A DNA stretch of 64,000 bases from Candidatus Levyibacteriota bacterium (GTDB lineage: Bacteria; Patescibacteriota; Microgenomatia; Levybacterales; GWA1-39-11): the NCBI GenBank assembly GCA_050255815.1, contig JBLMVJ010000019.1:26-64025 (forward strand). The letters are read 5' to 3'. The notes beneath the pieces are model-generated. The model worked only from the letters and a program-made list of their open reading frames with translations, was not told the origin of the DNA and made no database searches. Every line of letters begins with the position of its first letter. Positions within the stretch are counted from its first letter, which is position 1. The translations under genes were made by a program, and so were the position numbers. This document shows, piece by piece, positions 1 to 64,000 of this stretch.

Positions 1-1279
1 ACATGGAAACCAGGATTCCTATTGCCAGCGTCAATGCAAAACCCCGTATCACCCCGCTGCCAAAATAATACAAAATAAATGACGTGATAAGGCTTGAAAT
101 ATTTGAATCCCGTATGGAAGTCCATGCTCTGGTAAAACCTAAAGACTGCGCTACTTCTTTAGTTCTTCCCGCACGCAACTCTTCCCGCATACGTTCAAAA
201 ATCAGAATATTTGCATCAACTGCCATCCCTATTGATAAGATAAATCCGGCTATACCTGCCAGGGTTAATGTTACCGGGATAAACTTAAATATTGCAAGCG
301 TGATAATAACATAAATGATTAAAGCAACTGAAGCCAGTGTTCCCTCTTTCCGGTAAAGATATATCATAAAGATAATAATGGATAAGAACCCCAGAATCCC
401 GGCAAACAAAGACCGTTTTAATGAGTTTATCCCAAGAGAAGGACCTACCGTATTCTGGCCAATGATATGGAGAGGTGCCGGAAGAGCACCCGAATTCAGC
501 TGGATAGAAAGGTTCTTTGCTGTTTGGGTGGTAAAATTCCCGGTAATGACCGCATTTCCGTTCAGGATTTCTGAATTAACCCGCGGTGCCTCTATAACCT
601 GGTTATCCAGAACTATTGCCACCGGTTTTCCCAGATTCCTTTTGGTAATCTCTGCAAATAATTTAGTCCCGTTTGGCGTAAAATCCAGCTGAACCTGCGG
701 CTCAGTGCTTGTTTGACTAAATACGACCTGTGAGCTTTTTAGATCTTTTCCTGTCAAAGATGTCTTAATAGGATTATTGCCTAAGAAAATACTTAAACCA
801 TATGGAAGTTCTGCAGACGGACTTGCCCCTTTTATCTCCGGTCCTTGCTCCCAGAATGAAAGCTGTGCTGTTTTTCCAATCAAGTCTATAGCAGAAGCTA
901 CATTTGAAAGGCCGGGAAGCTCTATGATAACCCTGTATTCATCACCAAGTTTGAGCGTCTGGATAGTAGGTTCTCCAACCCCAAAGAAATTAACCCTGCG
1001 TTCTATGATATTACGCGCGGCATCAAAGGCGCTTTGCCGGTCTGCCGAAGCAATATTTTTCATATCTACCTGGTACGTTAGCTGCGTACCCCCTTGTAAA
1101 TCTAGCCCTAGCTTGTAGGAAAGGCTTTTCTGCAGAGATAGGTTGCCGAGTTTGAGGTTAATATTCTGTGGCGGCACATCCTGTTTGGCAACTTTTATCC
1201 CGGAAGGAAGGTCAAACACAAAAAGTAGTAATGTGGCAATAAAAAGACAAATGATAAATACTTTTGGATTTTTTGACAT
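1..1279 (-). CDS. secD: Protein-export membrane protein SecD (3' partial; runs off window start)
   Basis: ATG at 1279 on minus strand (MSKNPKVFII..). Translation contains SecD periplasmic-domain motifs GLDLQGG and RVNFFGVGEP, then a C-terminal multi-TM region. No stop before window edge. Plus-strand ORFs 84-1118 are antisense artefacts. Confidence 0.85.
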   Translation of the reverse strand, partial: MSKNPKVFIICLFIATLLLFVFDLPSGIKVAKQDVPPQNINLKLGNLSLQKSLSYKLGLDLQGGTQLTYQVDMKNIASADRQSAFDAARNIIERRVNFFGVGEPTIQTLKLGDEYRVIIELPGLSNVASAIDLIGKTAQLSFWEQGPEIKGASPSAELPYGLSIFLGNNPIKTSLTGKDLKSSQVVFSQTSTEPQVQLDFTPNGTKLFAEITKRNLGKPVAIVLDNQVIEAPRVNSEILNGNAVITGNFTTQTAKNLSIQLNSGALPAPLHIIGQNTVGPSLGINSLKRSLFAGILGFLSIIIFMIYLYRKEGTLASVALIIYVIITLAIFKFIPVTLTLAGIAGFILSIGMAVDANILIFERMREELRAGRTKEVAQSLGFTRAWTSIRDSNISSLITSFILYYFGSGVIRGFALTLAIGILVSM

Positions 1280-1282
1280 AGA

Positions 1283-1858
1283 TTAGGAAAGCATACTCTC
1301 CTCATCTCCAATGAGCATAACTCTGGAGCCTGAGATTATAGAAGTAATAAATGGATCCATCCTCTTTTTTCTGAAAACAAATTCCTCCTCTGTCATAACG
1401 GTATAATTAATTTCTTCCCCCCGGCGGGATTCTTCCTGTTTTACCACCAGGGTTAATTCAGGGATAACAATAGTTCCTACTATCAAAAGGTCCACGTCTT
1501 CCGGATTCTCCCTGATCTTCCGGACAAATTTTCCGGAAAGCATGGCATACTTTACCTTCCCTAATTTTACTCTATTTTTAATAATATCTGCACCTAATCC
1601 GCTAGTTTTAGCATGAAGTTTAATTAAATCATAATAAAAAGGATAATTCTTATCTAAATAATAATAGACACGGTTTGCCCGGGGTTCTTTCTGAAGTATT
1701 CCTTTTTTTTCAAGAAGAATAAGCTCTCTTCTTACTGCATTAATCTCTTCGTCAACCCTGCGGACAATCTCACGAACGTGGTACATTTCAGTAAGGTTAT
1801 CTAGAAACAATAGAAGTAATTTAACGCGGGTTTTTGAAGTAATAAGATCTTTTAGCAT
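1283..1858 (-). CDS. Hypothetical protein with N-terminal winged-helix (ArsR/PadR-like) DNA-binding region
   Basis: 191-aa ORF from track. N-terminus KTRVKLLLLFLDNLTEMYHVREIVRRV..ELILLEKKGIL resembles a wHTH. No specific family recognised. Confidence 0.55.
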   Translation of the reverse strand: MLKDLITSKTRVKLLLLFLDNLTEMYHVREIVRRVDEEINAVRRELILLEKKGILQKEPRANRVYYYLDKNYPFYYDLIKLHAKTSGLGADIIKNRVKLGKVKYAMLSGKFVRKIRENPEDVDLLIVGTIVIPELTLVVKQEESRRGEEINYTVMTEEEFVFRKKRMDPFITSIISGSRVMLIGDEESMLS

Positions 1859-1866
1859 AGTACATT

Positions 1867-1905
1867 CTGAGCAGGGGGATTTGAACCATAAGATGATTCA
1901 AATCT
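1867..1905. other. tRNA 3'-half-like fragment / hairpin (GGGGGATTTGAACC..GATTCAAATC); not an intact tRNA
   Basis: Plus strand GGGGGATTTGAACC is the reverse complement of a tRNA T-arm (GGTTCAAATCCCCC). No acceptor 5' strand or anticodon arm can be built. An 8-bp inverted repeat GATTTGAA/TTCAAATC is present. Confidence 0.3.
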
Positions 1906-2033
1906 TTCGAGTAACTAATTGTAACACTTTAAGCTAGATCTGTACAGAGAGAAATTATGGAAGAGGCAAAGAGTCAGAGAGTCAAAGAAAATTTTTTATA
2001 CACAATACTCAATACTTTATACTTGATACTAAT

Positions 2034-3218
2034 TTATTGTACGTTTACGTCCGTTCCTGTGGGAAGCACTTCAAACCAAATCCGTCCGCGGTCAAATTTC
2101 ACTTCCTGGCCTCCTGCAGTTATCTTCAAATGAGCAGTCCTGTTTGCTTTAGACCAGGTAGCCTGCGTTTCTTTCCCATCCATAAATACTATCGCCTTTC
2201 CGGTACCCTTATCTCCATAGAGTAAATGCAGGTTATTCTCATACCCATCATCCGCATTATTTTCCCTCATAAACAGGACCACCACGTTTTTAGTAGAAAG
2301 CTGGGTATTATTATCTTTATCCAAATGCTTTACGCCGCCATTAAATCGAGCGTATGTGTTAGTAACTTTGTCGTACACCCACTTCACTCCATAAGCGGTG
2401 TAGTCTTTCCAAAAGTCAAAAGAAACTGTTTGTGCAGCCGGCCTTTCAGCATTTGCTGCATCATCCTTAAAGGTGTATGGGGTAAAGTCAGTATCCCAGG
2501 ACACTCCTTTTTTATCTACGTTGGTTAGGCCTCTGTCAGCACCAATTTTCCAAAGATTTTGAGTTGTTGAATACATGGTGTGCTCCGTTGCAACCGGATG
2601 CCCTAAGCGGTCCGGATCACGCCAGTATGTAGGAAATCCTATGGCAAATTGGTTTAAATCATTGTATAAACTCCAACCGTAGGTGTCTATTTGCCCCAGT
2701 GCGTCTGCCGGTCCTGGCATATTTGCACCGCCTACATGCGCATAAAGAGGGCTATCACCGTATTCAGAAATAAAGTCCACAAAATAGGTCCTGGCAGAGC
2801 GTACCGGACCTACCGTTCCGGCATCCTGACAATAAAACACAACCAAGAAACGGGTAATACCGCCTTCCGCTACTGCTTCATACACTATATCTGAAGAGGA
2901 AATGCCTGATTGGGGACGGGCGTCTTCATGGTTTTCTATCATAACCCCCAACGGCCTATGCTTCTCCCACCACTGCCGCTGCTGACTGGAATACATAGCT
3001 CCATTCAGCGGACAAGCCTCTGTCTTAGGGAGGGCATCATCAAACACTACTTTCCCGTCTTTGCTGCCACCTACAACTTTTGGCTGGGCAACCGGTGTTT
3101 TAACTATCCCGGTAGACTGCAGGATTGAGGTGTTTGCAAACACAAAATAAGAAATCAGCGCAGAAACCACAAACAAACCAACAGAGATAAGAATTATATT
3201 TTTTTGGGTCTTCTTCAT
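2034..3218 (-). CDS. DUF3048-like secreted/membrane-anchored protein
   Basis: 394 aa with N-terminal TM/signal. Segment RPLGVMIENHEDARPQSGISSSDIVYEAVAEGGITRFLVVF matches the DUF3048 (YerB-like) signature as I recall it. Confidence 0.6.
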   Translation of the reverse strand: MKKTQKNIILISVGLFVVSALISYFVFANTSILQSTGIVKTPVAQPKVVGGSKDGKVVFDDALPKTEACPLNGAMYSSQQRQWWEKHRPLGVMIENHEDARPQSGISSSDIVYEAVAEGGITRFLVVFYCQDAGTVGPVRSARTYFVDFISEYGDSPLYAHVGGANMPGPADALGQIDTYGWSLYNDLNQFAIGFPTYWRDPDRLGHPVATEHTMYSTTQNLWKIGADRGLTNVDKKGVSWDTDFTPYTFKDDAANAERPAAQTVSFDFWKDYTAYGVKWVYDKVTNTYARFNGGVKHLDKDNNTQLSTKNVVVLFMRENNADDGYENNLHLLYGDKGTGKAIVFMDGKETQATWSKANRTAHLKITAGGQEVKFDRGRIWFEVLPTGTDVNVQ

Positions 3219-3276
3219 TTTTTATTTTTCGAGCTTCATTGAAATAAAAATACAAATCAAGTCCTCAAGTGAGAAA

Positions 3277-3334
3277 AATACCGGGAGTCTCTGGCAAGTC
3301 CCGACGTGTCGGGGCACGCCAAGAGTTAACGGTA
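3277..3334. repeat. Bipartite conserved intergenic element, copy 1 (22-nt AATACCGGGAGTCTCTGGCAAG + 18-nt variable + 18-nt CGCCAAGAGTTAACGGTA)
   Basis: Exact 22-nt and 18-nt flank matches to copy 2 at 17303-17360. Variable 18-nt core forms hairpin CCCGAC-gt-GTCGGG. Flanks can pair (CUCUGGC / GCCaAGAG). Upstream TTTTTCGAGC box at 3225-3234 is also shared. Confidence 0.5.
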
Positions 3335-3341
3335 AATTTTC

Positions 3342-3803
3342 CTACAACCTTTTTGCGCTCTTCAGGGCCTGCTCTTCCTCTTTTGATAACTCATAATCTC
3401 CACCTTTCCCTCTTACCACATTTTTTGCATACCATCTGGTACCGCTTCTGGTATGTAAACTTGAAATAAGGACACCGGTATCATTTGCGTCAACCAAAGC
3501 CAAAATAAAACTCTGGTCACCACCGGTATCCTTAAACGGATTAAAACGCAAAAGGCCTACCTTTTGGATATGAAGAAGGCCTTCTTTTTCTAGTTTATCA
3601 CACGTCTTCACCAAAAGGTCAAGAGTTTTTTTCATCTCCTGCTGGTCTGAGGTAAAAGCATCTAAAAATTTCACCAAAGATTCTTTTTTACCTCCTTTAA
3701 CTAACCGGGAATAATAGGTATAAAACTGGAAGAAGAGGAAACTTAAAATGGCGTTCCAAACAAGAAAAACGGCAAAAATAATGAGAATAAGTGGACTGGG
3801 CAT
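3342..3803 (-). CDS. DUF4446-like small membrane-anchored protein
   Basis: 153 aa with N-terminal TM helix then soluble domain. Family call is from memory of the DUF4446 shape, so weak. Confidence 0.5.
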   Translation of the reverse strand: MPSPLILIIFAVFLVWNAILSFLFFQFYTYYSRLVKGGKKESLVKFLDAFTSDQQEMKKTLDLLVKTCDKLEKEGLLHIQKVGLLRFNPFKDTGGDQSFILALVDANDTGVLISSLHTRSGTRWYAKNVVRGKGGDYELSKEEEQALKSAKRL

Positions 3804-4005
3804 GGATTTAGTTTAGGCTTTAAATTCAAAACGAAAGCGTTTTTTTAGCTTCTTTTGATAATTTTAGCCTCTTGACACGATCAAGTCAATATGATACTTT
3901 TTGTTTCATGAATGTAATCGTGCTCAATGAGGCATAAAATACATTCAGAATAATTCTCTATCATTGGACTAATAACTCAATAAAATTATCCAATGACTCT
4001 CTATC

Positions 4006-4296
4006 ATGAGTAAAAAAAGGAAAACAAGAAAAGAAAAAATCTTAACCGGATTAAGAAAACAAAACACTTCCTTTGAGAGCTCTTCCCCCACATATTCCTT
4101 TGACGTTTCAAAATCAACTTCAAGGCCTATCCCTCCTATTATTCCGGACGCTCATTCTTCTACTCTTTCTTATGCTTATGTTGGTAAAGATGTCAGAAGA
4201 ACATTTTATGTAACATCTTTTCTTGCAGGCGCAAGCATGGTTCTTTACCTTCTCATGCAAAATCACATTATTAGACTAACTGTATTCGGATACTGA
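4006..4296 (+). CDS. Small hypothetical protein with C-terminal hydrophobic segment
   Basis: 96-aa ORF preceded by TTGACA-N16-ATACTT promoter-like sequence at ~3867-3894 and followed by hairpin CCTTCACCC-UUCG-GGGTTCAGG at 4316-4342. No SD. Low coding confidence. Confidence 0.3.
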   Translation: MSKKRKTRKEKILTGLRKQNTSFESSSPTYSFDVSKSTSRPIPPIIPDAHSSTLSYAYVGKDVRRTFYVTSFLAGASMVLYLLMQNHIIRLTVFGY

Positions 4297-4399
4297 ATAT
4301 TTTAGAAAAAGTTGTCCTTCACCCTTCGGGGTTCAGGATCAATCATTTTTTTCTATTATATTTAAGTTGACGAAAAAATGATTGGAGGTGACTTAAATT

Positions 4400-4543
4400 A
4401 TGGCAAGCATGTACTGTGTAAAATGTAGAGCAAAAAGAGAAGATGCAAATGCAACTGCTGTTACTATGAAAAATGGTAAACCAGCAATGAAAGGAAAATG
4501 CCCAGTTTGCGGAACAGCAATGTTCAAGATTGGAGCAAAATAA
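4400..4543 (+). CDS. DUF5679-like small zinc-ribbon protein (47 aa)
   Basis: Not in ORF track (under 60 aa). SD TGGAGGTGA 8 nt upstream of ATG. Translation is MASMYCVKCRAKREDANATAVTMKNGKPAMKGKCPVCGTAMFKIGAK with CxxC..CxxC. Typical of the small Zn-ribbon proteins common in CPR genomes. Confidence 0.7.
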   Translation: MASMYCVKCRAKREDANATAVTMKNGKPAMKGKCPVCGTAMFKIGAK

Positions 4544-4569
4544 AGTTTCTCTAATTTGCGAAAAAACCC

Positions 4570-4635
4570 AAAAACCCGATATTCAAATGTTACTTTGATT
4601 TTTGGAGGAACATTTAATGGTCGGGTTTTTGTTTA
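4570..4635 (+). terminator. Intrinsic terminator-like nested hairpin downstream of DUF5679 gene
   Basis: Outer stem AAAAACCCGA(4570-4579)/TCGGGTTTTT(4621-4630). Inner stem AAATGTT(4585-4591)/AACATTT(4609-4615). Followed by U-rich TTTTTGTTTATCTT. A GGAGG-ATG mini-ORF lies inside (see rejected). Confidence 0.45.
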
Positions 4636-4674
4636 TCTTGATTTTACTTTCAGGATATGTAAAAGTTTAAATAC

Positions 4675-6222
4675 GTGGAAATTGCAGAAATACCACCTCT
4701 TAAACCAGATCCTCTCTATAAAGAGCATCAACCGATTCCTCTGAAAGGCAGAATAATAACGTCTATCCATGGTCATGAAATAACACAGGACACCTCCCTC
4801 CCCTTTAGGGGTTTCACTGAAAACGACCCTGACCATCCAGTATTTTCTGTTGCTGCTCACGATCCTGCAGCCACTTCTGGAATGGTTCTTGAGCAAGTAA
4901 GTAGACATCATGGTAGAGCTTTGGAAGTAAAATATGGAGAAAAACCAATTGCTCTGTGGTCGGATAATGAAGGGTTTATATATGGTTCTCTCAATCTAAA
5001 AGGGAATAATTTTACAGATCCTCACGTTGAGAAAGACAAACACTTCCAGAGCGGTTTTAAAACGATTGGGCTCCAAGAAGGAATTGTCATATGGGATACG
5101 ATAAAAGCATCAGAAGCTATGAGGAAAGCTGGGGTTGAAACAGAAAAAACAGAGGCTGTAGTCCTTTTAGAAGAAGGTATACAAAACGGAGAAGCAGTAC
5201 CAATGGATAAATTTAAAAAAGGACTATTAACGCGTGCTCTTTCGGATTCCCAACGGAAAGATATGTCTCCTTTTGGAGAACGTTCACTTCCTGAACTCAG
5301 CGACATTGCTCGTCTTCAAACATACGTGAGTCAGGCTGAATTCTATATTACTCAACGAGCACTTCAGGTACCTGAACGGTTAAGAGATTTAAAAGAGGTA
5401 AAAACAAAAGAAGGATTTGAAAAACTTATGAGAAGAGTGTTTGCGTTTGTAAATGCACGCGAGAAAATTGAGGCAAAAAGAGAAGGAAGAGAGCCTCAAG
5501 TTTTCAATGCTCTGAATCCGGAGGACATAAATAGCTACTTTGGCACTTTTCTTCCTCAAAGGATGGCAAAAAACATTGGCCGCATGCATGTTGCCGGATT
5601 AACACACCATTTTCTAACTGACCATAATGTTTCTTTGGCCGGAAGCATCTATGACTTAGACAGTATGACAGGGGAAGCATTGGGAGATAAAGGAATTCCA
5701 ACTCCTAAGGAAGACCTCAATGAATTAATAGGTAATCTTATAGACGTATATGGCTTATCTGGAAATAAGGTAAAATCAGGAAGCTATTTTAGCAATGTAA
5801 TAGGACCAGACGTTGCGGATCAATTCTTTGACGCATTTATCCCTAGTTATCTTGATACTGTCTGGAGTACATTTGATATTCAGGAAGAAAAAACCAGATT
5901 AACAGAAGAAATAAGACAAGGAGTGCCTGAGATAATGAAAGAATTTCCTGGAAAATCCAAAGATGAGGTAAGAAAAATATTACATGAAGAAGATGCTGAC
6001 CTTGTTATGAATGAGATTAAAGAGTGTGTACGTCTTGATATAGCCTTATGGATAAGTAAATTTTTTGATAATAAATCTATTGTTGAAAACCAATTACGAA
6101 ACATGGCACAGATAAAAGCACAATCAACAATAGCAATGTTAGGTGAAGAATACTTTCAAAACCTTAGAGAAAAATTCATAAATCTTGATGACTCTCCAGT
6201 TGAGGATTCTACAGATTCATAA
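4675..6222 (+). CDS. Hypothetical soluble acidic protein (515 aa), no recognisable family
   Basis: Long uninterrupted ORF. First in-frame start is GTG at 4675 (no ATG until codon ~68, no SD). Converges on the ArnT-like gene with a 5-nt gap. Confidence 0.6.
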   Translation: MEIAEIPPLKPDPLYKEHQPIPLKGRIITSIHGHEITQDTSLPFRGFTENDPDHPVFSVAAHDPAATSGMVLEQVSRHHGRALEVKYGEKPIALWSDNEGFIYGSLNLKGNNFTDPHVEKDKHFQSGFKTIGLQEGIVIWDTIKASEAMRKAGVETEKTEAVVLLEEGIQNGEAVPMDKFKKGLLTRALSDSQRKDMSPFGERSLPELSDIARLQTYVSQAEFYITQRALQVPERLRDLKEVKTKEGFEKLMRRVFAFVNAREKIEAKREGREPQVFNALNPEDINSYFGTFLPQRMAKNIGRMHVAGLTHHFLTDHNVSLAGSIYDLDSMTGEALGDKGIPTPKEDLNELIGNLIDVYGLSGNKVKSGSYFSNVIGPDVADQFFDAFIPSYLDTVWSTFDIQEEKTRLTEEIRQGVPEIMKEFPGKSKDEVRKILHEEDADLVMNEIKECVRLDIALWISKFFDNKSIVENQLRNMAQIKAQSTIAMLGEEYFQNLREKFINLDDSPVEDSTDS

Positions 6223-6227
6223 ACCTT

Positions 6228-7904
6228 CTAGAAATCACACGTCTTTCCGGGAGAACATGTAAGGCTTTTTGCAATGTGGATAAGACGGTATACTTTCAAT
6301 ACTGACACATTCCACTCCCCGGCAATCTCTGCCTGTCCAAATCCTGCCACCTCCCATAAAGGATACCCCAACGGATGGCACGGCACTGATTCGCACACAA
6401 TCAACAGCTGGTCTGTTATAGTTTTTCTTTCAGGGTCTGCACCTGGAAATTGAATAGTTACCGGCGGCTTATTTACCCGTTCAAAAAAGAACCTATACGC
6501 AAAATCAGAATTGCCTCCACTGGAAATTACTGCAAAGTTATAGGGCTTTCCGCCGGTTTTTGCTAATACAAACTCTGAGATATCCTGCACCTGCTTCAGC
6601 TGGTCATTTGGCGTGGAAGTTCTGGGGTATGAAAAAAGGGTATTAAAAAGAGACGGGTTGTATCCTATATAATCTTGTGGGAATGTAATTGGTCTAAAAT
6701 ATATATTCAGCCAAATTCCAAAAGCCACTAATACCAGCACCGAAACGACCACAATTCTTCCTTTTTTCAATAATGGTGATAACAGTGAAGCTAATAAGAT
6801 AAAGGGGACCGGAAAAACTATGCCCAGGTAATAATCATAGATAGATTTTTTATAAAAGCCAAACAGAAAGACAGTCAACATCAACCACAAGACAAGCAGA
6901 AGGGAAAAATACATATTTTTTTCTTTCTTCCTGTAGCTATGAACTATTTTGATTATGATATAAACCAGTGATCCAATACCTATAAGATAAGCTGCTAATG
7001 ACCAGATAGAAATAATATTGGATGAAAAGAAATGCATGTCTTCAGGCTTTGGAAAAGATAGTAAAAGCCTTCCAAAAATCCTTAAGAACACATCCTGGGC
7101 AGTTGCCATAAATTTAGTATTGTTTCCGGTATCTCCTGAGGTAAAAACAAAGGTGAGGATACTTCTTATATTTGGAAATCCATGGCGTACTTCAAATGCC
7201 AGGAAAGGTGACCAGCCCACTAATGTCCCCAGGGCAAATAGCACATACCTCATGAGAAGAGTAAGAATGCGGTGACTCAATTGCGTTTTTGTTTGAACAA
7301 AAGTTGTAGCTAAAAGGTAAAAGAATACCACTACCCCCAAAAAAGTAGATAGATAATGCAGCTGCAGTAAGATGCCAAAAAGTACACCTGCTAACATCAA
7401 TTTTGGAACGGATTTATTCATGACGGCATGGGACAAAAGGTACATCATAAGAAGAGAAAAGAACGGCACTACGTTGGGATTCCAGGAGGAACGGGAATAG
7501 GTTATAACTAACGGCGATATTGCATATAATAATGAAGCTATCAACGCTGGTATGTATCCAAAGTTATCTTTTGTAATCTGATACACCAGCCAAACAGTAG
7601 CAATCCCTACTAAAGCAACCATGACTGCCGGTCCCACCGGATTATAATTAAATAACCATAAAAACGGTGCCATGAAGTAATAATAGATAGGACCCAGAAA
7701 AAATCCGCCTACAGAAGCAGTGGGGCCCAGAAGCGTCAAGTCCCCCCGTAAAATATGCATTGCAACCAGTACGTCCCGCCCTTCATCCCCCAAAAAAGTC
7801 AGATAAGCACCTATGCGGTAGAAACGCATAAAAGCAGCAAGAAAAAGAACTAGGATGATGGGAATATTTTCTTTTTTAATAATGGATCTTAACAAATTCA
7901 GCAT
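6228..7904 (-). CDS. GT-C fold glycosyltransferase, ArnT/PMT (GT39/GT83) family
   Basis: ~11 TM N-terminal region with early FLGDEGRD (DE motif) typical of ArnT/PMT_2 polyprenyl-phosphate-sugar transferases. Start moved to MLNLLRSII (7904), 14 nt after the upstream stop; the track ORF extends to 7964. Confidence 0.8.
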   Translation of the reverse strand: MLNLLRSIIKKENIPIILVLFLAAFMRFYRIGAYLTFLGDEGRDVLVAMHILRGDLTLLGPTASVGGFFLGPIYYYFMAPFLWLFNYNPVGPAVMVALVGIATVWLVYQITKDNFGYIPALIASLLYAISPLVITYSRSSWNPNVVPFFSLLMMYLLSHAVMNKSVPKLMLAGVLFGILLQLHYLSTFLGVVVFFYLLATTFVQTKTQLSHRILTLLMRYVLFALGTLVGWSPFLAFEVRHGFPNIRSILTFVFTSGDTGNNTKFMATAQDVFLRIFGRLLLSFPKPEDMHFFSSNIISIWSLAAYLIGIGSLVYIIIKIVHSYRKKEKNMYFSLLLVLWLMLTVFLFGFYKKSIYDYYLGIVFPVPFILLASLLSPLLKKGRIVVVSVLVLVAFGIWLNIYFRPITFPQDYIGYNPSLFNTLFSYPRTSTPNDQLKQVQDISEFVLAKTGGKPYNFAVISSGGNSDFAYRFFFERVNKPPVTIQFPGADPERKTITDQLLIVCESVPCHPLGYPLWEVAGFGQAEIAGEWNVSVLKVYRLIHIAKSLTCSPGKTCDF

Positions 7905-7917
7905 AATGAGGAATTCG

Positions 7918-9078
7918 TTACTTCTTCGGGTGTTTCTTCCAGATGAACATGCTGTACATAACAAAATTCCAAATAAGCAGAAGTCCGGTCCCTATTACAA
8001 AGTAAATATAATAGTATTTAACAGGCAAAATAACCCTTAACACTCCTTCTCCAATAAATCTGTCTCCCAGGAAAATTGTTCCGGTCTGGATAAAGATAAC
8101 GCCAAATACTGATGTGAGGTAAAATTGTGCCATCTTAATAAAGTATTGGGTTACCCCATGTACCTTATTCTCTTTAAATGTCCAAATATTATTAAAGTTA
8201 TAGTTGGAAAAAATTGCAACAGCAGCACCCACTAAATTGGCTATAGAGTGGTCAAAATGGTACGTATCAGACAAGACTTTTAAAATAACAAAATTAATAA
8301 CAAAACCTATGCCTCCTACCACTAAAAACTTCCCAAACTTCCCGAAAATAAGCTCTTTAATCCGCGCGCTTATCACAAAATAAAGGACATCAATGATATA
8401 GCCTAACGGAGCAATTTTGGACTGGCCCAGCTTTCTGTCAGAAAAATGGAACGGCACTTCCCCTATCCGGAACCCATCCGCAATTGCCATATGAAGAAAT
8501 GCAATCTGGAATATGTATCCGTTGTAGCCGGAAAGCTTTTCTCTTTCTTTGAGAAATACTTCTTTTTTAAGTGCACGGTAACCACCTGTCCAATCATGCA
8601 CCCCAAACTTCATGAAAATAGTACGCACCAAAATATTTGCTACTATAGAGAACATTTTCCGCTGTGGCGGCCAATTTTGGGGAATTGATCCTCCACCACT
8701 ATAACGCGTCCCTATTACCATATCTGAACCCTCATCAATTTTGTCTAAAAAGGCAGGAATTTTTTCCGGGTCATGCTGACCGTCAGCATCCATTTCAAAG
8801 ACCACATCCGCTCCCATGTGCTCTATGGCATAATTCATACCGCGGATGTAAGCCGCTCCCAGACCATTTTTATGGCCGGAGCTGACATCCAAATTTTTAT
8901 ACTTTTTCATCAAATGCCTCACGGCATCTTCAGTCCCGTCCGGGGAAGAGTCGTCAGCCACTAATATGCTCATTTTATGGTTTTTTACTTTCGGGAAAAC
9001 TTCTTCTTCCAGCAGAGGAATCAATTTTTCTATATTCTCTTTTTCGTTATAGGTAGGAAGGATCACAACAGCGTGCAT
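7918..9078 (-). CDS. GT2 polyprenol-phosphate glycosyltransferase (DPM1/ArnC-like) fused to C-terminal GtrA-like 4-TM domain
   Basis: N-terminus VVILPTYNEKENI and DAD/MDADGQHDP motifs typical of GT2 dolichyl/undecaprenyl-phosphate sugar synthases. C-terminal ~120 aa is hydrophobic and GtrA-like. Confidence 0.85.
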   Translation of the reverse strand: MHAVVILPTYNEKENIEKLIPLLEEEVFPKVKNHKMSILVADDSSPDGTEDAVRHLMKKYKNLDVSSGHKNGLGAAYIRGMNYAIEHMGADVVFEMDADGQHDPEKIPAFLDKIDEGSDMVIGTRYSGGGSIPQNWPPQRKMFSIVANILVRTIFMKFGVHDWTGGYRALKKEVFLKEREKLSGYNGYIFQIAFLHMAIADGFRIGEVPFHFSDRKLGQSKIAPLGYIIDVLYFVISARIKELIFGKFGKFLVVGGIGFVINFVILKVLSDTYHFDHSIANLVGAAVAIFSNYNFNNIWTFKENKVHGVTQYFIKMAQFYLTSVFGVIFIQTGTIFLGDRFIGEGVLRVILPVKYYYIYFVIGTGLLLIWNFVMYSMFIWKKHPKK

Positions 9079-9140
9079 GTTTTTAGTTTACCGTATTTAT
9101 ATAGAAAATGCCACTTAAATTAAGCTGATAAATGTGGGGA

Positions 9141-10115
9141 TTATGGGTTGTTTTTTTCAAGTTCTACATCTGCTTTCACCATCATTTCAACCAGTTCTTT
9201 AAATGAAGTCTTTGGCTCCCATCCCAATACTTCCTTTGCCTTACTATAGTCACCAATCAGATAGTCTACTTCTGCAGGCCGCATATGTTCCGTTTTATTA
9301 GCTGTTACATGCTTCTCCCAGTCAGTGATTCCCACCGTCTTAAAGGCCACTTCCACAAATTCTTTGACTGAATGGTTTTCCCCGGTTGCTACTACATAAT
9401 CATCCGGCCTATCCTGTTGGAGCATCATCCACATGGCCTCTACATAATCCCCGGAAAAACCCCAATCCCGTTTTGGTTCCAAAGAGCCTAATTCAAGCTT
9501 CTCTTGTTTACCCAAACTAATCCTGGCAACAGCATTTGAAATCTTACGTGTAACAAACTCTAACCCTCTTCTGGGAGACTCATGGTTAAAAAGGATTCCT
9601 GAACAGGCAAACATATCATAGCTTTCCCTATAATTCAGGGTAATATAGTGACCATATACTTTTGCCACTCCATATGGGGATCTGGGATAAAAACGTGTTG
9701 TTTCTTTTTGGGGAGTCTCAGTCACTTTTCCAAACATCTCAGATGATGATGCCTGATAGAATTTAATTTTTTTATTTACCTGACGGATAGCCTCCAGCAT
9801 TCTGGTTACTGAAAGCGCAGTAAACTCCCCGGTTAAAACAGGCTGGCTCCAGGAGGCTTTCACAAAAGATTGTGCCGCCAGGTTATACACTTCATCAGGT
9901 TCTGAATTTATTAATGCGTCAGCAAGCGATCCCTGGTCAAGGAGGTCTCCGGGAATAATAGTGATCCGGTCCTGGATGTGTTTAATGTTTACAATATTTG
10001 GGGTTGAGAGGCGGCGGACTAAACCGTATACCTTGTATCCTTTCTTGAGAAGAAATTCGGCAAGATAGGAACCATCTTGTCCGGTGACACCGGTTATGAG
10101 TGCTTTTTTAGCCAT
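9141..10115 (-). CDS. gmd: GDP-mannose 4,6-dehydratase
   Basis: [41 protein letters not shown] and WMMLQQD align closely along the whole length with E. coli Gmd. Confidence 0.92.
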
Positions 10116-10138
10116 ATTATTGTTCAGCTTTAAAAATA

Positions 10139-11086
10139 TTAAACGTTATTGCGCCAATAATCAAGGGTATCTTTCAACGTTTGTTCTAATTTTATCTCCG
10201 GTTTCCATCCTAAAGTCTCAATTTTTGTATTATCAGACCTGATATCCGGAACATCAGAAGGCCGCAAAAGAGCAGGATCAATCTCTGTATCTATATGTTC
10301 AGTTGAAAGGGAAAGGAGTGAGTCAAGGATTTGGGAGATCTTATGTGACTTTCCGGATCCAGCATTATACACATCCCCTGATTGCCCCTTTTCTGCTATT
10401 GCTAAATATGCCTGCACCATATCCCGAACATCTGTAAAATCCCTTTTTGCCTCTAAATTCCCCACTTTCATAACCGGTGGGATTTTTTTCTTCTCAATTT
10501 CTGCTATTTGTTTTGCAAAAGAAGCCACAACAAACTGCGGAGTCTGCCGGGGCCCTATATGGTTAAACGGCCTCACCCTAATAACATCCATTTTATAAGA
10601 GTTAAAGTACTGCAACCCTAAATAATCCTGGGCAATTTTTGATACGGCATATGGGCTACCGGGTCGCATAGGAGTATTTTCATCCAATGGTAAATCTGAT
10701 GGCTCCACTAATCCATATATTTCAGCAGAGGAAGTAATAATAATCCTTGAGGAAATGTTTGCATTTCTTACTGCCTCAAGTAGGTTTATCTCTGCTGCTA
10801 TATTATTTGTGATTATTTTTTCCGGTTCTTTAAAGCTTTCTGCCGGTGAGGTAAGTGCAGCAAGATGGAAAATAATGTCCGGATTCAATTCAGCAATTAC
10901 TTTCTCTGTTTCTTCTCTGTCTAACAAATTAAGCTTTTTTAATACCAATCTATCTTTAATTGCGTCAACAAAAGAAAGGTTATCTGATATATGAGTTCCC
11001 TGAACAGTATAGTTTTTTTCAAGAAGAAGTTCAGCTAAAAAACTTCCGGCAAACCCTGAGATTCCTGTAACGAGGACTTTTTGCAT
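10139..11086 (-). CDS. rmd: GDP-4-dehydro-6-deoxy-D-mannose reductase (Rmd-like; GDP-D-rhamnose synthesis)
   Basis: [44 protein letters not shown] and GWKPEI parallel Pseudomonas Rmd motifs ([40 protein letters not shown]). Sits adjacent to gmd. Confidence 0.8.
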
Positions 11087-11089
11087 AAT

Positions 11090-12379
11090 TTACCTGCCTA
11101 CCCCAATTGATTTGAAGCCAATTTTTTCAAGTGTCTCCGGTTCATAAACGTTTCTGCCGTCAACCAGGTAGGGAGTTTTCATAGAGGCCGCAATTTTCTT
11201 CAGGTCTAATTCTTTAAATTCATTCCACTCAGTTAAAACCGCAAGCACGTCTACGCCTCTTGCTGCCTCATACGCATCTATTGTGTATATTACTTCCGGC
11301 ATGAGTTTTTTTGCATTCTCCATAGCCTGAGGATCATATGCTTTTATCTTTGCCCCTTCATTCCTAAGTAGATTAATAATAAAAGTAGAAGAGGCATCAC
11401 GCATATCATCAGTATTGGGCTTAAATGATAAGCCCAATACACCAATGGTTTTTCCACGCAAATCCCCTCCAAATAATTTTATTTTCTTCACAATATCCCG
11501 TCTGGCATATTCATTAATCCGCTCTACTTCATCTAATAATCCAAAATTGTAGTCATGGTCTTTTGCTATAGCCAGAAGTGCTTTTACATCCTTAGGGAAA
11601 CAGCTTCCGCCATACCCTGCACCTGCAGATAAAAATGCTGACCCAATCCGTTTATCTAATCCAATTCCCCTCAAAACATCAGGACCGTTTGCCCCGCATT
11701 TTTCCGAAAGTTTAGCGACGGCGTTTGCAAAGGAAATTTTGGTAGCAAGAAAAGAGTTAGAAGCGTATTTGATAAGCTCTGCGGTTTCTAAATTGGTTAA
11801 AACCAATTCTCCACCTAATGGCTTATGGAGTTCAACCAGTATATCCCGTGCTTTTTCAGATTCATATCCTATCACCACTCTGTCAGGATGCAGGGTGTCT
11901 GAAATTGCGCTCCCTTCCCTAAGAAACTCCGGAGTTGAAGTAAGGTCAAATTTTGCAGTTTCCGGTATATTTTCTGCAATAATCCGCTTAATTTTTTTAT
12001 TAGTTCCTGGCGGAACGGTACTTTTAGTTACTACTACTGTATAACCGGAAAGGTTTTGGGCAACTTTTTCTGCAACGCTAAAAACGGTTGCCAGCTCTGC
12101 ATCTCCGCTTTTCTGCGGAGGAGTCCCAACCGCAATAAAAACAACGTCTGATTCAGAAACTGCAGGAACATAATCTAAGGTTGGGATAAGTCTTCCCTCA
12201 TCAACATTTTTTTTGACTATTTCTTCAAGGCCCGGCTCCCAAATAGGACGTATTCCTTTTTTGAGGTTTTCAATTTTTTCAGGAGTATGGCCAATGATAT
12301 ATACAGTATTTCCTAAGTCAGCAAAAATCGCTGCGGTCACCAATCCTACATAACCATGTCCAATAAATGTAATGCGCAT
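11090..12379 (-). CDS. ugd: Nucleotide-sugar dehydrogenase (UDP-glucose 6-dehydrogenase family)
   Basis: N-terminal Rossmann IGHGYVGL. Catalytic GGSCFPKD motif. C-terminal UDP-binding domain. 429 aa. Confidence 0.8.
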   Translation of the reverse strand: MRITFIGHGYVGLVTAAIFADLGNTVYIIGHTPEKIENLKKGIRPIWEPGLEEIVKKNVDEGRLIPTLDYVPAVSESDVVFIAVGTPPQKSGDAELATVFSVAEKVAQNLSGYTVVVTKSTVPPGTNKKIKRIIAENIPETAKFDLTSTPEFLREGSAISDTLHPDRVVIGYESEKARDILVELHKPLGGELVLTNLETAELIKYASNSFLATKISFANAVAKLSEKCGANGPDVLRGIGLDKRIGSAFLSAGAGYGGSCFPKDVKALLAIAKDHDYNFGLLDEVERINEYARRDIVKKIKLFGGDLRGKTIGVLGLSFKPNTDDMRDASSTFIINLLRNEGAKIKAYDPQAMENAKKLMPEVIYTIDAYEAARGVDVLAVLTEWNEFKELDLKKIAASMKTPYLVDGRNVYEPETLEKIGFKSIGVGR

Positions 12380-12387
12380 ATAATCTT

Positions 12388-13266
12388 TTAACTTCCAAGT
12401 ACGTCTGACATCTCTTGCAACCCTTGGTCAAATGAACGGGGCGAAAATCCAAGATTTTTCATTTTATCATTTTTCAAATATAAATTGAAAGGGCGCTCCG
12501 CTTTTCCCGCAAAGTATTCCGCACGCACTACCTGTCCTATTACGGAAGTATCTACCCCCACCATCTGTGCAATTTTTTTGGCTGCAAGATATGGGGTGAG
12601 GGGAGTATCTCCTACCACATGGTATGTGCCCGTAAGATGCTCCACTATTACTTTGTGTATACCTCCCGCTATGTCATCTATATAGGTAGGAACAAAGATA
12701 TGGTCAGTTACACCTCTCACTTCTTGTCCGTTCTTTAAGCGTTGTGCAATAAGCCGCACAAAATCTTTTTTTTGCGCACTGCTTTTTCCATAAGGATATG
12801 CAATACGTAAAATGGCATGCATCACTCCGGAATTTCTTACCGCTTCTTCCCCCCGGTACTTTGTCTCTCCATACCAGTTAACCGGATTGGGTGTGTCTTC
12901 CTCAATGTATCCTTCCCCTTCCGACTTTTTTCCGTCAAAAACAAAATCAGTAGAAATATAAATGAGGGTTTTACGGTATTTTGAACAAAGGCGGGCAATT
13001 TCTTTAGTAGCAGAAACGTTAACCCGCCAGACCTCTCCATTTTCACCGTTTATCTTATCTTTTTCGCAACCGTCTACATCTGCATATGCTGCCATATGCA
13101 ACACGTACTCATCCGGAAACTCCACCATGTATTCCTCAACTGCTTTGTAATCAGTGATATCTACATTATTATGCCGGGATAATGATATGAAGCCCAGATC
13201 CGGAAGGATTTCCTTAATTCTGGTCCCTACCAAACCGGTCATTCCGGTTGCCAAAATACGGATCAT
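12388..13266 (-). CDS. rmlD: dTDP-4-dehydrorhamnose reductase
   Basis: ILATGMTGLVG Rossmann, STDFVFDG and YGETK motifs characteristic of RmlD/RfbD. Confidence 0.85.
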   Translation of the reverse strand: MIRILATGMTGLVGTRIKEILPDLGFISLSRHNNVDITDYKAVEEYMVEFPDEYVLHMAAYADVDGCEKDKINGENGEVWRVNVSATKEIARLCSKYRKTLIYISTDFVFDGKKSEGEGYIEEDTPNPVNWYGETKYRGEEAVRNSGVMHAILRIAYPYGKSSAQKKDFVRLIAQRLKNGQEVRGVTDHIFVPTYIDDIAGGIHKVIVEHLTGTYHVVGDTPLTPYLAAKKIAQMVGVDTSVIGQVVRAEYFAGKAERPFNLYLKNDKMKNLGFSPRSFDQGLQEMSDVLGS

Positions 13267-14291
13267 GCGCTTTCCTCCGCATCTTGGTATTGTGCGCTAT
13301 AGTATTTTTGATATTCTTCATTTTTCAATTTAGCCCACCATTCTTTGTTCTGCATATACCACTCTATGGTCTTTTCAAGCCAGGTGTCAAAATCAAATTC
13401 CGGCTTCCAGCCTAAATCATGGTTAATCTTAGACCAATCCACAGCATACCTCCGGTCATGCCCTGGCCGGTCTTTTACATACTCTATAAATGTTTCGTCC
13501 TTCCCTAAAAGCCCAATAATCTTCTTTGCTACTGACAAATTATTTATATCAGCAGTTAATCCGCCAACACAGTAGGTATCTCCGGCCCTTCCATTCATGA
13601 GAACAGCCTCTATAGCCCTACAATGGTCCTCAACATGGAGCCAATCCCGCACATACAATCCGTCACCATAAACCGGCACTTTTTTACCTTCCAAAATATT
13701 AGTAATAGCAAGCGGGATAAGCTTCTCCGGGTATTGGAACGGTCCAAAGTTATTGGAACAATTTGTAATGCTGGTATGCAAACCATACGTATCTGCGTAA
13801 GCTCTTACCAAATGGTCAGAAGCGGCTTTGCTGGCAGAATAAGGACTATGAGGATTATACGGGGTCAGTTCATTAAACTTTGCCGTTGACTCTAAAGGCA
13901 ATGCACCAAAAACTTCATCTGTTGAAACGTGATGGAACCTCTTTATTTTTTTTTCTACCGCAGCATCCAGAAGAATCTGGGTACCTACTACGTTTGTTAA
14001 TATGAATTCTGAAGGTTCTTTAATAGACCTGTCTACGTGGGATTCTGCTGCAAAATGGACTACTATATCAACCCCTTCCATTACTTCCTGCACCAGGTTT
14101 ATATCCCGGATGTCTCCTTTGATAAATTTATAAGAAGGGTTATTCTCAACTGACTTCAGGTTGTCCAGATTACCCGCATATGTTAACTTGTCCAGGTTAA
14201 TGACTAAATCATTCTTGTGGTGGGAAAGCCAATAAAGAATAAAATTTGCGCCTATAAAGCCAGCTCCTCCTGTAACTAAAATCTTACTCAT
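13263..14291 (-). CDS. rmlB: dTDP-glucose 4,6-dehydratase
   Basis: ILVTGGAGFIGANF and YSASKAASD motifs with full-length RfbB architecture. 4-nt overlap with rmlD. Confidence 0.9.
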   Translation of the reverse strand: MSKILVTGGAGFIGANFILYWLSHHKNDLVINLDKLTYAGNLDNLKSVENNPSYKFIKGDIRDINLVQEVMEGVDIVVHFAAESHVDRSIKEPSEFILTNVVGTQILLDAAVEKKIKRFHHVSTDEVFGALPLESTAKFNELTPYNPHSPYSASKAASDHLVRAYADTYGLHTSITNCSNNFGPFQYPEKLIPLAITNILEGKKVPVYGDGLYVRDWLHVEDHCRAIEAVLMNGRAGDTYCVGGLTADINNLSVAKKIIGLLGKDETFIEYVKDRPGHDRRYAVDWSKINHDLGWKPEFDFDTWLEKTIEWYMQNKEWWAKLKNEEYQKYYSAQYQDAEESA

Positions 14292-14336
14292 AAAATTTCT
14301 CCCCGCCTGTTACAAGAATCTTGCTCATCTTGAATA

Positions 14337-14807
14337 TTATCCCATTATAGGGGTTTGCAGGGGATGTTTCAAATGTTCTGCATATTTTAGGATAATTCCT
14401 CTGTGGTCAAAGGCAAACTCATTTTCTGCCGGTAAAGAGTCTAGTTTAAACCAGTGGATTTCTGAAACCTCATCATTCAGATTTGGCTCTCCTCCAATAA
14501 TTTTTGCCGCAAAGAGAAAGTCAACATTTTGACGGTCTTCTTTTGGCCTGTCAGGCCGGTCATTAACCATAAAAAGTCCAACAATTTCACCCTGGTACCC
14601 TGTTTCCTCCTTTAATTCCCTTAATGCTGCTGACTGCGTGTCTTCATCTCTTCCCAGAAAACCGCCAGGAATAGTGTAGGTACCATGCCTATGGGAAGAG
14701 GTACGCTTGACCAGAAGTATTTCCTGTTTATCGTTTACTACCAGCGTACCTACCGTCACATGTCTGAGTTTTGCAAAGCCGCGGTCTTCAAATTGACAGG
14801 TTATCAT
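14337..14807 (-). CDS. NUDIX hydrolase (possibly nucleotide-sugar hydrolase, Gmm/NudD-like by context)
   Basis: Nudix box GGFLGRDEDTQSAALRELKEETG. Embedded between rmlB and rmlA-like in a nucleotide-sugar operon. Confidence 0.8.
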   Translation of the reverse strand: MITCQFEDRGFAKLRHVTVGTLVVNDKQEILLVKRTSSHRHGTYTIPGGFLGRDEDTQSAALRELKEETGYQGEIVGLFMVNDRPDRPKEDRQNVDFLFAAKIIGGEPNLNDEVSEIHWFKLDSLPAENEFAFDHRGIILKYAEHLKHPLQTPIMG

Positions 14808-15544
14808 TACAATTCACCTTGGAGTACTTTTTCCTTCACGAGTTGGTTTGCCCTAAGGAGTTCATCATGGGAGGTTCCTGCATCAATCCACCAGTCAATT
14901 ATTTCACAGCCCAGGTTGCCATCCCTCAGATAGTAATTGTTCAAATCAGTAACTTCCAATTCTCCTCTTGCTGAGGGGTTCAGATTTTTAATCAGGGAAA
15001 ATACAAACTTATCATACATATAAATACCGGTTTGGGCCAGGTTAGACTTAGGATGTTCAGGCTTTTCTTCAATAGATAAAACCCTTCCCTCATCATCTAC
15101 CTCTATCACACCATACTGCTTTGACTCCGTAGGCATCCGTACCCCAAAAACTACCGCTCCCCGCTCTACCTTCTCAAATTCTTCAACTATTTTTTTTAGG
15201 TCAAAATTAAAAATATTATCCCCCAAAAGCACCAGGATTTTTTCATCATGGGCAAATTCTTCTGCCAAAGAAATGGCGTCTGCAATTCCTCCTTTAGGGT
15301 TTTTCTGGATTGCATAATACAGTTTCAGCCCAAATTCTTCACCTGAACCTAACAGATTGGTAAATTGGCCTGCATGGTCCGGTCCAGTAGACAACAACAC
15401 TTCTTTTATACCCGCTTTTTGCATGGCTTCCAAGGGGTAATAAATCATGGGTTTGTTGTAAACAGGAAGAAGATGCTTGTTAGTCACAAGCGTCAGAGGC
15501 CGTAAACGTGTTGCTAAACCACCAGCTAATATTAATCCTTTCAT
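14807..15544 (-). CDS. Sugar-1-phosphate nucleotidyltransferase (short RmlA/GlmU-N-like)
   Basis: LILAGGLATRLRPLT (GGxGTRLxPLT) motif. 245 aa, shorter than canonical RmlA. 1-nt overlap with the Nudix gene. Confidence 0.75.
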   Translation of the reverse strand: MKGLILAGGLATRLRPLTLVTNKHLLPVYNKPMIYYPLEAMQKAGIKEVLLSTGPDHAGQFTNLLGSGEEFGLKLYYAIQKNPKGGIADAISLAEEFAHDEKILVLLGDNIFNFDLKKIVEEFEKVERGAVVFGVRMPTESKQYGVIEVDDEGRVLSIEEKPEHPKSNLAQTGIYMYDKFVFSLIKNLNPSARGELEVTDLNNYYLRDGNLGCEIIDWWIDAGTSHDELLRANQLVKEKVLQGEL

Positions 15545-15719
15545 TTTTTAAAAACTTACTTTTTAAACCAAATAAATGGTTTTTAAAAAATATGTTGAGG
15601 CTCCGGTTGTTCCGAGACTAAACGAGGAACAAACAGGAGTTGAACATATTTTTGTAAATCACGAGTACATGTGTATCAAAAGCTCTTGATACCATCGGTA
15701 CCTCTGGTACCCTTTTACC

Positions 15720-15983
15720 CTATAGCGTTCCGCTCTTTAAAAATGTAAAGACAGCAAAAACAAGGACGCTAATAAGAATATATTCTATCATAATCTTTGG
15801 CTTCATGTCGTGCTCCAGGATATGATGGGATACTCCCATAATGGAATAAATAATAAGAAGCATGGCAAGTGCAAAAGCTTGGGGATTATAGGAAGGAAGC
15901 AGAGAATAAATCAGGAAAAATCCAATCCCTAAAATAAAGGTTTCTATAATGAAATAATTTAAATGAATATGTTTATCCCTCAT
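15720..15983 (-). CDS. Small hypothetical membrane protein (2 TM)
   Basis: 87-aa hydrophobic ORF. No homology recognised. Confidence 0.4.
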   Translation of the reverse strand: MRDKHIHLNYFIIETFILGIGFFLIYSLLPSYNPQAFALAMLLIIYSIMGVSHHILEHDMKPKIMIEYILISVLVFAVFTFLKSGTL

Positions 15984-16882
15984 AGAATTCCCCCGGATTT
16001 AGTCAAAATTACATACGTTAAGAATAATAGCAGGAGAATAATGTGGTCCAAATTATGCCCTACAATCCTGGGGATTTTGTTTTTCTCCACTATGACAATG
16101 TCTAAAATCAAAACGGCTATAATAAACATCAAAAATGCAACGGTGGCTGATTTTGTCACTATCTGCGCATTCAAAACCGGATGCGATACAACCTGCTCTG
16201 ATGCTGTCTTTAAGACCTGTTTTTGGACCAGCGGAACCGGAACACTTTCCGGTGCAGGATTTTCCTGGGAAGCAACTTTTTGGGGCGGAACAGGCACCTG
16301 TGGGGTACTTTCAACAGCAACGGCAGGTGGAGTTCCAAACATTTGGACAACCAATACGGTATCTTCTCCCAATAGGTTTCCCTCTACCACGGCGAAGCCT
16401 ATATCTTTATATTTATTAGACAATAAGTTCTCCCGGTGTGAAGGTGAATTCATCCAGGCACTTACAATATCTTTTGAAGAAGTAAATCCTTTTGCCAGAT
16501 TTTCTCCCGCATATAAATACTCATAGCCGGAATTTTTTATAAAGTACCAGGGACTAGTCCCATCAGGAGCAAAATGAGCCCAGAAATTATGGGAAAACAT
16601 ATAATCTGCTTTTGCTTTGGCAGCAGCATTCAGCTCTGGGTTTAACTTTAAATCAGTAAGGCCATTTTCCTCACGGGCCACGTTAGTATCTTGTAAAAGT
16701 TCATCTGTGGTTATAGAAAATGAAATTCCCAGGACTGACGGGTTGGAAACGCGCAGGTAAATAGAACCGCAAGACAACAGAATAAACAAAAGAGTGAATA
16801 ATAATAAGGAAGAATTATGGAGAATTTTTGCCCGGTGGTTGTTGGTGTGATGCGGCGTAAATAAATGCCTCAAATAATTCAT
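15980..16882 (-). CDS. CAP/SCP/PR-1 (YkwD-like) domain protein with N-terminal and C-terminal TM segments
   Basis: CAP signature ..SAWMNSPSHRENLL.. plus Pro-rich linker and C-terminal TM. Start set at MNYLRHLF (16882); the track ORF extends to 16939. Confidence 0.7.
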   Translation of the reverse strand: MNYLRHLFTPHHTNNHRAKILHNSSLLLFTLLFILLSCGSIYLRVSNPSVLGISFSITTDELLQDTNVAREENGLTDLKLNPELNAAAKAKADYMFSHNFWAHFAPDGTSPWYFIKNSGYEYLYAGENLAKGFTSSKDIVSAWMNSPSHRENLLSNKYKDIGFAVVEGNLLGEDTVLVVQMFGTPPAVAVESTPQVPVPPQKVASQENPAPESVPVPLVQKQVLKTASEQVVSHPVLNAQIVTKSATVAFLMFIIAVLILDIVIVEKNKIPRIVGHNLDHIILLLLFLTYVILTKSGGIL

Positions 16883-16955
16883 ACACTCTATTATGAGACA
16901 AATTAAAGACATTGCGCAAGAGGGGCGGATAAATTTCAAATTAGAAATTAAAAAT

Positions 16956-17267
16956 TCAGTATTCCGGTTCTACAACTTCCCCCACCGGCTTTCCATTTAC
17001 GGAAACAGAAATCCCAAAAGCCAGTGCATTAGCTATAGCTGCTCCCACCCGTAACCCGGTAAAAGAACCTGGCCCTGTATTTATTTCAATAGCTTTAATT
17101 TCTTCAAGTTTTAAATCTTGTCCTTTTAATATTCTGTCTATAAGCTTTAACACATTTTGGTCACCCGGAGCTCTCCTCTCCTCCTCAAGTTTTAAATCTT
17201 GTCCCTCTTTTTCAAGAACAACTAAAGTCTTTAAATTATTTGACGTGTCTATCCTAAGCGTATTCAT
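16956..17267 (-). CDS. tsaB: Minimal TsaB (YeaZ) N-terminal-domain-only protein, 103 aa
   Basis: INTGPGSFTGLRVGAAIANALAFG is the YeaZ/TsaB signature. Lacks the C-terminal half. Contains an internal duplication GQDLKLEE x2 (24-bp DNA direct repeat). Confidence 0.6.
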   Translation of the reverse strand: MNTLRIDTSNNLKTLVVLEKEGQDLKLEEERRAPGDQNVLKLIDRILKGQDLKLEEIKAIEINTGPGSFTGLRVGAAIANALAFGISVSVNGKPVGEVVEPEY

Positions 17268-17302
17268 ACTTTATGCTCTATTTTTCGAGCTCTCCCTCGA
17301 AG

Positions 17303-17360
17303 AATACCGGGAGTCTCTGGCAAGCGAGGAAGTTTCCGAGCGCGCCAAGAGTTAACGGTA
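17303..17360. repeat. Bipartite conserved intergenic element, copy 2
   Basis: Identical 22-nt and 18-nt flanks to copy 1, with an 18-nt variable core of the same length. Preceded by TTTTTCGAGC at 17281-17290. Starts 9 nt after the tsaC stop and ends ~36 nt upstream of the tsaB start. Confidence 0.5.
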
Positions 17361-17369
17361 TACCTGATA

Positions 17370-17951
17370 CTAAATACTTATTTTTATTGCTCCCTCCCTA
17401 ATCTTCTTCCATGGTGTCACCGTTGTATCAATAATAGTGGATTCTTTCTTATACGTACATTCACCTTCCATCACATAATCCGCCTTTTTCAAAACCTGCC
17501 TGTTTACATCTTGAATAGTATAAGGAGTAATTCCCCCTGAAATGTTAGCAGATGTGGCAATGATAGGAACCCCTACAGCTGTTATTATGTTTTGCAATTC
17601 CGCATGCTTTGGCCATCTTACAGCAAGAATGTCCGTATTTCCTGTTACTAATCCCGAAACTTTCCCCAGTTTTGTTTTAAAGAAAATGCTCAATCCTCCC
17701 GGCCAATATATATCTATAAGTTTTGTTTTTACCTCTTCCGGAATAGCCACATACTGTTCTGCCATTTCCTCACTATCCACCAACACCAAAAGCGCATTAT
17801 CAAAAGACCTTTGTTTTATTTCAAAAATCCTCCGCACTGAAGCTTCATTATCCATTCTACATCCAATTCCCACTGCAGTATCCGTAGGAAAAACAACAAT
17901 CCCACCGTTTTTAAAGACTTCGATTGTTTTGTGAACATTATCGTATTTCAT
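17370..17951 (-). CDS. tsaC: L-threonylcarbamoyladenylate synthase (YrdC/Sua5 domain)
   Basis: VVFPTDTAVGIGC hallmark of YrdC-fold TsaC. 193 aa. Confidence 0.9.
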   Translation of the reverse strand: MKYDNVHKTIEVFKNGGIVVFPTDTAVGIGCRMDNEASVRRIFEIKQRSFDNALLVLVDSEEMAEQYVAIPEEVKTKLIDIYWPGGLSIFFKTKLGKVSGLVTGNTDILAVRWPKHAELQNIITAVGVPIIATSANISGGITPYTIQDVNRQVLKKADYVMEGECTYKKESTIIDTTVTPWKKIREGAIKISI

Positions 17952-18052
17952 ATTTAATACCCTGAAATTGATTGATATTGATTGAAATTAATAGAAACTA
18001 ATTGTAATTACAACAAATTTCTAACAATTTCGCGAGCGAAGCGAGCATATTT

Positions 18053-18463
18053 CTATAAATATCTATTGATCAATATTTTCCGCCCTTCCCCTTCTATCTC
18101 AAATTTCACTTCCCACCTTTTCTCCGGAAGATTTTTGAGTTTCTCCGGCCACTCTATCAATTTGATTGAATTTGGGTCTTCCAGCAATTCTTGAATGCCT
18201 ATTTCCTGCAAATTTTTCATACCCTCAATTCTGTAAAGATCTATATGGTGCATATTATTGTGAGTTCTAACAATAGGAAATGTTGGGGAAATAATTCGTG
18301 TCTTCACCCCAAGTCCTACTGCTATGCCCTTCACAAAAGTAGTTTTCCCATATCCTAAATCTCCATAAAGCAACACAACATCACCCGGCTCTAATTCCCT
18401 TGCAAATTCTTCTCCCAGTTTTTGTGTCTCCTCATCCGATGTTGAAAAAAATTCTTGATTCAT
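18053..18463 (-). CDS. tsaE: tRNA t6A biosynthesis ATPase TsaE (YjeE)
   Basis: P-loop LYGDLGYGKTTFVKG typical of TsaE. Start set at MNQEFF (18463), forming an ATGA overlap with the upstream stop; the track ORF extends to 18556. Confidence 0.85.
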   Translation of the reverse strand: MNQEFFSTSDEETQKLGEEFARELEPGDVVLLYGDLGYGKTTFVKGIAVGLGVKTRIISPTFPIVRTHNNMHHIDLYRIEGMKNLQEIGIQELLEDPNSIKLIEWPEKLKNLPEKRWEVKFEIEGEGRKILINRYL

Positions 18464-19287
18464 GCTTCTTGCTTCTTTATTCCATTTCTGTATTTTTGAA
18501 AAAGTAGTATACCACAGGCTGTAGCTAAAATCCCAAAACCCAGAAATAAAATCCACGCTCCATTATTTTTCTTTTCTGAAATCCCCGCAATCTCTTCTTT
18601 GACCGGAGTTGGCAATTCACCTTTTATCTGGGAGGATATGGAAGAAACACTTAAGGCTTTTTCAGTAGCGCTCAGGGATGACACAAGAGGAGGCTCAACA
18701 AGATTACTACTTGGCTTGAGCGGAGTTGGTGAATTTATCTTTGAAGGTTTATATGTGGTAGGCATTGGAATTTTTGTTGGGGTGACTTTCATCTGCGTAG
18801 GGGTTGGTGCAGTGGTTGAAGTAGGAGTGGGAACCGTGACTTCAAAAGATAATTCGTTTTGGGAATCAAAAGTTGCAGATCCTGAATTAGTAAAACGTTG
18901 CACTTTAAAGGAGTAGGTCCCGCTTGTAGAACAACCTGAATCAACAGGATCAATTTTTACCTTTAGTGTTCCACTCCAACTGCTATTGGCAACGGAGGCA
19001 AGGTAAAAATTTTTCCAGGCACTGTTGCCGGAATACGGGCCGGAGAAAAAGCTAGAGCCATTCCATGTATACCCACAATAATCGTTTGTTCCCGGCTTAA
19101 AAAATACGCCGCGCAAAAAATAATTAGTACCTTCCTGCGAATTAATAGATAAATCGGTCTGAACAGGAATTTCTGTTTCAGCCGTTATTTGCTTAATGTT
19201 GGCAGAAGTAGAAATACTGGAAGCGTAAACGATAGACGAAAAGAACAAAAAGAATAAAGGGGTTAGGAGGAAAGAATAACGGCGCAT
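18460..19287 (-). CDS. Secreted Pro/Thr-rich surface protein with signal peptide and C-terminal TM anchor
   Basis: N-terminal signal peptide. TPTPTSTTAPTPT linker. C-terminal hydrophobic anchor followed by basic tail. Confidence 0.55.
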   Translation of the reverse strand: MRRYSFLLTPLFFLFFSSIVYASSISTSANIKQITAETEIPVQTDLSINSQEGTNYFLRGVFFKPGTNDYCGYTWNGSSFFSGPYSGNSAWKNFYLASVANSSWSGTLKVKIDPVDSGCSTSGTYSFKVQRFTNSGSATFDSQNELSFEVTVPTPTSTTAPTPTQMKVTPTKIPMPTTYKPSKINSPTPLKPSSNLVEPPLVSSLSATEKALSVSSISSQIKGELPTPVKEEIAGISEKKNNGAWILFLGFGILATACGILLFQKYRNGIKKQEA

Positions 19288-19318
19288 ATAGTTCCCTGCC
19301 GTTTATCTAATTGTGTTA

Positions 19319-20560
19319 TCAAAACGTCACTTTGTCAACCTCAAAGATACTCCCCATAGAATAATGGTCGGTAAATTTAATGTCATGCCCATTTGGTACA
19401 TACGGGTCATTCATGACATAGTCTCCGTTACTTCCGCTTTTCAAAACTACAAAATGAGTACCCCCATATGCATGTACTCCTACAACTACCGGATCTCCTC
19501 CTGCCAGAGTAGAATCAATAGCCGCACCAACTCTACTGGATGAAACACCATTTGCAGAAATAGAGTACCGTAAATATGCCGGATAGTATGATGCAAAATT
19601 ATCAGGGTTTGAATTTACGGAAAGTGGGGTAACGTCCCGGTGCCCGTAATGGGTGTATACCATAGCCATAGAAGTAACCAGACAACCGTCACTTGCTATG
19701 GTATATCCCGTATGGTTTAAGGCTACCCCTCCCCATGAAGAATCCCGCTGGTTATAGTAGCAACCCCAACTGTCACAATTTGTCTGCCCGGAGAGGAGAG
19801 AGGCTCCTCCTGCGTTAGAAGTAAATGCGGTGAATCCGGCCAGCTGGGCCTGTGCCTGAGCAAGTAATTTTTGGTAATTTTCTTCACTTCCTTTGGTATC
19901 CGCAAGAAGCTGTTCTTTTGCATCTTTATCCTTATTTAACTGCTCTGTGTAGTCAGTAAGCTGCTGCTTTAAGGCTTCAATTTCTCGCTGTTTTTGGGTA
20001 AGGACATCTTTCTCATTTGCGTAATTCACTTTAGATTCCTGCGCTGCATAAATAGTTTTTTTATCATTTGCTTCAACCAGTTTAAGATAGGTCAAACGGG
20101 TCATGAAATTTGAAATATTACTGGAGGTAAGAAATAATTGCCAGGAATCAATCCTTCCCACCTGATAAGAAACACTTATACGGTTCACTAATGCTTTTGT
20201 TGTTTCCGTGATATTGTCTTCCAACTCCGCTATCTTCTGTCCGGCGGTTGAAATATCATGGTCTAATTGCGCAATTTGCCGTTTTGTGGTTTCAATCCGA
20301 AGCTGGGTAAGTTTTATCTGGTTATCCATAATGGTTATTTGGGAAGAAAGTGTCTTTTCCTGAGACTTAGCGTCTGCAATTTTTCCTTCATAATCTTTAA
20401 TTTTATTTTGCAGGTCTTGGATTGCGCCGGAATTATCAGGCGTTGGGGTTGCAGATGGGGTGGGCGTAGGAGTAGGGTCTTCAGCCTTGACTAAAGAAAT
20501 CTGGCCTAATTGCAGAAAAAGAAAGAAGATTAGCAGAAAAACATATAGCTTTTTTCTCAT
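19319..20560 (-). CDS. PcsB/CwlO-like coiled-coil protein with C-terminal papain-fold (CHAP/C39-like) cysteine peptidase domain
   Basis: Signal peptide and PT-rich linker. ~250 aa heptad-rich coiled coil. C-terminal domain with Cys (..ASDGCLVTS..) and His (GGTHFVVL). Immediately upstream of ftsX-ftsE. Confidence 0.65.
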   Translation of the reverse strand: MRKKLYVFLLIFFLFLQLGQISLVKAEDPTPTPTPSATPTPDNSGAIQDLQNKIKDYEGKIADAKSQEKTLSSQITIMDNQIKLTQLRIETTKRQIAQLDHDISTAGQKIAELEDNITETTKALVNRISVSYQVGRIDSWQLFLTSSNISNFMTRLTYLKLVEANDKKTIYAAQESKVNYANEKDVLTQKQREIEALKQQLTDYTEQLNKDKDAKEQLLADTKGSEENYQKLLAQAQAQLAGFTAFTSNAGGASLLSGQTNCDSWGCYYNQRDSSWGGVALNHTGYTIASDGCLVTSMAMVYTHYGHRDVTPLSVNSNPDNFASYYPAYLRYSISANGVSSSRVGAAIDSTLAGGDPVVVGVHAYGGTHFVVLKSGSNGDYVMNDPYVPNGHDIKFTDHYSMGSIFEVDKVTF

Positions 20561-20564
20561 CAGG

Positions 20565-21428
20565 TTATTTCAAGTATCTTAGCACTGCAATGAAACTTGC
20601 AAACATCCCTAAAAAACAGGCCGCTAAAAGCTCTACTCCTAAAATTTCAAGGGATAATATATAAGAAATGGGAAAGATGGGCACACCCTGCAGGAAGCTT
20701 GAGATTTGCGGAGTAAATCCCAGAAGGATTCCATAAGTAACTCCCCATCCAATTATTGCACCAACAAAGCCATAAATAGCCCCTTCCAGTAAGAAAGGGG
20801 TTCTGATAAACCAGCCGGATGCACCTATAAGACGCATAATTTCTATTTCCTCCCGTCTGATAGTGATTTTTATCCCAATAATAGTAAGGATCACGAAAAT
20901 AGATACTAGAACCAGTGAGGTAATCACCACAATCCCAACTATCCGTAATGCATTTGTCCATGCAATTAGCCTATCCACAATATCTTTTTGGAAAGAAATC
21001 TGGTCAATATTTTTTGATGATTTAATAAGCGGCACCAGGGTGGAAAGGTATTCTGCTTTTGATGTCTGAATTTCTAAAGATGCTGGCAGAACATCAGCAG
21101 TAACCAAGTCCAGAGTAGCCGGGTCATTTTTATTCTGTTCCTTAAAAATCTTCAGGGCATCCTCTTTGGAAACATATCTAACAGATATAGTTTTCCCCGT
21201 ATCTTCAAGTTTTTTCTTCAACGCGTCAATTTCTGTTTTGGATGCCTGATCCGTGAAAAACACGGTTAGCTGAGGACGGCTTTCCAAATAATCAATTAAC
21301 CGCACAGACAAAATAGTCAAAAACGCAAAAATAGAAACTGCAAAAAAAGTAAGCGTTAAAATCAGCGCTGCAGAAATAGCCTGATAGGGCGACCTTCTCA
21401 TGTATTTAAAAACGGTTTTAAAATGCAT
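20565..21428 (-). CDS. ftsX: Cell-division ABC transporter permease-like FtsX
   Basis: 287 aa with one N-terminal TM, a large extracytoplasmic loop and 3 C-terminal TMs. Adjacent to ftsE. Confidence 0.8.
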   Translation of the reverse strand: MHFKTVFKYMRRSPYQAISAALILTLTFFAVSIFAFLTILSVRLIDYLESRPQLTVFFTDQASKTEIDALKKKLEDTGKTISVRYVSKEDALKIFKEQNKNDPATLDLVTADVLPASLEIQTSKAEYLSTLVPLIKSSKNIDQISFQKDIVDRLIAWTNALRIVGIVVITSLVLVSIFVILTIIGIKITIRREEIEIMRLIGASGWFIRTPFLLEGAIYGFVGAIIGWGVTYGILLGFTPQISSFLQGVPIFPISYILSLEILGVELLAACFLGMFASFIAVLRYLK

Positions 21429-21433
21429 AGTAA

Positions 21434-22201
21434 CTATTTCTCCTGCTCTTTCTCTTCCTTTTCTTCTTTTCTTTCACTCTTTTCTTCCGACTCTTTTTTT
21501 GTTTCTTTTTCTTCATGATGTTCTTTCTTATGGGCAGTATGTTTTTTACCCCTGTCCTCCTTCAGTTTTCCATTCTCTAAAACTATTACCCGGTCTTCCG
21601 ACCCTATAAAATTTTCATTGTGGGTGGCCATAAAAATAGTAGTTCCCTTCTTATTAATACTTTTCAAAAGGTTTACTATTTGTTCTGACGTTTTTAGGTC
21701 CAGGTTGCCCGTAGGCTCATCTGCCAGTAATATCTCCGGACTAAAAACTAAAGCTCGTGCTATAGCAACCCGCTGGCGCTCTCCTCCTGAAAGCTGAAGA
21801 GGGAATTTATTCAATGCATCTGCCAGATCAACTTCCAACAGCGTTTCCTCTGCTTGTTTTCTTGCTTCATCCTCAGCAATACCTGAAAAAAGAAGCGGAA
21901 GCATAACATTTTCTGTTACCGTCCTGTCCATCAACAACTTCAAATCCTGGAATATAACCCCAACTTTTCTTCTTAAGATGGGCACCTGTTTTTTGGGCAG
22001 GTTGGGGATATCCCATTCCCCCAGCATAATACTCCCTCCTGTGGGAAGTAGATCCCTTATAATAAGACGGAAAATAGTGGTTTTTCCTGAACCCGTAGGC
22101 CCTATGAGGTAAGCAAACTCTCCCTGGGGAATATTAAAGGATACCGCATCTAGGGCAGCTGAGTTATTATACTTCTTACTGACATCTGTAAATACAATCA
22201 T
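21434..22201 (-). CDS. ftsE: Cell-division ATP-binding protein FtsE with KE-rich C-terminal tail
   Basis: Walker A GPTGSGKTT, ABC signature LSGGERQRVAIARAL, Walker B ILLADEPTGNLD. Unusual ~35-aa Lys/Glu-rich C-terminal extension. Confidence 0.9.
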   Translation of the reverse strand: MIVFTDVSKKYNNSAALDAVSFNIPQGEFAYLIGPTGSGKTTIFRLIIRDLLPTGGSIMLGEWDIPNLPKKQVPILRRKVGVIFQDLKLLMDRTVTENVMLPLLFSGIAEDEARKQAEETLLEVDLADALNKFPLQLSGGERQRVAIARALVFSPEILLADEPTGNLDLKTSEQIVNLLKSINKKGTTIFMATHNENFIGSEDRVIVLENGKLKEDRGKKHTAHKKEHHEEKETKKESEEKSERKEEKEEKEQEK

Positions 22202-22248
22202 GGAAACAATTTGGCAATTTTTAAGTCCCGAAGAAAACTTTGAGCGAA

Positions 22249-22704
22249 TTATTCAATTTGCGCTCTTCCAACATCCATCAGCCAACCGGCCTTTTGGGCA
22301 GAATTAGTTTCTCCCCACACTTTAATTTTTTTACCAACCAGCTTTGAGAGGTCTAAGACGGAAGAGGTGAGATATACGTTCTGGGAATCACCACCTGGCC
22401 GCTCCAAATGAAATGCACCTTCCCCGTCTATGCCGCCCTCTTTCAGGACGCCTTCTGCAGAATCTTTAAATGCTGACGTATCAGGGGAGCCAAAAACAGT
22501 ACCGGGCTTCAGTGCTGCTAAATTTGTATCAGAGGTTACCGTAACTACCGCTGTTTTTCTGGTCGCAAAGAAAAATCCCACCCCTATACCCAAAATGACC
22601 ATGGCTATAAAAACATACAGGGAATTTTTTACTAAAAAAGGACCGGAAGATTTTTTCTTTGGTGTTTTCTCATCAAAACTATGAACAACTGACTTGCCTT
22701 CCAT
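22249..22704 (-). CDS. Hypothetical membrane-anchored protein
   Basis: 151 aa with a single TM after a basic N-terminus. No family recognised. Confidence 0.5.
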   Translation of the reverse strand: MEGKSVVHSFDEKTPKKKSSGPFLVKNSLYVFIAMVILGIGVGFFFATRKTAVVTVTSDTNLAALKPGTVFGSPDTSAFKDSAEGVLKEGGIDGEGAFHLERPGGDSQNVYLTSSVLDLSKLVGKKIKVWGETNSAQKAGWLMDVGRAQIE

Positions 22705-22744
22705 ACAGTACAGTAAACCATATTTGAAAGAATTTTACAATATA

Positions 22745-23752
22745 TTAAGCCTTCAGTTCAGCCTCAATAAAGACGTCCAGATCTCCATCTAAAATAGCGT
22801 TTACATTTCCGGATTCTACCTTGGTCCTGGTATCTTTCACCAACTGGTAAGGATGCAGTACATAATTCCTGATTTGGTTTCCCCAGGAAGGCGCCACATA
22901 TTCCCCGCGGATCTCTTTTTTCTCTTTTGCTTTATCTTCCTCATATTTTGCCCAAAGCTTAGCTTTCAGAAGCCGTAAGGCATTTTCCCGGTTCTGGTTT
23001 TGGTAGCGCTCCTGGGAACAGGTGACAATAAGCCCGGTAGGTTTATGGGTAAGACGTACAGCCGTAGAGACTTTATTTACGTTTTGGCCGCCATGGCCAC
23101 CAGAACGGAAAAAATCCCATTCCAGGTCATCATCTTTTATATCTACCTCAGAATCATTTTCAATTTCAGGCAGTACTTCAACCAACGCAAAGGAAGTTTG
23201 ACGCAGATTAGCCGAATTAAACGGGGAAAGCCTGACCAACCGGTGAACTCCCTGTTCACCCTTTAGATACCCGTATGCATTTGTCCCCTTAATACTTACC
23301 ACTACTTTTTTTAGCCCGGCTTCTTCACCGGAAACTACATCTATCTCTTCCAGTTCCCACCCTTTTTCCTCAGTAAACCGGGTATACATGCGGTATAGCA
23401 TTTGCGTCCAGTCCATGGCATCCACCCCGCCCTGGCCTGCATGGATAGTCATAATGGCATTATTTTTGTCATGCTTTCCGGAAAGGTATAAATACAGCTC
23501 CAGGTCTTTGATAAAATGCTCAAGTTCACTATAGTGGCCTAAATCAAGCAGTTCCTGGATTTTTTGAGCGTCAGCCAACTCTTTCTGTAAAGATCCCAAT
23601 TGTTTCATTTTAGAAGTTGCAGCAGTGGGGTCTTTCCAGAAGTCCGGATCCATACTCTCAGATTCAATTGCAGACATCTGTTTCTTTTTCTCTTCAACGT
23701 CTAGTTTTTGGAGGATTATATGCGCCCGCTCTTTCAGCTCATCTTCATTCAT
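22745..23752 (-). CDS. prfB: Peptide chain release factor 2 (single ORF, no programmed frameshift)
   Basis: SPF tripeptide ([15 protein letters not shown]) and GGQ ([12 protein letters not shown]). Aligns with E. coli RF2 from the post-frameshift region onward. Confidence 0.92.
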
Positions 23753-23855
23753 GAGAGAATTGTACCATAATTGTAATTTTCAATTTAAAATTTGAATTGA
23801 ATTTGAAATTTTAAAATTCATTGAAAATTAAAAATTAGAAGAAGCCTGTGGAGAA

Positions 23856-24242
23856 TCACTTCTTGCAGACTAGGTTACAAAACGCTTCCACCGGGTTACT
23901 GTTTCCCTTTTGGATGCTTTGGAGGTCTAAAATAATTTTCTGGAGAGCTGCTCCTGACGCGGTTAAGTTTTCAGCAGTTAAGGATTCCAGCTCTTTTTTT
24001 GCCTGGTTCAAAAGCTTACCGGCGTCATCTTTAGTCAAAACTTTCACTTCTGTGGTTGGAACCGGGTTAAACGTTGCGCCCAAGACTTCAGAGGCTTTCT
24101 TCCCTGTTTTTTGAAGAAGATAAAAACCAAAACCGCCTAAAATAAGGAGGACAAGACACGCAACCAAAATTCTTTTTCCGCTCCAGGACTCTACCACCTG
24201 CCCCTCCATAAAACCATCTTCCCTATTAATCCATCTTCTCAT
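23856..24242 (-). CDS. Hypothetical membrane-anchored protein
   Basis: 128 aa with one TM. Start could instead be the internal Met at 24209. Confidence 0.45.
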   Translation of the reverse strand: MRRWINREDGFMEGQVVESWSGKRILVACLVLLILGGFGFYLLQKTGKKASEVLGATFNPVPTTEVKVLTKDDAGKLLNQAKKELESLTAENLTASGAALQKIILDLQSIQKGNSNPVEAFCNLVCKK

Positions 24243-24311
24243 CTAACTCATATTTTACCATTCAAAATCAACTCCGGCATAACGTACCATCTCACAAAGC
24301 TGAATGCTATA

Positions 24312-24653
24312 ATGAAAGCTATGAATCTTAAGTCTATCCAAGAAAAAGTAAAGATAATGGACCAAAAAACCAGGCCGCATTATAAACTCTATACACAAAC
24401 AGAAAAGGAAATCCTGACAAAAACGGTGAAATTAAATGAAGAAGTAGGGGAATTATGCAATGATATTCTTTCAATCCTTAAGTTGCAACGGAAAGCAAAA
24501 CTCGATAAGTTTAACAAGTCAAACATCTATCAAGAGTTTGCTGATGTGATTATAACAACCATTCAACTAGCTTCTGCCGCAGGCGTTGACGTAGAACGTG
24601 CGGTTCAGGATAAGCTAAAAAAGATTGAGGAAAAATACATGCCAAAGAGCTAG
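24312..24653 (+). CDS. MazG-like nucleotide pyrophosphohydrolase domain protein
   Basis: EEVGEL..DVIITTIQLASAAGVD..DKLKK pattern of the all-alpha MazG NTP-PPase family. 113 aa. Confidence 0.65.
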   Translation: MKAMNLKSIQEKVKIMDQKTRPHYKLYTQTEKEILTKTVKLNEEVGELCNDILSILKLQRKAKLDKFNKSNIYQEFADVIITTIQLASAAGVDVERAVQDKLKKIEEKYMPKS

Positions 24654-24700
24654 AAGAATTTTTTGACTCTTTAAAAGTTCACGAAGTACTGGATTTTTGC

Positions 24701-25543
24701 CTAACTGGCAATTTCTGAAATAAACTGTCTTACTTTATCCCTATCCCTTTTTGGTATATTATCTATAACCCTTTCCAATCCAAATGTATCGACTGCGTTC
24801 CTGAGTAGTCTCCCATGGTCTTCCGGATCTAATACTACCGCCATAGTTTCCTGATTTTTTATTGCTGCATATAAGTCACCTTTATACGCCGTCAAACCTC
24901 TTCCCACAGTTAACCTGTGACCATCGGAAGATCCAACGGCTGCACCCAGTCTCCCCTTATGAGACCTTCTGTATTCTTGTGCAAAAGTATTTGAATCTCT
25001 GTATCCATCTCCACCCATGGAAGACGCATCTACTACTCCCATATTGTGTACCTCATATCCATCTATATATACATCTGGATCAGTACTTCTTTCTAAAGAG
25101 TTAAAAAGTTCCCTGTCAGCAGAATCAAGCCGCTTGTAAAAAGGATGGGGAACAATAGCAAGCCCCCCCTGCCCGTGTATTTTTTTAATAACATTTTTCA
25201 TGCTCCTTCTCACTACACCATGGTCTCCTCTTTCTACCACCGCAGAAATACCTTCTTTTAGGAAAACACCTATTAAGTGACCGTCTTTTGTCGTAATTTC
25301 CATACCCGTGACAACTTGAATATCTAACCCATTCGCAGCAGCATACTGTTGCCCTTCAAAAGAAGAGTCAATATTATCATGGTCTGTAATAGCTATTGCA
25401 CTGAGGCCCGATTTTCTTGCAAGAAACACAGCTTCACCTGGTGTCATTCCTCCTCTTCTTGCAACGTCTATGGATCCTTTTGTGTGCATATGCAAATCAG
25501 CAAGCTGGTATCCCTTTAATGACCTTCCATATAGTTCTCTCAT
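24701..25543 (-). CDS. PHP-domain phosphoesterase
   Basis: ADLHMHTKGS and AIAITDHD metal-binding motifs of the PHP family. Confidence 0.8.
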   Translation of the reverse strand: MRELYGRSLKGYQLADLHMHTKGSIDVARRGGMTPGEAVFLARKSGLSAIAITDHDNIDSSFEGQQYAAANGLDIQVVTGMEITTKDGHLIGVFLKEGISAVVERGDHGVVRRSMKNVIKKIHGQGGLAIVPHPFYKRLDSADRELFNSLERSTDPDVYIDGYEVHNMGVVDASSMGGDGYRDSNTFAQEYRRSHKGRLGAAVGSSDGHRLTVGRGLTAYKGDLYAAIKNQETMAVVLDPEDHGRLLRNAVDTFGLERVIDNIPKRDRDKVRQFISEIAS

Positions 25544-25549
25544 ATTATG

Positions 25550-26275
25550 CTATGCATGCCCTACAACTACCGCAATAGAAATCCTTCCCCGTCTTTCCAC
25601 TGCAATATGCCATTCATTAATTCCAAATTGTCTTCTTAATGCATCAGTCTCCCCATATGTTCTGACCTGCATTCTTCCATCCTGCATGTAGGTTTCAGCA
25701 GTTCTCCATTTTACTCCCAGTGGATTTCCATTTCCCACCAAAATCTTAGCTACTGCTTCTTTTACCGCCCACCTATTCTTCAGTAGGTCTGGATCCCCAT
25801 TGCATTCCTTGATCTCAGCTTCAGTAAAAGCTCTTTCTGGACGTGCAAAAAGCCGGCTTGACTGCCTATCCGCATTACAATCAACTCCAACCCTTAAATT
25901 ATTTACTGAACCCGTATCTCCTACAACAAACCCCACTGCAATTCCTTCATCATGGGAAATACTTACTGCAAAAGAGTTTATTCCTCTTCTAGTAGCCTCC
26001 CTAAATGCTTCTCCTTCTAGCTTCATAAAGGGATCTCCCTGTTTATGTTTCCCAATCTGAATATCAGACAGGGGAACAGGAACTCCTAATATTCTGGATA
26101 CCCCTAGCTTAACAGCCAATTTACCAGAAAGGCTTTCCTCTCTAATAACATCTTTTCTTTTACTCGACTCAATTTCTTCCTGGGTAAACCATCTTCTATC
26201 CATACCTTTTGCAACTTCAGAGGACAGCATTTCTAATCTTATGAATTGTGCCGGTATAGGAGTTTCTATTTTCAT
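25550..26275 (-). CDS. 4'-phosphopantetheinyl transferase (Sfp-type)
   Basis: SISHDEGIAVGFVV, VGVDCNADRQ (GxD-type) and WAVKEAVAKIL (W/KEA motif) characteristic of PPTases. 241 aa, two-half architecture. Confidence 0.7.
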   Translation of the reverse strand: MKIETPIPAQFIRLEMLSSEVAKGMDRRWFTQEEIESSKRKDVIREESLSGKLAVKLGVSRILGVPVPLSDIQIGKHKQGDPFMKLEGEAFREATRRGINSFAVSISHDEGIAVGFVVGDTGSVNNLRVGVDCNADRQSSRLFARPERAFTEAEIKECNGDPDLLKNRWAVKEAVAKILVGNGNPLGVKWRTAETYMQDGRMQVRTYGETDALRRQFGINEWHIAVERRGRISIAVVVGHA

Positions 26276-26328
26276 GCCAGTATTGTACCAGATGGAAGAA
26301 AAAAAGACTTGTTAGAATTTTTGAGGAA

Positions 26329-27090
26329 TTAGAATGATACGAAGTATTGGATCTTTGCTTTAGACTGGATATCAGCTAGCCATGTCTGGAATTTTCCGGA
26401 AAGTTTTTGCTGCTGCAACTGGGTCCTCACAGAATCTCTGAGAGTCTTAGGATCTTCTGTGGAAGGGAATGAATCTTTATTCTGTTCTATGTATGCATCT
26501 ACTTCTTTATCTGACACCGTTGCATCTTTTGCAAACAATTTCTCAATCATTTTCTGGATTTTCAGCTGGTCTATAAGATCCGCGCGGGTTAAACCCTGCT
26601 GGTCCAATGCATCCTGCAGAGTCCTTCCCTGCTTTTTCAGGGCGTCATCAATTTTCTTAACTTCTGCATTTACTTCTGCATCTGTCACAGTGATATGTTT
26701 TTTATCCATTTCCTGGAGAATTAAATCTTTGGTGATCAGGGACTCAAGCGTTTTTTTGCCGTATGTTTTTTCTAATTGCTGGTCAACGGAAAGGCGGGTA
26801 ATAAGGTGACCATTTACAGTTGCGGCAATAAAAAATCCCCTAAAGATATAAATTAATACTGCTAACACTACCACTCCTATGATAATGGCGGCCTTTTTTG
26901 TAGAAATTCTTTTTGATGTTAGTTTTGCAGAAGTATTTGCCGGAGCTACAGCTGCTTTTGCAGGAGCTGATTTTTTAACTGCTGTCTTAGGAGCTGTCTT
27001 TTTAGCAGTGGTTTTCGTTGTTTTTTTAACGGTCTTAGTTGCCATAAGTAATAAGTTCCTTGTTTTCCTCGCCTCGGAAAATAATTTCAA
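26329..27090 (-). CDS. SurA-N/PrsA-like chaperone-domain protein, membrane-anchored
   Basis: Lys/Ala-rich N-terminus, one TM, then a helical domain resembling the SurA N-terminal region; no PPIase domain. Start may be MATKTVKK at 27045. Confidence 0.5.
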   Translation of the reverse strand: MKLFSEARKTRNLLLMATKTVKKTTKTTAKKTAPKTAVKKSAPAKAAVAPANTSAKLTSKRISTKKAAIIIGVVVLAVLIYIFRGFFIAATVNGHLITRLSVDQQLEKTYGKKTLESLITKDLILQEMDKKHITVTDAEVNAEVKKIDDALKKQGRTLQDALDQQGLTRADLIDQLKIQKMIEKLFAKDATVSDKEVDAYIEQNKDSFPSTEDPKTLRDSVRTQLQQQKLSGKFQTWLADIQSKAKIQYFVSF

Positions 27091-27149
27091 AAACCATTAT
27101 AGCACATTATGTAAAGTCTTAATTGCAAGAGTTTTGAACTCGTAACCCA

Positions 27150-27482
27150 TTAACTTTTTAACCTTTTAACTTTTCTTATCTCCTGGGCAAATTCCTCAAG
27201 TAGTTCTTTTGTTTTCTTTTTTATTTTTTCTTCTATACCTACCGTATTTTGTAATACGTGTTCCCAGATTTCTTTATGGTCATTTTCCCTGGTATTATGT
27301 ACAAATACTTTTTTATGTTCTTCCGGTAGCTCAGTTAAAATTACATCAAGCACCGTATAGTGAACGCTTGAATTAACATGGTGCATTAAATCCTCTTTCT
27401 CCTTCTGAGAAAGCCCCAATGAATCCAATTCATTTTCAACAATATCCAACTCGATTAAGTGAGAATAAAAAGAAGTCTTCAT
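27150..27482 (-). CDS. Hypothetical acidic helical protein (110 aa)
   Basis: Track ORF. Contains an ELDSLG motif but context does not fit ACP (see rejected). Confidence 0.45.
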   Translation of the reverse strand: MKTSFYSHLIELDIVENELDSLGLSQKEKEDLMHHVNSSVHYTVLDVILTELPEEHKKVFVHNTRENDHKEIWEHVLQNTVGIEEKIKKKTKELLEEFAQEIRKVKRLKS

Positions 27483-27543
27483 ATATTTCTTTAGTCAAAA
27501 ATAAAACTTTTAAATTTTACGTTGTAATTTTGCATTTTGAATT

Positions 27544-28464
27544 TTAAATTTTAACTTGATTCTTTGGTTGTATTGGTCCTAATGGAATACTATCAGTTGG
27601 GTCATCTATAAAAAAGTAGAGCACCGGTCCGCGCTGTGCTCCGTCTACCCGCTCTAAGTATCTCATAACTTCCGGGGATCCGCCCAAATGCTTTCCCGTG
27701 GATTCCCCCGGTCCGGCGTCTGCAATATCCACTATCATAGATTTTCCATTCTCAGGATTTACTACCAGCATTTTCCGGTATTTAAAAAACTCTATATACC
27801 GCTTTACATCATCATGGAATCCAGGTGCTAAAAATGTCTGGACCGCAATATAATATTTCTCCCTGTCTTTATCTTTCTGAGTTAAGTCAAACTTTGATTT
27901 TGCAAAATATCCCCATGCCCCTAAACCCGGCGCCATACCTGAATCTGAAAAGGTATTAAATTCTTCATCAGTATTAAAATGGCCTCCTCCTACCGAATCT
28001 CCTGGATAGAGTGCAAGATGCTGCTCTGCGCCTATGAGCCCGTAAGACCTGTTTAGCCTGATTCCCTGCAGTTCTGCTGAAATCGGCATATTAAAATCGC
28101 GTGAAAGGATTCCGGAAATTTGCTTTTCTTCTTCCGGAGTTAATTCCCGCACATCAGACGGCAATGCGCTGTGCAGATCTGAAATTAAAAACTCCGAAGA
28201 GGAAGGGGCAAACGCATGTTGTTCAACTGCGGGCAGTATTTTTGGAGGCAAGGAAGGTAGTGAATTGGTAAGGAGGATCATAGCTCCTAAACTACCGGCA
28301 GCAAGATTAGCAGGATACGTGGTTAATGCAGAAAGTGCACTCTTGTGTGTTTCAACCAGTTTATTTTTAATGTCTGCATGTTTTTGACTAAATACCGATT
28401 TTAAGTCCTGAAAAACAGAATCTCCCACACTGATATTGTTTCTTAAATAGAGGAGCAATGTCAA
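27544..28464 (-). CDS. RlpA-like double-psi beta-barrel (DPBB) domain protein
   Basis: C-terminal KMLVVNPENGKSMIVDIADAGPGESTGKHLGGSPEVMRYL resembles the RlpA/expansin DPBB core (v.NleNGksvvvri.DrGP...iDLS..A). N-terminal hydrophobic segment. Confidence 0.5.
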   Translation of the reverse strand: MTLLLYLRNNISVGDSVFQDLKSVFSQKHADIKNKLVETHKSALSALTTYPANLAAGSLGAMILLTNSLPSLPPKILPAVEQHAFAPSSSEFLISDLHSALPSDVRELTPEEEKQISGILSRDFNMPISAELQGIRLNRSYGLIGAEQHLALYPGDSVGGGHFNTDEEFNTFSDSGMAPGLGAWGYFAKSKFDLTQKDKDREKYYIAVQTFLAPGFHDDVKRYIEFFKYRKMLVVNPENGKSMIVDIADAGPGESTGKHLGGSPEVMRYLERVDGAQRGPVLYFFIDDPTDSIPLGPIQPKNQVKI

Positions 28465-28485
28465 GAAAAATGAGAATAGAGGAGA

Positions 28486-29589
28486 TTACGAAGCCCTGCC
28501 AAATCTCACTACTGCGCCTGCCGCCATTAATCCCGCCCCAAAACCAACCATCACGCTGGTATTCCCCTGATGGAGACTTCCCTCCCTGACCAGACGATCC
28601 ATAAGCTTTGGAATGGAAGCAGAAGACATATTTCCATCTTCCTGGTCCCGCCCCACCAGGCCATATTCCCCTTTTAGTTTTTTAGCCTGCCATTCAGTAA
28701 TTTTTCTGCTTCCCTGATGAAACAAAACAGCAGCTATATCTGAAGGATTAAGGCCGGCATCATCCACTAAAGACCTGGTAAAATCCGGTATCACCCTGGC
28801 CATTTTTTCCAAAACATGATGGCCATCCATATGCACTATTCCATCAGGTGAAACAGGCGCTCTTTTTATAAGGACTTGTCCTTTCAAAAGGGTAAAGTCC
28901 ACAGGCATTTGAAGAAGTTCATCTTCTTCCCTGGTAAAAGCATCCGTGGATTTTGCAGTGAGAATGGAAAGATCTTCCCCCAACGTAAAGGAAACCGCAG
29001 CTGCACCATCTGAAAAAATAGTCTGTGCCATATGCGGATCTCTTTCTCTGGATTCAGGATCTTCTAAATTCGCTAAATAGGGATGGTATTTTTCAGTTGC
29101 AACAAATAATACCCTTGCTCCCTCCAGCTCCTTTCCCTGTCTATGCAGCCAATCCAAACCCGCAGCAAAGCCTGAGCAGGCCATATGTATGTTTAACCTG
29201 TTTGAAGGCAGGACTCCTAAACGGTATGCATCATTTATTCTAAACGCTAGATCTTGTCCGGTAGGAAAACTGGAAGAGACCAATAATACGTCAGCGCCGG
29301 ATGGATGAAGACCTTCCACTGCTTTCATGGCCATAAAGAGCGGCGTCTCTTCCGGACTTGCTATAAACCGCTGTTTTACCCCAATAAGATCTTCCATCCC
29401 TTCCGCGGTTAATGGTTTTCCCGTACCTGAAGTAAGGCCCCAGGATACCATTTCTTCATTCGTAAGCACTCTTTTTGGCTGATATAAACTTGTTTTAACG
29501 GTAGGAAGCTGAGGAAACTCCCTATGTTCTACAATGTGCCTGAACTCTTGCAATGGACCGCGGGAAGGTCTAGAATCTGGTGAATACAT
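28486..29589 (-). CDS. 3-oxoacyl-ACP synthase III-like (FabH/KAS III family) condensing enzyme A
   Basis: Catalytic triad context: Cys in NIHMACSGFAAGLD, His in LFHQGSRKI, Asn in GNMSSASIP. FabH-like N-terminus. Confidence 0.8.
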   Translation of the reverse strand: MYSPDSRPSRGPLQEFRHIVEHREFPQLPTVKTSLYQPKRVLTNEEMVSWGLTSGTGKPLTAEGMEDLIGVKQRFIASPEETPLFMAMKAVEGLHPSGADVLLVSSSFPTGQDLAFRINDAYRLGVLPSNRLNIHMACSGFAAGLDWLHRQGKELEGARVLFVATEKYHPYLANLEDPESRERDPHMAQTIFSDGAAAVSFTLGEDLSILTAKSTDAFTREEDELLQMPVDFTLLKGQVLIKRAPVSPDGIVHMDGHHVLEKMARVIPDFTRSLVDDAGLNPSDIAAVLFHQGSRKITEWQAKKLKGEYGLVGRDQEDGNMSSASIPKLMDRLVREGSLHQGNTSVMVGFGAGLMAAGAVVRFGRAS

Positions 29590-29693
29590 AATTCTTTAAT
29601 ACTGCAAATTATACAGGAAGAAGAACTAATGTCTATAAGAAGTTCAAATTTTTCTTACATTTTAAAAACCCGTTTTAAGTTAAAGTAAAAACC

Positions 29694-30848
29694 ATGAGTA
29701 AAATTGAGAGAGAGAGAATACCCGCAATCACCGGAGTAGGCGCTGCATTTGGAAAAAATGAAATATCAAATGAGAGAGTGTCACAACTTCTTGGTATACG
29801 TGAAAAAACGATAGGACGAATGATGAGTATGACCGGAGCTGGAATCGAGCATAGAAGATGGGTTGACTCTTCACAGTTAGGGGTAACACAAACTCTAACA
29901 AACCCTAACGATCCAAAAGATCCTAATTACTGGAAAGAGCATGGACTAGAAGTTGCCGCATCTGATTTAGCCTCAGAAGCACTTCTCAGAGCATCGGAAA
30001 TGGCAGGAATTGATGTAAAAAATATTAAAGCTATTGTTGGCGCTTCAGGTTCACAAGATTTGAGAGGAGTCCCAATTGCAGCCATGATTCAGGATAAACT
30101 TGGACTCCCCAGAAGCACAAGAGCACATGATGTCTATTCCGCATGTCCTGGATGGCTTCAGGCGCTCAGAAACACGTACGACAGTTTACTTAGTCCTCTA
30201 ACTGAAGGAGGACCACAAGCTGCGATTGGATCTGAGGTGCTAAGCCCAATCCTAAGCAAAGAAAGGTCTTCACTTTTTGTACTATTTGGTGATGCAGCAG
30301 GAGCAACTGTTGTAGATAATGTAATACCTGATGAAGGAGCTCCAAAAGTTATGGCATTTGAATTTGGTTCAGATGGTTCTCTTGCGCAAGAATTGTGCAT
30401 GCCAGGAGGGGGGAGTAAATATCCAAGCAGCCAAGAAACTCTTGATGCAGATCTACACACTCTTTTAATGAATGGTCCTGTTGTAGCTGAGCACGCTGTT
30501 AACTACATGGCAGAAGCAACACAAGCAGCATTAAAAAAAGCGGGAATCTCAAGAGAAGATGTAGATTGGATTATCCCACACCAGGCAAATAGAGGAATTA
30601 TGGATGATACATACAAGAGAATTATGGGAGACACAGCAGATGCAGCGGGAATTCCCTATGGAAATATGATTGCAACGGTACATAAATACGGAAATACATC
30701 TGCCTCAACCATTCCTATAGCTATGGCAGAAGCAATCCAAGAGGGAAAACTGAAGAGGAATCAATTGGTCGTGGTTACTTCATTTGGAGCAGGATTTGTT
30801 TATGGAGCCGCCGTCCTCTCTATGGTCGGCCTCCCAAAGAAAGCTTAA
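29694..30848 (+). CDS. 3-oxoacyl-ACP synthase III-like (FabH/KAS III family) condensing enzyme B
   Basis: Cys in VYSACPGWLQAL, His in IIPHQANRGI, Asn in YGNTSASTIPIA. Divergently transcribed from enzyme A. Confidence 0.8.
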   Translation: MSKIERERIPAITGVGAAFGKNEISNERVSQLLGIREKTIGRMMSMTGAGIEHRRWVDSSQLGVTQTLTNPNDPKDPNYWKEHGLEVAASDLASEALLRASEMAGIDVKNIKAIVGASGSQDLRGVPIAAMIQDKLGLPRSTRAHDVYSACPGWLQALRNTYDSLLSPLTEGGPQAAIGSEVLSPILSKERSSLFVLFGDAAGATVVDNVIPDEGAPKVMAFEFGSDGSLAQELCMPGGGSKYPSSQETLDADLHTLLMNGPVVAEHAVNYMAEATQAALKKAGISREDVDWIIPHQANRGIMDDTYKRIMGDTADAAGIPYGNMIATVHKYGNTSASTIPIAMAEAIQEGKLKRNQLVVVTSFGAGFVYGAAVLSMVGLPKKA

Positions 30849-30854
30849 AGCTTT

Positions 30855-31772
30855 TTACTTTATCCCTAACATTCTGTTAATTAATTTTTTTGACCCTACT
30901 ACTGCTTTTATCCCCTCTATCCTTGCCACATCCTCATTATTTGAAATCACTCTGACCAGTTTTCCATCAATTCCTCTTTTTGACCCTTCGCCTGCTGCAT
31001 AATATGCAACACCATCTCCCTGCTTTAGCCTAACTCCGCCAAATTCAACCGGACCTACCTGCCCAAACAACGGCACAATTTCTCCATCAAAGCTCTCAGG
31101 AGAAAGCAAAGCAATACCTGCTGTTTGTGCTGCTGCCTCTATGATAAAATCTTCCGGCAAAACTTCAGGACTGTGGTCGTGCGAATATGCTACCGTAAGG
31201 CTTGAAATATTTGTTGTTTCATCCCCATTTTCATTTGTAATTTTGACATTATATGTCGCACTCTCTCTTGTTCTTTTCAATAATTCGGGGATAACGGTCA
31301 GCGAGTGTGTTCCATCAGCTAGAACAGGCCTATTAAACTGGGCAAGATCAAAACGTGCAAGTCTTGAAAAATGGCTATTTCCTGCATCCAGCTCTATTTC
31401 CTGTATAGCTTCAACTGCCGCTCTAATTTGTTTATGCCCGGGGAAAATAAGGGGAAAACCGTTTTTTATATTGAGATGACCACGGGCTTTTTCCGGAATT
31501 ACGGGAACTATTGCAGCAACTACTTTCCCTCCTTCAAAAATAAGTCCATCAGGATCTATCATAGGAAGTGCTCTGGGAAGTGTTACCTGATCTCCGGAAA
31601 CAATTCCTCTTCCTACCCCTACCGGCATACCTAAGATTTCAGCTCTTTGTAATGACTGTATTCCTATGGCATCCGGTGTTCCATACCACGTTCCCAGTGC
31701 TTTTTGTGCATCAATTAAACCGGTAAGGGCTCTTTCTGCAGATGTTTTTCCGGTTTCTGCTGGTTGTGTCAT
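30855..31772 (-). CDS. Tandem double-hotdog FabZ-like dehydratase-type protein
   Basis: C-terminal half aligns with FabZ (HDHSP..FIIEAAAQTAGI..YYAAGEGSKRG..GKLVRV). N-terminal half carries a second degenerate hotdog (FPLIFPGH..AAVEAIQ). Start set at MTQPAETGK (31772); the track start 31847 would overlap the FabG-like gene by 58 nt. Confidence 0.6.
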   Translation of the reverse strand: MTQPAETGKTSAERALTGLIDAQKALGTWYGTPDAIGIQSLQRAEILGMPVGVGRGIVSGDQVTLPRALPMIDPDGLIFEGGKVVAAIVPVIPEKARGHLNIKNGFPLIFPGHKQIRAAVEAIQEIELDAGNSHFSRLARFDLAQFNRPVLADGTHSLTVIPELLKRTRESATYNVKITNENGDETTNISSLTVAYSHDHSPEVLPEDFIIEAAAQTAGIALLSPESFDGEIVPLFGQVGPVEFGGVRLKQGDGVAYYAAGEGSKRGIDGKLVRVISNNEDVARIEGIKAVVGSKKLINRMLGIK

Positions 31773-31789
31773 ATGAAGTTGAAGTATAC

Positions 31790-32659
31790 CTATGCGAGAG
31801 TGAGAATGTGTCCGCTTTCCGGAAGTGTTGCAAGAAATGGCATGCACCTGGCAATTTCTTCAGGTTTAAATTCTTTTCCGGCAGGAAGTACATCCACAAG
31901 GCTCTGTTTATTGTCTGCTGACATAGTAGATGTTAAATCCGTATCAGTTAACCCTATTCTAAAGATAGCTGTTTTAATGCCTCTGGGTCCATACATAGGG
32001 TCTTGGGCAGCGACTTCAGCAACTGCCTCCATAGCGCGTTTTGATGCGGCATAATTTATCTGTCCGGGGAATCCTTCCTGCCCAACACTGGAATTAAATA
32101 TAATCATCCCTCCCTGAGGATCTTTATTTTTCATCATAACCCTGGCTGCTGCCTGGGTGACAAAAAATGCACTATCAGCATTTGTCCTCATAACGTCATA
32201 CCATTCTTCCGGCTTCATTCTCATGGTAATATTGTCCCGGATAGTTCCGGCATTATTTATAACCACATCTATCCGCCCTAAGCCTTCCACTGCCCCATCT
32301 ATTAACTGTTTTGCTCCTTCCGGAGTAGAGACATCTGCCTGGATAAAAATAGCCTCTCCGCCCTTTTCTTTTATGTTCTCAACCAAACGGCTTCCTCTTT
32401 CTTCATCTCTTCCGTTAATAACAACTTTCATGCCGTATTCTGTTGCAAGATGAATTGCGGTTGCTGCCCCAATTCCTCTGGTTGAACCTGTTATAACAGC
32501 AATCTTTCCTTCTAATTCACTTTTTTCAATTCTGGGAAGTTGGTCAGGAGAAGAAATAAAAACACCTAATCTTTTTGCAACGTTTTCCGGAGTAAAAGAA
32601 AAATCTTTTTTAAGGGTAATGCCCTGAGGAACACCGGGACGTACGTCTGGTTGAGTCAT
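31790..32659 (-). CDS. SDR-family 3-oxoacyl-ACP reductase-like (FabG-like)
   Basis: GKIAVITGSTRGIG cofactor motif, NNAG, and catalytic S...YAASK. ~45-aa N-terminal extension. Confidence 0.85.
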   Translation of the reverse strand: MTQPDVRPGVPQGITLKKDFSFTPENVAKRLGVFISSPDQLPRIEKSELEGKIAVITGSTRGIGAATAIHLATEYGMKVVINGRDEERGSRLVENIKEKGGEAIFIQADVSTPEGAKQLIDGAVEGLGRIDVVINNAGTIRDNITMRMKPEEWYDVMRTNADSAFFVTQAAARVMMKNKDPQGGMIIFNSSVGQEGFPGQINYAASKRAMEAVAEVAAQDPMYGPRGIKTAIFRIGLTDTDLTSTMSADNKQSLVDVLPAGKEFKPEEIARCMPFLATLPESGHILTLA

Positions 32660-32810
32660 AGGTTAAAAAGAATACTACTCCTGGAAGAAAAAAGAGTCAA
32701 TATAGGATGTAAAACTCTTACATTTAAAAATTTGAAATATTTAATTTTAAAAATTGGTTAAGAATTAAAGTTCTAAATTAAAAATTTTCGAGGAACTACT
32801 GTTAGAGATT

Positions 32811-35279
32811 TTATCTCCCAATTGAGTCTTCTACTTCTTTAATCCGCACCGCGGTCTTGAGGACGGTGTCCGGATTGAGGGATATGGAGTCTATTCCCTC
32901 TTTTACTAAGAACTCTGCCAGCTCAGGGAAGTCTGATGGACCCTGTCCGCAAATTCCCACCTGCAGACCTTTCTCATGGGCTTTTTTAATGAGGGTGGAG
33001 ATTAACGTATGGACGGATTTATTCATTTCATTGCCAATATGCGCCACTAATTTAGAGTCACGGTCCAATCCTAATGTAAGCTGCGTCAAATCATTAGACC
33101 CTATGGAAAAACCGTCAAAAATATCCGCATATTCTTCTACCTGCAAAATGTTTGATGGGATTTCTGCCATCACCCACACATGGAGTCCCTCATCTAACTC
33201 TTCTTTGTGTTCTTTGTTGCGCTCATGATCATGGCTGAGTCCATGTTTTGCCATTTCTTCAATAACCTTTTTCCCTTCCTCCGGCGTCCTGCAGAATGGG
33301 ATCATAACCTGCAAGTTATGAAGTCCCATATCATTTCTTACTTTCATTACTGCCTTACATTCTAAAGCGAATGCGTCAGAAAACTGCGGATCAGTGTAGC
33401 GGCTTGCCCCGCGCCATCCTATCATAGGGTTTTCTTCATGCGGCTCAAATAGTTTCCCCCCAATAAGCCCGGCATATTCATTTGATTTAAAATCACTAAA
33501 TCTCAAGAGTACTTCGTGAGGATAAAATGCAGCGGCCATAATAGCAATACCATATGCTAACTTATCAATATAATAATCTACCCGGTTGTGGTACCCTGCG
33601 GTTAACTGGTCTATCTGCTTCTTAACTTCCTGGTCTTCTAAAGAGTCGTATTTTAATAGAGCATTCGGATGGATTTTAATAAAGTTAGAAATAATAAACT
33701 CTTCGCGGGCAAGACCAACTCCCATATTAGGTATAAAGGAATAGTTAAAAGCAAGCTCAGGGTCTGCCGCAATCATTTTTATTTTAGTCTTTGGCAGCTG
33801 GAACCCTGAAAGGTCTGTTTTATCTATCCTGAATGGTAAAATTCCTTCATAGACCACCCCGCGTTCACCCTCCGCGCAGGAAACTGTAATTTCCTGTCCG
33901 TTTGGTACTACCTTTGTTGCTTCACCGCAACCTACTATTGCAGGTATACCTAACTCCCGGGAGACAATAGCCGCATGGGAGGTACGTCCGCCTGAGTTGG
34001 TAACAATGGCTGAAGCTATCTTCATGATAGGCTCCCAGTCAGGGTCAGTAATTTCAGCAATCAATACTTCCCCTTTTTGGAATTCACTCAACTGGCTGGG
34101 GTCTTTAATAAACCGCGCTTTTCCCTGTCCAATTTTTCTTCCCACTGCCGCTCCGGTGATTAACTCTTTCCCTTTTTCCAAAAGCACACACTCTTCAAGG
34201 GACGTCCCGTCTTTTCTTGCCTGTACTGTTTCCGGCCTGGCCTGCACTATATACAACTCTTTTGTTTCTCCATCAAATGCCCATTCCATGTCCATAGGTT
34301 TCTGGTAGTGCTCTTCTATCATGAGACCCCAGCGGGAAAGCTGCAGGATATATTCATCTGAAAGAACAAAAGCCTGGCGGTCATTTGGGGGAACCGGAAC
34401 GTCTTTTGTAGGAGAGGTGCCCTCATTAGAATAAATAAGTTTCTTTTCTTTACTCCCTAATTTTTTACTGATAATAGCGTTGAAACCTTTTTTCAGGGTT
34501 GGCTTAAAAACCATAAACTCATCCGGGGTTACAATCCCTTTCACCACATATTCCCCTAATCCCCATGAACCATTTATCAGAACCACATCCCTGAATCCGC
34601 TTTCTGTATCCAGGGAAAACATCACCCCGGATGCGCCCCTATCAGAACGTGCCATTTTCTGGACTGCCACAGAAAGCGCTATCTTAAAGTGGTCAAATTT
34701 CTGGTCAACACGGTAGGAGATAGCGCGGTTAGTAAATAGGGAAGCAAACGCTTTTTTAATTGCATCCATCAGGGAGCGTTCTCCTTTAATATTTAAATAT
34801 GATTCCTGTTGGCCGGCAAAGGAAGCATCCGGCAAGTCTTCTGCGGTAGCAGAAGACCTCACCGCAACATCTAGGTCTTCTTTATTTATATTAAGCTTTT
34901 CTGCCATCTTTGCGTAAGCCTCTCCAACCGCTGCATTCATTTCATCCGGGAATATGGCAGACATGATCATTTCCCTGATCTTTTCGCCGGCTTGTTCTAA
35001 TTGTTTAATATCCTGGGTATTCAGACCATCTAGTACTTCTGAAATTTTCTTATCAAGCTGGTTCTTCTCAATAAAATATTTGTAAGAGTAAGAGGTTACC
35101 GCAAAACCGTAGGGTACTTTTATGCTTTCGTTTGGAAAAAGTTGGGATGATGCGTGGGTGAGGTTCTGGAACATTTCCCCCAGGTTTGCATTCTTTCCTC
35201 CTACCAGAGGTATATCATTCTTATTAATCTCATCAAACCATAATACAAATTGCTCTTCACGGGCAGCCATAATATCCAT
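32811..35279 (-). CDS. ppsA: Phosphoenolpyruvate synthase (PEP-utilising enzyme)
   Basis: N-terminal ATP-grasp start (FVLWFDEI..PLVGGKNANLGEM), phospho-His domain GGRTSHAAIVSRELGIPAIVG, C-terminal PEP-utilisers TIM barrel. 822 aa. Confidence 0.9.
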   Translation of the reverse strand: MDIMAAREEQFVLWFDEINKNDIPLVGGKNANLGEMFQNLTHASSQLFPNESIKVPYGFAVTSYSYKYFIEKNQLDKKISEVLDGLNTQDIKQLEQAGEKIREMIMSAIFPDEMNAAVGEAYAKMAEKLNINKEDLDVAVRSSATAEDLPDASFAGQQESYLNIKGERSLMDAIKKAFASLFTNRAISYRVDQKFDHFKIALSVAVQKMARSDRGASGVMFSLDTESGFRDVVLINGSWGLGEYVVKGIVTPDEFMVFKPTLKKGFNAIISKKLGSKEKKLIYSNEGTSPTKDVPVPPNDRQAFVLSDEYILQLSRWGLMIEEHYQKPMDMEWAFDGETKELYIVQARPETVQARKDGTSLEECVLLEKGKELITGAAVGRKIGQGKARFIKDPSQLSEFQKGEVLIAEITDPDWEPIMKIASAIVTNSGGRTSHAAIVSRELGIPAIVGCGEATKVVPNGQEITVSCAEGERGVVYEGILPFRIDKTDLSGFQLPKTKIKMIAADPELAFNYSFIPNMGVGLAREEFIISNFIKIHPNALLKYDSLEDQEVKKQIDQLTAGYHNRVDYYIDKLAYGIAIMAAAFYPHEVLLRFSDFKSNEYAGLIGGKLFEPHEENPMIGWRGASRYTDPQFSDAFALECKAVMKVRNDMGLHNLQVMIPFCRTPEEGKKVIEEMAKHGLSHDHERNKEHKEELDEGLHVWVMAEIPSNILQVEEYADIFDGFSIGSNDLTQLTLGLDRDSKLVAHIGNEMNKSVHTLISTLIKKAHEKGLQVGICGQGPSDFPELAEFLVKEGIDSISLNPDTVLKTAVRIKEVEDSIGR

Positions 35280-35359
35280 GCTACAGCATTTTAAGAATTT
35301 GGTAAAGAGGCATTCTTACAAAGTAGGAAAAGTGCGTAATTTTGGGTATAATATCTCCT

Positions 35360-36325
35360 ATGCCAAAAGTCAGGAAAAGGGTAGGCCGTCCAAAAAAAAT
35401 ACCAAGAAAGCAGAAATCTGTAGTTAAAATTTTTGAACATGATTTTTACAGGCATTTCATGTATACCCTATTCCTCCTTCTCATATCATCCCTTGCCACC
35501 TCTTTTGTCTGGGCGGCATTTACCCAAAAACCAAATCCCGTAACTTCTCTTTTTTTGAAAAATGACGTTAAAAAACCTTTGGCAAATGGGTATAAGTATG
35601 AAGAAAAAGGAAGTCCATTTGATATCCATATTAATGATAAAAATTCTCAAGTTATTTTTAACGGAGACCGTTCTAAAAAGCGGATCGCACTTACCTTTGA
35701 TGCTGAAATGACTGATTCTATGAAAGCAGCTGTTTTGAGCGGCAAGGTTTCTTATGACAAACGGATCATAGATATTTTAAATAGGACACAAACAAAAGCC
35801 ACTCTGTTTTTAACCGGCATGTGGATAGAGTTGTATCCAAAAGAGACTGAAGAATTTTCCAGCAATCCACTACTTGAGCTAGGAAGCCATTCATACACAG
35901 ACAGTTCTTATGACGGGTATTGTTTTGGCTTAACGCAACTCCATAATAGGGTAAAAATTGAAGAGATTGGGGCAACGGAAAAATTATTGCGGGAACATGG
36001 ACATATAGATAATTTTTTGTTCCGCTTTCCCGGCGGCTGCTATAAACCGGAAGACATAAAACTGGTAAACCAGGCAGGTGACATAGTGGTGCACTGGGAT
36101 GTAGCTGCTGAAGATGGGTTTAATGAAAATACGGACTCTATAGTAAAAAACGTGGTGTCAAAAACACAAAACGGGTCTATTATAGTTATGCACATGAACG
36201 GCGGGCCTACCGCACCCAAGACGGCAGACGCGCTGCCGGAAATTATTTCCCAACTCAGGCAAAAAGGGTTTGAATTTGTTAAAGTAAATGAGCTGTTGAA
36301 CTCAGCACCTGAACCCAGAGGATAA
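35360..36325 (+). CDS. Polysaccharide deacetylase (CE4 / NodB homology domain), membrane-anchored
   Basis: NodB motifs IALTFDA, GSHSYTD, FRFPGG, IVMHMNGG. First ATG at 35360 lies 7 nt after a TATAAT (leaderless-like). The track uses TTG 35342; alternative start MYTLF at 35459. Confidence 0.8.
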   Translation: MPKVRKRVGRPKKIPRKQKSVVKIFEHDFYRHFMYTLFLLLISSLATSFVWAAFTQKPNPVTSLFLKNDVKKPLANGYKYEEKGSPFDIHINDKNSQVIFNGDRSKKRIALTFDAEMTDSMKAAVLSGKVSYDKRIIDILNRTQTKATLFLTGMWIELYPKETEEFSSNPLLELGSHSYTDSSYDGYCFGLTQLHNRVKIEEIGATEKLLREHGHIDNFLFRFPGGCYKPEDIKLVNQAGDIVVHWDVAAEDGFNENTDSIVKNVVSKTQNGSIIVMHMNGGPTAPKTADALPEIISQLRQKGFEFVKVNELLNSAPEPRG

Positions 36326-36330
36326 TCTGG

Positions 36331-36870
36331 TTATAAAATCTGTTTGAGCAGGTCAAAATCATGTTCAAAAACAATCTTAAATTTTTTAAATCTAATAGCG
36401 GCAGAAGGGTGGTACATAATGAAATATTTCCCTTCCTCCAACTTCCCGTGTTCTTTTGACACCTGCACATCACGTCCTAAAACCGCCAAGCATGCCACCC
36501 TTCCCATAGGTACTATGATCCTGGGATTAATAATAGCAACCTGTTTTTTAAAATGGATGAGGCCATGTTCTATGTCTGAAGGTTTTGGGGTTTTATATTC
36601 CGGCAAATACTTTACCGGACTCGTAATGTAAACATCCTCTTCTTTCAATCCAATCCGGCGAATATTTTCCCGTAATAATTTGCCTGAGCGGCCAATAAAC
36701 GGTCTTCCGGTTGCAGATTCATTTCTTCCGGGTGCTTCCCCAACAAACAAAATATCTGCATCCGGATTCCCTTCCCCCGGAACCGCCTGGCCTACTTTCC
36801 CTCTTTTACACTCGTCACAATGTTCTATTTCAAACGCAATCTTATCCAATTCTCTTTGCTTGCTATCCAT
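36331..36870 (-). CDS. Uracil-DNA glycosylase, family 4
   Basis: GEGNPDADILFVGEAPGRNE and GRPFIGRSGKLL motifs. N-terminal Cys cluster (HCDECKRG) of Fe-S family-4 UDGs. Confidence 0.85.
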   Translation of the reverse strand: MDSKQRELDKIAFEIEHCDECKRGKVGQAVPGEGNPDADILFVGEAPGRNESATGRPFIGRSGKLLRENIRRIGLKEEDVYITSPVKYLPEYKTPKPSDIEHGLIHFKKQVAIINPRIIVPMGRVACLAVLGRDVQVSKEHGKLEEGKYFIMYHPSAAIRFKKFKIVFEHDFDLLKQIL

Positions 36871-36891
36871 TTCACACTATTCTAGCAGGTA

Positions 36892-39360
36892 CTACCGGAG
36901 TGTTGCACCCCCTACTATATCTGTTCCCCCTCTAATAACCACATCCTTTATTATAGTTGTCACTTTTGGATATGACCTATATGCATCAAGAGCTGACCCG
37001 TCACCATTAAAAATGGCTAGGCAAAAAGTTCTTGGATAAGAATCGTCCGTATTGTCAATTAATGAAAAATCAAATAACCCTGCATTATTATTTGCTAGTG
37101 TATTTTGGTGGTTGGTTATGTCTTCAGAATTATCACTTAACCATGTTTCAATATAGTCTTCTAAAATAGTTATATACCCGCTGTCGGAAGGGTCATTGCC
37201 TGATGATGAGATGAATGCATTATTTCCCCCGGATGAAGGATTAGGGTTATAAGCAATAGGTGTTCCATTGGCTATAGTGTCAACCGGACTATAAACTCCA
37301 TCGACACAATCTCCACTTACCGGCAACTCTGCATACTCTAACATCCAATCACCAGAATCAACCGCAAGTGTAGTACCTGAAGGACTATCCACATCTAAAA
37401 GCATTCTCAACCTGAAGGCTTTGCTTGGAGCATTTAACGTGGCAGGTGTATTTGCTGCAACATATGGATCAGAAGGATTGGGCCCATCAATATTTTCAAA
37501 AAACCGGTATCCTCCCTGGGACACAGATATTTGCGGGTTAAATGAAACAATCAGATTATCGCAGGTACCGCCTCCTGCATTATAAGTAACAGCGTCAGCT
37601 GTGGAAACCGGAGGATTATTGACAACTTCAGACCAGCTGCTATCAAATGTCCCACTGGATCCATTAAAACTTGAGGCTGAGTCGGTATAAGCCGAATGAG
37701 CTGTAACTGTCCGGGTTGAGGTTGCTGAAAATGCGGAGATAACCAGCACATCCGGATTGCTTGGTGTTAAGTTGGGGTTTGTGTTTTGATGAGCCCCGTT
37801 ATTACAAGTAGTAGATGCATTTAATCTGTTTCTTCTGTCTCTCACTGAACTGGTAGAATTACCGGAAAATTCCAAAGCCTGGACAGCAATAACCCCTGAT
37901 GAAGACGTAGAACAAGTAACGGTCGTTGACAATCCGGTGGGAGCAACTCTATAGTACATATAAATTCTTGGGCCTGAAGAATTATTGTAAGCAGAAGTCC
38001 ACCCGCTCTGGCTTGAAAATGAACTATTAGTAGTGCGGTAACAGATTTTGATAACTAAGTTATTTCTGGTAATTGGATTTGGCAATACGGCACTTACTGA
38101 CCTTCCGGAAGTAGTATTGTGCGCCTCCTGCACAAATTGGAAAATTGAGTCGGATGCAATTTTCCAAGCTTTTCCTTCACTGTAATTACCAATACGCAAT
38201 GGGCCTACTATATAAAATTCCGGGGATACCCTGGGAAAATGAATAGTATAGCGCAGAGTATATTTTTTTCCCTTTCGCCAGTCTACTTCCCATTGAACAG
38301 TTTTGTACTCATTCCCTTCAATCACTCTACCAAAGTTTCCTATATTAGAAATTGAAAAGCTTTCGGGCACGTAATCAGACACAATCCCTTTATAATCATT
38401 ACCCGGTATTATTACTGACTCTACCGGATAATCAACTGCAGGATAAATTCTTGTTGGAAAAAAACGCTCTATATTAAAGGCCGGATTCTCTTCTACGGTA
38501 AATGATGAATGAATACTCCTTTTCCCAAAAACGCTTTCTGCTTCCATGGTTAGTGTATATGTTCCTAATTCTTGTGCCTTAATCCCTGAATAAAAATCAG
38601 GCTTATTAGTGACTGAACGGTCTGCACATTCATTACTTCCCTTAATTGACCCATCCGTAGTCGACTGTTTTGTTATCTTCCCACTGGGACTCTCAATAGT
38701 CAGCCATATATGCGCTGTATTAAACTGGAGTTTTTCTCCGGCTATGCATTTTGTGTCCCCTAAGTCTCCCAAAACAACCATTCCAAGCTCAACTTGCTCT
38801 CCTTGCTTATAAACTGCCTTGTTTGTATTCACTGCTAGTACCCCCCAGGTAAAATCCTGGGATATAATTATGTCTTCATCATTAACTGACCTAACTTTTA
38901 CATGCAGGCTATACATACCGGGCTGGATACTATTCTGTGAAGGAGGTGAAAGCAAAAGAAGTTTGGACTGTAAATTCATTTTTTTATCTAAATCAATTTT
39001 TATATCCGCTTTAGTATTTTCAATATAAGCCTCAACGGATCCCTGCCTTTTTTCCTGGCTTAAGCTCCAAAAAGAAGAATATTTAGTACCTGAAAGGTTA
39101 ACCTCAAACTGGGGACGTGAAGTCAGTTTTATATCAAAGGCTTCAATTTTTCCTTGATCTGGATTTATTTTAATTACCTGTTTTGATTGGGGGATATAAG
39201 CTTTTGGTTTTGTTGTTTCCTTATGAAAGGAAAGGGTATAAAAAAAAACGAAAAAACAGGAAAAAATTATAGTAACTATTAAAATTGAAATCAGGTTTAC
39301 CTTATGCCTGCCTAAAAACTTTCCCACAAGCACATAATATTCCCTATGGTGGTGAGTCAA
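36892..39360 (-). CDS. Large membrane-anchored extracellular protein (822 aa), Ser/Thr/Asn-rich
   Basis: N-terminal TM anchor then long beta-rich low-complexity extracellular region. No catalytic motif recognised. Confidence 0.6.
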   Translation of the reverse strand: MTHHHREYYVLVGKFLGRHKVNLISILIVTIIFSCFFVFFYTLSFHKETTKPKAYIPQSKQVIKINPDQGKIEAFDIKLTSRPQFEVNLSGTKYSSFWSLSQEKRQGSVEAYIENTKADIKIDLDKKMNLQSKLLLLSPPSQNSIQPGMYSLHVKVRSVNDEDIIISQDFTWGVLAVNTNKAVYKQGEQVELGMVVLGDLGDTKCIAGEKLQFNTAHIWLTIESPSGKITKQSTTDGSIKGSNECADRSVTNKPDFYSGIKAQELGTYTLTMEAESVFGKRSIHSSFTVEENPAFNIERFFPTRIYPAVDYPVESVIIPGNDYKGIVSDYVPESFSISNIGNFGRVIEGNEYKTVQWEVDWRKGKKYTLRYTIHFPRVSPEFYIVGPLRIGNYSEGKAWKIASDSIFQFVQEAHNTTSGRSVSAVLPNPITRNNLVIKICYRTTNSSFSSQSGWTSAYNNSSGPRIYMYYRVAPTGLSTTVTCSTSSSGVIAVQALEFSGNSTSSVRDRRNRLNASTTCNNGAHQNTNPNLTPSNPDVLVISAFSATSTRTVTAHSAYTDSASSFNGSSGTFDSSWSEVVNNPPVSTADAVTYNAGGGTCDNLIVSFNPQISVSQGGYRFFENIDGPNPSDPYVAANTPATLNAPSKAFRLRMLLDVDSPSGTTLAVDSGDWMLEYAELPVSGDCVDGVYSPVDTIANGTPIAYNPNPSSGGNNAFISSSGNDPSDSGYITILEDYIETWLSDNSEDITNHQNTLANNNAGLFDFSLIDNTDDSYPRTFCLAIFNGDGSALDAYRSYPKVTTIIKDVVIRGGTDIVGGATLR

Positions 39361-39376
39361 TCTGTATAAAGTTGGC

Positions 39377-40666
39377 TCAATTTGACCGGATGAGGTGAGT
39401 AAGAACAGGGTTTATCTGATACGTTTTGTTTTGGACTACTATTAGTTTTTTTCCGAGTTTTGCATATACTTTTCTGTTAATTTTCACCATAGCGTCATAT
39501 ACCTGTCTCCAGTTTTTCCCCTGGTCATTATCCCCAAAAATATCTAATAGCTCATCAGTTTCAAAACGTCTTGCCGGTTTTTTAATAAGAGTTGTAAGTA
39601 AATAATACTGGTTGGTAGCATAAGGAATTTTTATTTCCGTCTCTGCCAGATTTAATATTCCCGTCTTGCCGGAAAAAGAAATATTGCTGGGCATAGTAAC
39701 TAATTTAGTATTTCTTTTTAGTTGAGATCCATATATCAAAAATGTAGCAACAACTAGCAAGCTAATTCCTAAAACGCTTTGCAATTTTATATATTCTAAA
39801 ACAAGGGAAAATATAGGGGAAAGATTTTCTCCAATTATTAAAATGCCTATAGGTGTATTATTTTTCTTAAGCACCTCTGTCTTTAATGCATACCATTCAC
39901 CGGTTGCTTTATCCCTCATGATCCTATCCTTGGCAGCACTAAATTCACGTTTCACATAACTGGGGTCAATAAAACTGGAAATCCTTCTCAGATTTGTTAC
40001 ATTAGTACTTTTTTTGAGGATAGCATTGTATTTATCAACTACAAGAAAGGCAACATCTGTGGGTAATTTCCGCTCATCTATCTTACTAACTTCTATAATT
40101 GAATTCTTCACCGTAATTTTTGAAAAAATTTTCTCCTTTGTCTCCCTTAATTTTGTGTCAATCTCATCAAGAATTTGCATAGGAGGATTTGTATAAGAAA
40201 CTGCAATCACCCCTATTGTCTTCCCATTATCCCTGATAGGCTCAGAATATATCCTTCTCTCTTGGTTTGTAATAGTATTGATTGTTTGTGGTTTTGTATA
40301 ATTTAGTAATAATTTAAAATCGGCGGTGTCAAGAAAGCCATGAATTGGACTTCTTCTGTCTATCACGAAACCTTCAGTAGAAATAAAGTACAGGGGAAAA
40401 CTTGCTAATAATGTAGGGTCTGAATTATAAAGAGAAAGATTCCATTTGCTATTATTAGTAAACACCGCATCTTTTTTTATCTGTGCTACCTTTACTGACA
40501 GCCGGTTTTTAATTACTCCGTATTCTATGCCGGCAATAATTACCATACTTAACAGTAGTTCTAAACAGAAAAGGAAAAGAGGGATTCTCAGGTATGCCAT
40601 GAATGCCTTTGAGGAAAAAGGTGATTCCATAATGCATGGCAGATTATAGTAGAAATAACTCAACAA
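39377..40666 (-). CDS. Membrane-anchored OmpR/PhoB-type winged-helix transcriptional regulator with extracytoplasmic sensor domain
   Basis: TM1 (~aa 25-50), ~250-aa extracytoplasmic domain, TM2, then C-terminal ILNLAETEIKI..YYLLTTLIKKPARRFETDELLDIFGD..WRQVYDAMVKINRKVYAKLGKKLIVVQNKTYQIN matching the Trans_reg_C pattern. No receiver or kinase domain. Confidence 0.6.
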   Translation of the reverse strand: MLSYFYYNLPCIMESPFSSKAFMAYLRIPLFLFCLELLLSMVIIAGIEYGVIKNRLSVKVAQIKKDAVFTNNSKWNLSLYNSDPTLLASFPLYFISTEGFVIDRRSPIHGFLDTADFKLLLNYTKPQTINTITNQERRIYSEPIRDNGKTIGVIAVSYTNPPMQILDEIDTKLRETKEKIFSKITVKNSIIEVSKIDERKLPTDVAFLVVDKYNAILKKSTNVTNLRRISSFIDPSYVKREFSAAKDRIMRDKATGEWYALKTEVLKKNNTPIGILIIGENLSPIFSLVLEYIKLQSVLGISLLVVATFLIYGSQLKRNTKLVTMPSNISFSGKTGILNLAETEIKIPYATNQYYLLTTLIKKPARRFETDELLDIFGDNDQGKNWRQVYDAMVKINRKVYAKLGKKLIVVQNKTYQINPVLTHLIRSN

Positions 40667-40803
40667 TGGAAGGCTGCACCTTATTTGGTACTTTTGATTC
40701 TGTTTCCAAAGTAATGGCCATAGGGGGATTATAGTACAAATTAAGCTTTGGGGAAATTATTGAGATATTACAGTTACTGCAGATAAAGCTGCCTTTAATG
40801 AAT

Positions 40804-42567
40804 TTAGGGCGAAAAGATTGCGCCCCACTCAACCGCGGTAAATCCTGATCTTTTAACTGGATTTTCTTTTCTGGGAAAAGGAACTTGAATAAGACTTTTC
40901 AAAGGTTTGAAATAAAGTTCTACCCGCAAAAGAACATCCGGTTTTGGCGTGATAGTTAACGGGTATATTTCAGAGATAGTTTGTTGGGTTAAATTTGACA
41001 CAAAGTAATAGGGAGATTCTGGCAGCTTTGTTTTCCAGAAGGAAATAAATTCATTTGCTTCTGACTCTGTTAGCCCCAGCTCTTTCACATAGTCTTTTGA
41101 AAAAGTAAACAAGCTCCTAAATGGTATTACGTAGCCACCATCCGGCTGAGGCACAGAAAGTAAAGCTTCATAATATAAATAATCTAAAGAATTATTAATT
41201 CTTCCATTTGGTGAAGCGGCTACTTCCCAACCATAGGCTTTTGAATTATAGAGGCTGTCTGTTTTTATCAAGCTCCCTTGCGGATGGATTTCAACCTGTA
41301 CCCGTTCTGTTTTTGGGGGATATAAATAAATAGCAGGTTTACCTCCATAAACTGTAGGCATAGTAGCATAGTAGCCAACTGCAGAATATTTTTGCCACGT
41401 GCCATTTTGCTTTATATAAACTTCATTTCGAGTTGTTTTTAACAAGTTAACGTTCCATTTGTCTTTTGACCAAAGGGCAGTAGGATTAGAAGCTTTCCCG
41501 TATACGTCAACTGCAAAAGGCTGGATGTCTGTATTATCTCCCCGGACGTAATAGGGCTGGGTCATTCCCGGACCATCTTCCTGAGTGTTAACACAATTCA
41601 TATGCCACATAGCAGTAGTATTTTTTTCAAATCCTCCCCATGAGTCCTTTGTTCCTATAATAGGTGTTACCGTCTTAGAAAAAGTTGAAGAATCAGAAAA
41701 AGCCTCTCCAGACTTCACATAATTCACCATAAATCCTCTATTTGTATCAGGGGAACTGGCTACTGGCTGCAACTTGGCGGCAACGTTTGGGGTGTACGGC
41801 CAATAACTTTCTACCGGATCCTTTCCGTCTGAATCGTGGTATGTAGAAAGAGTAAAATTATCCGGGAATGTTTTTAACGGAACCAGGGCAGGGGCTGTAC
41901 ACGTAGAAACCACCTCAAGGGGCCTCACACTATCCGCCATTTTTTGTGCAATCTCTTCTGCATTTGTAAGAAAGTATCCATGGGTTTGGAAGGCTTGAGT
42001 ATCTACCTTTACCTGGTATTTCAAGCCATATACCTTAAACTCCTTAACAATATCTCCAGGTTTAGTATACGTAGGATCAGTGTCTCCCACGCTTATCATT
42101 CCATCCATAAAGGGTTTATTTTTATCATAACTTTTATCTAATACATTAAAGTTTATGCAGTTCCAAAATCCTCCGCCTGAAGGACATTCTGAAGCAGTCC
42201 AGGTATCCGGATAATCAATCTCATATCCACCATATGAAAATTGGTACGTTTTCCAGGTGGTTATAGGGGGAAGCGGCATTTTATCAGGTAGAGGCACGGT
42301 AGGAGCTGGCATGCTGGGAATCATACTGGGAAAGATGCTGGGAAACGGTGGCAAAGACGGCATTGAGTTTTGGGTAAGTGTTTTTTTCTGGGGGACCTTA
42401 TCAAGTGAGAAAAGAAGATAAACGCAAAGTCCCAAAGCCAGGAAAAGAAAAACAAGTAAGACTATAGCAAATTTCTTTTTGGGTTTTTTAGGTGGGATAA
42501 CTGGAGCAGTAGGTTCTTGGATTTCAGGAACAACCGGAAGAGGAAGTTTAGTTTCTTCTTTGGGCAT
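40804..42567 (-). CDS. Membrane-anchored Pro-rich extracellular protein (587 aa)
   Basis: Pro-rich N-terminus, one TM, large extracellular domain. No family recognised. Confidence 0.55.
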   Translation of the reverse strand: MPKEETKLPLPVVPEIQEPTAPVIPPKKPKKKFAIVLLVFLFLALGLCVYLLFSLDKVPQKKTLTQNSMPSLPPFPSIFPSMIPSMPAPTVPLPDKMPLPPITTWKTYQFSYGGYEIDYPDTWTASECPSGGGFWNCINFNVLDKSYDKNKPFMDGMISVGDTDPTYTKPGDIVKEFKVYGLKYQVKVDTQAFQTHGYFLTNAEEIAQKMADSVRPLEVVSTCTAPALVPLKTFPDNFTLSTYHDSDGKDPVESYWPYTPNVAAKLQPVASSPDTNRGFMVNYVKSGEAFSDSSTFSKTVTPIIGTKDSWGGFEKNTTAMWHMNCVNTQEDGPGMTQPYYVRGDNTDIQPFAVDVYGKASNPTALWSKDKWNVNLLKTTRNEVYIKQNGTWQKYSAVGYYATMPTVYGGKPAIYLYPPKTERVQVEIHPQGSLIKTDSLYNSKAYGWEVAASPNGRINNSLDYLYYEALLSVPQPDGGYVIPFRSLFTFSKDYVKELGLTESEANEFISFWKTKLPESPYYFVSNLTQQTISEIYPLTITPKPDVLLRVELYFKPLKSLIQVPFPRKENPVKRSGFTAVEWGAIFSP

Positions 42568-42642
42568 ATAACCATTTAATATAGATCACTAAGTAAAGTC
42601 AATAAAAAAGAGAGATTGAATTGATGATGTATAATATGAGGT

Positions 42643-43107
42643 ATGAAGTATGCGGCAGGATTACTTCTAGCATTACCATTCCTTTTCTTTTCCTCTCCAG
42701 CATGTGCTGCTACCAGTACTGTTTCTGTCCACACAGAAGGGGATTCAAACGTTTCAGTTCATAGTGATGTAAAAAGCAGTAGCACCAATAAAACAGTGGT
42801 TACCCAAAATGGGAGCACCAGTGTTCACATAGAGCAGACGGGAAATGGTACCTCTAAAGTAGATGTAAATGGAAGACAGTGGGAGCTGAATGGCCCCGGG
42901 AAAATTGATGAGGAGACAGGAACTCCAAATCCCAGTTCTGACAATACACCTACCATCACTATTCCTGCTGTATCTATTACACCGTTCCCAAACCATACGG
43001 CAACTATCTCACCAATCCTAACCGTCCAGGAAAAACCTCGTACTAGCTTTATCCAACAAGCAATAGCAACCTTCCTCAAACGCCTCTTTACATTTCTGGG
43101 AATTTAA
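42643..43107 (+). CDS. Small secreted Ser/Thr-rich protein with signal peptide
   Basis: Signal peptide MKYAAGLLLALPFLFFSSPACA, then repetitive T/S/V-rich sequence. Confidence 0.5.
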   Translation: MKYAAGLLLALPFLFFSSPACAATSTVSVHTEGDSNVSVHSDVKSSSTNKTVVTQNGSTSVHIEQTGNGTSKVDVNGRQWELNGPGKIDEETGTPNPSSDNTPTITIPAVSITPFPNHTATISPILTVQEKPRTSFIQQAIATFLKRLFTFLGI

Positions 43108-43238
43108 TACTTCGACTCGCTTTGCTGGCTCTCTTCAATAGAGCTAGAATAGAGCTAGGACGTCCAGAGCCAGCTTCTTCTACTTTAAGTGGTCTCTGGG
43201 TAGTGGTAATCTCTTCTCTTCCGACAAGCTCAGAATCA

Positions 43239-45992
43239 TTATCCTAATTCCGGATAATGACACTTCTTCCACTTTTTACCGCTTCCACACCAGCATGGGT
43301 CATTACGACCCAGCTTTTCCTTTTTCACGCTGTCATCCATGGAATCATTCGAGCTTCCTGTATCCCCAGTGAGATACCCACCTGCTACCTGCGACGTGCT
43401 ACCTGCTTGCTCACTTACCTCTGTCTCCGGCGCATTGGTTGCAATATCTCTTCTTCCTTCCAGCTCCTCCAGCGGTTCTTGCTGTGGCATAGCTTGTATA
43501 TTTATTTTATACACTCTATGGGTTATCCCATCATCTATGGCTGCAAGCAAACGTTCAAACATACTGAACGCTTCACTTTTATACTCAACCAGTGGGTCGC
43601 GCTGACCATAACCTCTTAATCCTATACCGGTCCGCAAATCTTCCATAGCAGTCAGATGCTCCATCCAAAAATTATCTATTGAAGATAACGTTACCAGCTT
43701 TAAAATGTTTTCTATATTTTCTTTCCCAAATTGTTTTTGGCGCGCATTCTCAATCTGCTGAGTAATGCCATCCAAAAATTCCTCAACCTCTTCTATGGTC
43801 TTCATCTGCTTAATTTGGTTTACCAGGTGTGATTTAGAATGCTCGTCAAAATTTAGAACGGTAGTAAATTCATCAATTATATTCTCTGAGGGGTTGTCAG
43901 GGTCTGAAAAATGCATGGCAACAATTTCAGAAATCTCCGCCCGGACCTTTTCCAGGACAAATTCTGTTAAGTTCTCTGAACCGTCTACTATACTACGCCT
44001 TAATTTATAAACTATTTCCCTTTGTTTATTTAAAACATCATCATAGTCCAGTAAATTCTTCCGGCTTTCAAAGTTAAACCCTTCCACTTTTACCTGGGCT
44101 TGCGAGATGACACGGGTTACCAGGGGGTGAGTAAGCGGCATATCTTCAGGGAAATTAAAACGGGTCATAAGACCTGCTATCTGTTCCCCTCCAAATACCC
44201 GCATAAGGTCATCCTCAAGTGAAAGTATAAATACTGATCTTCCCGGATCTCCCTGGCGTCCGGACCGTCCACGCAACTGGTTGTCTATACGTCTGGATTC
44301 ATGCTTTTCCGTTCCTATCACCAGTAAACCACCGGCTGCCTTTACACTTTCGTGCTCTTTTTTCCATGCATCATACTCTTTCTTAAACCTGGCCTGACCC
44401 TCTTTCCCCTGGTATTCCAACTCAAAAGAAGACGGCGGCTGGCCACCTAAAATAATATCCACCCCGCGGCCTGCCATGTTAGTTGCTACCGTCACTGCTT
44501 TTAACCGGCCTGCATCTTTAATAATAAGCGCTTCCCGCATATGGTTCTTTGCATTTAACACCTGGTGGGGAATTTTCTTGCGCTTCAGATACTCTGAAAT
44601 AATTTCATTCTTATCTATAGAGGTGGTACCTACTAAAACGGGTTGGCCTTTTTCATACGCTTCTTCAATTTCTTTCACTACTGCCGCTACTTTTGCCCGG
44701 GTAGTTTTATAGATTAAATCAGGATGGTCTTTCCGTTCTGTTGGCCTATGGGTAGGGATCACTACTACGTCAAGCTTGTAAATTTTATGGAACTCTTCTG
44801 CTTCTGTAACCGCAGTTCCGGTCATACCACCTAACCTGGTATAAAGCCTGAAATAATTTTGCAGTGAAACAGTAGCCAACGTTTTAGATTCTTGCTGTAT
44901 CTGTACACCCTCTTTTGCCTCTATTGCCTGGTGTAACCCTTCTGATAATCTTCTCCCCTCCAAAAGGCGACCGGTAAACTCATCTACCAGAATTACTTGT
45001 CCATCCCTGACAATATAGTCCTTATTGTTGTGGAATAAAGTCTGCGCCTTCAGTGCTGCCTCTATGTGATACACCGTATCAAAATCTTTTTCATAAATAT
45101 CCTTTACCCCGTATAATTTTTCAATTTTAGAAATACCATGCTCCGTTAAGTGGACTGTCCGCAATTTCTCATCAATTTTATAGTCTGTATCGGCAGATAT
45201 CTTGTCTACAATCTTTGCGTAATCATAATATTTCTGGGAGGGGGTCTCATCCGGCATGGAGATAATATGGGGAGTCCTGGCCTCATCTATAAGGACTGAG
45301 TCTACCTCATCTATCACTGCAAAATAATGTTCTTTCTGGACAGTCTGGGCAATATCCTGGACCATATTATCCCGTAGATAATCAAATCCAAATTCTGAGT
45401 TAATACCATATAGGATATCTTTCTCATATGCTTCTTTCCGGGAAATAGATTTTAAATGGATAAGACGGTAATCTTTTGCTTCTGTGTCTACATATTCAGG
45501 ATCATAGGCAAATGATTGTTCTGAAATAATAGTGGCAACGGTCATTCCCAGGAAACTAAATACGGCACCCATCCATCCGGCGTCCCTGCGAGCCAAATAA
45601 TCATTTACGGTTACTAAATGCACCCCTTTTCCGGTTAATGCATGCAGATACAGAGCGGGAACGGCAGAAAGAGTTTTTCCTTCCCCTGTCTTCTGCTCAG
45701 CAACTTTTCCCTGTGCCAGCACCGTAGCAGCAATTAGTTGGACATCATAGTGACGCTGGCCTATGGTACGCATAGCAGCCTCCCGTACCAGGGCAAATGC
45801 TTCCGGTAAAATAGAATAGAGGGCTTCCCCTTTTTCCAGCCGTTTTTTTAACTCCTCCGTCTTTTTTGGAAAATCTGAATCTTTTAGCTTTTTAAGCTTT
45901 GATTCAAACTTATTTATTTCCTCAACAATAGGACGGATTTTTTTAACCTCACGGTCATTTGAATCAAATATTTTTGTAAGTGTCCCTAACAT
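43239..45992 (-). CDS. secA: Preprotein translocase ATPase SecA
   Basis: 917 aa. DEAD-like motor motifs, preprotein cross-linking domain, C-terminal zinc finger CWCGSGKKWKKCH. No SD upstream of the ATG. Confidence 0.95.
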   Translation of the reverse strand: MLGTLTKIFDSNDREVKKIRPIVEEINKFESKLKKLKDSDFPKKTEELKKRLEKGEALYSILPEAFALVREAAMRTIGQRHYDVQLIAATVLAQGKVAEQKTGEGKTLSAVPALYLHALTGKGVHLVTVNDYLARRDAGWMGAVFSFLGMTVATIISEQSFAYDPEYVDTEAKDYRLIHLKSISRKEAYEKDILYGINSEFGFDYLRDNMVQDIAQTVQKEHYFAVIDEVDSVLIDEARTPHIISMPDETPSQKYYDYAKIVDKISADTDYKIDEKLRTVHLTEHGISKIEKLYGVKDIYEKDFDTVYHIEAALKAQTLFHNNKDYIVRDGQVILVDEFTGRLLEGRRLSEGLHQAIEAKEGVQIQQESKTLATVSLQNYFRLYTRLGGMTGTAVTEAEEFHKIYKLDVVVIPTHRPTERKDHPDLIYKTTRAKVAAVVKEIEEAYEKGQPVLVGTTSIDKNEIISEYLKRKKIPHQVLNAKNHMREALIIKDAGRLKAVTVATNMAGRGVDIILGGQPPSSFELEYQGKEGQARFKKEYDAWKKEHESVKAAGGLLVIGTEKHESRRIDNQLRGRSGRQGDPGRSVFILSLEDDLMRVFGGEQIAGLMTRFNFPEDMPLTHPLVTRVISQAQVKVEGFNFESRKNLLDYDDVLNKQREIVYKLRRSIVDGSENLTEFVLEKVRAEISEIVAMHFSDPDNPSENIIDEFTTVLNFDEHSKSHLVNQIKQMKTIEEVEEFLDGITQQIENARQKQFGKENIENILKLVTLSSIDNFWMEHLTAMEDLRTGIGLRGYGQRDPLVEYKSEAFSMFERLLAAIDDGITHRVYKINIQAMPQQEPLEELEGRRDIATNAPETEVSEQAGSTSQVAGGYLTGDTGSSNDSMDDSVKKEKLGRNDPCWCGSGKKWKKCHYPELG

Positions 45993-46115
45993 AAATAATT
46001 AGAATTTAAATTGAATAAAGAAAATTGAGGGTAAGATAAGGAGTAGGAAATTTCAGATTTAAATTCTACCTATATTTTACCATATTAAGGTGGAATTTGT
46101 GGTCTAAATATGGTC

Positions 46116-46139
46116 CAGCCCCGACTGAGCGGGGCTGGG
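46116..46139. promoter_or_regulatory. Strong GC hairpin (CCAGCCCCG-actgag-CGGGGCTGG) in secA upstream region
   Basis: 9-bp all-GC/AT-perfect stem in a 40% GC genome. Lies ~125 nt upstream of the secA ATG. No adjacent U-run. Confidence 0.4.
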
Positions 46140-46145
46140 GAATAC

Positions 46146-46261
46146 CATTTGATCAATTGGTAATCGCTTTTAATGCGAATCCAATCAGAAAAACTTCAAA
46201 GCTTAGCTTTAGAGCTTAGGATCCGCTGGGATCCGCAACTTTTAAAGCTTAGCTTTAAAAG
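46146..46261. promoter_or_regulatory. Cluster of dyad-symmetric operator-like elements
   Basis: 14/16 palindrome CCAtTTGATCAAtTGG at 46146-46161. Two copies of AAAGCTTAGCTTT at 46199-46211 and 46245-46257. GGATCCGC x2 at 46220-46237. The second palindrome extends to 10-bp arms (46241-46261). Confidence 0.4.
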
Positions 46262-46262
46262 T

Positions 46263-46295
46263 TATTTCTTCTTCTTCTTTTTCTTTGCAGCCATG
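46263..46295 (-). CDS. Candidate leader mini-ORF MAAKKKKKKK with perfect 12-nt SD
   Basis: AAGGAGGTGATC (exact complement of the 16S 3' tail) 5 nt upstream of ATG GCT GCA (AAG/AAA)x7 TAA. Directly followed by the palindrome cluster. Speculative. Confidence 0.3.
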
Positions 46296-46509
46296 GACAG
46301 ATCACCTCCTTGGTTTTTGAACTTTAAAATGAATTTAAAATTCAAGTTTATAGGATACATTAATCGTGATAAAAATTGCATGATTTGTCAAGAAAAAAAC
46401 CCTGCTTCAAAAATGAAGTTTTGGATTGAAGAATAGGGAAAAATTATACCGTGAAAACTGCGCTTTTTTAAGCATTTTCAACATAATTTTTGGAAAAAAT
46501 GGCTTACTA

Positions 46510-47772
46510 TTATTTCTTTGGGGTTATTACATCAAATCCGGTGTATTTTTGCAGAACCGGAGGAACTACCACTGACCCATCAGCCTGTTGGTAATTTTCC
46601 AAAATAGCAATAAGGGTCCTTCCTATGGCAAATGCCGTACCATTCAGAATAGTCACAAACTCTTTTTTATCCTTTTCCTGATATTTTATGTTCAATCTAC
46701 GAGCTTGGAACTGACCAGTAGTAGAAATAGAGTGGGTCTCCCTATACTTATTTTGCGCCGGCATCCAGGTCTCTATATCCCGCGTTTCTGCCGCCGGGAA
46801 AGAAATATCCCTTGAGGCAAGACGTACAACCCGATAAGACAGCCCCAATTCTTCCATAAATTTCTCTGCCAATGCAGTTAATTTCCCCAGTTCCAGCTCA
46901 TCATCTTCCGGCTTTGCAAAAGATACCATCTCTACCTTTTCAAACTGGTGGACGCGCAAAATTCCGCGCGTATCTTTTCCGTATGACCCAGATTCACGGC
47001 GGAAAGCAGGGGAGAAGCCTACGTATCTTTTTGGCAAATCTGCTGCTTTAAATGTTTCATCTGTATGCATCGGAACCAATGCGTGCTCCGCAGTTCCTAT
47101 TAAGTACAACGCATTCTCTGCTTCCTGTCCTTTTTCCACTTCTTCAACATTCTGCGTCACATAATAATTAGTCTTATTTTCCGGGGTCCAGTAGCCAAGT
47201 CCCTTGGTAATTTCATTTTTTATAAGTACGGGGGGGAATACAGGAGTAAAACCGTCTTTTCGTAAAGTGTCCAAAGCAAACTGGACTAATGCAAGCTCTA
47301 AAAATACTGCTTCATTTTTTAAATAAGCAAACCGTGCACCGGAAACTTTTGCGGCACGGGCTACATCTATAATATCCAGCATCTCACCCAGTTCCAAATG
47401 GTCTCTGATTTTGAAATCAAACTTTCTGGGCTCCCCTACCGTCTTAATAACCTCAAAATCATCCTCTCCGCCTAAAGGTACTTCAGGGGCAGGAAGGTTA
47501 GGTATTTTTAGAAGTTCTTGCTCAAGTTCTAGCTTGACTATTTTCAATGAGGACTCAAGCCCATCCAACTCTTCCTTAATCCTTTTTCCCTCTTCAATGT
47601 TCCGGTCTTTTGCTGCAATATTGCGCTTTGCCTGCAATTCCTGGACCTGTGTGTTCAACTCCCGGTACTTTTTATCTAATTCAAGTACTTTTTCCACATC
47701 CACATCCACGCCTTTTTTCTGCGCATCCTGTTTTACCACCTCCGGATTCTCCCGTATAAACTTTAAGTCCAA
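46510..47772 (-). CDS. serS: Seryl-tRNA synthetase
   Basis: N-terminal coiled-coil arm (MLDLKFIRENPEVV..) and class II core motifs. Start moved to MLDLKF (47772); the track ORF starts 47811. Confidence 0.92.
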   Translation of the reverse strand: MDLKFIRENPEVVKQDAQKKGVDVDVEKVLELDKKYRELNTQVQELQAKRNIAAKDRNIEEGKRIKEELDGLESSLKIVKLELEQELLKIPNLPAPEVPLGGEDDFEVIKTVGEPRKFDFKIRDHLELGEMLDIIDVARAAKVSGARFAYLKNEAVFLELALVQFALDTLRKDGFTPVFPPVLIKNEITKGLGYWTPENKTNYYVTQNVEEVEKGQEAENALYLIGTAEHALVPMHTDETFKAADLPKRYVGFSPAFRRESGSYGKDTRGILRVHQFEKVEMVSFAKPEDDELELGKLTALAEKFMEELGLSYRVVRLASRDISFPAAETRDIETWMPAQNKYRETHSISTTGQFQARRLNIKYQEKDKKEFVTILNGTAFAIGRTLIAILENYQQADGSVVVPPVLQKYTGFDVITPKK

Positions 47773-47897
47773 CATAGTATTTAAGGTTAAAAGGCAAAAT
47801 GCAAAAGTCAAAACTGAAACTCAAAATTTAAAAGTTTTAAAGATTATAATTTTTACCTTTGACTTGCACTTTTGAATTTTGATCTTTGATTTTTGAA

Positions 47898-48512
47898 TTA
47901 ACTTATCCCGAGTTTTTCCATTAACTGAGGCTTAAGTTTTTCAATTGCCTTGTACCTGTGATTATACAGCTTTTCCTCTTCTCCTGAAAGGTCACGCTCA
48001 TGATAATATTTTTGGATTTGGGGAAGATAAAAAAATGAACGGTATGGATACCCATGCAACAGCTCAAGAAGAGGTTCTTTTGCAATAATCCCATCTACCC
48101 TACCTTCTTCCTGGATTTTTTCCCCATTTGGAAAAACTACTGTTACCATGGTGATAAAAGAAGCTTTCCTGTTTTCACCCGGTAAATCTTTTGCTACCTG
48201 CTTCATCTTTTCAATAATCTTCTCATCTGTTGAGTCTTCTCCTACCCACCGTTTTGAATGAAGTCCCGGCATGCCTCCCAATGCATCTATTTCTACACCG
48301 CCATCATCTGCCAGGGTTGGAAGACCGGAAAGATTTGCATAAAAACGTGCCTTCCCTTCCGAATTTTCAGCGTAAGAGTTTCCGTTTTCTTCAAAGTCCT
48401 GGTCAATTCCTACGTCAGCAAGCGAAACCAGCTCTAATGGCAAGTCTTGTAGAAAATGCTGGAACTCCTTCAACTTTCCCCTGTTAGTAGTAGCAATTAA
48501 TAGTTTCTTCAT
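47898..48512 (-). CDS. rdgB: Non-canonical purine NTP pyrophosphatase (RdgB/HAM1)
   Basis: LLIATTNRGKLKEF and PTLADDGGVEIDALGGMPGLHSKRW align with E. coli RdgB (ATGNVGKVRE / ADDSGLAVDVLGGAPGIYSAR). Confidence 0.85.
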   Translation of the reverse strand: MKKLLIATTNRGKLKEFQHFLQDLPLELVSLADVGIDQDFEENGNSYAENSEGKARFYANLSGLPTLADDGGVEIDALGGMPGLHSKRWVGEDSTDEKIIEKMKQVAKDLPGENRKASFITMVTVVFPNGEKIQEEGRVDGIIAKEPLLELLHGYPYRSFFYLPQIQKYYHERDLSGEEEKLYNHRYKAIEKLKPQLMEKLGIS

Positions 48513-48629
48513 GCTTCAAGACTTGTCATTCCGGACTTGATCCAGATCCTGTGAGACCCTAAATCAAGTTTAGGATGACAAAGAGTACAGTTATTATACT
48601 AGAGAGCTACATTTTGGTACAATTGCAGA

Positions 48630-49496
48630 ATGACAAACAGGAATCTGGTGCTGGAAAAAACTGAAGAGTATGAGCTTTTGGATTCAGGTGGTGAACAAAA
48701 GCTGGAACGCTATGGACAATATGTTATAGCAAGACCTGAAAAACAAGCCCTGTGGAAGAAATCCCATCCGGATTTATGGGAAAGGGCAGACGCTACATAT
48801 ATTAGAACCACTGATAAATTTGGAGAATGGAAAACAAAACAGAATATTCCTAATGAGTGGATTTTTAATGCATCTTCCAGTTTTAAGATGAAGTTAAAAT
48901 TAACTCCCTTTGGCCACGTAGGCATTTTCCCAGAACTTAAAAGTCAATGGGACTGGATTCAAAATATTACTCAAAATTCTCCTTCTCCCAAAGTCCTTTC
49001 CCTCTTTTCCTATACCGGTGCCGCAACGCTAGCTGCTGCTGCTGCCGGCGCACTGGTAACCCATGTAGATGCTTCAAAACCCGCTATTTCCTGGGCAGTA
49101 GAAAACCAGAAACTATCAGGACTGGAGCCTAAACCAATCAGATGGATAGTAGATGATGCGCTAAAATTTATAAAAAGAGAAGAGCGCCGGGGAAACATAT
49201 ATGACGGCATCATTATGGATCCGCCTAAATTTGGCCGAGGCCCAAAAGGTGAAGTGTGGCAGTTTGAAGAAGATTTTCCCGAATTGATGGAATCCTGCAC
49301 AAAGATTTTGGCAAAGAATCCTCTATTCTTTTTAGTTACCGCATACACGGTACCTATCTCACCTATAACACTTACCAATATGACCGCTGATATCTTGCCA
49401 AATAAAGAAAAAATTGAATTTGGAGAGATAACTATTAAAGAGTCGGAGTCTGGAAGACAACTACCTACCTCTATTTACGCCCGCTGGAATGCTTAA
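48630..49496 (+). CDS. Class I SAM-dependent rRNA methyltransferase-like (RlmI/YccW-type PF10672 fold)
   Basis: LSLFSYTGAATLAAAAAGALVTHVDASKPAISWA SAM-binding region and DGIIMDPPKF (DPPxF) catalytic motif. Confidence 0.75.
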   Translation: MTNRNLVLEKTEEYELLDSGGEQKLERYGQYVIARPEKQALWKKSHPDLWERADATYIRTTDKFGEWKTKQNIPNEWIFNASSSFKMKLKLTPFGHVGIFPELKSQWDWIQNITQNSPSPKVLSLFSYTGAATLAAAAAGALVTHVDASKPAISWAVENQKLSGLEPKPIRWIVDDALKFIKREERRGNIYDGIIMDPPKFGRGPKGEVWQFEEDFPELMESCTKILAKNPLFFLVTAYTVPISPITLTNMTADILPNKEKIEFGEITIKESESGRQLPTSIYARWNA

Positions 49497-50091
49497 ATGC
49501 AGAAATATCCGCAATCTCAATCTTTTTTCTACTTCCTTGATACGTTTTATACCAGATCCCTGTTTCCTGATCTAAAGTATACCCAAGCTTTCTCACCTGG
49601 TCAGAAGTCCATCTATCACGCAGGGCACCCCCTAGGCCGGTCGCTTCATCACGGATACCACCTACTACAACTTCTCCCCCTAGCTGGTACCTAAACCTGC
49701 TTAAAGAGTCCAAAATAACCTCATTTACTATGCCAAATAAGCCGGATCCGTACCCCTGTGATTGCCTGTGCTTGTCAGCATCTATACCAAATGTTACTGC
49801 AATAATTCCAGTTGCATCATGATGAAAAACATATTGTCCTCTGGCATAGCTGTCTCCAGTCCACTCATCTATCTGCTCATATATGTCCGTGTTAATTACC
49901 CGGATGGGTTCACCCAGGTTTATAGGAGCAAAAGTGGCATAGCGCAGTAAAAGCGGATCTTTTTCACCCAGAGGAACTTCTCCCCGCACCCTAGCAATGG
50001 CTCCTTGCAACCTGGGCCATGCATGTATAATTTTCTGTCTGTTCTCCTCCACAAGAGGATTTACCCGCTCTCCGGGGCCTTTTTCTGTCAT
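49471..50091 (-). CDS. GNAT-like acetyltransferase (tentative)
   Basis: HRQSQGYGSGLF resembles GNAT motif A (R/QxxGxG/A). Start abuts the lysS stop. Weak call. Confidence 0.4.
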   Translation of the reverse strand: MTEKGPGERVNPLVEENRQKIIHAWPRLQGAIARVRGEVPLGEKDPLLLRYATFAPINLGEPIRVINTDIYEQIDEWTGDSYARGQYVFHHDATGIIAVTFGIDADKHRQSQGYGSGLFGIVNEVILDSLSRFRYQLGGEVVVGGIRDEATGLGGALRDRWTSDQVRKLGYTLDQETGIWYKTYQGSRKKIEIADISAFKHSSGRK

Positions 50092-51543
50092 TTATTCTTC
50101 TGGGGATTTTTTATCCGGTTTCAATGTGGGGAAAAAAACCATTTCCCGGACAGGCTTATCTATCAAAAGGGCAAAAAGTCTTTCAGAAACACCAAATCCG
50201 GCTGCCGGGGGCATACCATACTCTAATGCTTCTACAAAATCCTCATCCATCATTTGGGCTTCCTCATCCCCGGCTTCGCGCAGTTTCATTTGTTCTTCAA
50301 ACCGCTCCCGCTGGTCTATAGGGTCATTTAGCTCTGAAAATCCTTTACCCAGCTCTGAACCCATAGCCAGAACCTGCATACGCTGTACATTCTGGGGTCT
50401 GTCAGGCAAACGTTTTGCAAGAGGTTCAACTTCAACCGGGTGGTTGAGTACAAACATAGGCTGGACAAGTTTTGGCCTGATTGTCTTTTTATATAAATAA
50501 TCAAGAAGTCTACCCTTCCCTAAATTTGGCTCTACCTTTACATGCTTTTCATCCGCTAACTTATATAAATCTTCTACTGACAATTCTTCTATATGTATCT
50601 GCCAATGTTCATTTAATAATTCCGCGTAGTCTTTTCTGGGCCAGTTTCCTTCCCAGTTAATCTCCTGCCCATTCCACTGGGTTTTTAAACTTCCAAAAGT
50701 CTCCTGGATTACCTTTTTATACATATCTTCTACAAAATCCATGAGTTCAGAATAATCCGCATATGCCCAATAGAATTCCAGTTGGGTATAATCCTGCAAA
50801 TGCTCATCATCTATTCCCTCATTCCTAAATATTCTGCCTATTTCAAATACCTTTTCAAATCCGCCAACCAAGAGCCTTTTAAGTGGTAATTCTAGTGAGA
50901 TGCGAAGATATAAATCCATATCCTGGGCATTATGGTGGGTAACAAAGGGTCTGGCGTCAGCTCCTCCAGGAATTTGCTGTAAAACCGGCGTCTCAACTTC
51001 TAAAAATCCATGATCCACCATGTAATTTCTGATGCTTTGCCAGAATTTTGTTTTCTTTTTGAAATCATCCTTTACCTCAGGGTTCATCAAAAGATCCAGA
51101 TATCTTTTTCTAAGACGGGTTTCTACATCCTTTAAACCGTAAAACTCTGAAGGGAGAGGTAATAAGGATTTAGTAAGAAGCTGCCAGGAAGCCGGCATAA
51201 TAGAAATTTCTCCAGCTATGGTTTTCCCAACTTCACCTTCTACCTGGATAAAGTCACCTATATCTAAAAGCCTGAGGTTTTTAAAACCTTCCGGCCCCAG
51301 TATTTTTTTTTGGAAGAAAATTTGTATCTTTCCACTCTCATCTTTCAGGTCTGCAAAGGCAATATTACCATGCTCTCTATAGGAAAAAATCCTACCAGTG
51401 ACCGCTACGTTCTTTCCCTCTGAATCCAAAGCCTGGGCAACAGAATGAGTTCTTTTAGTTGTAGCAGGGTAGGGGTCTATCTGTAATTCTTTTAGTTTCT
51501 CTAATTTTTCTAATCGCGCTTTTTTAAAGTTCTGTTCGTCCAT
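50092..51543 (-). CDS. lysS: Lysyl-tRNA synthetase, class II
   Basis: N-terminal OB anticodon-binding domain, class II motifs (FRNEGIDDEHL.., ..GGFGVSERLFALL). 483 aa. Confidence 0.93.
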   Translation of the reverse strand: MDEQNFKKARLEKLEKLKELQIDPYPATTKRTHSVAQALDSEGKNVAVTGRIFSYREHGNIAFADLKDESGKIQIFFQKKILGPEGFKNLRLLDIGDFIQVEGEVGKTIAGEISIMPASWQLLTKSLLPLPSEFYGLKDVETRLRKRYLDLLMNPEVKDDFKKKTKFWQSIRNYMVDHGFLEVETPVLQQIPGGADARPFVTHHNAQDMDLYLRISLELPLKRLLVGGFEKVFEIGRIFRNEGIDDEHLQDYTQLEFYWAYADYSELMDFVEDMYKKVIQETFGSLKTQWNGQEINWEGNWPRKDYAELLNEHWQIHIEELSVEDLYKLADEKHVKVEPNLGKGRLLDYLYKKTIRPKLVQPMFVLNHPVEVEPLAKRLPDRPQNVQRMQVLAMGSELGKGFSELNDPIDQRERFEEQMKLREAGDEEAQMMDEDFVEALEYGMPPAAGFGVSERLFALLIDKPVREMVFFPTLKPDKKSPEE

Positions 51544-51592
51544 ACCAGTATTTTACTATATCTCATACTTTTCTGCCTAAAGTATTTACATT

Positions 51593-51934
51593 TTAACTTG
51601 CTCTTTTTTGTGCACTTACCGTGTTTCCTTCTGGTAGAGCATACAATCTATTCTCCCGGATAAATGTCTGCCTTGCATACTCTTTCACTATGTTACGCAT
51701 TTCCCACCCTAATCCTTCAACTGCATTTCTTACGTTGGCACCAAGAGCACCTTGTTGGGCAATAGCAATCCGCTCCCCCTCTACACCAACCCGGGACATG
51801 CTGAGCTGCACCTGTGTACGGGGCTGCTCATCTATAAGCACCTGGGAAATATCAAGGGCAATAACCCGTCCATTATTACTAAAGTAGTGTTCTCCCGTTT
51901 TTAAATTATTTAATGCTTCAATTATATTTTTCAT
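51593..51934 (-). CDS. Hypothetical protein (113 aa) with very strong SD
   Basis: AAAAAAGGAGGTGATAAAC-ATG. Start moved to MKNII (51934) because the track GTG start lies inside the SD. No family recognised. Confidence 0.55.
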   Translation of the reverse strand: MKNIIEALNNLKTGEHYFSNNGRVIALDISQVLIDEQPRTQVQLSMSRVGVEGERIAIAQQGALGANVRNAVEGLGWEMRNIVKEYARQTFIRENRLYALPEGNTVSAQKRAS

Positions 51935-51961
51935 GTTTATCACCTCCTTTTTTCAGTTTTT

Positions 51962-52056
51962 AGCCATATTCTCCTTGTTCATGTGTCTAAAAACCGTTGG
52001 TTTTTAGCCATATTCTCCTTGTTCATGTGTCTAAAAACCGTTGGTTTTTAGCCATA
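51962..52056. repeat. 44-bp tandem direct repeat (2.2 copies) carrying duplicated SD+ATG mini-ORFs on the minus strand
   Basis: Unit AGCCATATTCTCCTTGTTCATGTGTCTAAAAACCGTTGGTTTTT at 51962-52005 and 52006-52049, with partial AGCCATA at 52050-52056. Minus strand reads AAGGAGAAT-ATGGCTAAAAACCAACGGTTTTTAGACACATGA (MAKNQRFLDT*) twice, then MAKN*. Confidence 0.8.
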
Positions 52057-52090
52057 AAAAAACCCCGCTGGTGCGGGGTCCGGTTTTTAA
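52057..52090 (-). terminator. Rho-independent terminator (effectively bidirectional) downstream of the PPAT/DPCK gene
   Basis: AAAAAAA-CCCCGC-tggt-GCGGGG-tccgg-TTTTT. On the minus strand the hairpin is immediately followed by TTTTTTTAT. Confidence 0.7.
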
Positions 52091-52190
52091 AAGTCCACAA
52101 AAACCAAACCCCTACGGGGTCTTCTTGGACTTCTTAGAAATAGTATTGAATGACATATTTTCCAAATAGTAACACTGCTGTCATGCAGTG

Positions 52191-53189
52191 TCAAGTTTTC
52201 TTTTCAAACCGGCTCATTAGTTCATATGCCTCATCTTTTATTTCTTCTGTCACCTCAAGCCTTACCATTCCTGCCCCCGGCTGCCCATAAAAAATGGTAA
52301 AGCCAAGAGGAGCGCAGAGTAGGGCAGGCAAAACAGCAAGATCCTCTTCCCCTTCTACAATAATCACTACCCTAGGCCCTCTCTCGCCCGGGAAGAAAGC
52401 TTGGGATGATTGCCTAAGAACTTTACGGATGGCTTTCGTTAGCTCTGAACTTACATTGCCTGCCGTATTTACTACCTTTATTTTTTCAGACGGTGGAAAC
52501 TCCCCTTCCGGAATTTCTTTGCGCTCTACTTTGTTATCAATAATTGCCAACTGAGGAAAAATTTCCGCATCCAGAAATGTTTTTGTGGTCCTATCACCTA
52601 CGGTTATTAATTTTTTAGAATTTATCCGGGGAGGTTCTGTAATGATTTCTCCCCAAATATCCTGTAGTTTTTTGCGTAGGGTAGAGGGGAGTAGAAAAGT
52701 ACTTTCCAACCATTCCTGTTTTACAAATATCCGCCCTGCTCTGTTAATTTCCCCATTCCTTATTCTGGTAGAGGTTATTGGTTCACCATCTTCTGCTAGG
52801 GTTAATTGAAAAATCTCCAGCGGCAATTCAGGCATACCCTCCTCTACCCTTTTTTTATTTACCCCTCTACCCGCTTCTTCCGTTGCCGTGGTTACCGCTA
52901 GGGAATCGAATTTATAGGCAGGATTCAGCGTAGGGCCAAAGTGGTCATCTAGGGAAACAATTTCTATATCCTCTGCTCTCCCTGTGCTTTTTAAAAAGGC
53001 TTCAAGGGCATGCAGCCGGATATCATATGCTTCAACTCCTAAGCCTCCTTTATACGCATTAATATAGGTATCAGAAGTTAACCCAAGCACAACTTTTTCG
53101 CCTAGGCTTACTATAAAATTAAGAAAATCTTTGTGTCCTTGGTGGAGCCGGTCAAATGTGCCGCCTGCAGCTACTAAATGATATGCCAT
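52191..53189 (-). CDS. Fused archaeal-type phosphopantetheine adenylyltransferase (N) + GTP-dependent dephospho-CoA kinase DUF359 (C)
   Basis: N-terminal cytidylyltransferase motif AAGGTFDRLHQGH. C-terminal ITVGDRTTKTFLDAEIFPQLAIIDNKVERKE...VVIIVEGEEDLAVLPALL matches the DUF359 dephospho-CoA kinase pattern (vGDvvt..ivDgk..R). Confidence 0.7.
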   Translation of the reverse strand: MAYHLVAAGGTFDRLHQGHKDFLNFIVSLGEKVVLGLTSDTYINAYKGGLGVEAYDIRLHALEAFLKSTGRAEDIEIVSLDDHFGPTLNPAYKFDSLAVTTATEEAGRGVNKKRVEEGMPELPLEIFQLTLAEDGEPITSTRIRNGEINRAGRIFVKQEWLESTFLLPSTLRKKLQDIWGEIITEPPRINSKKLITVGDRTTKTFLDAEIFPQLAIIDNKVERKEIPEGEFPPSEKIKVVNTAGNVSSELTKAIRKVLRQSSQAFFPGERGPRVVIIVEGEEDLAVLPALLCAPLGFTIFYGQPGAGMVRLEVTEEIKDEAYELMSRFEKKT

Positions 53190-53306
53190 TAAGGGAAATT
53201 ATATACCACTCGCAAATAAATTCGCATCGGGTATTACTTCTTCTAAGCTCATTTGCAGCAAAATAGTTGCAAATTGAGCAAGAAGAGTATAGTTGAGACT
53301 GGTGTT

Positions 53307-54251
53307 TTATACCATCCCAAACTTCTTCTTGAGGTTTACTACCATGTCTTCCGTCATCTTAGGTAAATCAAATTCATGTTTCCATCCCCAGTCGGAACGT
53401 GCTTTTGAATCATCTATAGTCATAGGCCAGGAATTTGCAATAGCTTGCCGTTTATCCGGATTATAGGTAACCTTTAAGTCAGGAATATGTTTTTTTAATT
53501 CTTCTTCTAGTTCTTTCGCGGTAAAACTTATAGCGGTCAGGTTATAGCTGTTTCTGATAGTAATCTTATGAGAATCTGCTTCCATGAGGTCTATAGTTGC
53601 CTTAATGGCATCATCTATATACATCATAGGAAGCGTAGTATCAGGTCCTACAAAACATTCATATGCCCCTTTTTGCAATCCATCATAAAAAATTGCAACC
53701 GCGTAATCTGTAGTGCCGCCACCGGGAGGAGTTTTCCAGGAAATAATACCGGGGTATCTTACGGATCTGACATCTAACCCAAACTTAATATTATAATACC
53801 TGCACAATCCTTCCCCGGAATATTTTGTCACACCATAAATAGTGGTAGGCTCCAAAACCGTATGCTGGGGTGTTTCAACCCTGGGAGTGGAAGGGCCAAA
53901 AGCGGCAATTGAGGATGGCCAAAAAATCTGCAAGCCATACTCAACTCCCAGATCCAGGATATGTTTTAGTCCATTCATGTTAATATCCCATGTCACGCTT
54001 GGATCAATTTCACCTTTTACTGATAACAGAGAGACCAGATGATATACGGTGTTAATTTGATATTTTTCAATAATCTTTTTTAATGTTTCTTTATCCCTGC
54101 TGTCAGCCTGCTCCAGAATACCGTCAAAATCTTTTGGTATGGTTGAATGGCCTACAGCCACTACATTTTCTTTCCCATACTTTTTCTGCAAGGCTGGGAC
54201 TAATTCTGACCCTATTTGTCCAAATGCGCCGGTAACTAATATTTTTTTCAT
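53307..54251 (-). CDS. tdh: L-threonine 3-dehydrogenase (UDP-glucose-4-epimerase-like SDR type)
   Basis: KILVTGAFGQIGSEL and YGVTK motifs. Adjacent to kbl. Start set at MKKILV (54251); the track ORF starts 54281. Confidence 0.85.
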   Translation of the reverse strand: MKKILVTGAFGQIGSELVPALQKKYGKENVVAVGHSTIPKDFDGILEQADSRDKETLKKIIEKYQINTVYHLVSLLSVKGEIDPSVTWDINMNGLKHILDLGVEYGLQIFWPSSIAAFGPSTPRVETPQHTVLEPTTIYGVTKYSGEGLCRYYNIKFGLDVRSVRYPGIISWKTPPGGGTTDYAVAIFYDGLQKGAYECFVGPDTTLPMMYIDDAIKATIDLMEADSHKITIRNSYNLTAISFTAKELEEELKKHIPDLKVTYNPDKRQAIANSWPMTIDDSKARSDWGWKHEFDLPKMTEDMVVNLKKKFGMV

Positions 54252-54324
54252 TTTGCGTACCCTTTGACAGGCTGAATACAATATCTAATTCAGTCTGTCA
54301 TCCTGTGTACTCACAGGACCTACC

Positions 54325-55494
54325 TTAGTTCAAAAGCCCAAGTTCTTTCGCTGTCTCTTCAAATGCCTTAATCCCGAAATCCAGATCCTCCCTGCTGTGT
54401 GCCGCTGAAGGAATTACCCTTACTCTTGCCGCACCCTTTGCTACCATGGGAAATTTAATTGCTGATGCAAAAACATTCTTCTCCATGAGCTTTGCGCTAA
54501 ATGTTGCGGCAATTTCTTCATCCTCTAACATGACGGGCGTTATAGGAGATTTACTTTTTCCGGTGTCAAAACCTAATTCCTGAAACTTGCTTTTAATATA
54601 TTCCGTATTCTCCCACAGTTTTTTTACCAACTCGTCAGATTCCTGCAATATCTTGAAGCCTTCTAGCGCTGCTGCGGTATCAGGGATAGTGAGCGTATTT
54701 GAAAATAAAAATTGCCTCGCATTCTTTTTATAGTACGCAATTAATTCTTTTTTACCGGTAATAAATCCCCCCATAACGCTAAAAGCCTTAGAGAGGGTAC
54801 CTACTTCTATATCTACCTGCCCGTGCAGTCCAAAATGGTCTACTATACCACGCCCTCCGCGTCCCAGTACTCCTTCTCCATGCGCATCATCTACCATGGT
54901 TAACGCCCCATACTGTTTTGCCAGTTCTACAATTTCCGGCAAGGGAGCCAAATCTCCATCCATAGAAAAGACGCCATCAGTTACAATTAGGATCTTTGCG
55001 TTTTCAATCTTTATGGCTTCTTTAAGCTGTTCTTCCAAACTTCCCATGTCCAAATGCTTGTAAATGAATTTATTCTTTACCTGGGAAAGCCTCACGGCAT
55101 CAATAATAGAGGCATGGTTCAACTCGTCTGAAACTACTACATCTTCTTTTCCTATGATTGTTTGGATTGCTGCACAATTTGCCATATATCCTCCGGTCAA
55201 AACTATAGCGTCTTCTGCTTCTTTAAAGGCTGCAATTGTTTTTTCAAGCTCAACGTTTAAGATATTTGTACCTGCCAGAGTCCTATACCCGGTCCCCACT
55301 CCATACCGGTCTACTGCTTTCTTTACCGATTCAATTACCCTGGGATGGACGGCTAGCCCCAAATAATGGCTGGAACAGAAATTAAGCTTTTTGACACCTT
55401 TTACGGTAAGATATGCACCTTCTCCTGATTCAATTATTGCAGGAGAACTAGTAGTTTCCGGGGCCAATTTTTGGTAAAACACTGAAATATCCAT
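54325..55494 (-). CDS. kbl: 2-amino-3-ketobutyrate CoA ligase (glycine C-acetyltransferase)
   Basis: PLP-dependent alpha-oxoamine synthase family: TLSKAFSVMGGF lysine motif, DDAHG, and NFCSSHYLGL near the N-terminus. tdh-kbl pairing. Confidence 0.88.
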   Translation of the reverse strand: MDISVFYQKLAPETTSSPAIIESGEGAYLTVKGVKKLNFCSSHYLGLAVHPRVIESVKKAVDRYGVGTGYRTLAGTNILNVELEKTIAAFKEAEDAIVLTGGYMANCAAIQTIIGKEDVVVSDELNHASIIDAVRLSQVKNKFIYKHLDMGSLEEQLKEAIKIENAKILIVTDGVFSMDGDLAPLPEIVELAKQYGALTMVDDAHGEGVLGRGGRGIVDHFGLHGQVDIEVGTLSKAFSVMGGFITGKKELIAYYKKNARQFLFSNTLTIPDTAAALEGFKILQESDELVKKLWENTEYIKSKFQELGFDTGKSKSPITPVMLEDEEIAATFSAKLMEKNVFASAIKFPMVAKGAARVRVIPSAAHSREDLDFGIKAFEETAKELGLLN

Positions 55495-55606
55495 GGTTTA
55501 GGATTAATTGTAACGAAGGTTAACCCTACGGTCAATTTTTTGAACAAATTGATCTTTTTTATACTTTTTGTTAAAATATTAACACTTCCCGCATAAAGAG
55601 GTTTCA

Positions 55607-56230
55607 GTGCAAGCCAGTTCGACAAACTCACTGCAGGCAGTACTAAAGAATATGATTACCGTACCAGAAGCGACAGAAAAAATTGTAAAAAGGTCCAGAT
55701 ACCTTTCAGAGGCCATGTCTAAAGACCTGATAAACCTATCTTCTTTAGCCCGGTATATTAAGCCAGAAATTGAGGAAATGCTCATAAAAGAAGTGAGTCT
55801 TCCTTCTGTTATTATGGCTTTAAAGAGGCTGAGTGTAAAGCTGGCGCCCACTTCTTCTTTTCAAAATATCCTCTCCACCGCCCCCCAACTTACCGTCCGG
55901 TCTTCCCTATCTTTCCTCAGGTCAAAAACCGGGAAGTCTGAACACACAGGAAGCCTATTTGCCTTAACCCAAAATGAAAAGGAAACCGTAGCTTTAGTAG
56001 AAAAACAAAAAGGAGAAATACCTGTTTCTGCCATCACGATTAAACTGGAAAAAAATCATAAAGACATGCCGGGAGTCTATTATTTCTTTCTGAAATCCCT
56101 TGCGTGGGAACGGATTAACGTTTTAGGGATCTTTGCCACAGAAGAACATTTCACTATAGTAATTGAGGATAAGGATACATCCCGCGCGTTTGGAATACTG
56201 AAAACATTAGGAAGCGAAGTTAGTGGATAG
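55607..56230 (+). CDS. Hypothetical protein with ACT-like C-terminal region
   Basis: GTG start with AAGAGG SD 5 nt upstream. Overlaps the greA 3' end by 11 nt (convergent). Confidence 0.5.
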   Translation: MQASSTNSLQAVLKNMITVPEATEKIVKRSRYLSEAMSKDLINLSSLARYIKPEIEEMLIKEVSLPSVIMALKRLSVKLAPTSSFQNILSTAPQLTVRSSLSFLRSKTGKSEHTGSLFALTQNEKETVALVEKQKGEIPVSAITIKLEKNHKDMPGVYYFFLKSLAWERINVLGIFATEEHFTIVIEDKDTSRAFGILKTLGSEVSG

Positions 56231-56690
56231 AAACAACGGTGTATGTAATTTTTCCTGCTGGTGCTTCAACCTCAATCTTTTCCCCCACACCTTTCCCTAT
56301 CAAAGCCTTCCCTAAAGGAGATTCATGGGAAATTTTCTTGTTGTGGGGATCTGCTTCCCACTCTCCAACTAAAGAAAACTCTTCTTTCTTACCATTCACG
56401 GAAATTACAATTAAAGACCCAAGTTGTATTGTTTTTGTACCTTTAGAACCTTCAGTAATAAGCTCAACATTTTTAAGGATTTCAGATAATTCTTCTATCC
56501 TGCCATCAATTAAAGAAAGCTCTTCCCTGGCTGCCGTATACTCTGAGTTTTCAGAAAGGTCACCCATAGCGCGGGCTGCAGAAACCCGTTCCAGGACTTC
56601 AGGACGCTTTGTTTTAGAAAGTTCTTCCAGCTCACGCTTCAGCTCTTCCAAACCTTCTTTTGTTACAAATATTTTCTTTTTGTCTGACAT
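56220..56690 (-). CDS. greA: Transcription elongation factor GreA
   Basis: N-terminal coiled coil (EGLEELKRELEEL..RPEVLERVSAARAMGDLSENSEY) and C-terminal FKBP-like domain. 156 aa. SD AAAGGAGT. Confidence 0.9.
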   Translation of the reverse strand: MSDKKKIFVTKEGLEELKRELEELSKTKRPEVLERVSAARAMGDLSENSEYTAAREELSLIDGRIEELSEILKNVELITEGSKGTKTIQLGSLIVISVNGKKEEFSLVGEWEADPHNKKISHESPLGKALIGKGVGEKIEVEAPAGKITYTVVSIH

Positions 56691-56708
56691 AAATACTCCT
56701 TTTGGCTT

Positions 56709-56743
56709 AAAAAAAACCCCTTCCTTTGTATGGTTTGGGAGGG
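56709..56743 (-). terminator. Putative intrinsic terminator downstream of 56854-57768 gene
   Basis: Minus strand CCCTCCC-aaaccatacaaa-GGAAGGG followed by GTTTTTTTT. Stem has one C.A mismatch on the minus strand. Confidence 0.4.
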
Positions 56744-56853
56744 ATCTTGATAATATCTTGATATTGCTCTAAAAATAAAAATTTATTTTAGAATAAATAT
56801 CAAATGACACTATACTAGATGATCTTTGATATGTCAATATCCTGGAGTATGAG

Positions 56854-57768
56854 CTAATTTATTGCATATTCCAGTGCCCTTTTCTCTTCAATCTTCCTTT
56901 TTTTCATTTGGTTTTTTTGGGCCTTTATTTTAATTTCAAAAAGCTCCTGCACCATTTTTGCATAGGGTACCGGGTGGAACATAATAACAGAAGGAGTTAT
57001 GTATTCTGAAGTCACCCTTTTTTTCATGTAAGTATATTGCATAAAGAAAAAAACACGGTCTATAGGGCGCAACATCCAGGAAAAAAGAGTAACGGAAGAA
57101 TATTTTTTTTGCTCTTTGAATGCATGAGGAAGAAACTTTAAGGTCCACCTATTTTCAAACAGGAACTTTTGGTACATCTGGTTTTTTGATAGCAGGACCT
57201 TTAGTTGTGCTACTTCATGGGCAGTATAAATAGTCCTGTTTTTTTTGGGCATCTTCAATACATCTTCTGACAGAAACATATTGGGACAAATTTTATCCTG
57301 TTCAAACCTGCTTCCTCTTTTCCGCTTCTCCTGCAATAACAGGAGAATTACCTGGACCAGCAAGCGCGTAATCCATACGGTATTTTTTTTAGTGATAAAA
57401 AATAAATCTATATCATCATGCTTTTTTGCATTCTGCATAGAAACTCCTCCACTTACCCCTATGAGTTTTATAAAAGGAATAAATGCTAAAATATTTGAAA
57501 TCAAAATTGCTTTTGCCATTTTTTTCTTATTTCCTGCTGCTTGAGCATTCCGCTTCTTAATGAACTTTAAATCTCCCCGTAAAACAACATACTGTCCTTC
57601 TACTTCAAATAATGCAGGGTTTTTTGAGATGACAGCCAAAAGCCTGGGATAGGAGATTCTTTTATGGTAATGCAGGTATTTGTAGAGTTCAGAAATAGTT
57701 ACCGGATAAGAGAATATCTGAAAATAACAAAGAGTTTCAACAATTGCCTGCGGTAAAGGTTTATTCAT
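56854..57768 (-). CDS. Nucleotidyltransferase-fold hypothetical protein
   Basis: GVSGGVSMQNAKKHDDIDLFFIT resembles the GS..DxD minimal NTase motif. Otherwise unrecognised. Confidence 0.5.
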   Translation of the reverse strand: MNKPLPQAIVETLCYFQIFSYPVTISELYKYLHYHKRISYPRLLAVISKNPALFEVEGQYVVLRGDLKFIKKRNAQAAGNKKKMAKAILISNILAFIPFIKLIGVSGGVSMQNAKKHDDIDLFFITKKNTVWITRLLVQVILLLLQEKRKRGSRFEQDKICPNMFLSEDVLKMPKKNRTIYTAHEVAQLKVLLSKNQMYQKFLFENRWTLKFLPHAFKEQKKYSSVTLFSWMLRPIDRVFFFMQYTYMKKRVTSEYITPSVIMFHPVPYAKMVQELFEIKIKAQKNQMKKRKIEEKRALEYAIN

Positions 57769-57773
57769 ATATC

Positions 57774-59186
57774 TTACTTCACTCCATATTTGCTCAAAAC
57801 TTCAGTTTCCCCTGATCCTAATGTATCTATGGCAGAATCCGGGGAAGTATTATTTAGCATAGCATTTATTGCATTACCCAAATAAGTATTTAAGGCCGTA
57901 TTCATGGCGGCGTCATACGTATCTGAGGAAAATGGTGTAGATACCGCGTTATCAGCCTGGTCTAAAAATGGTTTTAAAAGAGGATTGGAAGCCAGTGATG
58001 CCTTCATGTCTTTCCTGGGATACAACTCACCAAAAAGCCTGGACTTTGATTCCAGTGTATACATTTTCTGAAGAGTATCTTTACTGCCTAAATATTTAAG
58101 GAATTCAAATGCCTCTTTAGGATGTTTTGTTTTTGCAGAAACTCCCTCAACCCAATAAGAGGCTATGGTTTCCGCCCTGTCTGCTGCCAGATGAGGAACG
58201 GGAACTATTTCAAAATTAAGGCTAGGATTTTTTGCCTTAATATCCAAAATGTCCCAGGAGTAACCAAAATACATTGCTAAAGAACCATCTGCAAAAGCCA
58301 GTTTTGAATTTTCCATGTCAGTATCCCATGTTTTACCTTTTCCACTACTGTCCCCTTTCCCAAAGGGAATATAATATCCGGCCAACGCATCTATTGCATT
58401 TTGCTTGGACTTGCCGCTGATATGATAAATATCTGCCCTGTTCTGGACTAAAAGAAGAGAGATAACATCAGATGCATGAGCAATGTTTTCATAACCACCC
58501 AAAGCCACTCCTGATGTTTTTATTTTTCCCGTTTCATCAGGAACGGTTAGGGAAGCCGCAACATCTGCAAGAGTATCCCAACTGGTAGGCGCATTAGCAA
58601 TGTCTCCGGCTTTTAACAGATCTTTGTTAACAAATAAAGCTAAGGTGTCTATCTGAAGAGGAACGCCATAGAATGCACCATTTTTTTGCAGGTCACTTTT
58701 AACCACACTGTAATAATCAGTATCTAATCCTAATGATTTAACAACGTCATTAGGCAAAGGAAGAAGATTTCCGGTACCAACTAATTCTAATGGCCAACTA
58801 TTGTGGAACCTGAATATGTCAGGCCCATTCCCGTTATTAATTCTGGTAGTCAAACGGTCAATATACTGCCCTTCCCCCTTTATATCCCTTTTTTCATAAT
58901 TCACGTGAATAGTAGGATGTGTCCGGTTAAAGTCTGCAATCACCTGGCTCATTACGGTTGAGTCTTCCCAAAGTCCCCAATACGTCAGCGTAACCGGCCC
59001 CTGTTTTCCGGCAAAAAACCGGGGGATAAAAAGGATTGCCAGAACTATAATAAGGATCAGTACAATTGCCCCTATTGCCAGGCGGAGAATCATGCCTTTC
59101 ATGCCGGAGCCTGTTTCAGGCATATTGCCGGACGCATCCTGGGTAATAGGAGTGGGCTGTTGGGGAGACAGCATAGTAGGATCCAT
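57774..59186 (-). CDS. ABC transporter extracellular solute-binding protein (sugar-type), N-terminal TM anchor; orphan
   Basis: TM anchor then TYWGLWED..FNRTHP..PDIFRFHNSW.. pattern of the SBP_bac_1 family. Start set at MDPTMLSP (59186), which lies 7 nt downstream of a TATAAT (leaderless-like); the track ORF extends to 59273. No permease or ATPase within the window. Confidence 0.75.
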   Translation of the reverse strand: MDPTMLSPQQPTPITQDASGNMPETGSGMKGMILRLAIGAIVLILIIVLAILFIPRFFAGKQGPVTLTYWGLWEDSTVMSQVIADFNRTHPTIHVNYEKRDIKGEGQYIDRLTTRINNGNGPDIFRFHNSWPLELVGTGNLLPLPNDVVKSLGLDTDYYSVVKSDLQKNGAFYGVPLQIDTLALFVNKDLLKAGDIANAPTSWDTLADVAASLTVPDETGKIKTSGVALGGYENIAHASDVISLLLVQNRADIYHISGKSKQNAIDALAGYYIPFGKGDSSGKGKTWDTDMENSKLAFADGSLAMYFGYSWDILDIKAKNPSLNFEIVPVPHLAADRAETIASYWVEGVSAKTKHPKEAFEFLKYLGSKDTLQKMYTLESKSRLFGELYPRKDMKASLASNPLLKPFLDQADNAVSTPFSSDTYDAAMNTALNTYLGNAINAMLNNTSPDSAIDTLGSGETEVLSKYGVK

Positions 59187-59250
59187 AGTATAATTATACT
59201 CACAGATTACCGGGGTAGTAAACTCTAGTAAAGAATATATATAGTATAAT
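59187..59250. promoter_or_regulatory. Divergent promoter region with palindromic AGTATAATTATACT and second TAGTATAAT
   Basis: 14-bp perfect palindrome at 59187-59200 gives TATAAT on both strands. Second TAGTATAAT at 59242-59250 lies 26 nt upstream of the vanW-like ATG. Confidence 0.35.
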
Positions 59251-59276
59251 GAGGCGCGCATATTGGCAATCAATTT

Positions 59277-60716
59277 ATGGCTGAAAAAAGTGGGGTAAAA
59301 CTCAAAAAAGGAAAAATTTCAAAAGTAAAACATGCAAAACACGCCATAAAACCGGCTTTTTGGTTTACGGTAGGCGTTTTATTTGCAAGCTTTTGCCTGG
59401 CAGCACTGGCTTTGGTATATTTTAAAGTAGCTTTTAAAAACCACGTCATTCCCGGTGTTTTTATAGGGTCCACATACGTAGGCGGTAAAACACCTGAAGA
59501 GGTAGAAAAAATATTCCTGGAAAAAAATGTACGTATTCAAAATACAAAAATTACTTTTTATGATGACGGGGATGCTGCTACCGCCTCAGCAAAAGACCTC
59601 AATATTGGATATGACACGCAACTTCTTAAAGAACAAGCTGAAAGTATAGGAAAATCTGCCGACGTTATTTCAAATGTATACTATATTATTAATTCCTACT
59701 TAAATGGCACGTACCTCAACCCTTCTTATACGGGTAACCTGGATAAGATTACTGCATTACTTGATCCTATCCAGAAAAAAACATATATACAACCACAAGA
59801 CGCTCTTTTTAAAGTAGAAAATAACCGGGTTACTGCGTTCCAGCAATCAACAGACGGAAAATCTATAGATTTTGATGAATTGAGACAAACGGTACAAAAC
59901 TTAATCCAACCCATCTCTGAAGGGCACCAGAAAGATATTGCCATCAAAATTCCGGTAAAAATCTTAAAGCCAACCGTAACAACTGAAAAGGCAAATAATT
60001 TTGGGATAGTAGAAGAGATAGGAGAAGGAAGCTCTATGTTTGGTCATTCTATACCTAACAGGATAGATAATATTGTCCTGGCAACCAGTAAAATAAACGG
60101 GGTTTTAGTTGCCCCAAATGAAGTATTCTCCTTTGATAAATACTTAGGGGATGTCTCAAAAAACACCGGCTATAAACAAGCATATGTTATCCAAAATGGA
60201 AAAACGGTATTGGGTGACGGAGGCGGTGTATGCCAGGTTTCTACCACCTTATTCAGGGCAATCTTAAACGCAGGTCTGCCTGTAGTAGAGCGGAACGCCC
60301 ATGCATACAGAGTAGGATATTATGAGGAAGATTCTCCTCCGGGAATTGATGCCACAGTTTTTTACCCCAGTGTTGATTTAAAGTTTAAAAATGATACCGG
60401 GAATTATATCCTTATCCAGTCAACCATGGATTTAGACAATTTAAAAATGTCGTTTATTCTTTATGGAAAAAAGGATGGCAGGGTTGCAACCCTTACCACT
60501 CCGGTTATTACCAACCAGATTCCTGCTCCGGAACCAATCTATCAGGATGATCCTACTCTTCCTAAAGGGACACTAAAACAGGTTGATTTTGCTGCTGCAG
60601 GAGCAACCGTAATATTCAGCAGGACGGTAACCAGAGGCGGAAAAGTAATCATCCAGGATACCTATAAATCAGTGTACCAACCATGGCATGCTGCCTACGT
60701 AAGAGGAACGGGATAA
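59277..60716 (+). CDS. VanW-family protein with N-terminal TM and PG-binding-like region
   Basis: VanW signature GDGGGVCQVSTTLFRAILNAGLP. Confidence 0.8.
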   Translation: MAEKSGVKLKKGKISKVKHAKHAIKPAFWFTVGVLFASFCLAALALVYFKVAFKNHVIPGVFIGSTYVGGKTPEEVEKIFLEKNVRIQNTKITFYDDGDAATASAKDLNIGYDTQLLKEQAESIGKSADVISNVYYIINSYLNGTYLNPSYTGNLDKITALLDPIQKKTYIQPQDALFKVENNRVTAFQQSTDGKSIDFDELRQTVQNLIQPISEGHQKDIAIKIPVKILKPTVTTEKANNFGIVEEIGEGSSMFGHSIPNRIDNIVLATSKINGVLVAPNEVFSFDKYLGDVSKNTGYKQAYVIQNGKTVLGDGGGVCQVSTTLFRAILNAGLPVVERNAHAYRVGYYEEDSPPGIDATVFYPSVDLKFKNDTGNYILIQSTMDLDNLKMSFILYGKKDGRVATLTTPVITNQIPAPEPIYQDDPTLPKGTLKQVDFAAAGATVIFSRTVTRGGKVIIQDTYKSVYQPWHAAYVRGTG

Positions 60717-60734
60717 TTCAAAAAACTATTTGTA

Positions 60735-61205
60735 ATGAGGAAAATAATTGAATATAAAGACCTTCAAGCCTCGTTAAACCGCATTAAATCCCAAGGGACC
60801 ATTGTTTTGGTGGGTGGTTGTTTTGATGTCTTACATAAAGGACATATAAAATTCCTCACAAAAGCACAAGAACATGGAGATATTTTAATGGTAATGCTGG
60901 AAAGTGATGAAAATGTGCGGGCAAGCAAGGGTCCGGGGCGGCCGGTAAATAACCAAATCCACCGTGCCCATATTCTGGCGGCATTAAAACAAGTTGATTA
61001 TGTTCTTCTCCTCCCTTCCCTCAAAACAGATCTGGAGTACTATGAGCTTGTAAAAAAACTGGAACCTGATATAATTGCAGTGACTGAAAATGATCCCGCC
61101 TATAAGAAAAAGGCTGAACAGGCGGAAATGGTTGGAGGAAAAGTGGTTGAGGTTATAGAAAGGCTCCCACACTCCACAACAAAAATATTAGAACAGGTTA
61201 ATTAA
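60735..61205 (+). CDS. Cytidylyltransferase-like nucleotidyltransferase (RfaE domain II / TagD-like)
   Basis: VLVGGCFDVLHKGHIKFL (HxGH) motif. 156 aa. Confidence 0.7.
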   Translation: MRKIIEYKDLQASLNRIKSQGTIVLVGGCFDVLHKGHIKFLTKAQEHGDILMVMLESDENVRASKGPGRPVNNQIHRAHILAALKQVDYVLLLPSLKTDLEYYELVKKLEPDIIAVTENDPAYKKKAEQAEMVGGKVVEVIERLPHSTTKILEQVN

Positions 61206-61215
61206 TTAAATAACG

Positions 61216-61689
61216 GTGAAAAAAGTATTAATTCTATACGGTCTTTTGATTCTAGTATTAGTAATCTTCTTTTTTATGAGGGGAGGAAATTTCTCCTTTG
61301 GCCTTCTATCCGGCGGCGCTACCGCAAAAATCAATGATAAAACCTATAAATTATTAGTTGCTAAAACTCAGGCAGACCAAATAAAAGGGCTTTCCGGAAG
61401 AGATTCACTTCCTGCAGACACCGGCATGCTATTTGTCTTTTCCCAAAAAGGGATATATCCATTCTGGATGAAAAATATGAAATTTCCTATAGATATTATT
61501 TTTATCAATGATAATAAAATTGTTGACCTTTTTGAAAATGCACAGGTGCCCGCAGCAGGAACACCGGATGTTGAAATCCAAAAATACCGGCCTTCTCAAC
61601 CGGGTAATTATGTGCTGGAACTCAATGCCTTTGAAATTGCAAAGCAGAAGATAAAGAAAGGCGACACGGTAACCCTCAAAGGAATATAA
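61216..61689 (+). CDS. DUF192 (COG1430) domain protein with signal anchor
   Basis: MLFVF..WMKNMKFPIDIIFIN..YVLELNA pattern of DUF192. Confidence 0.65.
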   Translation: MKKVLILYGLLILVLVIFFFMRGGNFSFGLLSGGATAKINDKTYKLLVAKTQADQIKGLSGRDSLPADTGMLFVFSQKGIYPFWMKNMKFPIDIIFINDNKIVDLFENAQVPAAGTPDVEIQKYRPSQPGNYVLELNAFEIAKQKIKKGDTVTLKGI

Positions 61690-61773
61690 AAAAAGAGTAC
61701 CAAAGGCTCCAAAAGTATCAAAGGTACCAAAAGCAATATCTCTCTTGATACCCGTGATACACTTGATACACTT

Positions 61774-62943
61774 ATGAAAATACTTGCCATTGAATCTTCT
61801 TGTGATGAAACTAGTGCTGCAGTGGTTGAGAAAAGCGGCGAAGAGATAAAAGTTCTTTCTAACATAACCGCCACCTCATTGGAAATTCATGCCGGAACAG
61901 GAGGAATAATCCCTGAAAACGCGGCAAGGATGCAGGTGAAATACATAATGCCCGTGATAATAGAAGCCCTCCAGTCATCAGGTCTCGATCCTCAGTTATC
62001 AGTAAAAGGTCAATCTGTAAATCAGTTAACCGGTCAACAGAAAACTCATAGACAGGCATCTGAAAACGGAAAACTGGAAACAGATAACTCTCTTGTTCAA
62101 CAAATACTAAGGGACCAGATAGATGCTATTGCGGTTACGTATGGGCCCGGGCTCATTGGTTCACTTTTAGTAGGGGTGGAAACTGCAAAAACACTTTCTT
62201 TTGTTTTTAACAAACCCATTATTCCGGTGAATCATCTTTTAGCACATCTGTTTGCGAATTTTATTTCATGCAGCACTAGCTCCTATTCTCTAGCCACTAG
62301 TCCCTTTCCTTTCATAGGCCTAATCGTCTCCGGTGGCCATACAGATTTACTGCTGTTCGAGGGAATAGAAAACTACAAATGGCTGGGTGGAACCCGGGAT
62401 GATGCAGCAGGAGAAGCACTGGATAAAATTGGCCGACTTCTTGGCCTCAGTTACCCTGCAGGTCCTGAAATTGAGAGGCGAGCCAGATTAGGATCAAAAA
62501 CAAAAATCCGTTTCCACGCTCCATTATTAGGAGAAAAAACCTACGACTTTTCCTTTTCAGGACTGAAAACCGAGGCAATGAGATACATTCAAAAACAGTC
62601 AACTATGAACCATGAACTATTAACTAACAGCTCTCTCATAAATGAAATATGCTTTGCCGTCCAAAAAGCAGTGATAGATGTACTGGTGAGAAAAACGCTC
62701 AGCGCTACCCAAGAATATGATGCTAAAAATATCCTATTGGGCGGAGGCGTCTCCGCAAACAACACACTCAGAGAAGCATTCAAGCAAAAGACTAAAGACC
62801 AAGGCCTGAAGACTAATATTTTTGCCCCCCAGCAAAAATATTGCACTGACAACGCAGCCATGGTAGGCACATATGCGCTTTTGCATCAAGAGCTAAGCAA
62901 TTGGGAAAATGTTTCTGTTAACCCGGAGCTTTATTTTGCATAA
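61774..62943 (+). CDS. tsaD: tRNA N6-adenosine threonylcarbamoyltransferase TsaD (Kae1/Gcp)
   Basis: ILAIESSCDETSAAVV N-terminus, IDAIAVTYGPGLIGSLLVG, and metal-binding HxxH context (VNHLLAHL). Has a ~40-aa insertion. Confidence 0.9.
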   Translation: MKILAIESSCDETSAAVVEKSGEEIKVLSNITATSLEIHAGTGGIIPENAARMQVKYIMPVIIEALQSSGLDPQLSVKGQSVNQLTGQQKTHRQASENGKLETDNSLVQQILRDQIDAIAVTYGPGLIGSLLVGVETAKTLSFVFNKPIIPVNHLLAHLFANFISCSTSSYSLATSPFPFIGLIVSGGHTDLLLFEGIENYKWLGGTRDDAAGEALDKIGRLLGLSYPAGPEIERRARLGSKTKIRFHAPLLGEKTYDFSFSGLKTEAMRYIQKQSTMNHELLTNSSLINEICFAVQKAVIDVLVRKTLSATQEYDAKNILLGGGVSANNTLREAFKQKTKDQGLKTNIFAPQQKYCTDNAAMVGTYALLHQELSNWENVSVNPELYFA

Positions 62944-63031
62944 ACCCCTTGCGAAATAGTTTTTCATACTTTACAATTGCTGCTTCCGTGTAGTTAGATT
63001 AGATATTGTTAATTAACATAAGTAAGAAGCT

Positions 63032-64000
63032 ATGAATAAAACACTGATATTGGTAGAGTCACCAACAAAAGCAAGAACACTAGCAAGATTTTTTGGAGAT
63101 AAATATGATATAGAAGCCTCCGTAGGCCACATCCGTGATTTACCTAAGGGAGATATTGGCGTGGATATAGAACATAATTTTGAACCGCGGTATGTTATCC
63201 CTAAAGCAAAGCAGAAAATCTTAACCGGCCTAAAAAAGAAAGTTAAAAATAAGGATGAAGTCCTATTGGCAACAGACCCTGACCGTGAAGGGGAAGCTAT
63301 CTCTTATCATCTATTAGAAATGCTAAAGCCGGAGGCAAAAAAAGATACAACCTTTAAGCGCATTGTTTTCCATGAAATTACGAAGGATGCAATAGAGGAA
63401 GCGCTCCAAAGCCCCAGGGGAATAGATGAAAAATTAGTGAACGCACAGACTGCCAGGCGCGTGCTGGACCGGGTTGTAGGATATAAAATTTCCCCAATTT
63501 TATGGAAAAAGATAAAACGGAATTTATCTGCAGGACGTGTCCAATCAATTGCATTACGTCTTATTGTAGAACGGGAACGGGAGATCCAAAAATTCCGGAC
63601 AGAACCATATTTTAAATTATTTTTAGTTATTAAGAAGAAAGACCAGGAGGTAGAATTTGAACTGAAAGAGTTTGATGGGAAAAAAGTTGATGTTACTGAA
63701 AAACTAGACTTATATGACGGGGAATATTCTTTTTCAAAAACTATTTTAGATGCTGCTACTGCAGACCAAATTATTGGCAATTTATCCTCCCAGACCTTCA
63801 CCGTTTCAGACGTAGTAAAAAAACAAACAAAACGTTCTCCGCTGCCACCATTTATCACTTCTACCATGCAAATAGAAGCTTCCCGCCGGATTAATTTTAA
63901 TAGCCGGAAAACAATGCAGGTTGCACAACGGCTTTATGAAGAGGGATACATCACGTACCACAGGACTGACTCTTTCAATCTGTCAAACCAATTTATTACG
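63032..64000 (+). CDS. topA: DNA topoisomerase I (5' partial; continues past window end)
   Basis: TOPRIM start LILVESPTKARTL, DLPKGDIGVD, ATDPDREGEAI, and GRVQSIALRLIVERERE leading into the catalytic domain. No stop before the window edge, so absent from the ORF track. Confidence 0.9.
   Translation, partial: MNKTLILVESPTKARTLARFFGDKYDIEASVGHIRDLPKGDIGVDIEHNFEPRYVIPKAKQKILTGLKKKVKNKDEVLLATDPDREGEAISYHLLEMLKPEAKKDTTFKRIVFHEITKDAIEEALQSPRGIDEKLVNAQTARRVLDRVVGYKISPILWKKIKRNLSAGRVQSIALRLIVEREREIQKFRTEPYFKLFLVIKKKDQEVEFELKEFDGKKVDVTEKLDLYDGEYSFSKTILDAATADQIIGNLSSQTFTVSDVVKKQTKRSPLPPFITSTMQIEASRRINFNSRKTMQVAQRLYEEGYITYHRTDSFNLSNQFIT

What the first reader, a model, noticed from the sequence alone, without database searches (positions are those of the whole stretch)
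46000..46509. Unusually long (510-nt) structured region upstream of secA with a perfect-SD poly-lysine mini-ORF
This is the largest non-coding stretch in an otherwise compact window, and it carries several elements. A minus-strand mini-ORF MAAKKKKKKK sits behind a 12/12 match to the anti-SD (AAGGAGGTGATC). Immediately after it come two copies of the palindrome AAAGCTTAGCTTT flanking two GGATCC-containing self-complementary boxes. On the minus-strand RNA these give hairpin1, hairpin2, and hairpin3 followed by UUUUUCU; hairpin1 can alternatively pair with hairpin3. Further downstream there is a 14/16 palindrome CCAtTTGATCAAtTGG and a 9-bp GC hairpin. secA itself has no SD although the genome uses SDs. 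The layout resembles either a ribosome-mediated attenuator (a Lys-codon-rich leader with alternative hairpins and a terminator) or a SecM/MifM-like stalling monitor controlling secA. Runs of AAA/AAG codons are known to stall ribosomes. It could also be an operator array for a dimeric repressor.
Basis: seen in the sequence. Interest (0 to 1): 0.65.

Follow-up and report, generated by a model that had tools for sequence, protein, structure and literature searches.

The report
Conserved oligolysine micro-gene upstream of secA
The long spacer before secA in this Levybacteria (CPR) genome holds a tiny unannotated gene, with its own promoter, very strong ribosome-binding site and structured RNA tail, that encodes a 9-34-residue lysine peptide; it is conserved in more than 100 relatives and does not look like a switch controlling secA.

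Summary
The 517-nt serS-secA spacer (45993-46509) is strongly structured.

Comparison with 116 unique related loci changes the interpretation. The mini-ORF is a conserved, translated micro-gene:
- 69 distinct peptides of 9-34 aa, made of K, R, A, T, V and P, with no acidic residue.
- ORF lengths change only in steps of 3 nt.
- AAG is used for 66% of Lys codons, against 27% genome-wide.

The gene has its own conserved promoter (TTGACA-N17-CAnnAT, with conserved upstream blocks). It has an unusually strong SD in a genome that mostly lacks SDs. A helix (P1) starts at the stop codon and covaries. In 102 of 105 relatives a canonical intrinsic terminator follows.

secA has its own extended -10 promoter, 6-9 nt before its ATG in most relatives, so it is leaderless. 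That explains the missing SD.

The 14/16 palindrome is conserved and tied to the mini-ORF stop, not to the secA promoter. Folding predicts no antiterminator.

A SecM-like monitor or a classical Lys attenuator is therefore unlikely. The best reading is a stand-alone, mccA-like short transcript that produces a polycationic peptide. The peptide's function is unknown.

The parts
46403..46448 (-). Conserved blocks upstream of the micro-gene promoter: TATAATTTTT 46439-46448, CAATCCAAA 46420-46428, TTTTGAAGCA 46403-46412. Probably UP-like or factor-binding sites.
   Evidence: The consensus anchored on TTGACA, present in 108 of 116 modules, is tGATTTTT..CAATCTAAA..TTTTGAAGCAAAG.AAA..CTTGACAAA. blastn also shows conservation of this stretch in L001, L002, L009, L012 and L025.
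46386..46391 (-). -35 hexamer TTGACA of the micro-gene promoter
   Evidence: TTGACA lies 40-190 nt upstream of the mini-ORF start in 108 of 116 unique modules. It is also present in the distant relatives L005, L047, L052, L072 and L076.
46363..46368 (-). -10 hexamer CACGAT, 17 nt after the -35. The inferred TSS is about 46356.
   Evidence: Column consensus CAc.AT at a fixed 17-nt spacing. The TSS is inferred, not measured.
46317..46345 (-). 12-bp hairpin in the 5' UTR, just before the SD
   Evidence: Present in the MFE and centroid structures. Relatives have hairpins of different sequence at the same place.
46300..46311 (-). Extended Shine-Dalgarno AAGGAGGTGATC
   Evidence: GGAGGTGA occurs 4 times in the 64 kb. 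A GGAGGTG-type SD lies 5-10 nt before the ATG in all modules.
46262..46294 (-). Micro-ORF ATG..TAA encoding MAAKKKKKKK
   Evidence: There are 116 unique homologous modules and 69 distinct peptides of 9-34 aa. Residue counts are K941, A206, R85, T47, V39 and P21, with no D or E. ATG is the start in 115 of 116. ORF lengths are 27, 30, 33 ... 51 nt only.
46187..46269 (-). Its closing helix pairs the last Lys codon and stop (AGAAAUAAC) with UUUUUCU (46187-46193). Specific to this clade.
   Evidence: Folds. The closest relatives L201, L203, L204 and L205 each have a hairpin domain of different sequence at this site, closed by pairing of the ORF 3' end with a U-rich run. P0 is absent from most modules, where the stop-to-palindrome distance is 21-22 nt.
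46155..46186 (-). P1 helix: element 1 GATTGG (46181-46186), inner hairpin ATTCGC..GCGAT (46163-46180), and element 2 TTACCAATT
   Evidence: P1 forms in the restricted fold in 91 of 105 modules and is used in the full-segment MFE in 83 of 105. Mean energy is -12.6 kcal/mol and median z is -4.4. In the alignment 91% of cells are paired. Pair 13-55 is AU in 28, GC in 7 and GU in 3 sequences, and 0 of 500 shuffles reach the covariation score. There are 20 distinct inner hairpins.
46142..46163 (-). Conserved palindrome (P2): element 2, the TGATCA centre, and element 3 (AAATGGTA). It competes with P1 for element 2.
   Evidence: The palindrome is unique in the window. About 111 of 120 metagenome hits to it are mini-ORF modules. 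P2 shows no compensatory change in the alignment; one compensated pair is seen by eye in L031.
46104..46138 (-). GC hairpin CCAGCCCCG/CGGGGCTGG followed by ACCATATTTAG. It is the homologue of the family's intrinsic terminator, but the T-run is degenerate here.
   Evidence: In 102 of 105 relatives a hairpin (median 10 bp) is followed directly by at least 4 T; there are 91 distinct hairpin sequences. The window and L201 share the version that lacks the T-run.
46074..46082 (-). secA promoter, extended -10 TGGTAAAAT
   Evidence: A TGnTAnnnT element precedes secA, 6-9 nt before the ATG in 77 of 105 modules. It is also present in loci that lack the micro-gene.
45995..46073 (-). About 80-nt SD-less secA leader whose two ends form a 17-nt inverted repeat. 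It is an insertion relative to the leaderless relatives.
   Evidence: Inverted repeat I1. Leader fold, with independent analogous leaders in L012, L180, L182 and L187.
43239..45992 (-). secA (917 aa)
   Evidence: The protein is 100% identical to an NCBI MAG protein from Candidatus Levyibacteriota.
46510..47811 (-). serS (seryl-tRNA synthetase), the conserved upstream neighbour
   Evidence: tblastn synteny. Pfam families on related contigs.

Best explanation
The spacer holds an independent, unannotated micro-gene that was inserted between serS and the secA promoter.

Shown or strongly inferred from comparison:
- A conserved promoter (conserved upstream blocks, TTGACA, 17 nt, CAnnAT) would drive a transcript of roughly 150-250 nt.
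- The transcript has a 5' hairpin, an unusually long SD, and an ORF of 9-34 codons that is translated into a lysine-rich polycation. Only K, R, A, T, V, P and a few G/S/H occur, and never D or E.
- A stable helix follows, beginning at or within the stop codon. In most relatives this is P1. In the window's clade an extra domain, P0, takes that role.
- Then comes an intrinsic terminator. secA is then transcribed from its own extended -10 promoter.

Inferred mechanism:
- The architecture works like the mccA transcript of microcin C operons, a short, stable, ribosome-loaded message built for high-yield synthesis of a tiny peptide.
- The strong SD captures the ribosome. The ORF is about one footprint long.
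- The helix at the stop codon acts as a backstop. While it is melted by the terminating ribosome, its 3' strand (element 2) is held by the weaker alternative hairpin P2, the conserved palindrome. When the ribosome leaves, P1 re-forms.
- This arrangement would favour re-initiation on the same message and keep the RNA folded and protected.

The product, and not merely the act of translation, is the selected entity. It is most likely a nucleic-acid- or ribosome-binding oligocation. Its cellular target is unknown.
For: Conservation:
- The mini-ORF is found upstream of secA in 25 of 80 loci that were fetched through SecA alone, so this sample is unbiased for the module.
- It is found in 115 of 116 loci that carry the palindrome. 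The one exception is a truncated contig.

Coding signature:
- 69 distinct peptides, with 0 D/E and no L, I, F, Y or C after the initiator Met in 1,355 residues.
- Among the single-step mutational neighbours of Lys codons, E, Q and I are absent and N occurs once, while R and T are common.
- AAG makes up 66% of Lys codons (621 of 941), against 27% in the window's genes.
- ORF lengths are 27, 30, 33 ... 51 nt only.

Own promoter: TTGACA-N17-CAnnAT plus conserved upstream blocks in 108 of 116 modules.

Own terminator: present in 102 of 105, with 91 distinct hairpins, median 10 bp, and the T-run directly adjacent.

secA has its own promoter: TGnTAnnnT lies 6-9 nt before the ATG in 77 of 105 modules, and it is also present in relatives without the module.

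No antiterminator: the terminator stem probability is 0.94 free and 0.93 with SD-to-stop+12 masked.

Structure at the stop codon:
- The 8 nt after the stop are paired with mean P = 0.84, and the stop codon has P > 0.5 in 74 of 116.
- P1 averages -12.6 kcal/mol against -6.9 for P2.
- P1 covaries.

Precedent: mccA gives a short, abundant, ribosome-stabilised transcript that ends at an intrinsic terminator (PMC4231749). Reiterative translation of very short ORFs declines as the ORF lengthens to 15 codons (PMC6495379).

Context: A/K-rich extensions occur on a CPR ribosomal protein, uS19 in Parcubacteria (PMC9297842).
Against: - There are no expression data. The TSS, transcript ends, translation and the peptide itself are all inferred.
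- A low-complexity peptide whose length varies from 9 to 34 aa is unusual for a specific structural ligand.
- The module is absent from some close Levybacteria (L006, L017, L018, L022, L027), so it is dispensable or located elsewhere in those genomes.
- Its constant position immediately upstream of secA, even in L047 which has no serS nearby, could reflect a functional link to secA that this model does not explain.
- In the window and in L201 the terminator lacks a T-run, so read-through into secA is plausible there.
- P2 has no covariation support in the alignment. Part of its invariance also follows from the search pattern used for L081-L200.
- The 'backstop and re-initiation' step is an analogy, not a test.
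Confidence: 0.55

Rival explanations
1. Ribosome-mediated attenuator. The Lys-rich ORF would be a leader peptide. Ribosome position at its end would toggle P1 and P2 (in the window, the P0 hairpin plus UUUUUCU) and so set how much transcription reads through into secA.
For: - Mutually exclusive pairings 1:2 and 2:3 sit next to a terminator.
- The stop codon lies inside a helix.
- The module is always on the secA strand, directly upstream.
- In the window, the base of P0 pairs the last codons with a U-run, so a terminating ribosome would melt it.
- The downstream terminator homologue lacks its T-run in the window and in L201.
Against: - The terminator does not overlap element 3, and its predicted formation is unaffected by masking the ORF (0.94 against 0.93).
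- secA has its own promoter and is leaderless in most relatives, so a read-through transcript is not needed.
- In L052 and L072 another gene lies between the module and secA.
- Total exclusion of D/E and the AAG preference are not expected for a codon-run sensor.
- secA is not a lysine-pathway gene.
- A U-run after P0 is not conserved in L201, L203 or L204.
Confidence: 0.17
2. SecM/MifM/VemP-type arrest-peptide monitor of secretion that controls secA translation.
For: Only the position upstream of secA and the polybasic nascent chain.
Against: - The peptide has 9-34 aa, with no signal peptide or TM segment and no conserved arrest motif.
- A peptide of 9-10 aa cannot emerge from the exit tunnel to be pulled.
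- A terminator and a promoter separate it from secA, and there is no secA SD to unmask.
- AAG is preferred over the sliding-prone AAA.
Confidence: 0.02
3. The conserved 20-22-bp palindrome, together with the third half-site, is a DNA operator for a dimeric regulator or a recombinase site. The RNA pairings would then be incidental.
For: - Sequence-level conservation of TTACCAATTGATCAnTTGGTAA while the neighbouring hairpins drift.
- The palindrome is perfect in some loci.
- There are three copies of the half-site.
Against: - It occurs once per locus and once in the 64 kb.
- It lies a fixed 21-22 nt from the mini-ORF stop but at a variable, unphased distance from the secA -10.
- The variable column covaries with the upstream RNA partner and not with the palindromic partner.
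- The commonest variant is a G-U wobble, acceptable in RNA but a mismatch in DNA symmetry.
- There is no GC-skew inflection, so it is not a dif site.
- About 111 of 120 metagenome hits are mini-ORF modules and the rest look like chance matches inside genes.
Confidence: 0.08
4. A non-coding or dual-function sRNA in which the RNA is the functional part. The super-SD would act as an anti-SD (30S) sponge, or the purine-rich AAG run as a seed or ARN-type protein-binding tract. The peptide would be a by-product.
For: - The predicted transcript resembles an sRNA in size and layout: promoter, hairpins, terminator.
- The SD is exceptional in a genome that barely uses SDs.
Against: - Start codon, SD spacing and in-frame stop are kept across nine length classes, all multiples of 3.
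- The first codon position is never G within the purine run, so there is no Glu or Gly bias. The longer variants use GCA, ACA, GTA and CCA codons in frame.
Confidence: 0.08

Closest known systems
mccA, the microcin C heptapeptide precursor transcript (PMC4231749, PMC6495379)
   Same: A very short ORF (7 codons there, a mode of 9-11 here) lies behind an efficient SD. An intrinsic terminator follows shortly after the ORF and gives a short monocistronic RNA. In mccA, ribosome binding reshapes and stabilises the RNA, and short ORFs are translated reiteratively without ribosome release.
   Different: mccA shares its promoter with the downstream mccB-E genes, and its peptide is an enzyme substrate. 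Here the next gene, secA, has its own promoter and no modifying enzymes are nearby. In mccA the terminator is masked without ribosomes, whereas here folding predicts a constitutive terminator. The peptides are unrelated.
Very small basic ribosomal proteins (bTHX, bS22, bL37, eL41) and A/K-rich tails of CPR ribosomal proteins (the uS19 tail, PMC9297842)
   Same: Tiny, extremely basic products that are probably highly expressed. The composition resembles nucleic-acid-binding tails.
   Different: Those proteins have defined, conserved sequences and lengths and are Arg- and aromatic-containing (from my own knowledge). This family is low-complexity, 9-34 aa, and matches no Pfam or NCBIfam model. 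Association with the ribosome is untested.
Amino-acid attenuator leader peptides (hisL, trpL, thrL, pheL, leuL)
   Same: A short ORF with a run of one codon type, mutually exclusive RNA pairings just downstream, and a terminator.
   Different: There is no 3:4 overlap between the switch and the terminator. The downstream gene has its own promoter and no link to lysine. The composition of the whole peptide is under selection, not only the codon run.
SecM-secA (E. coli) and the MifM/VemP class
   Same: An upstream ORF next to a gene of the Sec pathway.
   Different: There is no export signal, no arrest motif, no shared mRNA architecture and no secA SD to expose.
Histone H1-like Lys/Ala/Pro-rich C-terminal domains and bacterial H1-like proteins
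   Same: The longer variants, such as MPAKKKAAPKKTAAKKTVKKAAPKKKAAAKKKK, have the same K/A/P/T/V composition with no acidic or bulky hydrophobic residues.
   Different: These are free-standing peptides of 9-34 aa rather than domains of larger proteins. The similarity is in composition only.

Membership tests
SecM / MifM / VemP arrest-peptide monitors | N-terminal signal peptide or TM segment, so that the nascent chain engages the export machinery | tested here: not met
   All 69 distinct peptides consist of K, R, A, T, V, P and a few G/S/H residues, with no hydrophobic stretch.
SecM / MifM / VemP arrest-peptide monitors | A conserved C-terminal arrest motif and a chain long enough to span the exit tunnel | tested here: not met
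   The modal length is 9-12 aa, and the sequence is low-complexity and variable.
SecM / MifM / VemP arrest-peptide monitors | The stalled ribosome unmasks the SD of the downstream gene on the same mRNA | tested here: not met
   A terminator (102 of 105) and a promoter lie between the ORF and secA. secA has no SD and is leaderless in 77 of 105 modules.
Classical ribosome-mediated transcription attenuators (trp/his type) | A leader ORF enriched in codons of the regulated amino acid | tested here: met
   There are 7 Lys in 10 codons here. K+R makes up 76% of all residues in the family.
Classical ribosome-mediated transcription attenuators (trp/his type) | An antiterminator that competes with the terminator hairpin (2:3 against 3:4) | tested here: not met
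   P1 and P2 compete with each other, but neither overlaps the terminator stem. The stem probability is 0.94 free and 0.93 with the ORF region masked. This is an in-silico equilibrium calculation only.
Classical ribosome-mediated transcription attenuators (trp/his type) | The downstream operon depends on read-through and belongs to the pathway of that amino acid | tested here: not met
   secA has its own TGnTAnAAT promoter, also in genomes without the module. secA is not a lysine-pathway gene.
mccA-type short peptide transcripts | A very short ORF with an efficient SD, followed closely by an intrinsic terminator, giving a short monocistronic RNA | tested here: met
   Sequence architecture in 102 of 105 modules. 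The RNA itself has not been observed.
mccA-type short peptide transcripts | Ribosome binding induces termination and stabilises the RNA; translation is reiterative | not testable with these tools
   This needs in vitro transcription with and without ribosomes, half-life measurements and translation assays, as in PMC4231749 and PMC6495379.
mccA-type short peptide transcripts | Downstream MccB-type adenylating enzyme in the same operon, and a C-terminal Asn on the peptide | tested here: not met
   The neighbours are serS and secA. The peptides end in K or R.
Intrinsic (Rho-independent) terminator, for the GC hairpin at 46115-46138 | A GC-rich stem followed immediately by a U-run | tested here: inconclusive
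   The feature is met in 102 of 105 relatives. In the window the stem is followed by ACCAUAUUUAG, and L201 has the same, so termination efficiency here is uncertain.
Known RNA families (Rfam 15) | A score at or above the family's gathering threshold | tested here: not met
   There are no hits in the window or in 13 related loci. The best sub-threshold hits are chance-level.
Known protein families (Pfam-A, NCBIfam), including the small ribosomal proteins | A profile match | tested here: not met
   Seven variants of 20-33 aa gave 0 families at E <= 10. Ten variants are absent from the 15-billion-protein collection. Low-complexity queries limit sensitivity.

The most novel reading that the evidence does not exclude
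Microgenomates (CPR) carry a family of the shortest conserved stand-alone protein genes known, 9-34 codons. Their product is essentially oligolysine, a genetically encoded polyamine-like polycation or a new ribosome- or nucleoid-associated peptide. It would be made in quantity from a dedicated ribosome-trapping mini-mRNA whose stop codon is gated by a two-state RNA helix (P1/P2).
Probability: 0.3. Interest if true: 0.8.

Novelty: new variant of a known kind. Interest (0 to 1): 0.6.

Why it matters
If the peptide is real and abundant, it adds an unannotated gene class to CPR genomes. Gene callers skip it: none of the variants is in a 15-billion-protein collection.

It would be an extreme case of a functional micro-ORF. 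It would also give a natural example of a stop-codon-gating RNA switch and of mccA-like expression logic outside antibiotic operons.

It shows how a strong SD is used selectively in a largely leaderless, SD-poor genome.

For annotation, it warns against reading every upstream mini-ORF with hairpins as an attenuator of the next gene. The 'missing SD' of secA is explained by leaderless transcription.

Tried and rejected
- Rfam, at gathering and permissive thresholds, on the window and on 13 relatives: nothing.
- tRNA and tmRNA scan: none.
- Pfam and NCBIfam on seven longer peptide variants: nothing.
- Exact look-up of ten variants in the protein collection: absent.
- The plus-strand 87-aa ORF at 46173-46436: a poly-Phe artefact antisense to the Lys codons, with no conserved protein.
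- Mobile repeat or MITE origin for hairpins 1-3: AAAGCTTAGCTTT has only one further copy, inside a gene, so the repeat is not dispersed.
- dif or terminus site: GC skew is uniformly negative across 8-56 kb.
- Fixed-position operator of the secA promoter: the distances are variable and unphased.
- Programmed frameshift into a longer ORF: stops occur in all frames and only about 100 nt remain before secA (by inspection).
- A 4-codon ORF (TTG ATC AGT TGG TAA) inside the palindrome: not conserved, and open-ended in the window.
- Link to polyamine synthesis: a PF01564 (spermidine synthase-like) gene precedes the mini-ORF in L047, L052, L072 and L076. The same gene also sits before secA without the mini-ORF in L029, L035 and L037, so the adjacency follows from synteny.
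- RNAalifold on the MAFFT alignment picked only the invariant P2. P1 had to be tested explicitly.
- Literature searches for lysine-rich small ORFs or leaders in CPR or upstream of secA: no relevant paper.
Full report
**1. What is in the window**

The window is a contig of a Candidatus Levyibacteriota MAG (Microgenomates, CPR) with 40% GC. Its SecA is 100% identical to an NCBI MAG protein, and the nearest SecA relatives are Levybacteria. secA is at 43239-45992 (-) and serS at 46510-47811 (-). The spacer between them is 517 nt.

- SD AAGGAGGTGATC at 46311..46300.
- Mini-ORF MAAKKKKKKK* at 46294..46262.
- Two copies of AAAGCTTAGCTTT flanking GGATCCCAGCGGATCC.
- UUUUUCU.
- The palindrome TACCATTTGATCAATTGGTA at 46143-46162.
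- A 9-bp GC hairpin at 46115-46138.

The RNA is much more stable than shuffles (z = -7.1). There is no Rfam family and no tRNA.

**2. The mini-ORF is a conserved, translated micro-gene**

I fetched 80 loci through SecA alone. In 25 of them a Lys-rich ORF behind a GGAGGTG-type SD lies upstream of secA on the same strand.

About 111 of them are the same module; the others are chance matches inside genes.

Pooled and de-duplicated, there are 116 unique modules with 69 distinct peptides of 9-34 aa. Examples are MAKKKKKKKK, MAAKKKAKKKKK and MPVKKTAAKKKTAVKKTVKKTVAKKKKK.

The coding signature is strong:
- The residue census is K 941, A 206, R 85, T 47, V 39, P 21, G 7, S 5, H 2, N 1, W 1. There is no D or E and no L, I, F, Y or C.
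- Among the single-step mutational neighbours of AAA/AAG, E, Q and I never occur and N occurs once, while R and T are common. The composition is therefore selected, not drift.
- ORF length varies only in whole codons: 27, 30, 33 ... 51 nt.
- The start is ATG in 115 of 116. Stops are TAA 84, TAG 31 and TGA 1.
- Lys is encoded by AAG in 66% of cases, against 27% in the window's genes. This argues for avoiding slippery A-runs, which is the opposite of a design for stalling or sliding.

None of the variants matches Pfam or NCBIfam, and none is in the 15-billion-protein collection. Gene callers have never reported this gene.

**3. It is its own transcription unit**

In 108 of 116 modules a TTGACA lies 40-190 nt before the start codon. 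Anchoring on it gives the consensus tGATTTTT..CAATCTAAA..TTTTGAAGCAAAG.AAA..CTTGACAAA-N17-CAc.AT. In the window the -35 is at 46391-46386 and the -10 at 46368-46363.

The 5' UTR carries a hairpin of variable sequence.

After the ORF and its 3' element, 102 of 105 relatives have a canonical intrinsic terminator. There are 91 different hairpin sequences, the median stem is 10 bp, and the T-run is directly adjacent.

More distant Microgenomates (L005, L047, L052, L072, L076) have the promoter, SD, a 21-33-aa ORF and a terminator, but no palindrome. The core of the family is therefore the promoter, SD, oligo-Lys ORF and terminator.

**4. secA does not depend on it**

Downstream of the terminator there is an extended -10 (TGnTAnAAT). 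Its end is 6-9 nt from the secA ATG in 77 of 105 modules, so secA is leaderless there.

Levy-like loci without the module have a serS-secA gap of about 70 nt and keep the same promoter.

The window's genes mostly lack SDs, and several have TGGTAnAAT about 6 nt before the ATG. The absent SD of secA is therefore normal for this genome.

The strong SD of the mini-ORF is what stands out. GGAGGTGA occurs 4 times in the 64 kb. Two of the other three copies precede small ORFs, a DUF5679 zinc ribbon and a 116-aa ORF.

In L052 and L072 another gene separates the module from secA.

**5. The 3' RNA element**

In most Levybacteria the stop codon is followed immediately by (A/G)TTGGTAA (element 1), then a small hairpin of free sequence, then TTACCAAT-TGATCA-(A/G)TTGGTAA (elements 2 and 3, which form the palindrome). 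The palindrome starts 21-22 nt after the stop in 61 of 105 modules. Its distance to the secA -10 ranges from 42 to 78 nt or more without phasing.

Element 1 together with the stop codon pairs with element 2, forming helix P1:
- P1 appears in the restricted fold of 91 of 105 modules. Mean energy is -12.6 kcal/mol and median z is -4.4.
- It is used in the full-segment MFE in 83 of 105 modules.
- It covaries. Where element 2 reads CCAAC, element 1 begins with G, and the stop is TAG. In L002, TATCAAT goes with ATTGA.
- On the alignment, 91% of cells are paired, pair 13-55 is AU in 28, GC in 7 and GU in 3 sequences, and 0 of 500 shuffles reach the covariation score.

The alternative hairpin P2 (elements 2 and 3) is weaker, at -6.9 kcal/mol. 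It shows no compensatory change in the alignment, and its one variable column does not follow its palindromic partner. L031 shows one compensated P2 pair by eye. Part of P2's invariance in L081-L200 was imposed by my search pattern.

Across full transcripts, the 8 nt after the stop are paired with mean P = 0.84, and the stop codon has P > 0.5 in 74 of 116.

**6. What is special in the window**

The closest relatives, at 80-84% SecA identity (L201-L205), also have spacers of about 390-560 nt upstream of secA. In L201 a GDSL-lipase gene lies between serS and this spacer. All insert an extra hairpin domain (P0) between the stop codon and element 1. Its sequence differs in each. Its closing helix always pairs the last Lys codons and stop with a U-rich run just 5' of GATTGG.

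L201, L203 and L204 do not.

The GC hairpin at 46115-46138 is the homologue of the family terminator. In the window and in L201 it is followed by ACCATATTTAG instead of a T-run.

secA here also has an unusual SD-less leader of about 80 nt whose ends form a 17-nt inverted repeat.

**7. Mechanism**

Masking the region from the SD to stop+12, to mimic a ribosome, leaves the predicted terminator stem unchanged (0.94 against 0.93). There is no antiterminator, and the classical attenuator logic fails.

The features are a strong SD, an ORF about one footprint long, a helix at the stop codon, a terminator, and a conserved strong-looking promoter. Together they match best the expression logic shown for mccA. 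That is a short, ribosome-loaded, very stable monocistronic RNA ending at an intrinsic terminator (PMC4231749), on which very short ORFs are translated reiteratively (PMC6495379).

I infer that P1 acts as a backstop at the stop codon. P2 would hold the displaced strand while the ribosome is there. This step is an inference.

The product is a polycation with a composition like H1 tails. A/K-rich extensions are known on a CPR ribosomal protein (PMC9297842). I take nucleic-acid or ribosome binding as the most likely role. This is a guess from composition.

**8. Rivals**

- An attenuator of secA remains possible, mainly for the window's own clade, where the T-run is degenerate and P0 is melted by the terminating ribosome.
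- A SecM-like monitor fails all of its defining features.
- A DNA operator is disfavoured by the palindrome's uniqueness, its fixed spacing to the ORF stop, the RNA-type covariation, and G-U at the commonest variant. It is not a dif site.
- A purely non-coding sRNA is disfavoured by the codon-level evidence.

**9. Novelty and limits**

I found nothing like this in Rfam, Pfam, NCBIfam or the searched literature. Everything about expression is inferred from sequence. The metagenome sample is biased toward modules that carry the palindrome.

Noticed in passing
window-wide; e.g. ORF starts at 48630 (+), 25550-26275 (-), 22745-23752 (-), 52191-53189 (-): Most ORFs have no SD. Several have an extended -10 (TGGTACAAT, TGGTAAAAT or TATAAT) ending about 6 nt before the ATG, so the genome appears to rely largely on leaderless mRNAs (the starts are longest-ORF approximations).
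   Followed up: partly
window 4384-4545 (+) and 51593-51954 (-): The only other ORF-associated GGAGGTGA super-SDs in the window precede a 47-aa DUF5679 zinc-ribbon ORF (MASMYCVKCRAK...) and a 116-aa ORF with no Pfam match. Strong SDs seem reserved for a few small stand-alone genes.
   Followed up: partly
window 45995-46073 (-); also L012, L180, L182, L187 upstream of secA: In a few lineages the normally leaderless secA has acquired a leader of about 80-90 nt. Its sequence is unrelated between lineages, but each time its 5' and 3' ends pair, bringing the 5' end next to the AUG. These look like independent hairpin insertions between the -10 and the ATG.
   Followed up: partly
window 46403-46448 (-) and the equivalent positions in 108 modules: Sequence blocks upstream of the micro-gene -35 (tGATTTTT, CAATCTAAA, TTTTGAAGCAA) are more conserved than the 5' UTR. 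This suggests UP-element or factor binding and regulated or very strong transcription.
   Followed up: partly
L047 3779-4417, L072 2837-3523, L052 2573-3256, L076 3996-4640; also L029, L034, L035, L037, L038, L044: In non-Levy Microgenomates a spermine/spermidine-synthase-domain gene (PF01564) lies between serS and secA. The oligolysine micro-ORF follows it in four loci, but the gene also occurs without the micro-ORF, so the adjacency is probably synteny.
   Followed up: partly
L016, L017, L018, L022 and many module-bearing loci, about 10-25 nt upstream of the secA -10: A conserved TTGAGGCTG (or TTGAAGCT) motif sits just upstream of the secA extended -10, too close to be a standard -35. Its role is unknown.
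   Followed up: no
window 17952-18459 (-): The second gap of about 500 nt in my crude ORF map is not non-coding. It holds a TsaE/YjeE-like ORF (..LYGDLGYGKTTFVKG..).
   Followed up: partly
window 46173-46436 (+): The 87-aa ORF antisense to the module contains FFFFFFFF, the complement of the Lys codons. It is an artefact that automatic callers might annotate.
   Followed up: yes
record titles of L003, L006, L011, L015, L017, L018 and others: Many contigs whose SecA is 70-78% identical to this Levybacteria protein are titled 'uncultured Gammaproteobacteria bacterium'. This looks like mislabelling in the source records.
   Followed up: no

What the first reader, a model, noticed from the sequence alone, without database searches (positions are those of the whole stretch)
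52191..53189. Single-polypeptide archaeal-type PPAT + GTP-dependent dephospho-CoA kinase (DUF359) fusion
The N-terminus has the archaeal cytidylyltransferase-type PPAT motif (GGTFDRLHQGH). The C-terminal half matches the DUF359/TK0517-type dephospho-CoA kinase pattern (VGDRTT..IIDNKVERKE..). This would perform the last two CoA steps using archaeal-type rather than bacterial CoaD/CoaE enzymes. The fusion order mirrors bacterial/eukaryotic bifunctional CoA synthase but uses non-homologous parts. It is relevant because the window also encodes CoA-dependent enzymes (Kbl, PPTase, KAS III-likes).
Basis: partly seen in the sequence, partly recalled or inferred. Interest (0 to 1): 0.6.

Follow-up and report, generated by a model that had tools for sequence, protein, structure and literature searches.

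The report
Fused archaeal-type CoA synthase in CPR bacterium
This gene of an uncultured Levybacteria (CPR) bacterium joins the two archaeal-type enzymes for the last two steps of coenzyme A synthesis into one protein; the same fusion is already known from marine archaea, but in bacteria public annotation names only its first half.

Summary
Window 52191-53189 (minus strand) is one 332-aa ORF. Residues 3-156 are an archaeal-type phosphopantetheine adenylyltransferase (PPAT). Residues 165-329 are a full-length DUF359 domain, the family of the GTP-dependent dephospho-CoA kinase (DPCK) TK1697. All signature and catalytic residues are present and invariant in 120 homologues. The predicted structure (pLDDT 92) matches the solved DPCK 8JVC and archaeal PPAT 3DO8.

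- The kinase is TK1697, not TK0517.
- Only the kinase half is non-homologous to the bacterial enzymes.
- The architecture is not new. PPAT-DUF359 fusions in uncultured marine archaea were the clue that led to the archaeal DPCK in 2019.

What is less appreciated is that the fusion is very common in CPR bacteria: Levybacteria, Roizmanbacteria and other Microgenomates. Public records there name only the PPAT half. Roizmanbacteria carry a longer NMNAT-PPAT-DPCK triple fusion.

In Levybacteria the gene often lies next to tdh-kbl, which convert threonine to glycine plus acetyl-CoA.

GTP use, enzyme activity and absence of canonical CoaD/CoaE from the rest of the genome could not be tested. Verdict: a new bacterial member of a known kind, of modest interest.

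The parts
52191..53189 (-). Complete gene for the 332-aa PPAT-DPCK fusion protein (NCBI MGE5041877.1).
   Evidence: ORF list and translation. 100% match to a Levyibacteriota MAG protein.
52722..53183 (-). N-terminal archaeal-type phosphopantetheine adenylyltransferase domain, residues 3-156.
   Evidence: NF001985 scores 138 bits against a cut-off of 104. PF01467 is matched. PDB 3DO8, Archaeoglobus PPAT, gives E 9e-19 and Foldseek TMt 0.80-0.87.
53133..53165 (-). GGTFDRLHQGH, the nucleotidyltransferase (H/T)xGH signature, residues 9-19.
   Evidence: Read directly from the sequence. G10, T11, D13, H16, G18 and H19 are 100% conserved, and F12 99%, in 120 homologues.
52758..52778 (-). ITSTRIR, the second nucleotidyltransferase signature (ISxTxxR type), residues 138-144.
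   Evidence: Read directly from the sequence. R144 is invariant and I143 is 97% conserved. It aligns to ISSTRIK of 3DO8.
52203..52697 (-). C-terminal DUF359 / arCOG04076 dephospho-CoA kinase domain, residues 165-329. It is full length relative to TK1697.
   Evidence: PF04019 covers 1-126 of 126 profile positions, E 1.3e-31. NF041125 positions 3-170 of 176 are matched at 93 bits. PDB 8JVC gives E 3e-20 and Foldseek E 1e-14, TMt 0.80.
52593..52595 (-). Asp199 codon, equivalent to catalytic Asp48 of TK1697 (VGD motif).
   Evidence: Alignment to 8JVC. The D48A phenotype is reported in PMC6650551. The residue is invariant in 120 and in 50 sequences.
52536..52538 (-). Asp218 codon, equivalent to catalytic Asp67 of TK1697.
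52341..52343 (-). Asp283 codon in GEEDLA, equivalent to Asp125 of TK1697.
52278..52289 (-). YGQP motif of the DUF359 domain, residues 301-304.
   Evidence: Y, G and Q are 100% and P 98% conserved in the 120 closest homologues. The motif is YGHW in the three triple-fusion relatives (one search counts H at 303 in 3 sequences and W at 304 in 4).
52106..52122 (-). Terminator-like hairpin plus T-run, about 70 nt downstream of the stop codon.
   Evidence: Consensus scan. This is a pattern match only, and the number found equals the shuffle expectation.
52060..52081 (-). Second, stronger terminator-like hairpin (9 pairs, 6 G-C) downstream. It reads as a hairpin on both strands.
   Evidence: pattern match only.
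53198..53203 (-). Perfect TATAAT hexamer 9-14 nt upstream of the ATG, a possible own -10 element in the 117-nt gap to tdh.
   Evidence: Read directly from the sequence. No matching -35 was reported by the scan. Speculative.
53307..54281 (-). Upstream co-oriented gene for an SDR-type L-threonine 3-dehydrogenase. The true start is probably the ATG at 54251.
   Evidence: PDB matches to L-threonine 3-dehydrogenases: 7CGV E 1e-128, 2YY7 E 5e-109. PF01370 is matched.
54325..55494 (-). Upstream co-oriented gene of the Kbl/BioF family, 2-amino-3-ketobutyrate CoA ligase (glycine C-acetyltransferase).
   Evidence: TIGR01825 scores 491 bits and NF005394 445 bits, both just under their equivalog cut-offs. 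PF00155 is matched. Kbl lies directly upstream of the fusion in L001, L003, L083 and L085.
55507..55535 (-). Promoter-like site (TTGACC, 17 nt, TACAAT; 10 of 12 matches) upstream of kbl. It is a candidate promoter for a kbl-tdh-fusion transcript.
   Evidence: pattern match only. The number of sites is not above the shuffle expectation.

Best explanation
The gene encodes a bifunctional CoA synthase of archaeal type in a CPR bacterium (Levybacteria).

Inferred reaction scheme:
- The N-terminal domain adenylylates 4'-phosphopantetheine with ATP to give dephospho-CoA.
- The C-terminal DUF359 domain, a thiamine-pyrophosphokinase-like Rossmann variant and not a P-loop kinase, phosphorylates the 3'-OH of dephospho-CoA to give CoA. 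By analogy with TK1697 it probably uses GTP.

Shown here: domain identities, intact signature and catalytic residues, predicted folds, and the wide distribution and conservation of the fusion.

Inferred from family membership and from the logic of the fusion: the two activities and the GTP preference.

More tentative (about 0.4-0.5): the fusion is the organism's only PPAT and DPCK. It would finish CoA from 4'-phosphopantetheine or pantetheine scavenged from a host or community, as proposed for some mycoplasmas. It would supply the CoA needed by the adjacent Tdh-Kbl threonine-to-acetyl-CoA route and by the PPTase and KAS III-like enzymes of the same contig.
For: Domain identity and fold:
- Both domains pass curated family thresholds.
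- PDB sequence matches are to GTP-dependent DPCK 8JVC (E 3e-20) and archaeal PPAT 3DO8 (E 9e-19).
- The AF2 model has pLDDT 92.2 and pTM 0.87. Its top fold hits are 8JVC (TMt 0.80) and 3DO8 (TMt 0.80-0.87).

Catalytic residues:
- D199, D218 and D283 align to TK1697 Asp48, Asp67 and Asp125. Ala mutants of these impaired complementation.
- These residues and HxGH and R144 are invariant in 120 fused homologues. The Asp residues are also invariant in 50 CPR, archaeal and TK1697 sequences.

Distribution and precedent:
- The same domain order occurs in marine group II archaea, where it was used to predict DPCK function.
- The family is large and under selection. A profile search gave 1100 representatives at E<=1e-30, and the best 150 are all full-length fusions.

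Physiological context:
- No CoaD, CoaE or CoaBC was found by tblastn in the window or in 80 related loci, nor by Pfam across the window.
- CoA users lie on the contig: Kbl, a PPTase and two KAS III-like proteins.
- tdh-kbl adjacency is kept in several Levybacteria even where the Tdh type differs.
- PPAT+DPCK-only scavenging is discussed in PMC8721197.
Against: - No biochemical data exist for any bacterial member.
- The DPCK half scores only 93 bits on the Thermococcales equivalog model, whose cut-off is 300. It is therefore a divergent member, about 32% identical to TK1697.
- Determinants of GTP specificity could not be checked, because the 8JVC paper is not in the library.
- Absence of canonical CoaD/CoaE from the whole genome is untested. 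Only 64 kb of this MAG and +/-10 kb flanks of relatives were readable.
- tdh-kbl adjacency is seen in about 8 of 14 Levybacteria-type loci. It could reflect general synteny rather than function.
- Promoter and terminator matches are not above shuffle expectation.
Confidence: 0.85

Rival explanations
1. The fusion is enzymatically what it seems but physiologically redundant. It would be an accessory copy acquired from archaea, in genomes that also keep canonical bacterial CoaD and CoaE, and possibly CoaBC and PanK, elsewhere.
For: Only 64 kb of the genome could be examined. Absence in the window and flanks says little about the rest of the genome. From my own recollection, not tested here, CoaD and CoaE are among the cofactor genes often retained in reduced bacterial genomes.
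Against: The gene is conserved at a syntenic position across many Levybacteria species, with invariant active sites. That pattern fits a housekeeping gene in very small genomes better than a dispensable duplicate.
Confidence: 0.2
2. Only the PPAT half is catalytic. The DUF359 domain has become a regulatory or nucleotide/CoA-binding module, or phosphorylates a different substrate, as its distant relatives the thiamine pyrophosphokinases do.
For: The score is below the DPCK equivalog cut-offs. The family is only distantly related to TPK and its chemistry has been characterised in a single archaeon.
Against: All three Asp residues required in TK1697 are invariant, as are the VGD, GEEDLA and YGQP motifs. 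The whole TK1697 length is covered and the fold matches 8JVC. Fusion to the enzyme that makes the DPCK substrate is the classic Rosetta-stone signal, and it proved correct in archaea.
Confidence: 0.07
3. The N-terminal domain is a different nucleotidyltransferase of the PF01467 superfamily, such as a glycerol-3-phosphate or heptose-1-phosphate transferase, NMNAT or RibL-like FAD synthase. The protein would then make another nucleotide-linked product.
For: PF01467 is functionally diverse. Weak secondary hits to rfaE domain II and to glycerol-3-phosphate cytidylyltransferase appear.
Against: The PPAT subfamily model NF001985 is by far the best hit and is above its cut-off, at 138 bits against 27 or less for the others. 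The best solved relative is the archaeal PPAT 3DO8. In triple fusions a separate NMNAT domain sits next to this domain, so the two are distinct functions.
Confidence: 0.04

Closest known systems
PPAT-arCOG04076 (DUF359) fusion proteins of uncultured marine group II/III euryarchaeota (Poseidoniales), e.g. AIF21550.1; Shimosaka, Makarova, Koonin and Atomi 2019, PMC6650551
   Same: The domain order is the same (PPAT at the N-terminus, DPCK at the C-terminus). The size is similar, about 330-345 aa. The same catalytic residues are present.
   Different: The host here is a CPR bacterium, not an archaeon. Identity is only 27-31%. The CPR PPAT halves look closer to stand-alone archaeal PPATs (E about 1e-28 to 1e-30) than to the group II fused ones (about 1e-13 to 1e-17). 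Trees do not resolve whether the two groups share one fusion event.
TK1697, GTP-dependent dephospho-CoA kinase of Thermococcus kodakarensis (PDB 8JVC, 8JVF, 8JVG)
   Same: The C-terminal half is the same family. It is about 32% identical, with the same fold (TMt 0.80), and Asp48, Asp67 and Asp125 are conserved.
   Different: TK1697 is a stand-alone 177-aa protein. The nucleotide preference of the CPR domain is unknown.
Archaeal-type PPAT (COG1019; TK2128; Archaeoglobus fulgidus 3DO8)
   Same: The N-terminal half shares the HxGH and ISSTRIR motifs and the fold.
   Different: Here it is fused to the next enzyme of the pathway and encoded in a bacterium.
Eukaryotic CoA synthase (COASY), a bifunctional PPAT-DPCK
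   Same: The two activities and the domain order are the same. By my recollection of the literature, the PPAT halves are homologous; this was not tested here.
   Different: The COASY kinase half is a P-loop CoaE-type DPCK (PF01121). It is unrelated to DUF359.
Bacterial CoaD plus CoaE
   Same: They catalyse the same two reactions. CoaD shares the PF01467 fold.
   Different: They are separate genes. CoaE is a P-loop, ATP-dependent kinase with no similarity to this protein.

Membership tests
Archaeal-type PPAT (NCBIfam NF001985 / COG1019; Pfam PF01467) | Profile match above the curated cut-off over the whole domain. | tested here: met
   NF001985 scores 138.1 bits against a cut-off of 104, residues 3-156 against profile 4-154 of 157. 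PF01467 scores 40.4 bits against 21.
Archaeal-type PPAT (NCBIfam NF001985 / COG1019; Pfam PF01467) | (H/T)xGH and ISxTxxR nucleotide-binding signatures. | tested here: met
   H16-Q-G-H19 and I138-TSTRI-R144 are present. H16, G18, H19 and R144 are invariant in 120 homologues.
Archaeal-type PPAT (NCBIfam NF001985 / COG1019; Pfam PF01467) | Fold of a solved archaeal PPAT. | tested here: met
   Foldseek against 3DO8 gives E 5.5e-9 to 1e-8 and TMt 0.80-0.87, with a model of pLDDT 92.
Archaeal-type PPAT (NCBIfam NF001985 / COG1019; Pfam PF01467) | Adenylyl transfer from ATP to 4'-phosphopantetheine. | not testable with these tools
   Needs an enzyme assay or complementation.
GTP-dependent dephospho-CoA kinase (arCOG04076 / DUF359 / PF04019; TK1697) | Full-length Pfam PF04019 match above the gathering score. 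| tested here: met
   109.2 bits against a cut-off of 25, profile positions 1-126 of 126.
GTP-dependent dephospho-CoA kinase (arCOG04076 / DUF359 / PF04019; TK1697) | NCBIfam equivalog NF041125 (Thermococcales DPCK) cut-off. | tested here: not met
   93 bits against a cut-off of 300. That model is lineage-specific. The protein is a family member but not an equivalog by that rule.
GTP-dependent dephospho-CoA kinase (arCOG04076 / DUF359 / PF04019; TK1697) | Conserved Asp48, Asp67 and Asp125 shown by mutagenesis to matter in TK1697. | tested here: met
   D199, D218 and D283 align to them and are invariant.
GTP-dependent dephospho-CoA kinase (arCOG04076 / DUF359 / PF04019; TK1697) | Fold of the solved enzyme. 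| tested here: met
   Foldseek against 8JVC gives E 9.8e-15, TMt 0.80 and 32% identity over 175 columns.
GTP-dependent dephospho-CoA kinase (arCOG04076 / DUF359 / PF04019; TK1697) | GTP as preferred phosphate donor; phosphorylation of dephospho-CoA. | not testable with these tools
   Needs biochemistry. The structural paper on GTP recognition is not in the held library.
Fused PPAT-DPCK of uncultured archaea (Shimosaka et al. 2019) | PPAT and DUF359 in one ORF, with PPAT N-terminal. | tested here: met
   The same order is seen in 18 group II archaeal loci.
Fused PPAT-DPCK of uncultured archaea (Shimosaka et al. 2019) | Common origin (monophyly) with the archaeal fusions. | tested here: inconclusive
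   In NJ trees of each half, the group II clade is supported (98 and 76) but its relation to the CPR sequences is not. No stand-alone archaeal DPCK set was included.
Fused PPAT-DPCK of uncultured archaea (Shimosaka et al. 2019) | Archaeal host. | tested here: not met
   The contig is annotated Candidatus Levyibacteriota. It carries bacterial genes: SecA, FtsX, FtsE-like ABC, RF, VanW, TsaE, and sugar-nucleotide (rhamnose-pathway-type) enzymes.
Canonical bacterial/eukaryotic DPCK (CoaE, PF01121) | P-loop CoaE domain. | tested here: not met
   No PF01121 hit. BLASTP against E. coli CoaE shows no similarity.

The most novel reading that the evidence does not exclude
A large part of the Microgenomates branch of the CPR (Levybacteria, Roizmanbacteria and relatives) may have replaced bacterial CoaD and CoaE altogether. 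The replacement would be an archaeal-type, probably GTP-using PPAT-DPCK fusion exchanged between CPR bacteria and archaea.

It would be their only route to CoA, fed by scavenged 4'-phosphopantetheine. In Levybacteria it would be transcriptionally tied to threonine-to-acetyl-CoA catabolism (tdh-kbl).

In Roizmanbacteria the same module is extended by an archaeal-type NMNAT. This would give a trifunctional enzyme that finishes both NAD and CoA, an undescribed 'cofactor-finishing' polyprotein of ultra-small symbionts.
Probability: 0.35. Interest if true: 0.55.

Novelty: new member of a known kind. Interest (0 to 1): 0.35.

Why it matters
Metabolic reconstructions of CPR bacteria that rely on bacterial CoaD and CoaE models, or on the current product name 'pantetheine-phosphate adenylyltransferase', will miss the last step of CoA synthesis in Levybacteria, Roizmanbacteria and relatives.

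Recognising the DUF359 half as a dephospho-CoA kinase would have three consequences:
- It closes that gap.
- It shows that a supposedly archaea-specific enzyme is widespread in one bacterial radiation.
- It points to 4'-phosphopantetheine as a likely metabolite taken from hosts.

It does not reveal a new enzyme type or architecture.

Tried and rejected
1. I considered the second cytidylyltransferase-like gene (60735-61205) as a possible canonical CoaD. I rejected this. Its best NCBIfam hit is RfaE domain II (110 bits), its PPAT models score 42 bits or less, and there is no TIGR01510 hit.

2. I ran tblastn with E. coli CoaD, CoaE and CoaBC against the window and all 80 related loci. Nothing was found except one weak CoaD-like hit in L009. 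This is uninformative about whole genomes.

3. I built NJ trees with 100 bootstraps for each domain to decide between a single fusion plus inter-domain transfer and independent fusions. Deep nodes are unsupported. The first attempt timed out.

4. I searched for stand-alone DUF359 genes in the archaeal PPAT-only loci. None lay within the flanks.

5. I searched the literature for any report of this fusion, or of archaeal-type CoA enzymes, in CPR, Patescibacteria, Levybacteria or Roizmanbacteria. Nothing relevant was found.

6. I looked for the 8JVC structure paper to check guanine-binding residues. It is not in the library.

7. The afdb50 fold library was unavailable.

8. Promoter and terminator scans gave counts no higher than shuffles, so I treat operon structure as only suggestive.

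9. I ran no further search on stand-alone archaeal DPCKs. A domain of about 135 aa at about 30% identity was unlikely to resolve the origin.
Full report
**Observation**

The interval 52191-53189 is exactly one minus-strand ORF of 332 codons, running from ATG to TGA.
- GGTFDRLHQGH at residues 9-19
- VGDRTT at residues 197-202
- IIDNKVERKE at residues 216-225

The identical protein is deposited as MGE5041877.1, 'pantetheine-phosphate adenylyltransferase'. It comes from a Candidatus Levyibacteriota MAG on a 64.5-kb contig. The window is therefore from a CPR/Patescibacteria bacterium of the Microgenomates group. The rest of the window agrees with this. It is about 40% G+C and carries bacterial SecA, FtsX with an FtsE-like ABC ATPase, a release factor, VanW, TsaE/TsaD, sugar-nucleotide enzymes and class II LysRS and SerRS.

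**What the protein is: sequence evidence**

- Pfam finds PF01467 at residues 8-145. It finds a complete PF04019/DUF359 domain at residues 201-329 (E 1.3e-31, 109 bits against a cut-off of 25).
- NCBIfam places residues 3-156 in NF001985, archaeal-type PPAT (138 bits against a cut-off of 104).
- NCBIfam aligns residues 165-329 to positions 3-170 of 176 of the Thermococcales GTP-dependent DPCK model. The score is 93 bits, well below that lineage-specific equivalog cut-off of 300.
- Against PDB sequences, the only strong hits are 8JVC, GTP-dependent dephospho-CoA kinase (E 3e-20), and 3DO8, Archaeoglobus PPAT (E 9e-19).

**What the protein is: structure evidence**

An AlphaFold2 model built on 35 homologues is confident, with mean pLDDT 92.2 and pTM 0.87. 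Foldseek returns 8JVC, 8JVG and 8JVF first (E about 1e-14 for the first three hits; TMt 0.79-0.82), then 3DO8 (TMt 0.80-0.87). Bacterial CoaD structures and other cytidylyltransferases follow at E about 1e-5.

**Catalytic residues**

Shimosaka et al. 2019 (PMC6650551) showed that TK1697 is the archaeal DPCK and that it uses GTP. They also showed that D48A and D67A, and more mildly D125A, impair complementation. In the alignment to 8JVC these residues correspond to D199 (VGD), D218 and D283 (GEEDLA).

All three are invariant in the 120 closest homologues. They are also invariant in a 50-sequence set that spans CPR, marine group II archaea and TK1697. On the PPAT side, G10, T11, D13, H16, G18, H19 and R144 are invariant and F12 is 99% conserved. 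Nothing suggests that either half is degenerate.

**How common it is and where it occurs**

- The 90%-identity database search gave 599 hits. The best 120 all carry both domains and are 305-353 aa long.
- A profile search of 1.84 billion 50%-identity representatives gave 1100 proteins at E<=1e-30. The best 150 are all end-to-end fusions.
- A scan of GTDB species genomes found full-length fusions in Levyibacteriota, Roizmanbacteria, Microgenomates and other Patescibacteria.
- The same scan found them in marine group II archaea (Poseidoniales, Thalassarchaeaceae).
- Other archaea gave PPAT-only matches.
- Several MAGs labelled 'uncultured Gammaproteobacteria' or 'Pseudomonadales', and one labelled 'Vitreimonas', also carry it. 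They have 33-45% G+C. L005 and L008 share the full Levybacteria gene order, and most of the others fall among CPR sequences in the trees (L041 could not be placed). I take these labels to be wrong.

**Comparison with what is known**

The architecture is not new. Makarova et al. (PMC6393860) and Shimosaka et al. (PMC6650551) state that fusions of arCOG04076 with PPAT in uncultured group II/III euryarchaeota were the reason to test TK1697.

E. coli CoaD is in the same Pfam family as the N-terminal half and is hit structurally. CoaE is an unrelated P-loop kinase.

What I could not find in the searchable literature is any mention of this enzyme in CPR bacteria. Public product names cover only the PPAT half: 'pantetheine-phosphate adenylyltransferase', 'cytidyltransferase-like protein' and, once, 'UPF0218 family/phosphopantetheine adenylyltransferase'.

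**Origin**

NJ trees of the two halves recover the group II archaeal fusions as a clade, with bootstrap 98 for PPAT and 76 for DPCK. They do not resolve how this clade relates to the CPR sequences.

The PPAT half of the window protein is more similar to stand-alone archaeal PPATs (E about 1e-28 to 1e-30) than to the group II fused ones (1e-13 to 1e-17). That could mean independent fusions, or fast evolution in group II. An archaeal origin of both halves is the natural inference, because the families are otherwise archaeal. The number of fusion events and the direction of transfer remain open.

**Genomic context and likely physiology**

The gene is the last of three co-oriented genes:
- kbl (54325-55494; BioF/Kbl family, 445-491 bits)
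- an SDR-type L-threonine 3-dehydrogenase (53307-54281; 7CGV E 1e-128, 2YY7 E 5e-109)
- the fusion

The gaps are 43 nt and 117 nt. There is a promoter-like site upstream of kbl, and two terminator-like hairpins follow the fusion. These are pattern matches only and are not enriched over shuffles.

In L001 the same kbl-tdh-fusion order is found. In L003 kbl is directly upstream of the fusion. In L004, L022 and L063 kbl is 1-3 kb away. In L083 and L085 a Zn-dependent ADH-type dehydrogenase, presumably the classical Tdh, and kbl sit immediately upstream, with a 9-nt gap to the fusion. The threonine-to-glycine-plus-acetyl-CoA pair is thus kept next to the CoA synthase even where the dehydrogenase type has been swapped. 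This is suggestive of a functional link. It holds in only about 8 of 14 Levybacteria-type loci and not in other CPR groups.

The window also carries a PPTase (25550-26275), two KAS III-like genes (28486-29589 and 29694-30848) and an SDR (31790-32659). The organism therefore clearly uses CoA and phosphopantetheine.

No CoaBC, PanK, CoaD or CoaE was seen in the window or in the flanks of relatives. A PPAT+DPCK-only organism would have to import 4'-phosphopantetheine, or pantetheine plus a kinase. This scenario has been discussed for mycoplasmas (PMC8721197). It remains an inference, because the rest of the genome could not be read.

**A related finding outside the window**

Three loci encode proteins of about 495-514 aa: L025, L031 (on a 971-kb Patescibacteria contig) and L036 (Roizmanbacteria). 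In each, an archaeal-type NMN adenylyltransferase precedes the PPAT and DPCK domains in one ORF. The NMNAT domain has the GRFQPFHxGH motif. It scores 130 bits on NF002243 against a cut-off of 127 in L031, and 117 bits in L036. It also matches TIGR01527.

A database search with the L031 protein gave 450 hits at E<=1e-20. The best 120 clusters all cover 96-100% of the query and are 463-527 aa long. Most are from Roizmanbacteria or Patescibacteria. They are named PPAT, NMNAT or 'hypothetical'. I found no paper describing this trifunctional arrangement. It supports the view that these small-genome bacteria bundle the last, nucleotide-adding steps of cofactor synthesis.

**Verdict**

The protein is a bacterial (CPR) member of an already described archaeal PPAT-DPCK fusion family. 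Its kinase half is not reflected in public annotation.

Activity, GTP preference, sole-route status and evolutionary origin are untested.

Interest is modest at 0.35. The finding is useful for CPR metabolic reconstruction and as an example of archaeal-type central metabolism in a bacterial radiation. It is not a new kind of system.

Noticed in passing
L031:9500-10990, L036:9485-10972, L025:9506-11050 (all + strand): A trifunctional ORF joins archaeal-type NMN adenylyltransferase, PPAT and DUF359 DPCK (495-514 aa in these three loci). It occurs in Roizmanbacteria and other Patescibacteria. The best 120 database clusters all cover 96-100% of the 496-aa query (463-527 aa). Public names cover one activity at most. 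In these three loci the DPCK motif is YGHW instead of YGQP. No paper describing it was found.
   Followed up: partly
window 53307-55494 (-); L083:7752-9991; L085:7785-9991: The tdh-kbl pair (threonine to glycine plus acetyl-CoA) lies directly upstream of the fusion. The dehydrogenase is SDR-type in the window and in L001 and L063. It is Zn-ADH-type in L083 and L085. This is an apparent non-orthologous displacement within a conserved cluster.
   Followed up: partly
window 50092-51543 (-) versus L083:12596-14113 and L085:12133-13671: At the same syntenic position, before Ham1-SerRS-SecA, the window has a class II LysRS (PF00152). Two related Levybacteria have a class I, archaeal-type LysRS (PF01921).
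   Followed up: no
window 60735-61205 (+): A second small cytidylyltransferase-like protein of 156 aa. Its best hit is RfaE domain II at 110 bits, below the cut-off of 181. It is not a CoaD. It is conserved between VanW and DUF192/TsaD in all Levybacteria loci. Its substrate is unknown.
   Followed up: partly
window 25550-32659: A cluster holds a 4'-phosphopantetheinyl transferase (25550-26275), two KAS III-like condensing enzymes (28486-29589 on the minus strand, 29694-30848 on the plus strand) and an SDR/ketoreductase-like gene (31790-32659), with several ORFs that have no Pfam hit. No ACP, KAS I/II or other FAS II genes were seen in the window. The product is unknown.
   Followed up: no
L005, L008, L011, L014, L015, L020, L027, L041, L048: GTDB species-representative MAGs are titled 'uncultured Gammaproteobacteria', 'uncultured Pseudomonadales' or 'Vitreimonas sp.'. 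They have 33-45% G+C. L005 and L008 share the full Levybacteria gene order, and the others except L041 fall among CPR sequences in the domain trees. The taxonomic labels look wrong. L027 is on a 1.41-Mb contig.
   Followed up: partly
L073:9995-10969, L078:3027-4034 (also L061, L062, L069, L070, L075): Thermoplasmata loci encode ORFs of about 305-335 aa with PPAT at the N-terminus and no detectable DUF359 domain. For L073 and L078 the C-terminal half looks like the NF002250 'PPAT/NTP phosphatase' type; this was judged from the sequence, not by a profile search. If so, it is a different PPAT fusion partner in a different archaeal lineage.
   Followed up: no
L009:10001-10945: A full-length fusion is 36% identical to the window protein. 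It lies on a 59% G+C contig titled 'uncultured archaeon LFW-144_1'. A weak E. coli CoaD-like tblastn hit lies just upstream on the opposite strand (9538-9828). The taxonomy and the meaning of this hit were not resolved.
   Followed up: no
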